Virus record (IMG/VR): IMGVR_UViG_2563366803_000003 | Reading direction: 5' to 3' (one strand) | Origin: a virus | Taxonomy: Duplodnaviria > Heunggongvirae > Uroviricota > Caudoviricetes | DNA: 17,828 nucleotides | Shown: positions 1 through 17,828 of the stretch, one piece after another | How the letters are laid out: each line of letters starts with the position of its first letter | Position numbering within the stretch: the stretch's first letter is position 1 | The notes under the pieces: generated by a model | What the model was told of the DNA's origin: nothing | Databases searched by the model: none | The model's input: only the letters and a program-made list of their open reading frames with translations | Translations under genes and position numbers: made by a program

Positions 1-504
1 TTATTGATAGTGTTTTATGTTCAGATAATGCCCGATGACTTTGTCATGCAGCTCCACCGATTTTGAAAACGACAGCGACTTCCGTCCCAGCCGTGCCAGG
101 TGCTGCCTCAGATTCAGGTTATGCCGCTCAATTCGCTGCGTATATCGCTTGCTGATTACGTGCAGCTTTCCCTTCAGGCGGGATTCATACAGCGGCCAGC
201 CATCCGTCATCCATATCACCACGTCAAAGGGTGACAGCAGGCTCATAAGACGCCCCAGCGTCGCCATAGTGCGTTCACCGAATACGTGCGCAACAACCGT
301 CTTCCGGAGCCTGTCATACGCGTAAAACAGCCAGCGCTGGCGCGATTTAGCCCCGACATAGCCCCACTGTTCGTCCATTTCCGCGCAGACGATGACGTCA
401 CTGCCCGGCTGTATGTGCGAGGTTACCGACTGCGGCCTGAGTTTTTTAAGTGACGTAAAATCGTGTTGAGGCCAACGCCCATAATGCGGGCTGTTGCCCG
501 GCAT
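1..504 (-). CDS. insB: IS1 InsB (167 aa) transposase catalytic part, expressed as InsAB' by -1 frameshift
   Basis: Translation [25 protein letters not shown]... matches IS1 InsB as recalled. Confidence 0.95.
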
Positions 505-698
505 CCAACGCCATTCATGGCCATATCAATGATTTTCTGGTGCGTACCGGGTTGAGAAGCGGTGTAAGTGAACTGCAGTTGCCATGTTTTACGGCAGTGA
601 GAGCAGAGATAGCGCTGATGTCCGGCGGTGCTTTTGCCGTTACGCACCACCCCGTCAGTAGCTGAACAGGAGGGACAGCTGATAGAAACAGAAGCCAC
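423..698 (-). CDS. insA: IS1 InsA (91 aa, Cys4 zinc-finger/HTH transposition regulator)
   Basis: Translation [22 protein letters not shown]... matches IS1 InsA as recalled; A6C slippery site (gttttttaa on + strand near 442-450) precedes insB. Confidence 0.95.
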
Positions 699-753
699 TG
701 GAGCACCTCAAAAACACCATCATACACTAAATCAGTAAGTTGGCAGCATCACC

Positions 754-1236
754 CAGATAACGTAATATGGTCACTTCACGATTAGATAGCACAGTGACCG
801 TTGAACTATTCGTACTACATTTATTGCTTTTTATATAGTTAAGCGTTTCGCTGGGAAAAAACGTGTATCCGGAGAGGATCATCTGAACGGCATGAAAAAT
901 ATCATTCTGATCATTGCATTTACTGACAAAACCGTTAGCACCAGCTTGTATCGCTCTGCCAGCATAAAAGCATTCTGATTTCGATGATAAAAATAACACT
1001 TTCACTGTGCTCTGGATTTGTTTGATCCTTTTCAGGAAGGTAAAACCGTCTGTTCCGGGCAAGTCTATATCCATAATGATTAAATCAACAGGACGGGTTC
1101 GGAGATAATCGATGGTTATGCGGTAATCATCCGTTTTCAGGACAATCTGCAATTCACTGTTTTTTTGCAACAGAACTTCAATAGACATTCTGATGATAGG
1201 ATGAGTATCCATAATGATCACCGACGTTGGTTTCAT
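754..1236 (-). pseudogene. fimZ: fimZ (LuxR-family response regulator of fimbrial genes), 3' end interrupted by IS1; C-terminal HTH domain missing
   Basis: ORF MKPTSVIIMDTHPIIRMSIEVLLQKNSELQIVLKTDDYRI... receiver domain; reading frame runs into the IS1 terminus at 753 and ends with IS1-encoded residues GDAANLLI; fimZ is the known neighbour of argU. Confidence 0.85.
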
Positions 1237-1419
1237 AGTTACCAGTCTCATAGGAGCGGACAATTTTCCGTTAGGGCGGTAAATTGTACTTTGATACATG
1301 AAAATACGGGTTTTCTTGATTCAGACGCGCAGCGGTGTGCGTTTGTTTGCCGCTATAGCGAAATAAATCAGAAAATCAGACGCGGTCGTTCACTTGTTCA
1401 GCAACCAGATCAAAAGCCA

Positions 1420-1447
1420 TTGACTCAGCAAGGGTTGACCGTATAAT
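1420..1447 (+). promoter_or_regulatory. Probable sigma70 promoter of argU: -35 TTGACT (1420-1425), 16-bp spacer, -10 TATAAT (1442-1447)
   Basis: Near-consensus hexamers about 30 nt upstream of the tRNA 5' end. Confidence 0.6.
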
Positions 1448-1478
1448 TCATGCGATTACACCGCATTGCGGTATCAAC

Positions 1479-1555
1479 GCGCCCTTAGCTCAGTTGGATA
1501 GAGCAACGACCTTCTAAGTCGTGGGCCGCAGGTTCGAATCCTGCAGGGCGCGCCA
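1479..1555 (+). tRNA. argU: tRNA-Arg (anticodon UCU), 77 nt, ends CCA
   Basis: Cloverleaf sequence GCGCCCTTAGCTCAGTTGGATAGAGCAACGACCTTCTAAGTCGTGGGCCGCAGGTTCGAATCCTGCAGGGCGCGCCA; anticodon loop CT-TCT-AA; known DLP12 attachment tRNA. Confidence 0.95.
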
Positions 1556-1570
1556 TTACAATTCAATCAG

Positions 1571-2734
1571 TTACGCCTTCTTTATATCCTCCATAATTCC
1601 AGAGTGGGACATATTTGGGACATTATCACCAAAAATGTCGTCTATTTTCCTCGCATGCTCTGTCAAATGATTAGGCGCAAGGTGAGCATACCTACGAACC
1701 ATTTCTATGGACTCCCATCCGCCCATTTCCTGAAGCACTGATAATGGGACGCCTGACTGAATCAGCCAGCTTGCCCAGGTGTGTCTGAGGTCATGGAAAC
1801 GGAAATCTTCAATTCCTGCACGACGACAAGCTGATAGCCATGATGTCTTGCTGTCGATGCGCATCTTCCTGACCGCAGGCGTTGATGTTCCATCTGCTCG
1901 CTTAGCCGCCTTGGTATGTACAAACACCCATTTGTGATGCTTGCCTATTTGATCACGCAACACTTTACAGGCGGTATCGTTCAGCGCCACACCAATGGCG
2001 CGGTTTGATTTGCTCTCTTCTGGATTCACCCAGGCAACTCGTCGCTGCATGTCGATTTGTTGCCATTCCAGATTTATGATGTTCGACTTTCTCAGACCAG
2101 TTGCCAGCGCAAACTTGACGACAGATTTCAGTGGTTCGGGGCACTCATCAATAAGGCGTTTTGCTTCCTCCTTTTCCAGCCATCTGACTCGCTTGTTTCT
2201 GACCGCTGGTATCTTGATGACAGGCGCTTTTTCCAGCCACTTCCAGTCGCGTTCTGCAGCACGGAGAATGGCCTTTATCATGGCAAGATGCTTTGCCTTT
2301 GTCTGAGTTGATACTGGCTTTGGTTCATAAACAGGCAGTTCTTTACCTTTCCTGATGGCGGCCTGAACTTTCTGTTTCCATATTTCTTTCGTCTTTCTGT
2401 TATGCATTCTGCTTACAGCAGAGTAAATCTTTGCCTCCGAGATATCTTTAAGCCTTATACCCTCAAAATGTTCAAGCCAGAACTCAATCCGGCTTTTATC
2501 TGAATCGAGAGATTTTTTATCAGCTTTTTCCTCAAGCCATCTTAGGCAGGCCTCTTCAAAAGTGACATCAGGTAAATCCCCTAGCTTTTCTACTCGCCAG
2601 AGTTCTGCTTTTCGCTTGTCGTGCAACTCCTGAGCTTGCCGCTTGTCCTTTGTGCCAAGAGATTCCTTAATTCGTTTCCCGCCCGGGAGCGAATACGAGG
2701 CATACCATATTTCATTTCTGCGGAAGAGTGACAT
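1571..2734 (-). CDS. intD: Prophage tyrosine integrase (DLP12 IntD-like, 387 aa)
   Basis: C-terminal catalytic region with [10 protein letters not shown]... and ...VRRYAHL motifs (R-H-R-Y family); positioned 16 nt from the 3' end of argU. Confidence 0.93.
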
Positions 2735-2961
2735 TTTCTTTCCTCTGTTATGCCATCACCCGCGCTCACCTGGACAGTATGCAGCGGAGACTGAAGCGCC
2801 GCAATGCAGGCTTGCCGTGTTGTGAGGTAAGGAGATTTTGGCTTGGTTGGATCTTTACGTGTTGCCTGTAGGCGGCCTGTTCGTATCCAGTTGGTGGCGG
2901 TTGGTCTGGATATCTTAAGAAACTGACAGGCCTCATCGAGTGTGAGGCTGTATGATTCCAT
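2590..2961 (-). CDS. xis: Excisionase-like HTH protein (Xis), about 123 aa, overlapping the 5' end of int in another frame
   Basis: Start ATG at 2961 preceded by GAGGT SD; N-terminal [29 protein letters not shown] typical of excisionase/AlpA-type proteins; position upstream of int. Confidence 0.6.
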
Positions 2962-3211
2962 GGTTACCTCTGCTTTTTGAACGCATGTCACGTAACTTCT
3001 TAATGTGTTCTGCCGTTTCGATCTCTTCTGCTATCCGATCTGCATCAGCTTTATTCACAGGTTCAAAGTCATGATTAAAGCGGAACATGCTGGCGATACA
3101 TGTTCTGCCTTTTCGGATGTAGTGAACTTTGTTGTGGGTAGAACGCAGGATTTTGCAGGGAGTGCCGTGGTGGTCGACGTACCAGGTGTTAGGAAAAATG
3201 ATTCTGAACAT
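2933..3211 (-). CDS. Small Cys/His-containing phage protein (92 aa), possibly lambda Ea8.5-like by size and position next to xis
   Basis: ORF with GAGGTG SD 6 nt upstream of ATG at 3211; contains HH..C...H..H...C pattern; lambda Ea8.5 is 93 aa and lies next to xis. Confidence 0.4.
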   Translation of the reverse strand: MFRIIFPNTWYVDHHGTPCKILRSTHNKVHYIRKGRTCIASMFRFNHDFEPVNKADADRIAEEIETAEHIKKLRDMRSKSRGNHGIIQPHTR

Positions 3212-3258
3212 TTTTACACCTCAGTTGGACGATGTTGAAATTTGCTGCTTTGAGGCCA

Positions 3259-3477
3259 TCACAGTCCCCATTGTTTGTTCTTAAGTTCGATCTCCTCCTG
3301 GCAACTTGCACAAGTCCGACAACCCTGAACAGCCAGGCGTCTTCGCTCATCTATCGGATCGCCACACTCACAACAATGAGTTGCGGATACAGTCTGGTAG
3401 TTCTGACGACGCATTTTTATTGCTGTATTGCGCTGTAATTCTTCGATTTCTGATGCTGAATCAATGATGTCTGCCAT
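3259..3477 (-). CDS. TraR/DksA-family C4 zinc-finger protein (72 aa)
   Basis: CxxC-x17-CxxC signature (CCECGDPIDERRRLAVQGCRTCASC) typical of phage TraR/DksA-like proteins. Confidence 0.65.
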   Translation of the reverse strand: MADIIDSASEIEELQRNTAIKMRRQNYQTVSATHCCECGDPIDERRRLAVQGCRTCASCQEEIELKNKQWGL

Positions 3478-3529
3478 CTTCCATTAATCCCTGAATTGTT
3501 GGTTAATACGCTTGAGGATGAATGCGAAT

Positions 3530-3556
3530 AATAAAAAAGGAGCCTGTAGCTCCCTG
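3530..3556 (-). terminator. Possible rho-independent terminator (short GC stem ggagc/gctcc followed by T6 on minus strand)
   Basis: Hairpin 3539-3553 with A-tract 3533-3538 on + strand (= T-tract on minus), 20 nt downstream of the 3576 stop. Confidence 0.35.
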
Positions 3557-3575
3557 ATGATTTTGCTTTTCATGT

Positions 3576-3857
3576 TCATCGCTCCTTAAAGACGCCGTTT
3601 AACATGCCGATCGCCAGACTTAAATGAGTCGGTGTGAATCCCATCAGCGTTACCGTTTCGCGGTGCTTCTTCAGTACGCTACGGCAAATGTCATCGACGT
3701 TTTTATCCGGAAACTGCTGTCTGGCTTTTTTGATTTCAGAGTTAGCCTGACGGGCAATGCTGCGAAGGGCGTTTTCTTGCTGAGGTGTCATTGAACAAGT
3801 CCCATGTCGGCAAGCATAAGCACACAGAATATGAAGCCCGCTGCCAGAAAAATGCAT
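3576..3857 (-). CDS. Hypothetical lambdoid b-region protein (93 aa; alternative start at 3791 gives 72 aa)
   Basis: ORF in the minus-strand early-left gene string between xis and exo; no recognisable motif. Confidence 0.4.
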   Translation of the reverse strand: MHFSGSGLHILCAYACRHGTCSMTPQQENALRSIARQANSEIKKARQQFPDKNVDDICRSVLKKHRETVTLMGFTPTHLSLAIGMLNGVFKER

Positions 3858-3867
3858 TCAGTGGTTG

Positions 3868-4059
3868 TCATACCTGGTCTCTCTCATCTGCTTCTGCTTT
3901 CGCCACCATCATTTCCAGCTTTTGTGAAAAGGATGCGGCTAACGTATGAAATTCTTCGTCTGTTTCTACTGGTATTGGCACAAACCTGACTCCAATTTGA
4001 GCGAGGCTATGTGCCATCTCGATACTCGTTCTTAACTCAACGGGAGATGCTTTGTGCAT
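3868..4059 (-). CDS. Small lambdoid early protein, 63 aa (lambda orf63-like by size and position)
   Basis: GGGAG SD upstream of ATG at 4059; same orientation and tight packing with exo-proximal genes. Confidence 0.45.
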   Translation of the reverse strand: MHKASPVELRTSIEMAHSLAQIGVRFVPIPVETDEEFHTLAASFSQKLEMMVAKAEADERDQV

Positions 4060-4220
4060 ACAGCTCCCCGTTTATTATTTATCTCCTCAGCCAGCCGCTG
4101 TGCTTTCAGTGGATTTCTGATAACAGAAAGGCCGGGAAATACCCAGCCTCGCTTTGTAATGGAGTAGACGAAAGTGATCGCGCCTACCCGGATATTATCG
4201 TGAGGATGCGTCATCGCCAT
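4032..4220 (-). CDS. Small lambdoid early protein, 62 aa (lambda orf60a-like by position immediately upstream of exo)
   Basis: ORF overlapping exo start region; GGGGAG upstream of ATG at 4220. Confidence 0.45.
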
Positions 4221-4891
4221 TGCTCCCCAAATACAAAACCAATTTCAGCCAGTGCCTCGTCCATTTTTTCGATGAACTCCGGCACCATCTCGTCAAAACT
4301 CGCCATGTACTTTTCATTCCGCTCAATCACGACATAATGCAGGCCTTCACGCTTCATGCGCGGGTCATAGTTGGCAAAGTACCAGGCATCTTTTCGCGTC
4401 ACCCACATGCTGTACTGCACCTGGGCCATGTAAGCCGATTTTATTGCCTCGAAACCACCGAGCCGGAATTTCATGAAATCCCGGGAGGTAAACGGGCATT
4501 TCAGTTCAAGGCCGTTGCCGTCACTGCATAAACCATCGGGAGAGCAGGCGGTGCGCATACTTTCGTCGCGATAGATGATCGGGGATTCAGCAATATTCAC
4601 GCCGGAAGTGAATTCAAACAGGGTTCTGGCGTCGTTCTCGTACTGTTTTCCCCAGGCCAGCGCCTTAGCATTAACTTCCGGAGCCACACCGGTGCAAACC
4701 TCAGCCAGCAGGGTGTGGAAGTAGGACATTTTCATGTCAGGCCACTTCTTTCCTGAGCGGGGCTTTGCTATCACGTTGTGAACTTCTGAAGCGGTGATGA
4801 CGCCGAGCCGTAATTTGTGCCATGCATCATCCCCCTGTTCGACAGCTCTCACGTCGATCCCGGTACGCTGCAGGATAATGTCCGGTATCAT
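4211..4891 (-). CDS. exo: Lambda-type 5'-3' exonuclease Exo (Red-alpha), 226 aa
   Basis: Translation [65 protein letters not shown]... is near-identical to lambda Exo as recalled; same length. Confidence 0.95.
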
Positions 4892-5673
4892 GCTGCCACC
4901 TTCTGCTCAGTGGCTTTCTGTTTCAGGAATCCAAGAGCTTTCACTGCTTCGGCCTGTGTCATTTCTGACGATGCGCGAATGTCGCGGCGAAATATCTGGG
5001 AACAGAGCGGCAATAAGTCGTCATCCCATGTTTTATCCAGGGCGATCAGCAGAGTGTTAATCTCCTGCATGGTTTCATCGTTAACCGGAGTGATGTCGCG
5101 TTCTGGCTGACGTTCTGCAGTGTATGCAGTATTTTCGACAATGCGCTCGGCTTCATCCTTGTCATAGATACCAGCAAATCCGAAGGCCAGACGGGCACAC
5201 TGAATCATTGTTTTATGCCGTAACATCCGTTTGGGATGCGACTGCCACGGCCCCGTGATTTCTCTGCCTTCGCGGGTTTTGAATGGTTCGCGGCGGCATT
5301 CATCCATCCATTCGGTAACGCAGATCGGATGATTACGGTCCTTGCGGTAAATCCGGCATGTACAGGATTCATTGTCCTGCTCAAAGTCCATGCCATCAAA
5401 CTGCTGGTTTTCATTGATGATGCGGGACCAGCCATCAACGCCCACCACCGGAACAATGCCGTTCTGCTTATCAGGGAAGGCGTAAATTTCTTTCGTCCAC
5501 GGATTAAGGCCGTACTGGTTGGCGACGATCAACAATGCGATGAACTGCGCATCGCTGGCATCACCTTTAAATGCCGTCTGGCGAAGAGTGGTGATCAGTT
5601 CCTGTGGGTCGACAGAATCCATGCCGACACGTTCAGCCAGCTTCCCTGCCAGCGTTGCGAGTGCTGTACTCAT
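4888..5673 (-). CDS. bet: Lambda-type single-strand annealing protein Bet (Red-beta), 261 aa
   Basis: Translation [66 protein letters not shown]... matches lambda Bet; ATGA overlap with exo as in lambda. Confidence 0.95.
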
Positions 5674-5678
5674 CCGTT

Positions 5679-5975
5679 TTATACCTCTGAATCAATATCA
5701 ACCTGGTGGTGAGCAATGGTTTCAACCATGTACCGGATGTGTTCTGCCATGCGCTCCTGAAACTCAACATCGTCATCAAACGCACGGGTAATGGCTTTTT
5801 TGCTGGCCCCGCAGCGTTGCAAATGATCGATGCAGAGTGATTCAAACAGGTGCTGTGGAAGACCTTTTTCCATGTCGTCTGCCAGTTCTGACTCTTTCTC
5901 TTCACGGGCGATCTGCTGGTAGTGACGTGCCCAGCTCAGACCCTCAAGACGATCCTGAATGTAATAAGCGTTCAT
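5679..5975 (-). CDS. gam: Lambda Gam (RecBCD inhibitor), 98-aa GamS-length form
   Basis: Translation [56 protein letters not shown]... matches lambda Gam. Confidence 0.93.
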
Positions 5976-6050
5976 GGCTGAACTCCTGAAAATGGCTGTG
6001 AAAATATCGCCCGCGAAATGCCAGGCTGATTAGGAAAACAGGAAAGGGGA

Positions 6051-6257
6051 TTAGTGATTCAGGCCATTACCGCGTCCGTCGAAAAAAACTTCCACGAGCA
6101 AATCACGGGTATAAGTGCGCTCGATGCCGCGATGCAGATATAGCCGTCCGCGTAAATTAGCTGATGCAGTCCAGGTACCATCTTTGTGTTTGACCAGCAT
6201 TCCTGGCATGACCGCACCTCGATTAACGGTCTGCGTTCCGTAATGTTGATGAACCAT
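6051..6257 (-). CDS. Small early-left protein (68 aa from ATG at 6257 with AGGAG SD), possibly Kil-like host division inhibitor by position next to gam; in-frame upstream extension to 6461 is Arg-rich
   Basis: Strong SD (AGGAGTTTTT-ATG) at the internal start; first ORF downstream of the predicted pL; function assigned by synteny only. Confidence 0.4.
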
Positions 6258-6529
6258 AAAAACTCCTGCCCGTAAGCTGGGCTGCTGAACATATAGAGAC
6301 TTCTGCGCGTATTCAGGCGGTGGATGGCCGCCGGTTGTCATAACTAAGCCGCCTCGTTGAAGCGACTGAGGTATGAGGTGTTGAGTTGATTTCAGCTGGT
6401 CACACCGACGTTCACGCGTCCGTTTCACCCCTCGCACTCCCCGGAGCCTGCCGAAATTCAAGCTGCGGATCTAAGCGGTCATCGCAACGGTGAATCAGGT
6501 GGTTGCCGTATCGTTGTGTTGTTGCGACA

Positions 6530-6600
6530 TGGTGATAATAGCTATTGCTATTGGTGGTATCAATACTTATTGCTATTGATTGATGTGTTTTGATATTAAC
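6530..6600 (-). promoter_or_regulatory. Predicted pL/oL: minus-strand -35 TTGATA (+ coords 6558-6563) and -10 TATTAT (6535-6540) with 17-bp spacer, overlapped by repeated GCTATTG operator-like motifs
   Basis: Hexamers and spacing read directly; motif TTGCTATTG (6545-6553, 6570-6578) is shared with the cI-cro intergenic region. Confidence 0.4.
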
Positions 6601-6712
6601 TGTTTGATAGCAAAAAGAATTAATTTTGTGACTTGCATCGCATAGCGATAACTGAAGGGAGGTTGTGGTGGTTTTTCGAACGGTTTGTGTGATGAGGGGA
6701 GGGGACAAAAGA

Positions 6713-6745
6713 AAACCCGGCACGGTGGCCGGGACGTTTTATTTC
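6713..6745. terminator. Bidirectional rho-independent terminator (stem cccggc...gccggg, flanked by T-runs on both strands); likely end of the cI operon (tImm-like)
   Basis: aaaacccggcacggtggccgggacgttttatttc immediately after the stop of the 6739-7251 gene. Confidence 0.65.
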
Positions 6746-7251
6746 AAAGAAAAATTATGACTAGCGTATCTTGGAAGAAATTCATATAGTGTTAATGTCT
6801 TAACGCCGTGAGAAGCAGCAGCATCCGGGATCATTATTCTTTTTTTAGGTTTGCCACCGGATGGTTTCTCATGGGTAATAATAGTATATCCATGTGTCAT
6901 CGCATGGGCTATTAAAAAAGCATCTGCTTTTTCATGGCTTGCAAAATCAAACTTTGCCTTTTCGGTAACATCTAATTTAGTTGACCAATTTATTAACTTT
7001 GCATAATTTTCTATTGAACTATGCTCATCTTCGAAGAATGATGATGGTAACTCTTCTTTAATCCATTTACACAATGGATCATCTTTTGCACATAGTTCTT
7101 TTTTTACAGCATTAATGCTATAAATCAGACCATTCATGTGTAAAGCGAGAAGAAAATCCCAAAATATTTTGCAATAATTGAAGTTATATGCAAAGTTTTT
7201 TGCCTCTATGAAGACATTACTATCAATTAAGAATTTTCCATTATGAATCAT
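6739..7251 (-). CDS. DUF4411-type PIN-like putative nuclease (170 aa); candidate effector of a two-gene defense/toxin module
   Basis: Size, N-terminal FLIDSNVFI strand with conserved Asp and later acidic residues fit a PIN-like fold; ATGA start/stop overlap with upstream metallopeptidase gene; AT-rich composition. Confidence 0.6.
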   Translation of the reverse strand: MIHNGKFLIDSNVFIEAKNFAYNFNYCKIFWDFLLALHMNGLIYSINAVKKELCAKDDPLCKWIKEELPSSFFEDEHSSIENYAKLINWSTKLDVTEKAKFDFASHEKADAFLIAHAMTHGYTIITHEKPSGGKPKKRIMIPDAAASHGVKTLTLYEFLPRYASHNFSLK

Positions 7252-8387
7252 AGAGATTCTCGTTTTTTATAAAATTCAACAACTGTATCTGCTTTTACAT
7301 TTAGCAGTACGCCTGCTTCCCTTAATGGTAATTGTTGAGACATTGCTTTGGAAATTATTATATTCGTAAGTTTTGGACTGTTACGAACAGGTAATGTGTT
7401 AAAGAAAGAACCACCATTAGATTCTTTTTTGGGCTTATTGTAAGCTTGATCTTTAATTATCTCCAAAGTGTTTCTTTCTATCAAATCTAATTGTAACGCT
7501 TTGATTGCACAAGCGAAATCACTAACCTTAAATAACTTAGAAACCTCTTTTACTCGATAATAATTATTATCGCTGGATGCATTAAGCCAGAAAGATTTGA
7601 AGAGATTATCAGGCATTAAGATTTCAGCAGCAACTTTATTACAAAAAGATTCTATGTTTTTTTCTGTGTCCCACCCAGAGACTCCATCGACTCCAAGCCA
7701 AAGATGAGCCACCTCATGAAATAATGTAAATACCTGCGCAGATAACGCGTCCGAGCTATTTACAAAAATGATCGGAGCAACGCTATCAGATATACAGAAA
7801 CCACGAAACTCTCGCGTGTCAAGTTTTCTTTTATTATTATTACCCACAACACCATTCTTGAAAACTAATACGCCAGTGTCTTCTATTAGTTTTGCCACTT
7901 TAGAAAAATAGCTCTCAAAAGTGACATTTTTTATCTCTTTTTGTATATCAAAATGTATTGTGTTTGCTATGTCTGTAGCAACAACCTTATAATTTAATTT
8001 TCTATTAAATTTAAATTTACCAATAAAATCGAGTGGATCATCATTACCATTTTCTCTTAAATAGTCTTTGTACCACTCAAGTTTATATTCTATATCATAG
8101 TAAACATCAAAAAAATCTTTTCCTAACTCACGGCTATTTATAGCTTGCCTTAAGTCAGGGATCTTGGGTTTGGCTGGAGTTGGTGGCGTTTCAAGAAATA
8201 AAAAACCGAAAGGGATTCCTCCAATTTTTGCCAGTTTTTCTGCTGCGGATTTACTTACCACTCCGTTAAGAAATTTATTAATCTTTTTGGGCATGACTTG
8301 GTCAGCAAGAGTTTCGATAGAAACTCCTTGAGAATTTGCTATCCAATCAATCATCTTCCTAGACAATTGAAATTCAACCGCTGCCAT
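7248..8387 (-). CDS. HTH + ImmA/IrrE-family (COG2856/M78-like) zinc metallopeptidase, 379 aa
   Basis: HExxH motif in FTLFHEVAHLWLG; N-terminal HTH-like segment (IDWIANSQGVSIETLADQV); AGGTGA SD upstream of ATG at 8387; translationally coupled to DUF4411 gene. Confidence 0.7.
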   Translation of the reverse strand: MAAVEFQLSRKMIDWIANSQGVSIETLADQVMPKKINKFLNGVVSKSAAEKLAKIGGIPFGFLFLETPPTPAKPKIPDLRQAINSRELGKDFFDVYYDIEYKLEWYKDYLRENGNDDPLDFIGKFKFNRKLNYKVVATDIANTIHFDIQKEIKNVTFESYFSKVAKLIEDTGVLVFKNGVVGNNNKRKLDTREFRGFCISDSVAPIIFVNSSDALSAQVFTLFHEVAHLWLGVDGVSGWDTEKNIESFCNKVAAEILMPDNLFKSFWLNASSDNNYYRVKEVSKLFKVSDFACAIKALQLDLIERNTLEIIKDQAYNKPKKESNGGSFFNTLPVRNSPKLTNIIISKAMSQQLPLREAGVLLNVKADTVVEFYKKRESL

Positions 8388-8516
8388 GTTATCACCTAGT
8401 TAAAAAAAACTATTATTCAACAATTATTGTTGTGCACCTGATAGCTAACGTCAAGCCTAATTTATTGCCTTACTACAGTAAGCTGAAAAGCGAAGTGCAT
8501 AATTTTGTTCTGATTT

Positions 8517-9209
8517 CTACCCATGCTTTCTATATGTCTGCGGCATGCTCCCGATGACTTTCCCGAAGATGAACACGCGGTTCATCTCGTCTTTCTCGAT
8601 CGGGTCCCACGGTGAGTAGCTCTTGTTATCAGAGATAACCAGCAGCTTATCCTTCATCATTTGCAGGCGCTTTACATGGGCGGTGTCGTCATACAGAAAC
8701 GCATAGATACCATCACCGTCGAAAGATTTAACAGTGATATCAACGAACAGAAGATCACCTGGTTCGATCGTTCCTGACATGCTGTCACCGCGTACGTTAA
8801 TGATGCGGATATTTTCTGCCTTCCTGCCATCGAACATGTGACGAGCATCGTCAAACGAGTACTCAACCGAGCGTAGAACTTCTACAAACTCACGGTTGAT
8901 GACTCCCGGCCCGGCACTCACTTCTATATCAAGAACGTCAATCTTGAAGTATTTGGGATGGTTGGCAGTAGGCTTCCCTAATTGTTGACCGTCATTTCTC
9001 ATCGGGCCTATGCCTGATGAGAGCCACTCTGTTCGAACACCCAATGCATTAGCTATTTCAACAATTTTTGTTGAGCCGCGCGCGTTGCCGCTTGTCAGTC
9101 TCCAGATTGTGGGTTGAGCTACCCCAGACGCCTTTGCAAGAGCGCCTTGAGACATTCCAGATTGTTCCATCGCTAGGTTTAAGCGATCAGCAAGAGTTTC
9201 TTTTTTCAT
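8517..9209 (-). CDS. cI: cI-type prophage repressor (N-terminal XRE HTH + C-terminal S24/LexA-like autopeptidase), about 230 aa, leaderless
   Basis: HTH segment LADRLNLAMEQSGMSQGALAKASGVAQPTIWRL; S24 peptidase signature around GDSMSGTIEPGDLLFVD with downstream Lys (HVKRL); ATG at 9209 lies 7 nt after a -10 hexamer. Confidence 0.85.
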   Translation of the reverse strand: MKKETLADRLNLAMEQSGMSQGALAKASGVAQPTIWRLTSGNARGSTKIVEIANALGVRTEWLSSGIGPMRNDGQQLGKPTANHPKYFKIDVLDIEVSAGPGVINREFVEVLRSVEYSFDDARHMFDGRKAENIRIINVRGDSMSGTIEPGDLLFVDITVKSFDGDGIYAFLYDDTAHVKRLQMMKDKLLVISDNKSYSPWDPIEKDEMNRVFIFGKVIGSMPQTYRKHG

Positions 9210-9319
9210 AAGTTTTAATTTATACGCTTGCGTATTGATGGTCAAAACACGTTTTGCTATTGTTATGATTAATACGCATTGCTATTATTTATTCATTGCA
9301 ATACCAATAGGAATTGATA
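9210..9319. promoter_or_regulatory. Divergent immunity control region. Predicted pRM on minus strand (-35 TTGACC at + 9240-9245, -10 TAAATT at 9217-9222, leaderless cI) and pR on plus strand (-35 TTGTTA 9260-9265, -10 TATTAT 9283-9288); operator-like repeats TTGCTATT and palindromes
   Basis: Hexamers and 17-bp spacings read directly; motif shared with 6540-6580. Confidence 0.5.
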
Positions 9320-9547
9320 ATGACAAATCAAACCATTCAACTCGCAATCAGTATTACAGGTAGTCAAAAACGACTGGCAGATCTATGCGGTGTAGCCCAA
9401 CCCACTGTTTGGCGTTGGCTACACGGTGGCGGAATTGATGCCCGCTATGTAATGAAAATTGTCTCAGCCACTGGTGGAAAGATTAAACCAGCAGATATTC
9501 GTCCCGACCTCGCACCATTGTTTAACGCGAGTAATTCTGCCGCCTAA
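9320..9547 (+). CDS. cro: Cro-like HTH regulator of the YdaS family (about 75 aa)
   Basis: HTH segment GSQKRLADLCGVAQPTVWRWL; AGGAA SD 6 nt upstream of ATG 9320; divergent from cI. Confidence 0.7.
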   Translation: MTNQTIQLAISITGSQKRLADLCGVAQPTVWRWLHGGGIDARYVMKIVSATGGKIKPADIRPDLAPLFNASNSAA

Positions 9548-9571
9548 ACTGCGGCGTTAACTGATAAGGCA

Positions 9572-10117
9572 ATGACTATGCAACCACTTACATACCAACA
9601 GACTAGCGGATTTAGCCCGACTGTGGTGATAAATCGTTCTCAAACAAAACAAGCTCCAGGCCACGAAAAAATCCGTGATGCCGTCCGCGCCTGGTCGGCT
9701 GCAGATAATCAGGATGTTGTTGCCGCACTCATTGTGAATGAGTATCGGGAGCAGGGCGGCGGCACCATCGATTTCCCTGATGATGTCAGCCGTGCACGCC
9801 AGAAGCTGTTCCGCTTCCTCGATAACAAATTCGATTCTGAAAAATACCGAAATAACGTGCGTGAACTGACCCCGGCAATTCTGGCGGTACTACCGCTGGA
9901 ATATCGCGGTTACCTGGTTGAGCAGGATAGCTTTATGGCTAGGTTGGCTGAAATGGAAAAGGAACTCAGTGAGGCAAAACAGGCTGTCATTCTCAACGCA
10001 CCACGCCACCAGAAACTGAAGGAGATGAGTGAAGGCATTGTGTCGATGTTTCGAGTGGACCCGGATCTGGCTGGTCCATTGATGGCGATGGTCACCACCA
10101 TGCTGGGGGCAATATGA
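9572..10117 (+). CDS. YdaT-family protein (181 aa), occupying the cII position
   Basis: Recalled resemblance (..EYREQGGG.., ..LTPAILAVLP..) to Rac YdaT-type proteins; always paired with YdaS-type cro; position between cro and O. Confidence 0.5.
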   Translation: MTMQPLTYQQTSGFSPTVVINRSQTKQAPGHEKIRDAVRAWSAADNQDVVAALIVNEYREQGGGTIDFPDDVSRARQKLFRFLDNKFDSEKYRNNVRELTPAILAVLPLEYRGYLVEQDSFMARLAEMEKELSEAKQAVILNAPRHQKLKEMSEGIVSMFRVDPDLAGPLMAMVTTMLGAI

Positions 10118-10203
10118 CAGGTTCAAAAATGGCGAAAGTCGGTCTGCGGGAACAGAACCGACTTTCAGGTGCAAATCGTAACACACTCATTGCGGGAGGA
10201 ATT

Positions 10204-11133
10204 ATGGCAAACACTGCTGAGATATTCAATTTTCCAGTGCCGGATGCGGCACAAAAGGAGCCGCGCGTGGCAGATCTCGATGATGGTTATACGCGCATTG
10301 CAAATGAGTTGCTGGAAGCTGTGATGCTGGCCGGATTAACACAGCACCAGCTTCTGGTCTTCCTGGCTGTCATGCGCAAAACATATGGCTTTAATAAAAA
10401 ACTGGATTGGGTGAGCAACGAGCAACTTTCCGAGTTGACCGGGATATTGCCGCACAAGTGTTCTGCTGCAAAAAGTGTTCTGGTAAAGCGTGGGATTTTT
10501 ATTCAGAGCGGGCGGAATATCGGCATCAATAATGTGGTCAGTGAATGGTCAACATTACCCGAATCGGGTAAGAAAAATAAAGTTTACCTGAAAGAGGTAA
10601 ATTTACCTGAATCAGGTAAGAAAAGTTTACCTAAATCAGGTAAAGGCGTTTACCCGAATCAGGTAAACACAAAAGACAAACTAACAAAAGACAATATAAA
10701 ACCTTTATCGTCCGAGAATTCTGGCGAATCCTCTGACCAGCCAGAAAACGATCTTCCTGTGGTGAAACCGGATGCTGCAATTCAGAGCGGCAGCAAGTGG
10801 GGGACAGCAGAAGACCTGACCGCCGCAGAGTGGATGTTTGACATGGTGAAGACCATCGCGCCATCAGCCAGAAAACCGAATTTTGCAGGGTGGGCTAACG
10901 ATATCCGCCTGATGCGTGAACGTGATGGACGTAACCACCGCGACATGTGCGTGCTGTTCCGCTGGGCATGCCAGGACAACTTCTGGTCCGGTAACGTGCT
11001 GAGTCCGGCTAAACTCCGCGACAAGTGGACCCAGCTCGAAATCAACCGTAACAAGCAACAGGCTGGCGTGACAGCCAGAAAACCAAAACTCGACCTGACA
11101 AACACTGACTGGATTTACGGGGTGGATTTATGA
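10204..11133 (+). CDS. O: Lambda O-type replication initiator (about 309 aa from ATG 10204 with GGGAGG SD)
   Basis: N-terminus MANTAEIFNFP...VADLDDGYTRIANELLEAV...LLVFLAVMRKTYGFNK resembles lambda O N-terminal domain; internal iteron array. Confidence 0.85.
   Translation: MANTAEIFNFPVPDAAQKEPRVADLDDGYTRIANELLEAVMLAGLTQHQLLVFLAVMRKTYGFNKKLDWVSNEQLSELTGILPHKCSAAKSVLVKRGIFIQSGRNIGINNVVSEWSTLPESGKKNKVYLKEVNLPESGKKSLPKSGKGVYPNQVNTKDKLTKDNIKPLSSENSGESSDQPENDLPVVKPDAAIQSGSKWGTAEDLTAAEWMFDMVKTIAPSARKPNFAGWANDIRLMRERDGRNHRDMCVLFRWACQDNFWSGNVLSPAKLRDKWTQLEINRNKQQAGVTARKPKLDLTNTDWIYGVDL
10555..10710 (+). repeat. Phage origin of replication: five 17-bp palindromic iterons TTACC(C/T)GAATC(A/G)GGTAA (10555-10571, 10584-10600, 10603-10619, 10627-10643, 10649-10665) followed by an A-rich tract
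   Basis: Direct repeats read in sequence inside the O gene, as in ori-lambda. Confidence 0.8.
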
Positions 11134-11831
11134 AAAACATCGCCGCACAGATGGTTAACTTTGACCGTGAGCAGATGCGTCGGATCGCCAACAACATGCC
11201 GGAACAGTACGACGAAAAGCCGCAGGTACAGCAGGTAGCGCAGATCATCAACGGTGTGTTCAGCCAGTTACTGGCAACTTTCCCGGCGAGCCTGGCTAAC
11301 CGTGACCAGAATGAACTGAACGAAATCCGCCGCCAGTGGGTTCTGGCTTTCCGGGAAAACGGGATCACCACAATGGAACAGGTTAACGCTGGAATGCGCG
11401 TAGCCCGTCGGCAGAATCGACCATTCCTGCCATCACCCGGGCAGTTTGTCGCCTGGTGCCGGGAAGAAGCATCTGTTAACGCCGGGCTGCCAAACGTCAG
11501 CGAGCTGGTTGATATGGTTTACGAGTATTGCCGGAAGCGTGGCCTGTATCCGGATGCAGAGTCTTATCCGTGGAAATCGAACGCGCATTACTGGTTGGTT
11601 ACCAACTTGTACCAGAACATGCGGGCCAATGCGCTGACTGACGCGGAATTACGGCGCAAGGCTGCCGATGAACTGACCTGTATGACAGCGCGAATTAACC
11701 GTGGTGAGACGATACCTGAACCAGTAAAACAACTTCCTGTTATGGGCGGTAGACCTCTAAATCGTGCACAGGCTCTGGCGAAGATCGCAGAAATTAAAGC
11801 TAAGTTCGGACTGAAAGGAGCAATTGTATGA
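11130..11831 (+). CDS. P: Lambda P-type replication protein (DnaB helicase loader), 233 aa
   Basis: Translation MKNIAAQMVNFDREQMRRIANNMPEQYDEKPQVQQVAQIINGVFSQLLATFPASLANRDQNELNEIRRQW... matches lambda P; ATGA overlap with O. Confidence 0.95.
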   Translation: MKNIAAQMVNFDREQMRRIANNMPEQYDEKPQVQQVAQIINGVFSQLLATFPASLANRDQNELNEIRRQWVLAFRENGITTMEQVNAGMRVARRQNRPFLPSPGQFVAWCREEASVNAGLPNVSELVDMVYEYCRKRGLYPDAESYPWKSNAHYWLVTNLYQNMRANALTDAELRRKAADELTCMTARINRGETIPEPVKQLPVMGGRPLNRAQALAKIAEIKAKFGLKGAIV

Positions 11832-12130
11832 CGGGCAAAGAGGCAATTATTCATTACCTGGGGACGCATAAGAGCTTCTGTGCACAGGACGTTGCCGCGG
11901 TAACAGGCGCAACCGTAACCAGCATAAATCAGGCTGCGGCTAAAATGGCGCGGGCAGGAATCCTGGTCGTTGATGGTAAGGTCTGGCGAACGGTGTATTA
12001 CCGGTTCGCTACCAGAGAAGAACGGGAAGGAAAGGTGAGCACGAATCTGATTTTTAAGGAGTGTCGCCAGAGTGCCGCGATGAAACGGGTATTGAGGGTA
12101 TATAAAAGAACATCAATGGGAACACAATGA
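11828..12130 (+). CDS. ren: Ren (Rex exclusion-escape protein), 100 aa
   Basis: Translation MTGKEAIIHYLGTH.SFCA.DVAA.TGATVTSINQAAAKMARAG... matches lambda Ren; ATGA overlap with P. Confidence 0.9.
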   Translation: MTGKEAIIHYLGTHKSFCAQDVAAVTGATVTSINQAAAKMARAGILVVDGKVWRTVYYRFATREEREGKVSTNLIFKECRQSAAMKRVLRVYKRTSMGTQ

Positions 12131-12197
12131 TGAAACAGGTGAGTTGAGTTCAAACTGTAGTACAATTCTCTCCAGTTTGAACAGGAAAGAATATGCT

Positions 12198-12530
12198 ATG
12201 AACCCTTATATTTATCTTGGTGGTGCAATACTTGCAGAGGTCATTGGTACAACCTTAATGAAGTTTTCAGAAGGTTTTACACGGTTATGGCCATCTGTTG
12301 GTACAATTATTTGTTATTGTGCATCATTCTGGTTATTAGCTCAGACGCTGGCTTATATTCCTACAGGGATTGCTTATGCTATCTGGTCAGGAGTCGGTAT
12401 TGTCCTGATTAGTTTACTGTCATGGGGATTTTTCGGCCAACGGCTGGACCTGCCAGCCATTATAGGCATGATGTTGATTTGTGCCGGTGTGTTGGTTATT
12501 AATTTATTGTCACGAAGCACACCACATTAA
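12198..12530 (+). CDS. emrE: EmrE small multidrug-resistance efflux transporter, 110 aa (prophage moron)
   Basis: Translation MNPYIYLGGAILAEVIGTTLMKFSEGFTRLWPSVGTIICYCASFWLLAQTLAYIPTGIAYAIWSGVGIVLISLLSWGFFGQRLDLPAIIGMMLICAGVL... matches EmrE; AGGAAAG SD. Confidence 0.95.
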   Translation: MNPYIYLGGAILAEVIGTTLMKFSEGFTRLWPSVGTIICYCASFWLLAQTLAYIPTGIAYAIWSGVGIVLISLLSWGFFGQRLDLPAIIGMMLICAGVLVINLLSRSTPH

Positions 12531-12550
12531 AATAATTTGTTTCTAAACGA

Positions 12551-12590
12551 CTAAAATATGGAGGCTCTTATATTTATATGAGCCTCGTTT
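12551..12590 (+). terminator. Rho-independent terminator downstream of emrE (stem gaggctc...gagcctc followed by T-rich tract)
   Basis: Hairpin 12551-12576, T-run 12577-12590. Confidence 0.7.
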
Positions 12591-12784
12591 TATGCTTTTT
12601 GTTAATGTCTTTATTTTTTATGTATTCTTTTGTGCTTTCAAGATTATGGCGTAAGAAAATTGCAATACGATTATTGTTGTATATTCAAGATAATGTGACC
12701 TTAATTGTCTTTTTAAATAAAAATTAAACAAAAATTATATCCCACCACTAAGGTTTATAAAAGCATACGTTAGCAGGTGTCACC

Positions 12785-13624
12785 ATGAAAAAAGCCATAG
12801 CATATATGCGATTTTCATCACCAGGTCAGATGTCTGGTGACTCATTAAACCGACAGAGAAGACTTATTGCTGAATGGTTAAAGGTAAATAGTGATTATTA
12901 TCTTGATACCATAACATATGAAGATTTAGGATTAAGTGCATTCAAAGGAAAGCATGCACAATCAGGAGCTTTTTCGGAATTTTTAGATGCTATAGAGCAT
13001 GGTTATATATTGCCAGGAACTACATTGTTAGTTGAAAGTCTGGACAGACTTTCAAGAGAAAAAGTCGGTGAAGCGATTGAACGTCTGAAATTGATTTTGA
13101 ATCACGGTATTGATGTTATAACTCTTTGCGACAATACAGTCTATAATATTGACTCTTTGAATGAGCCATATTCATTAATAAAAGCCATACTTATAGCACA
13201 AAGGGCAAATGAAGAAAGCGAGATAAAGTCAAGTCGGGTTAAATTATCATGGAAGAAAAAACGGCAGGATGCAATGGAATCAGGTACGATTATGACGGCG
13301 TCTTGTCCGAGATGGCTCTCCTTAGATGACAAAAGAACGGCTTTTGTTCCAGACCCCGACAGGGTGAAAACTATTGAGCTAATTTTTAAACTCAGGATGG
13401 AAAGGCGCTCATTGAATGCAATAGCCAAGTATTTAAATGATCATGCTGTAAAGAATTTCTCAGGAAAAGAAAGTGCATGGGGACCTTCTGTAATTGAAAA
13501 ATTATTAGCGAATAAAGCTCTGATAGGTATATGCGTACCTTCATATCGTGCAAGAGGGAAAGGGATAAGTGAAATCGCTGGCTATTATCCCAGAGTTATA
13601 TCAGATGATTTGTTTTACGCTGTA
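12785..13624 (+). pseudogene. ybcK: ybcK-like serine recombinase, truncated after about 280 codons by IS1
   Basis: N-terminal resolvase-type catalytic domain (AIAYMRFSSPGQMSGDSLNRQRR... with catalytic Ser), reading frame runs into IS1 left terminus at 13625. Confidence 0.8.
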
Positions 13625-13639
13625 GGTAATGACTCCAAC

Positions 13640-14143
13640 TTATTGATAGTGTTTTATGTTCAGATAATGCCCGATGACTTTGTCATGCAGCTCCACCGAT
13701 TTTGAAAACGACAGCGACTTCCGTCCCAGCCGTGCCAGGTGCTGCCTCAGATTCAGGTTATGCCGCTCAATTCGCTGCGTATATCGCTTGCTGATTACGT
13801 GCAGCTTTCCCTTCAGGCGGGATTCATACAGCGGCCAGCCATCCGTCATCCATATCACCACGTCAAAGGGTGACAGCAGGCTCATAAGACGCCCCAGCGT
13901 CGCCATAGTGCGTTCACCGAATACGTGCGCAACAACCGTCTTCCGGAGACTGTCATACGCGTAAAACAGCCAGCGCTGGCGCGATTTAGCCCCGACATAG
14001 CCCCACTGTTCGTCCATTTCCGCGCAGACGATGACGTCACTGCCCGGCTGTATGCGCGAGGTTACCGACTGCGGCCTGAGTTTTTTAAGTGACGTAAAAT
14101 CGTGTTGAGGCCAACGCCCATAATGCGGGCTGTTGCCCGGCAT
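13640..14143 (-). CDS. insB: IS1 InsB (the longer 194-aa ORF in the track is the out-of-frame upstream extension used for InsAB' frameshifting)
   Basis: Same frame and sequence as copy A InsB, with one amino-acid difference (H vs R). Confidence 0.93.
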
Positions 14144-14337
14144 CCAACGCCATTCATGGCCATATCTATGATTTTCTGGTGCGTACCGGGTTGAGAAGCG
14201 GTGTAAGTGAACTGCAGTTGCCATGTTTTACGGCAGTGAGAGCAGAGATAGCGCTGATGTCCGGCGGTGCTTTTGCCGTTACGCACCACCCCGTCAGTAG
14301 CTGAACAGGAGGGACAGCTGATAGAAACAGAAGCCAC
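14062..14337 (-). CDS. insA: IS1 InsA
   Basis: Identical protein to copy A InsA. Confidence 0.95.
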
Positions 14338-14392
14338 TGGAGCACCTCAAAAACACCATCATACACTAAATCAGTAAGTTGGCAGCATCACC

Positions 14393-14512
14393 CTCACTAA
14401 AGCAGGTTTCTGGCTGGATGATGCTCAGGTCGTTGATTACCGCGTTGTGAAGATGCCTGTTACCAAAGGTGGGAGGCTGGAACTGACCATCACCGAAATG
14501 GGGAATGAATGA
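14393..14512 (+). pseudogene. rusA: 3' fragment (last 39 codons) of rusA Holliday-junction resolvase, fused directly to the IS1 terminus
   Basis: Translation [39 protein letters not shown] equals the RusA C-terminus as recalled; no start codon or N-terminal part. Confidence 0.8.
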
Positions 14513-14649
14513 TGTTTGAGTTTAATATAGCAGAACTTCTTCGCCACCGCTGGGGGCGTCTGCGCTTATATCGTTTCCCCGGTTCTGTTTTGACCGATTA
14601 CCGAATACTGAAGAATTACGCCAAAACCCTGACAGGAGCAGGAGTATGA
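14509..14649 (+). CDS. ylcG: YlcG small protein (46 aa), start overlaps rusA stop (ATGA)
   Basis: Translation [46 protein letters not shown] matches DLP12 YlcG as recalled. Confidence 0.7.
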
Positions 14650-14734
14650 AGTCAGAGATAACAATCAACTAATACTGTTTTATTGATTTTTGCTTGTAAT
14701 TGGCGTTCTGGTCTGATTTTTGTGGAGTAAGTTG

Positions 14735-15118
14735 ATGCGTGATATTCAGATGGTTCTTGAGCGTTGGGGAGCGTGGGCGGCTAATAATCATGAAGATGTG
14801 ACCTGGTCGTCCATTGCCGCCGGTTTTAAGGGATTAATTCCTTCAAAAGTAAAATCTCGCCCGCAATGTTGTGACGATGACGCGATGATCATTTGCGGGT
14901 GCATGGCCCGTCTGAAAAAGAACAACAGCGATTTGCACGATTTATTAGTAGATTATTATGTAGTCGGTATGACATTCATGTCACTGGCAGGTAAGCATTG
15001 CTGCTCTGATGGTTATATCGGGAAAAGGTTACAAAAGGCTGAGGGCATAATTGAAGGGATGTTAATGGCATTAGATATCCGGTTAGAGATGGATATCGTT
15101 GTTAATAACTCTAATTAA
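14735..15118 (+). CDS. quuD: Late-gene antiterminator Q (QuuD-like), 127 aa
   Basis: Translation [24 protein letters not shown]...[16 protein letters not shown]... with Cys-rich zinc-binding motif; GGAG SD 7 nt upstream. Confidence 0.85.
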
Positions 15119-15143
15119 TACGCCAATTATTTACTAAAAGTTA

Positions 15144-15298
15144 TTAAAAATGGGGCGTTGAAACGCCCCCAAAAATAAAGGGTAATATATAACAGAAGGT
15201 TTGTATAGTTAGAAGCAAGGTTGTGCTTCTAAAGGAAGTGGCTTGAGGGAGCCACTTATATGTTGGGGAGGCAAAGCCTCCCACAACATATCTTTTAG
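15144..15298. promoter_or_regulatory. Q-downstream region with three hairpins (15151-15170, 15238-15256, 15257-15290). Likely contains pR'/qut and a tR'-like terminator on + strand (15257-15298) and a convergent terminator for the porin gene on minus strand (15144-15170)
   Basis: Stem-loops read directly; the 15151-15170 hairpin is followed by a T-run on the minus strand, the 15257-15290 hairpin by CTTTT on the plus strand. Confidence 0.4.
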
Positions 15299-15306
15299 TA
15301 ATCAAA

Positions 15307-16389
15307 TTAGAACTGGTAAACCATACCTACAGCAACGATATCATCGGTAGCAACGCCAGATGCTTTCGTGAAATCGCTCTTATCAATCAGGTTGATTTTG
15401 TAGTCAACAAAAGTGGACATATTTTTGTTGAAGTAATAGGTTGCACCTACATCAACATATTCAACCAGGTCCTGATCACCCCAAACACCCAAGTCTTTTC
15501 CTTTAGAATGCAGGTAAGCAACGGATGGACGCAGGCCGAAGTCGAACTGATATTGTGCAACAGCTTCGAAGTTTTGTGCTTTGTTGGCAATATGGTTATT
15601 ACCAAAAACAGTCATGTTCTGGGTTTCAGAATAGGTGGTGGCCAGATAGATGTTGTTCGCATCATATTTCAGACCAGCTGCCCATACTTCAGCATTTTGA
15701 CCAGAAGCATTCAGACCGTTGTTACCGTAGATAACCTGATTATTAGTGCGATCAGATTTAGCATAGGTTGCACCTACACCGAATCCTTCATACTCATAAG
15801 TAGTGGAGAAACCGAAACCATCACCATTAGCTTCAGTTACGTCAGTGCGGTCATTTTTACCCTGATACTGAGCAGCAAAGTTCAGACCATCAACCAGACC
15901 AAAGAAGTCGTTGTTACGATAAGTTGCAACACCAGTGGTGCGACCAGTCATGAACACATCTGTTTGAGTCCAAGTGTCACCACCGAATTCTGGCAGGACG
16001 TCAGTCCACGCACCGATGTCGTATGCTACACCGTAGTTACGGCCGTAATCGATGGAGCCGTAGTCACCGAATTTCAGGCCAGCGAAGGCAAGACGGGTTT
16101 TATCTTTGGAGGAACCTTGAGATTCAGCGCGGTTGCCTTTGAATTCATATTCCCACTGACCGAAACCAGTCAGTTGATCGTTGATTTGGGTTTCACCTTT
16201 GAAGCCAAGACGGGCATAAGTAGTATCACCATCATCTGCATCATTAGAGGAGAAGTAGTGCTTAGCATTAACTTTCCCGTACAGATCCAGCTTGTTACTG
16301 TCTTTATTATAAATTTCAGCTGCCTGAGCAGACATCGCCATCAGTACTGATGCAGCTACAGCAGAAATTGCCACTGTTAATTTTTTCAT
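15307..16389 (-). CDS. nmpC: Outer-membrane general porin of the NmpC/OmpD/OmpC family, intact (360 aa with signal peptide)
   Basis: Signal peptide [23 protein letters not shown], beta-barrel porin sequence ending ...VGMVYQF; opposite orientation to the phage late genes (moron). Confidence 0.9.
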
Positions 16390-16978
16390 CGTGAGCCCTT
16401 TTTTTTGAACTATTATTAAAAAATGATGTCACTGCGCGATAAATATTCATCTAATCAATGTGATTATTTCAAGATGTAAGTTTTAGTTTCTCATTTAATT
16501 TGTGAAGTAGATCTCTATTTTTATCTGAACTTTTTCTATCGAAACCTATTTATGGCTCTTATTTGAACAAAAATAAACCTATTAGCTAATTTATATTAAT
16601 GGCTGTTATTTATGGGGGGGTCTATAATTCGATGGTTTAATTTAAATTAACTAAAAATAACGCCGGAAATTATTTATTGGTTATTTGTTGAGGTTTTCTT
16701 ATGTATTTGTGGTGGTGTTTTGAACACTCGGTAGCATTCTCATAAATATCATTCAGTGGTTTACGTACGTAAAAAATTGGTTATGCTGTTAAGAGTGGTT
16801 ACTTCGTCACACAGCTTAAACCCGCCGTCGAGCTGGTTTTTCCATTTTTTGAGTCTCGATATTAGCTGATAACTCAATACCTGAGTTATTCACTGACTCC
16901 GAGTCTGTTACGTTTCTGCTTTTTTGCGATACGTTGTATTCCCTCAATTTACACCCGCTTTGTCTGCGAGGTGGGGTT

Positions 16979-17194
16979 ATGAAATCCATGGATAAGTTAA
17001 CAACGGGTGTCGCCTATGGCACCTCAGCAGGTAGTGCCGGTTACTGGTTTTTACAGCTGCTCGATAAAGTCACGCCCTCACAGTGGGCAGCAATAGGTGT
17101 GCTGGGTAGCCTGGTATTTGGCCTGCTGACGTACCTGACAAACCTTTATTTCAAGATTAAAGAAGATAAGCGCAAGGCTGCGAGAGGTGAATAA
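16979..17194 (+). CDS. essD: Class II holin / pinholin of the S21 family (71 aa) with dual-start motif MKSMDK
   Basis: Translation [71 protein letters not shown]; two TM segments; stop overlaps endolysin start (TAATG). Confidence 0.85.
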
Positions 17195-17599
17195 TGCCTC
17201 CATCATTACGAAAAGCCGTTGCTGCTGCTATTGGTGGCGGAGCAATTGCTATAGCATCAGTGTTAATCACTGGCCCAAGTGGTAACGATGGTCTGGAAGG
17301 TGTCAGCTACATACCATACAAAGATATTGTTGGTGTATGGACCGTATGTCACGGGCATACAGGAAAAGACATCATGCTCGGTAAAACGTATACCAAAGCA
17401 GAATGCAAAGCACTCTTGAATAAAGACCTTGCCACTGTCGCCAGACAAATTAACCCATACATCGAAGTCGATATACCGGAAACAACGCGCGGCGCTCTTT
17501 ACTCATTCGTTTACAACGTGGGTGCTGGCAATTTCAGAACATCGACGCTTCTTCGCAAAATAAACCAGGGCGATATCAAAGGCGCATGTGATCAGTTAC
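17194..17599 (+). pseudogene. rrrD: SAR-endolysin (RrrD/R21-like lysozyme) truncated near codon 135 by IS2 insertion
   Basis: N-terminal signal-anchor-release segment [20 protein letters not shown]; lysozyme core; frame continues into the IS2 terminus giving a chimeric tail [16 protein letters not shown]. Confidence 0.8.
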
Positions 17600-17828
17600 T
17601 AGACTGGCCCCCTGAATCTCCAGACAACCAATATCACTTATTTAAGTGATAGTCTTAATACTAGTTTTTAGACTAGTCATTGGAGAACAGATGATTGATG
17701 TCTTAGGGCCGGAGAAACGCAGACGGCGTACCACACAGGAAAAGATCGCAATTGTTCAGCAGAGCTTTGAACCGGGGATGACGGTCTCCCTCGTTGCCCG
17801 GCAACATGGTGTAGCAGCCAGCCAGTTA
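17600..17828 (+). mobile_element. IS2 (IS3 family), terminal part only; continues beyond window
   Basis: Terminus tagactggccccctgaatctccagacaaccaatatcacttaa and downstream orfA (insC) start match IS2 as recalled. Confidence 0.85.
17691..17828 (+). CDS. insC: IS2 OrfA (InsC) transposase N-terminal part, partial at window end
   Basis: Translation [46 protein letters not shown]. Confidence 0.85.

Follow-up and report, generated by a model that had tools for sequence, protein, structure and literature searches.

An intact NmpC/Lc-type porin gene between the Q gene and the inferred late promoter of a DLP12-type Escherichia coli prophage

Described relatives of the prophage porin

The nmpC/lc family of phage-borne porin genes has been under study since the 1970s and 1980s. 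The K-12 member, nmpC (b0553, NC_000913.3), belongs to the prophage DLP12, at the tRNA-Arg gene argU beside intD, where it is flanked by quuD and essD and is split after codon 346 by a copy of IS5B that lies 58 nt before the stop codon with a CTAA target duplication. The lc gene of phage PA-2 (GenBank J02580; Blasband, Marcotte and Schnaitman 1986) encodes a porin of 365 residues and lies between Q and the lysis genes. A further nmpC is found in P7 (AF503408), a P1-like and thus unrelated type of phage, where it is placed beside ssb and not between Q and pR′. The nearest chromosomal relative is OmpD, the major chromosomal porin of Salmonella enterica, whose gene has a non-phage setting between an EamA-family gene and GFA and MFS genes.

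The promoter of the K-12 gene, PnmpC, is a sigma-70 promoter that was mapped by 5′ RACE to a G start; CRP activates it, and OmpR, IHF and MprA are its repressors (PMC11677980). The nmpC mRNA is targeted by RybB (PMC3333887), and the phage porin transcript of DLP12 and PA-2 gives rise to a 167-nt product, IpeX (PMC12197685), which represses ompC and ompF (PMC5069750, PMC7177473, PMC12197685).

The DNA analyzed here, referred to below as the window, is the whole stretch of 17,828 nucleotides. All 10,635 of the 10,635 nucleotides compared are identical to scaffold KE137162.1 of the E. coli assembly GCA_000408585.1. The prophage is lambdoid and of the DLP12 type, integrated at tRNA-Arg(UCU) (argU) beside an intD-type integrase, and it retains a lambda-like early region that DLP12 of K-12 lacks, with an S24 repressor gene, the O and P replication genes and, by synteny with strain SW070917, exo, bet and gam. 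Terminase, portal and capsid genes are kept on the scaffold beyond the window. Between quuD and the holin gene the prophage carries a porin gene of the nmpC/lc family (Table 1). An intact phage porin of the NmpC/Lc kind is already known and widespread, and its presence here is not new biology. We consider it very probable that three things hold together, namely that the gene is an intact lc/nmpC allele, that it stands in a self-contained cassette oriented against the late genes, and that it works in the way we propose in the last section.

Table 1. Features of the porin cassette and its surroundings, in coordinates of the window.
Feature	Coordinates	Strand	Basis or remark
IS1; bridges truncated ybcK and the rusA 3′ end, with ybcL to ybcO deleted	13626..14393	.	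sequence; DDE_Tnp_IS1 gene; comparison of intact gene orders
Antiterminator Q (quuD), left neighbour of the cassette	14735..15118	+	Pfam Phage_antitermQ, E 1e-53; RefSeq quuD in near-identical loci
Structured 3′ UTR with four hairpins, read as the IpeX sRNA region	15145..15306	-	folding; terminator scan; K-12 spacer; P7
Porin CDS (nmpC/lc, 360-aa allele class)	15307..16389	-	ORF list and sequence; Pfam; alignments
Signal peptide, 23 codons, cleavage after AQA	16321..16389	-	PA-2 lc sig_peptide feature; solved-porin alignment
AT-rich regulatory spacer, start codon to late-promoter block	16390..16758	.	GC 23-33% (16400-16800); 97% conserved with K-12 and SW070917
5′ UTR and predicted core promoter (PnmpC), with TTGAAA -35-like element at 16467-16472	16390..16480	-	homology to K-12 PnmpC
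Proximal CRP-like site	16498..16518	-	same sequence as the annotated CRP site of PA-2 (J02580)
Conserved block, read as pR′ and tR′; right boundary of the cassette	16759..16849	+	comparison among phages with the same Q family
Inferred pR′ hexamers	-35 TTTACG 16760-16765; -10 TATGCT 16782-16787	+	16-nt spacing
Holin leader	16850-16978		correction to the extent of the AT-rich stretch
P21-type holin (essD)	16979..17194	+	Pfam Phage_holin_2_1, E 2e-35
Lysozyme rrrD, cut by IS2 at 17600; fusion ORF to 17649	17194..17599	+	Pfam Phage_lysozyme 3-107/125

The porin gene and its allele class

The open reading frame runs from an ATG through 360 codons to a TAA stop codon, and the Pfam family Porin_1 (PF00267) covers it over the entire profile (positions 1-337 of 337, E 3e-152, 507.3 bits against a cutoff of 23.7), a match far above chance. 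The solved structures of OmpC, PhoE, OmpK36 and OmpF align with their mature N-termini from residue 24 of the porin (E 1e-136 to 1e-107), and phmmer comparison with solved porins gave E values of about 1e-130 across the full mature length. The preceding signal peptide is the same as the 23-aa one annotated for lc in the PA-2 record, and the mature chain begins AEIYNK, in keeping with the family pattern of a Sec signal peptide followed by AE(I/V)YNK. The first-pass annotation had described a complete porin gene with a signal peptide, on the strand opposite to Q, the holin and the endolysin; both descriptions hold, with quuD, the holin gene and the lysozyme gene all on the plus strand.

The residues that define the pore in OmpC are retained. 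K16, R37, R74, D105, E109 and R124 of the OmpC constriction and loop L3, numbered by our own count along the aligned chain of 2xe2, correspond to K39, R60, R99, D130, E134 and R150 of the porin, and the PEFGG motif of loop 3 is found at P133-E134-F135-G136-G137 in the alignment to the same OmpC structure. In an alignment of 25 homologues the pore-constriction, L3 and PEFGG positions are invariant or nearly so, and Salmonella OmpD has the same conserved pore residues. A C-terminal aromatic residue, phenylalanine, is the signal by which porins are recognized by Bam; the chain here ends in VGMVYQF, and Y358, Q359 and F360 are invariant among the 25 homologues. An AlphaFold2 model reached a pLDDT of only 35.8 and is unusable, having been computed from a shallow alignment of 25 sequences whose 73-98% identity made them too alike to be of use. 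A 16-strand barrel that forms trimers is instead predicted from homology to solved porins, at about 61% identity in the case of K-12 OmpC. By family the protein belongs to the general diffusion porins of the OmpC/OmpF/PhoE type, with OmpD as its nearest chromosomal relative, and by homology and from the literature it would form a pore for small hydrophilic solutes.

That the gene is "NmpC/OmpD-like" and full length, and that the prophage may contribute a functional outer-membrane porin, had been proposed from the bare sequence, together with the statement that the K-12 counterpart is broken by IS5 and a suggestion that alignment to K-12 nmpC and Salmonella ompD would serve as a check. The statement on K-12 is correct for NC_000913.3, as described above. 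To obtain an IS5-free reference, the two annotated fragments of K-12 NmpC were joined with the IS5 removed, and against this rebuilt protein the porin is identical at 331 of 365 residues (91%), with two in-frame indels that total 5 residues and with no premature stop, frameshift or truncation. Identity to Salmonella OmpD is 80% over the full length of the protein, so that the earlier label is apt, and the proposal as a whole is supported. At the point where IS5 entered the K-12 gene the window reads ACG AAA where K-12 reads ACT AAA, so that the CTAA target of the K-12 insertion is absent and CGAA is found in its place.

The differences from K-12 are unevenly distributed. Comparison of codons gave 62 synonymous and 29 nonsynonymous differences, and while codons 1-120 are nearly identical, the remainder has diverged at synonymous and nonsynonymous sites alike, which makes the 360-aa and 365-aa allele classes mosaic with respect to each other. 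The highest density of indels and nonsynonymous changes is reached in alignment codons 181-240, a segment that includes two sites of insertions or deletions in the solved OmpC and OmpK37 and which we take to correspond at those sites to external loops of OmpC-type porins. PA-2 lc, which has the same position and orientation, is 92% identical in DNA across 2.2 kb, upstream region and 3′ UTR included; its 365-aa protein is about 91% identical to the 360-aa protein of the window, from which it differs by 29 nonsynonymous codons and two in-frame indels (5 gap codons in 365). The porin protein of phage PhiR70_1 (complete genome record, host E. coli C) is 100% identical, and its gene differs from ours by 11 synonymous and 0 nonsynonymous codons. 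These codon comparisons indicate that the coding sequence has been under purifying selection.

Genes of this kind are common. Of 5426 complete E. coli genomes, 3934 match the interval 15100-17000, and 2465 of these carry at least 80% of it contiguously, whereas the K-12 nmpC::IS5 junction occurs in 285 of the same 5426; the intact cassette is thus common in E. coli and the interrupted state of K-12 is the exception. The porin is carried by 42 phage records, PA-2 lc included, with a K-12-type IS5 insertion in phage 434, and the order Q-porin-holin with the porin on the opposite strand recurs in more than 30 complete phage genomes. The identical protein is encoded on at least 1000 contigs. The 360-aa class forms a 90% cluster of 2741 sequences, and the 365-aa class, in which their length and identity place K-12 and PA-2, is represented by clusters of 896 and 535. 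Judged by its sequence, the gene belongs with the phage-borne NmpC/Lc porins, and it shows every defining feature that can be read at this level.

Layout and regulatory regions of the cassette

The right boundary of the cassette is set by a conserved block on the holin side. From left to right it consists of TTTACG, 16 nt, TATGCT, the conserved segment TAAGAGTGGTTAC, and a GC-rich hairpin followed by a T run. Positions 16759-16841 are the only intergenic sequence that the window has in common with PhiR40_1 and the Stx1a phage LC645425, phages with a Q of this family but other cargo. In LC645425 only a few bases separate the block from the Q gene before it, and stx1A comes after it; in PhiR40_1 it is preceded by a different minus-strand ORF of 148 aa (phrog_3152), which occupies the slot of the porin. 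We infer that the hexamers are those of the late promoter pR′, that TAAGAGTGGTTAC is the early transcribed, Q-loading region, and that the GC-rich hairpin is tR′. The stem of this hairpin has a C:U mismatch in the window allele, in PA-2 and in SW070917, and K-12 is without it.

Because the block lies on the holin side, the porin cassette (15119-16758) is placed between Q and the inferred pR′, and it would therefore not be covered by the late transcript and would be read away from it. For the same reason we rejected, as the main picture, an antisense passage of late transcription across the porin gene. Rightward early transcripts that pass through Q could still read it in antisense, and 15119-15306 showed no strong terminator on the plus strand. 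A cassette so placed suits a gene expressed in the lysogen better than one switched on by induction.

Genes for Shiga toxin are the classic cargo of the Q-to-S interval in Stx phages. The porin resembles them in that LC645425 shares the block and has a Q related to that of the window, and its stx is likewise cargo carried between Q and the lysis genes. The two cargoes differ, however, in their relation to the block, since stx lies downstream of it on the late strand and by position would be transcribed with the late genes, whereas the porin gene lies upstream of it, on the opposite strand, with its own predicted promoter.

The first-pass annotation had assigned the gene an AT-rich upstream region of its own at 16390-16930. 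AT-richness is borne out for about 16390-16750; beyond this the interval contains the conserved late-promoter block and then the leader of the holin gene. That the upstream region belongs to the porin is supported by its proximal part of about 115 nt, which is that of K-12 PnmpC except that the A-tract preceding the ribosome-binding site is longer by one A. On the strength of this likeness, transcription probably starts at a G near 16435-16437. A simple scan for sigma-70 consensus called neither PnmpC nor pR′, and found no consensus promoter upstream of the porin gene; both assignments are made from homology and comparative position. The proximal CRP-like site has 2 mismatches to TGTGA-N6-TCACA and taken alone is no better than chance, but it has the sequence of the site annotated in PA-2, and at the aligned position phage P7 has a perfect CRP consensus, TGTGATTTTGATCACA. 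Its centre would be at about -71 from the inferred start, which is a usual class I distance. The cassette thus appears to have a promoter region and CRP-like site of its own. A second CRP-binding site annotated in PA-2, the distal one, corresponds to 16795-16815, where it overlaps the first transcribed stretch of the inferred pR′; that it might link catabolite state to late transcription is speculative.

Downstream of the porin gene, the four hairpins of the 3′ UTR fold with -58.5 kcal/mol (z -7.7), and 0 of 200 shuffled sequences were as stable. The last hairpin is an intrinsic terminator with its stem at 15152-15169 followed by a T run. The region is 98% identical to the spacer between quuD and nmpC in K-12. 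As its length and position fit those of IpeX, we equate the two, and the placement of IpeX on 15145-15306 follows descriptions in reviews. An Rfam search of the window at gathering thresholds returned only the tRNA-Arg, with no IpeX family among the matches. The 3′ UTR of Salmonella ompD is in contrast short and unrelated, without the structured element, and its upstream region is likewise unrelated.

The P7 gene provides a more distant comparison. At about 75% DNA identity it has the same design, with a TTGAAA -35 element, a CRP site, the porin and a 3′ UTR with the same four-hairpin layout (z -6.7). Of the 56 pairs predicted by RNAalifold with the P7 sequence, 11 persist although both partners have changed. 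Inspection of the stems shows such double changes from ATGTTG/CAACAT to ATGCGGG/CCCGCAT, GGCT/AGCC to GGCA/TGCC, and AGAAGCA/TGCTTCT to AGAGGCAA/TTGCCTCT. Coming from one diverged lineage, these changes are suggestive of constraint on the structure of the 3′ UTR and are not a statistical result.

Proposed working, alternatives and meaning

Given its place between Q and the inferred pR′, the cassette would need neither Q nor phage induction for its transcription in the lysogen. Sec would export the precursor, and Bam would insert it as a trimer of 16-strand barrels through which small hydrophilic solutes can pass. Processing of the 3′ UTR would yield IpeX and lower the synthesis of OmpC and OmpF, so that the lysogen would in part exchange its own porins for that of the phage. 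The outcome would be an altered permeability and the removal or change of receptors for phages and colicins, that is, lysogenic conversion and exclusion. An exclusion role for the phage porin goes back to the PA-2 literature of the 1970s; a literature search for work on PA-2 and the OmpC receptor found nothing relevant. The sequence work itself establishes that the gene is intact and of the porin family, how the cassette is built and bounded, and how conserved and prevalent it is; for whether the gene is expressed, how its pore functions, what IpeX does and whether exclusion follows, we draw on the literature and on homology.

The main alternative to this explanation is that the gene is intact yet effectively silent under ordinary conditions in the strain of the window, for example because it is held off by H-NS or needs special conditions. 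Such silence would be a matter of expression alone and would leave the identity of the gene as given. Very AT-rich DNA, such as the region upstream of the porin, is the kind that H-NS silences. Besides the low GC content upstream (23-33%) and the failure of the scan to call a consensus promoter, this alternative can draw on the nmpC of E. coli B, termed a "quiescent" porin gene in a work cited in the reference list of PMC3333887 (Prilipov 1998), and on the dependence of expression on conditions elsewhere: in CFT073 the intact nmpC is expressed more highly at 37 °C (PMC12890032), and in S. flexneri M90T expression is anaerobic and partly FNR-dependent (PMC4229854). Yet the CFT073 study detected the protein as well as the mRNA, expression is also noted for strain AW1.7 (as cited in PMC12890032), and the same promoter in K-12 drives the only detectable mRNA of the IS5 transposase (PMC11677980). 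The 0 nonsynonymous against 11 synonymous differences from PhiR70_1 also argue that the protein is used. We regard silence as unlikely on balance, with an appreciable chance left to it.

Whether the gene could be a cryptic pseudogene, full length but disabled by missense changes or by the damage nearby, has to be considered because the prophage is decaying. It is defective as a whole, with a deletion at IS1 and an endolysin gene that is not intact. Homology of the lysozyme region to other genomes ends at 17599, and from 17600 onwards there is a transposase-like ORF (PF01527 HTH_Tnp_1) belonging to an element that we take to be IS2, named by recognition of its end sequence. Neither IS1 nor IS2 touches the cassette, however, and 15100-17000 is 100% identical to the same interval of SW070917, which is IS-free in that neighbourhood. 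The protein is moreover the same as that of phage PhiR70_1, and every conserved porin residue is present, which leaves the pseudogene reading very improbable. There is virtually no chance that the gene is the host's ompC, as RefSeq labels its best, near-identical matches ("ompC: porin OmpC") and as the NCBIfam model NF007841 "porin OmpC" might suggest (514.7 against a cutoff of 484, although this is a subfamily model and not an equivalog, and the equivalogs for PhoE, 505.7 against 599, and OmpF, 479.7 against 583, fail), since OmpC orthology is refuted by 61% identity to K-12 OmpC against 91% to NmpC and by a location between prophage Q and holin and not at the ompC-micF locus.

Returning to the intact, self-contained cassette, a wider reading would make it, rather than a lone moron, a portable unit for swapping porins, in which a CRP-dependent promoter and the porin gene go together with a 3′-UTR sRNA that shuts off host porins. 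Such a unit would move between lambdoid and P1-like phages, with a dedicated reverse slot between Q and pR′ in the lambdoids, and the 360-aa allele, whose differences from the K-12 and PA-2 type fall mainly in the segment of the presumed external loops, would be a receptor-escape variant under diversifying selection by phages and colicins. We think it doubtful that all of this is true, and offer it as a conjecture.

An intact phage porin matters to its host in several ways. Porins of this kind alter the entry of antibiotics and nutrients, and they alter the docking of phages, colicins and contact-dependent toxins as well as what is displayed to the host immune system. The label "ompC" that RefSeq gives to nmpC/lc genes can mislead analyses of porin loss in resistance studies. 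Along with the porin, the cassette probably supplies IpeX, an sRNA with an effect on the porins that the host itself encodes.

Insertion sequences and the decay of the prophage

At the internal IS1 copy, ybcK has been cut down to a 306-aa ORF that reads into the insertion sequence, and ybcL, ybcM, ylcH, ybcN, ninE and ybcO, all six of which are kept in K-12 and in SW070917, an E. coli strain with an identical porin region, have been lost. Past the partial IS1 copy, homology of the argU-intD region with other E. coli genomes picks up again at window position 753. The lysozyme gene rrrD is also interrupted, by an element at 17600-17828 which we take to be IS2, and the gene and the inserted element together form a 151-aa fusion ORF. 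Because the identical rrrD/IS2 junction is present in a contig from a Hadza gut metagenome (L008; 3354 nt, 100% identical), we infer that the prophage belongs to a decayed lineage in circulation in the human gut.

Positions of insertion sequences, cargo and immunity-region genes
Feature	Position	Strand	Remark
IS1, partial copy	window 1-752		left edge of window
Gene pair: DUF4411 protein (170 aa) and ImmA/IrrE M78 peptidase (379 aa)	window 6739-8387	minus
S24/HTH repressor	window 8517-9245		adjoins the gene pair
emrE, SMR multidrug efflux gene	window 12198-12530		further prophage cargo
IS1 copy	window 13626-14393		bridges truncated ybcK and rusA 3' end
148-aa ORF, phrog_3152	phage PhiR40_1 (L004) 985-1431	minus

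In the immunity region, the ImmA/IrrE peptidase gave weak matches to capP and RmrA in PADLOC, and together with its DUF4411 neighbor it may constitute a regulatory or defence-linked module.

The interval between Q and the inferred late promoter

In phage PhiR40_1 the position that the porin gene takes up in the window, with Q on one side and the pR' block on the other, is filled instead by the phrog_3152 ORF, for which no match was found in Pfam or PADLOC. The presence of this ORF in the porin's place suggests that the Q-to-pR' interval is a recurrent site for reverse-oriented cargo.

The hairpin that we read as the late terminator tR' (16820-16849) has a 5-bp stem, CCCGC...GCTGG, containing a C:U mismatch that is shared with phage PA-2 and SW070917, whereas the corresponding stem in the DLP12 prophage of K-12 is perfect (GCGGG). 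The mismatch could make basal transcription of the lysis genes leakier. The distal CRP-binding annotation of the PA-2 record (J02580) corresponds to 16795-16815. It is situated approximately 410-430 nt upstream from the start codon of the porin gene and coincides in part with a conserved segment transcribed early from the inferred pR'.

The porin gene in other phages and genomes

The CTAA target of IS5 in K-12 nmpC reads CGAA in the window allele (15362-15367), a synonymous ACT to ACG change. In the sequence record of phage 434 (OL657227.1), a laboratory phage, the annotation of the porin gene places IS5 behind codon 346, where it also lies in nmpC of K-12; this would fit uptake of the late region of K-12 DLP12 by phage 434 through recombination. 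For nearly all of the complete E. coli genomes among the listed matches (H1-H25), RefSeq gives the phage porin the name 'ompC', a label that can confuse porin inventories.

The P1-like phage P7 (AF503408; locus L010, 640-2320) carries, adjoining ssb, a porin cassette 75% identical to that of the window, with the same four-hairpin 3' UTR and, where the promoters align, a CRP site that fits the consensus. Since P7 carries this matching cassette, the promoter, porin and 3' UTR form a unit common to unrelated phage types.

Follow-up and report, generated by a model that had tools for sequence, protein, structure and literature searches.

Introduction

Can a lambdoid prophage that keeps an intact pinholin gene, and whose endolysin gene has been cut by an insertion sequence, still lyse its host? 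This question is raised by a stretch of 17,828 nucleotides of phage DNA (IMG/VR record IMGVR_UViG_2563366803_000003; hereafter the window), in which the holin gene is followed by an endolysin gene that runs into IS2. The original prediction for this stretch, made from its letters, had described a cassette of a pinholin and a signal-anchor-release (SAR) endolysin inactivated by IS2.

The model for such a cassette is phage 21. There, late transcription antiterminated by Q leads to two products of one holin gene, the antiholin S71 and the pinholin S68, which are translated from two different starts. The endolysin is exported by Sec and its SAR helix tethers it, inactive, in the inner membrane. 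When the pinholin triggers, the membrane depolarises, the SAR helix exits the bilayer, and the enzyme refolds and cuts the murein, after which the spanins disrupt the outer membrane. We consider it very probable that the window carries a cassette of this kind belonging to a DLP12-type prophage, that its endolysin gene rrrD has been broken by IS2, and that the cassette would kill the cell and be unable to lyse it.

Results

A DLP12-type prophage at argU

The window maps to scaffold KE137162.1 of assembly GCA_000408585.1 from Escherichia coli KTE102 (locus L003; window position = L003 position + 7193). A tRNA-Arg(TCT) gene (1479-1555) adjoins a phage integrase gene on the minus strand (1571-2734), and an Rfam scan of the whole window returned tRNA only. 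The window also carries genes for Exo/Bet/Gam-type recombination, an S24-type repressor and replication (O and P), as well as a Q-type late antiterminator gene on the plus strand (14735..15118, or L003 7542-7925; PF06530 Phage_antitermQ), whose homologue quuD is found in the collinear genome RM14723. Between Q and the holin gene lies an intact NmpC/OmpC-type porin gene of 360 aa on the minus strand (15307..16389; PF00267 Porin_1, E=3e-152), in the same position as the gene annotated "porin OmpC" in RM14723 (L001). Judged against RM14723 and the source scaffold, the gene order Q, porin (on the opposite strand), essD, rrrD, rzpD and bor/iss is that of DLP12, and on sequence grounds we assign the locus to an argU-integrated lambdoid prophage of the DLP12 type, resident in E. 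coli KTE102. In K-12, the DLP12 prophage (essD, rrrD/ybcS, rzpD/rzoD) occupies the same argU/intD site and has the same gene order, and the products go by the same names, EssD and RrrD, in annotation. With its lambda-like packaging and head genes downstream, the window prophage is presumably less decayed than that of K-12.

Several other features of the window deserve mention in their own right. At its start is a partial IS1 (1-754). Upstream of argU, a response-regulator ORF on the minus strand (727-1299, 190 aa) holds the receiver domain only and runs 27 nt into this IS1; it appears to lack its C-terminal DNA-binding part. The other IS1 (13640-14393; 99.6% identity between the two copies) lies behind a truncated serine recombinase ORF of the ybcK type, only 306 aa long (region 12785-14393), and has the last ~120 nt of rusA as its right flank; this combination of a truncated ORF, IS1 and the 3' end of rusA implies that a deletion associated with IS1 has removed part of the nin region found in RM14723. 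Beside the S24-type repressor gene, the minus strand of 6739-8387 encodes a metallopeptidase of the ImmA/IrrE type (379 aa, PF06114) together with a DUF4411 protein of 170 aa, a pair that may represent an accessory or defence-type prophage module.

An intact pinholin gene with two starts

The holin gene (essD/S21 type; 16979..17194, plus strand) runs from an ATG at 16979 to a TAA at 17192-17194. Read from Met1, it encodes the 71-aa antiholin form, and it matches PF04971 "Bacteriophage P21 holin S" over profile positions 1-63 of 64 (E=2e-35, 121 bits against a cut-off of 26). The active pinholin form of 68 aa would begin at Met4 (16988..17194): the MKSMDK dual-start motif (Met1-Lys2-Ser3-Met4, at 16979-16996) can be read directly, and the corresponding nested CDS in phage 434 is annotated as "holin class II". 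Just upstream (16968..16977), two adjoining Shine-Dalgarno elements, GAGGT and GGGGT, would serve Met1 and Met4; they are identical to the ribosome-binding sites annotated in phage 434 for the S71 antiholin and for S68. Phage 434 and mEp460 are among the 41 phage records whose holin is 100% identical to the 71-aa product, and over the 40 nt that surround the start codons the window and phage 434 do not differ. The original prediction of an S21-type pinholin with an MKSMDK dual start is thus borne out by the profile match and by an identical gene annotated with both products and two ribosome-binding sites. By identity with that annotation, both starts are putatively used here as well.

A crude hydropathy profile (Kyte-Doolittle means over 19 residues) gives a peak of ~0.7 for stretches beginning at residues 7-11 and one of ~1.7 for those beginning at residues 35-39, and a weak first (TMD1) and a strong second (TMD2) hydrophobic segment are as expected for a pinholin. 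The S68 protein of phage 21 makes small holes, depolarises the membrane and releases the SAR endolysin, and a triggered pinholin is lethal by itself (PMC9239132); given its identity with phage 21-type S68, the window's holin would be expected to make small depolarising holes and to release a SAR endolysin likewise.

Scans for regulatory signals gave little. In 15100-17828, no sigma-70-like promoter was found by a promoter scan, and the terminators returned by a terminator scan were not above chance expectation. RNA folding around the dual start (16945-17020) showed no unusual stability (z-score -0.5 against shuffles), and on this value a stem-loop for start selection was dropped as a candidate.

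An endolysin gene cut short by IS2

The holin stop and the endolysin start overlap by one base (TAATG). The endolysin ORF (17194..17649, plus strand) begins with an ATG at 17194, ends with a TGA at 17647-17649 and has a 151-aa product, namely residues 1-135 of RrrD followed by 16 residues coded by IS2. The native part, codons 1-135 plus one base (17194..17599), is identical at 406/406 nt to the intact rrrD of RM14723. Its product is ~99% identical over residues 1-135 to the solved RrrD (4zpu) and to the phage 21 lysozyme (3hde) and diverges afterwards; an alignment with R21 and RrrD was one of the checks that the original prediction had proposed. The predicted Gly/Ala-rich N-terminal SAR domain was also found. 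Identified by its composition and its hydropathy peak (19-residue stretches beginning at residues 7-9), it covers residues 8-27 (17215..17274), contains 7 Ala, 4 Gly, 1 Ser and 1 Thr, and is identical to that of R21 and RrrD. The catalytic motif E35-X8-D44-X5-T50 (17296..17343) is kept, as a regular-expression match at residue 35 to the definition E-X8-D-X5-T (PMC9239132).

What is missing is the C-terminus. Intact RrrD has 165 residues, of which the IS2 allele drops 30 (136-165) in exchange for the 16 coded by IS2, a proline-rich tail unrelated to lysozyme. The lost part includes the conserved segment W..GGK..KGL..RR.E (W138, G141-G142-K143, K146-G147-L148, R151-R152-E153). We judged the weight of residues 136-165 for the fold by their conservation among solved homologues, searching intact RrrD against solved structures: nine of 12 distant GH24 lysozymes align out to RrrD residues 152-163, no solved homologue ends before the lost segment, and in the printed alignments with lysozymes of the Acinetobacter-phage type this segment is among the best-conserved parts. 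Since the GH24 fold is missing its conserved C-terminal portion (residues 136-165), even though the catalytic residues are kept, the truncated endolysin is most likely misfolded and inactive, and we infer strongly that lytic activity would be lost.

It could be objected that the cassette is not inactivated at all, and that the 151-aa SAR endolysin keeps enough of its fold to degrade murein once released. Its intact SAR domain and catalytic motif, together with a match to PF00959 Phage_lysozyme (E=1.3e-36) that spans 105 of the 125 profile positions (3-107), speak in favour of residual activity. However, the 30 missing residues hold the segment most conserved between RrrD and otherwise dissimilar lysozymes, the substitute tail bears no relation to it, and RefSeq calls comparable IS2-split copies of rrrD pseudogenes, so that we regard an active truncated enzyme as improbable. 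The original prediction had itself named the retention of both the catalytic residues and a full lysozyme domain upstream of the junction, together with lytic activity, as the observation that would count against inactivation. The first part is seen, with E35, D44 and T50 all upstream; the second is not, as a complete domain of ~165 aa including the C-terminal segment is not contained in the 151-aa ORF. We therefore return to the loss of activity as our preferred reading and class the ORF, from its similarity and its truncation, as a disrupted member of the GH24 SAR endolysin family, in all likelihood a pseudogene.

A base-exact junction with IS2

The remainder of the window (17600..17828, plus strand) is the left end of IS2, an insertion sequence of the IS3 family; it covers nt 1-229 of 1331 and matches the IS2A copy of K-12 MG1655 from its first base at 227/229 positions. 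Because 17194-17599 equals intact rrrD at all 406 nt and 17600-17828 equals nt 1-229 of IS2, the junction 17599/17600 is exact to the base. In a direct comparison, the intact allele reads ...GATCAGTTAC followed by GTCGCTGGACA..., and the window ...GATCAGTTAC followed by TAGACTGGCCCCC.... The same boundary emerged when 16900-17828 was compared by megablast with 5,426 complete E. coli genomes: many matches were 100% identical and all of them ended at query position 700, which is window position 17599, where genome matches to the prophage side of a whole-window query end as well. The predicted cut at this point, with replacement of the endolysin's C-terminus, thus holds in every detail, and the matches that identify the holin, the endolysin and the IS2 junction are far beyond chance.

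IS2 lies with its orfA in the direction of rrrD, and the chimeric ORF stops 16 codons into the element. The first 46 codons of orfA (insC) follow at 17691..17828 on the plus strand, from an ATG at 17691 (PF01527 HTH_Tnp_1, E=3.3e-10; corresponding to insC1 of IS2A). Both mismatches to IS2A are accounted for by a TT at window 17641-17642 in place of the AA of K-12 at IS2 nt 42-43; it changes one residue of the chimeric tail (F for N) and has no obvious consequence.

Because the draft assembly was built from short reads and the junction lies 229 nt from a contig end, beside a scaffold gap, it is reasonable to ask whether a contig end was wrongly run into a repeated IS2 and rrrD is really intact. 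In line with this, the junction is absent from all 5,426 complete E. coli genomes. In these, 13 matches reach a coverage of 80% or more, and each of them carries its IS2 elsewhere. A contig assembled separately from another sample, a Hadza gut metagenome (L004), tells against it: this contig agrees with window 14322-17675 at all 3354 nt (0 mismatches), and so crosses the junction and continues for 76 nt into IS2. The same junction on an independent contig means that it is not an artefact of a single assembly; two further similar contigs have been reported, and the join falls exactly at IS2 nt 1, as real transposition would give. An assembly error is accordingly very improbable, and we treat the allele as genuine. 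It is rare, yet already present in public records: GenBank lists a protein identical to the 151-aa product under EOW10389.1 ("lysozyme [Escherichia coli KTE102]"), and among 15 billion proteins of one collection it turns up on just three contigs.

Beyond the end of the window

In the source scaffold, the sequence ends one base past the end of the window and gives way to 1815 Ns (L003 10637-12451). It resumes at the equivalent of nt 126 of rzpD, with the last 337 nt of that gene and a complete ORF for the Rz1 lipoprotein (MRKLKMMLCVMMLPLVVVGC...), followed by bor, a ylcI-like gene, Nu1-type and large terminase genes, and genes for gpW, portal, protease, decoration and major capsid proteins. The original prediction had directed attention downstream of IS2 to the remainder of rrrD and to Rz/Rz1. 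Of these, the 3' end of Rz and the whole of Rz1 are present, whereas the right-hand IS2 junction, the remainder of rrrD and the 5' part of Rz fall within the gap. A 40-mer spanning 17599/17600 had 0 matches in the GTDB representative genomes and in the JGI metagenome contigs, so that neither collection yielded the right-hand junction.

A simple insertion, in which GTTAC (17595..17599, plus strand) would be the duplicated 5-bp target site, predicts ~1319 nt of unseen sequence: 1101 nt of IS2, the duplication of 5 bp, and 213 nt belonging to rrrD and Rz. The estimated gap exceeds this by ~500 nt, and the right-hand contig begins inside rzpD with neither the right end of IS2 nor a remnant of rrrD. 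Both observations would suit a deletion or rearrangement mediated by IS2 after its insertion, with the 3' end of rrrD and nt 1-125 of Rz missing or exchanged for other DNA, so that the endolysin and the i-spanin are both destroyed. On the other hand, scaffold gap sizes are rough estimates, and the contig may break in rrrD/Rz merely because other lambdoid prophages carry near-identical copies; R and Rz sequences are indeed repeated among prophages, being found by megablast in a median of four places per complete E. coli genome. Moreover, all four IS2 insertions available for comparison, on which our choice of GTTAC also rests, are simple and flanked by 5-bp duplications. A rearrangement is thus unlikely, and a simple insertion of IS2 with a 5-bp duplication remains the most likely course of events.

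Other rrrD genes split by IS2

IS2 has entered R21-type endolysin genes more than once. In CV839-06 (and, by its megablast match pattern only, in ETEC1731), it lies at the DLP12 locus after rrrD nt 340, with a target-site duplication of CAATT. In PK8566, it is found at the same site of the gene, again with CAATT, in a prophage adjacent to trkG, and a trkG-adjacent prophage of CH4804 carries it after rrrD nt 294, with CAACG. In ET490, the copy sits at yet another locus and within Rz, a short way downstream of rrrD, with CTGTC. These copies, in or just after the rrrD homologues (L002 3603-4933, L007 3071-4400, L008 3025-4355 and L009 3284-4614), are complete at 1331 bp (1330 bp in PK8566).

The insertions of CV839-06, ETEC1731, PK8566 and CH4804 resemble that of the window in lying inside an R21-type endolysin gene next to an intact S gene, and RefSeq annotates their rrrD as pseudogene halves. 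They also share its orientation, as do all the insertions compared, but this is uninformative because our search joins same-strand pieces only and so selects for it. They differ in the point of insertion (nt 340 or nt 294 rather than nt 406) and, in PK8566 and CH4804, in not lying at the DLP12 site. That the same CAATT site at nt 340 is used in two prophage loci points either to a hotspot or to prophages exchanging sequence. One could go further and propose that the recurrence of IS2 in such genes reflects selection for loss of the endolysin with the pinholin kept, rather than neutral decay, or else a target hotspot of IS2. We regard this proposal as doubtful. If true, selected endolysin loss could avoid explosive lysis or the release of murein fragments, or alter vesicle output, and it would parallel the module loss reported in Shigella.

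Discussion

Taken together, these comparisons allow us to outline how the IS2 allele would be expected to work. Late transcription from a Q-dependent promoter would cross the porin gene in antisense and continue into S, R and Rz/Rz1. By transposition, IS2 has entered rrrD behind nt 406, and its orfA reads the same way as the gene. This should leave the pinholin steps undisturbed, with S71 and S68 both still made; the truncated endolysin, once released by the pinholin, would probably be non-functional, and the cell wall would then not be degraded. On induction, we would expect death without lysis, and the release of virions would be blocked unless another prophage supplied an endolysin. Other endolysins in the same genome could indeed complement the defect in trans.

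The closest reference for the intact state is phage 434, a viable phage whose record annotates an antiholin (from Met1), a "holin class II" (from Met4), a "SAR endolysin glycoside hydrolase", an i-spanin and an o-spanin. Its R protein is identical to the window's endolysin at 134 of 135 residues, and in the cassette of phages 21 and 434, S and R likewise overlap in TAATG and the same porin gene lies upstream on the opposite strand. The two differ in where they are interrupted: in the phage 434 record (L010), an IS5 lies inside the porin gene nmpC, which is intact in the window, while the endolysin gene of phages 21 and 434 is uninterrupted and that of the window is broken by IS2.

A similar contrast holds for K-12, where the DLP12 module is described as conserved whole (PMC7918800). 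There it is reportedly transcribed and influences vesicle production and cell-wall maintenance, and deletion of R and Rz with S kept raised vesicle production 2.4-fold (PMC7918800). By analogy with this result, a change in envelope physiology is a possible side effect of the IS2 allele. In Shigella, the same source (PMC7918800, citing Leuzzi et al. 2017) describes the loss of the whole DLP12 SRRz/Rz1 module as pathoadaptive and linked to virulence. Shigella and the window have in common that a resident lambdoid lysis module has been inactivated in a genome of the E. coli lineage. They differ in that Shigella is reported to have lost the whole locus, with a link to virulence, whereas in the window a single IS event removes only the C-terminus of the endolysin.

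The original prediction had added that the lesion helps to domesticate the prophage. This idea is speculative and finds no support: it is weak because the lethal pinholin is intact, and the prophage bears other, IS1-associated lesions as well. More generally, the S21 pinholin, the R21/RrrD SAR endolysin, IS2 and DLP12 are all of known kinds, the disruption of prophage genes by insertion sequences is routine, and a lysis cassette broken by IS2 is an ordinary kind of prophage decay.

The significance of the allele is therefore mostly one of annotation, EOW10389.1 being labelled plainly as a lysozyme when it is, on our reading, the product of an IS2-truncated pseudogene. For the biology of KTE102, it leads to two predictions: that an otherwise well-preserved argU prophage would kill the cell on induction and not lyse it, and that the roles of the DLP12 module at the level of the host, such as the vesicle and cell-wall effects described in K-12 (PMC7918800), would be lost or altered in this strain. 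Beyond KTE102, the recurrence of IS2 in rrrD homologues may serve as a small pointer for surveys of lysis-gene decay in resident prophages.
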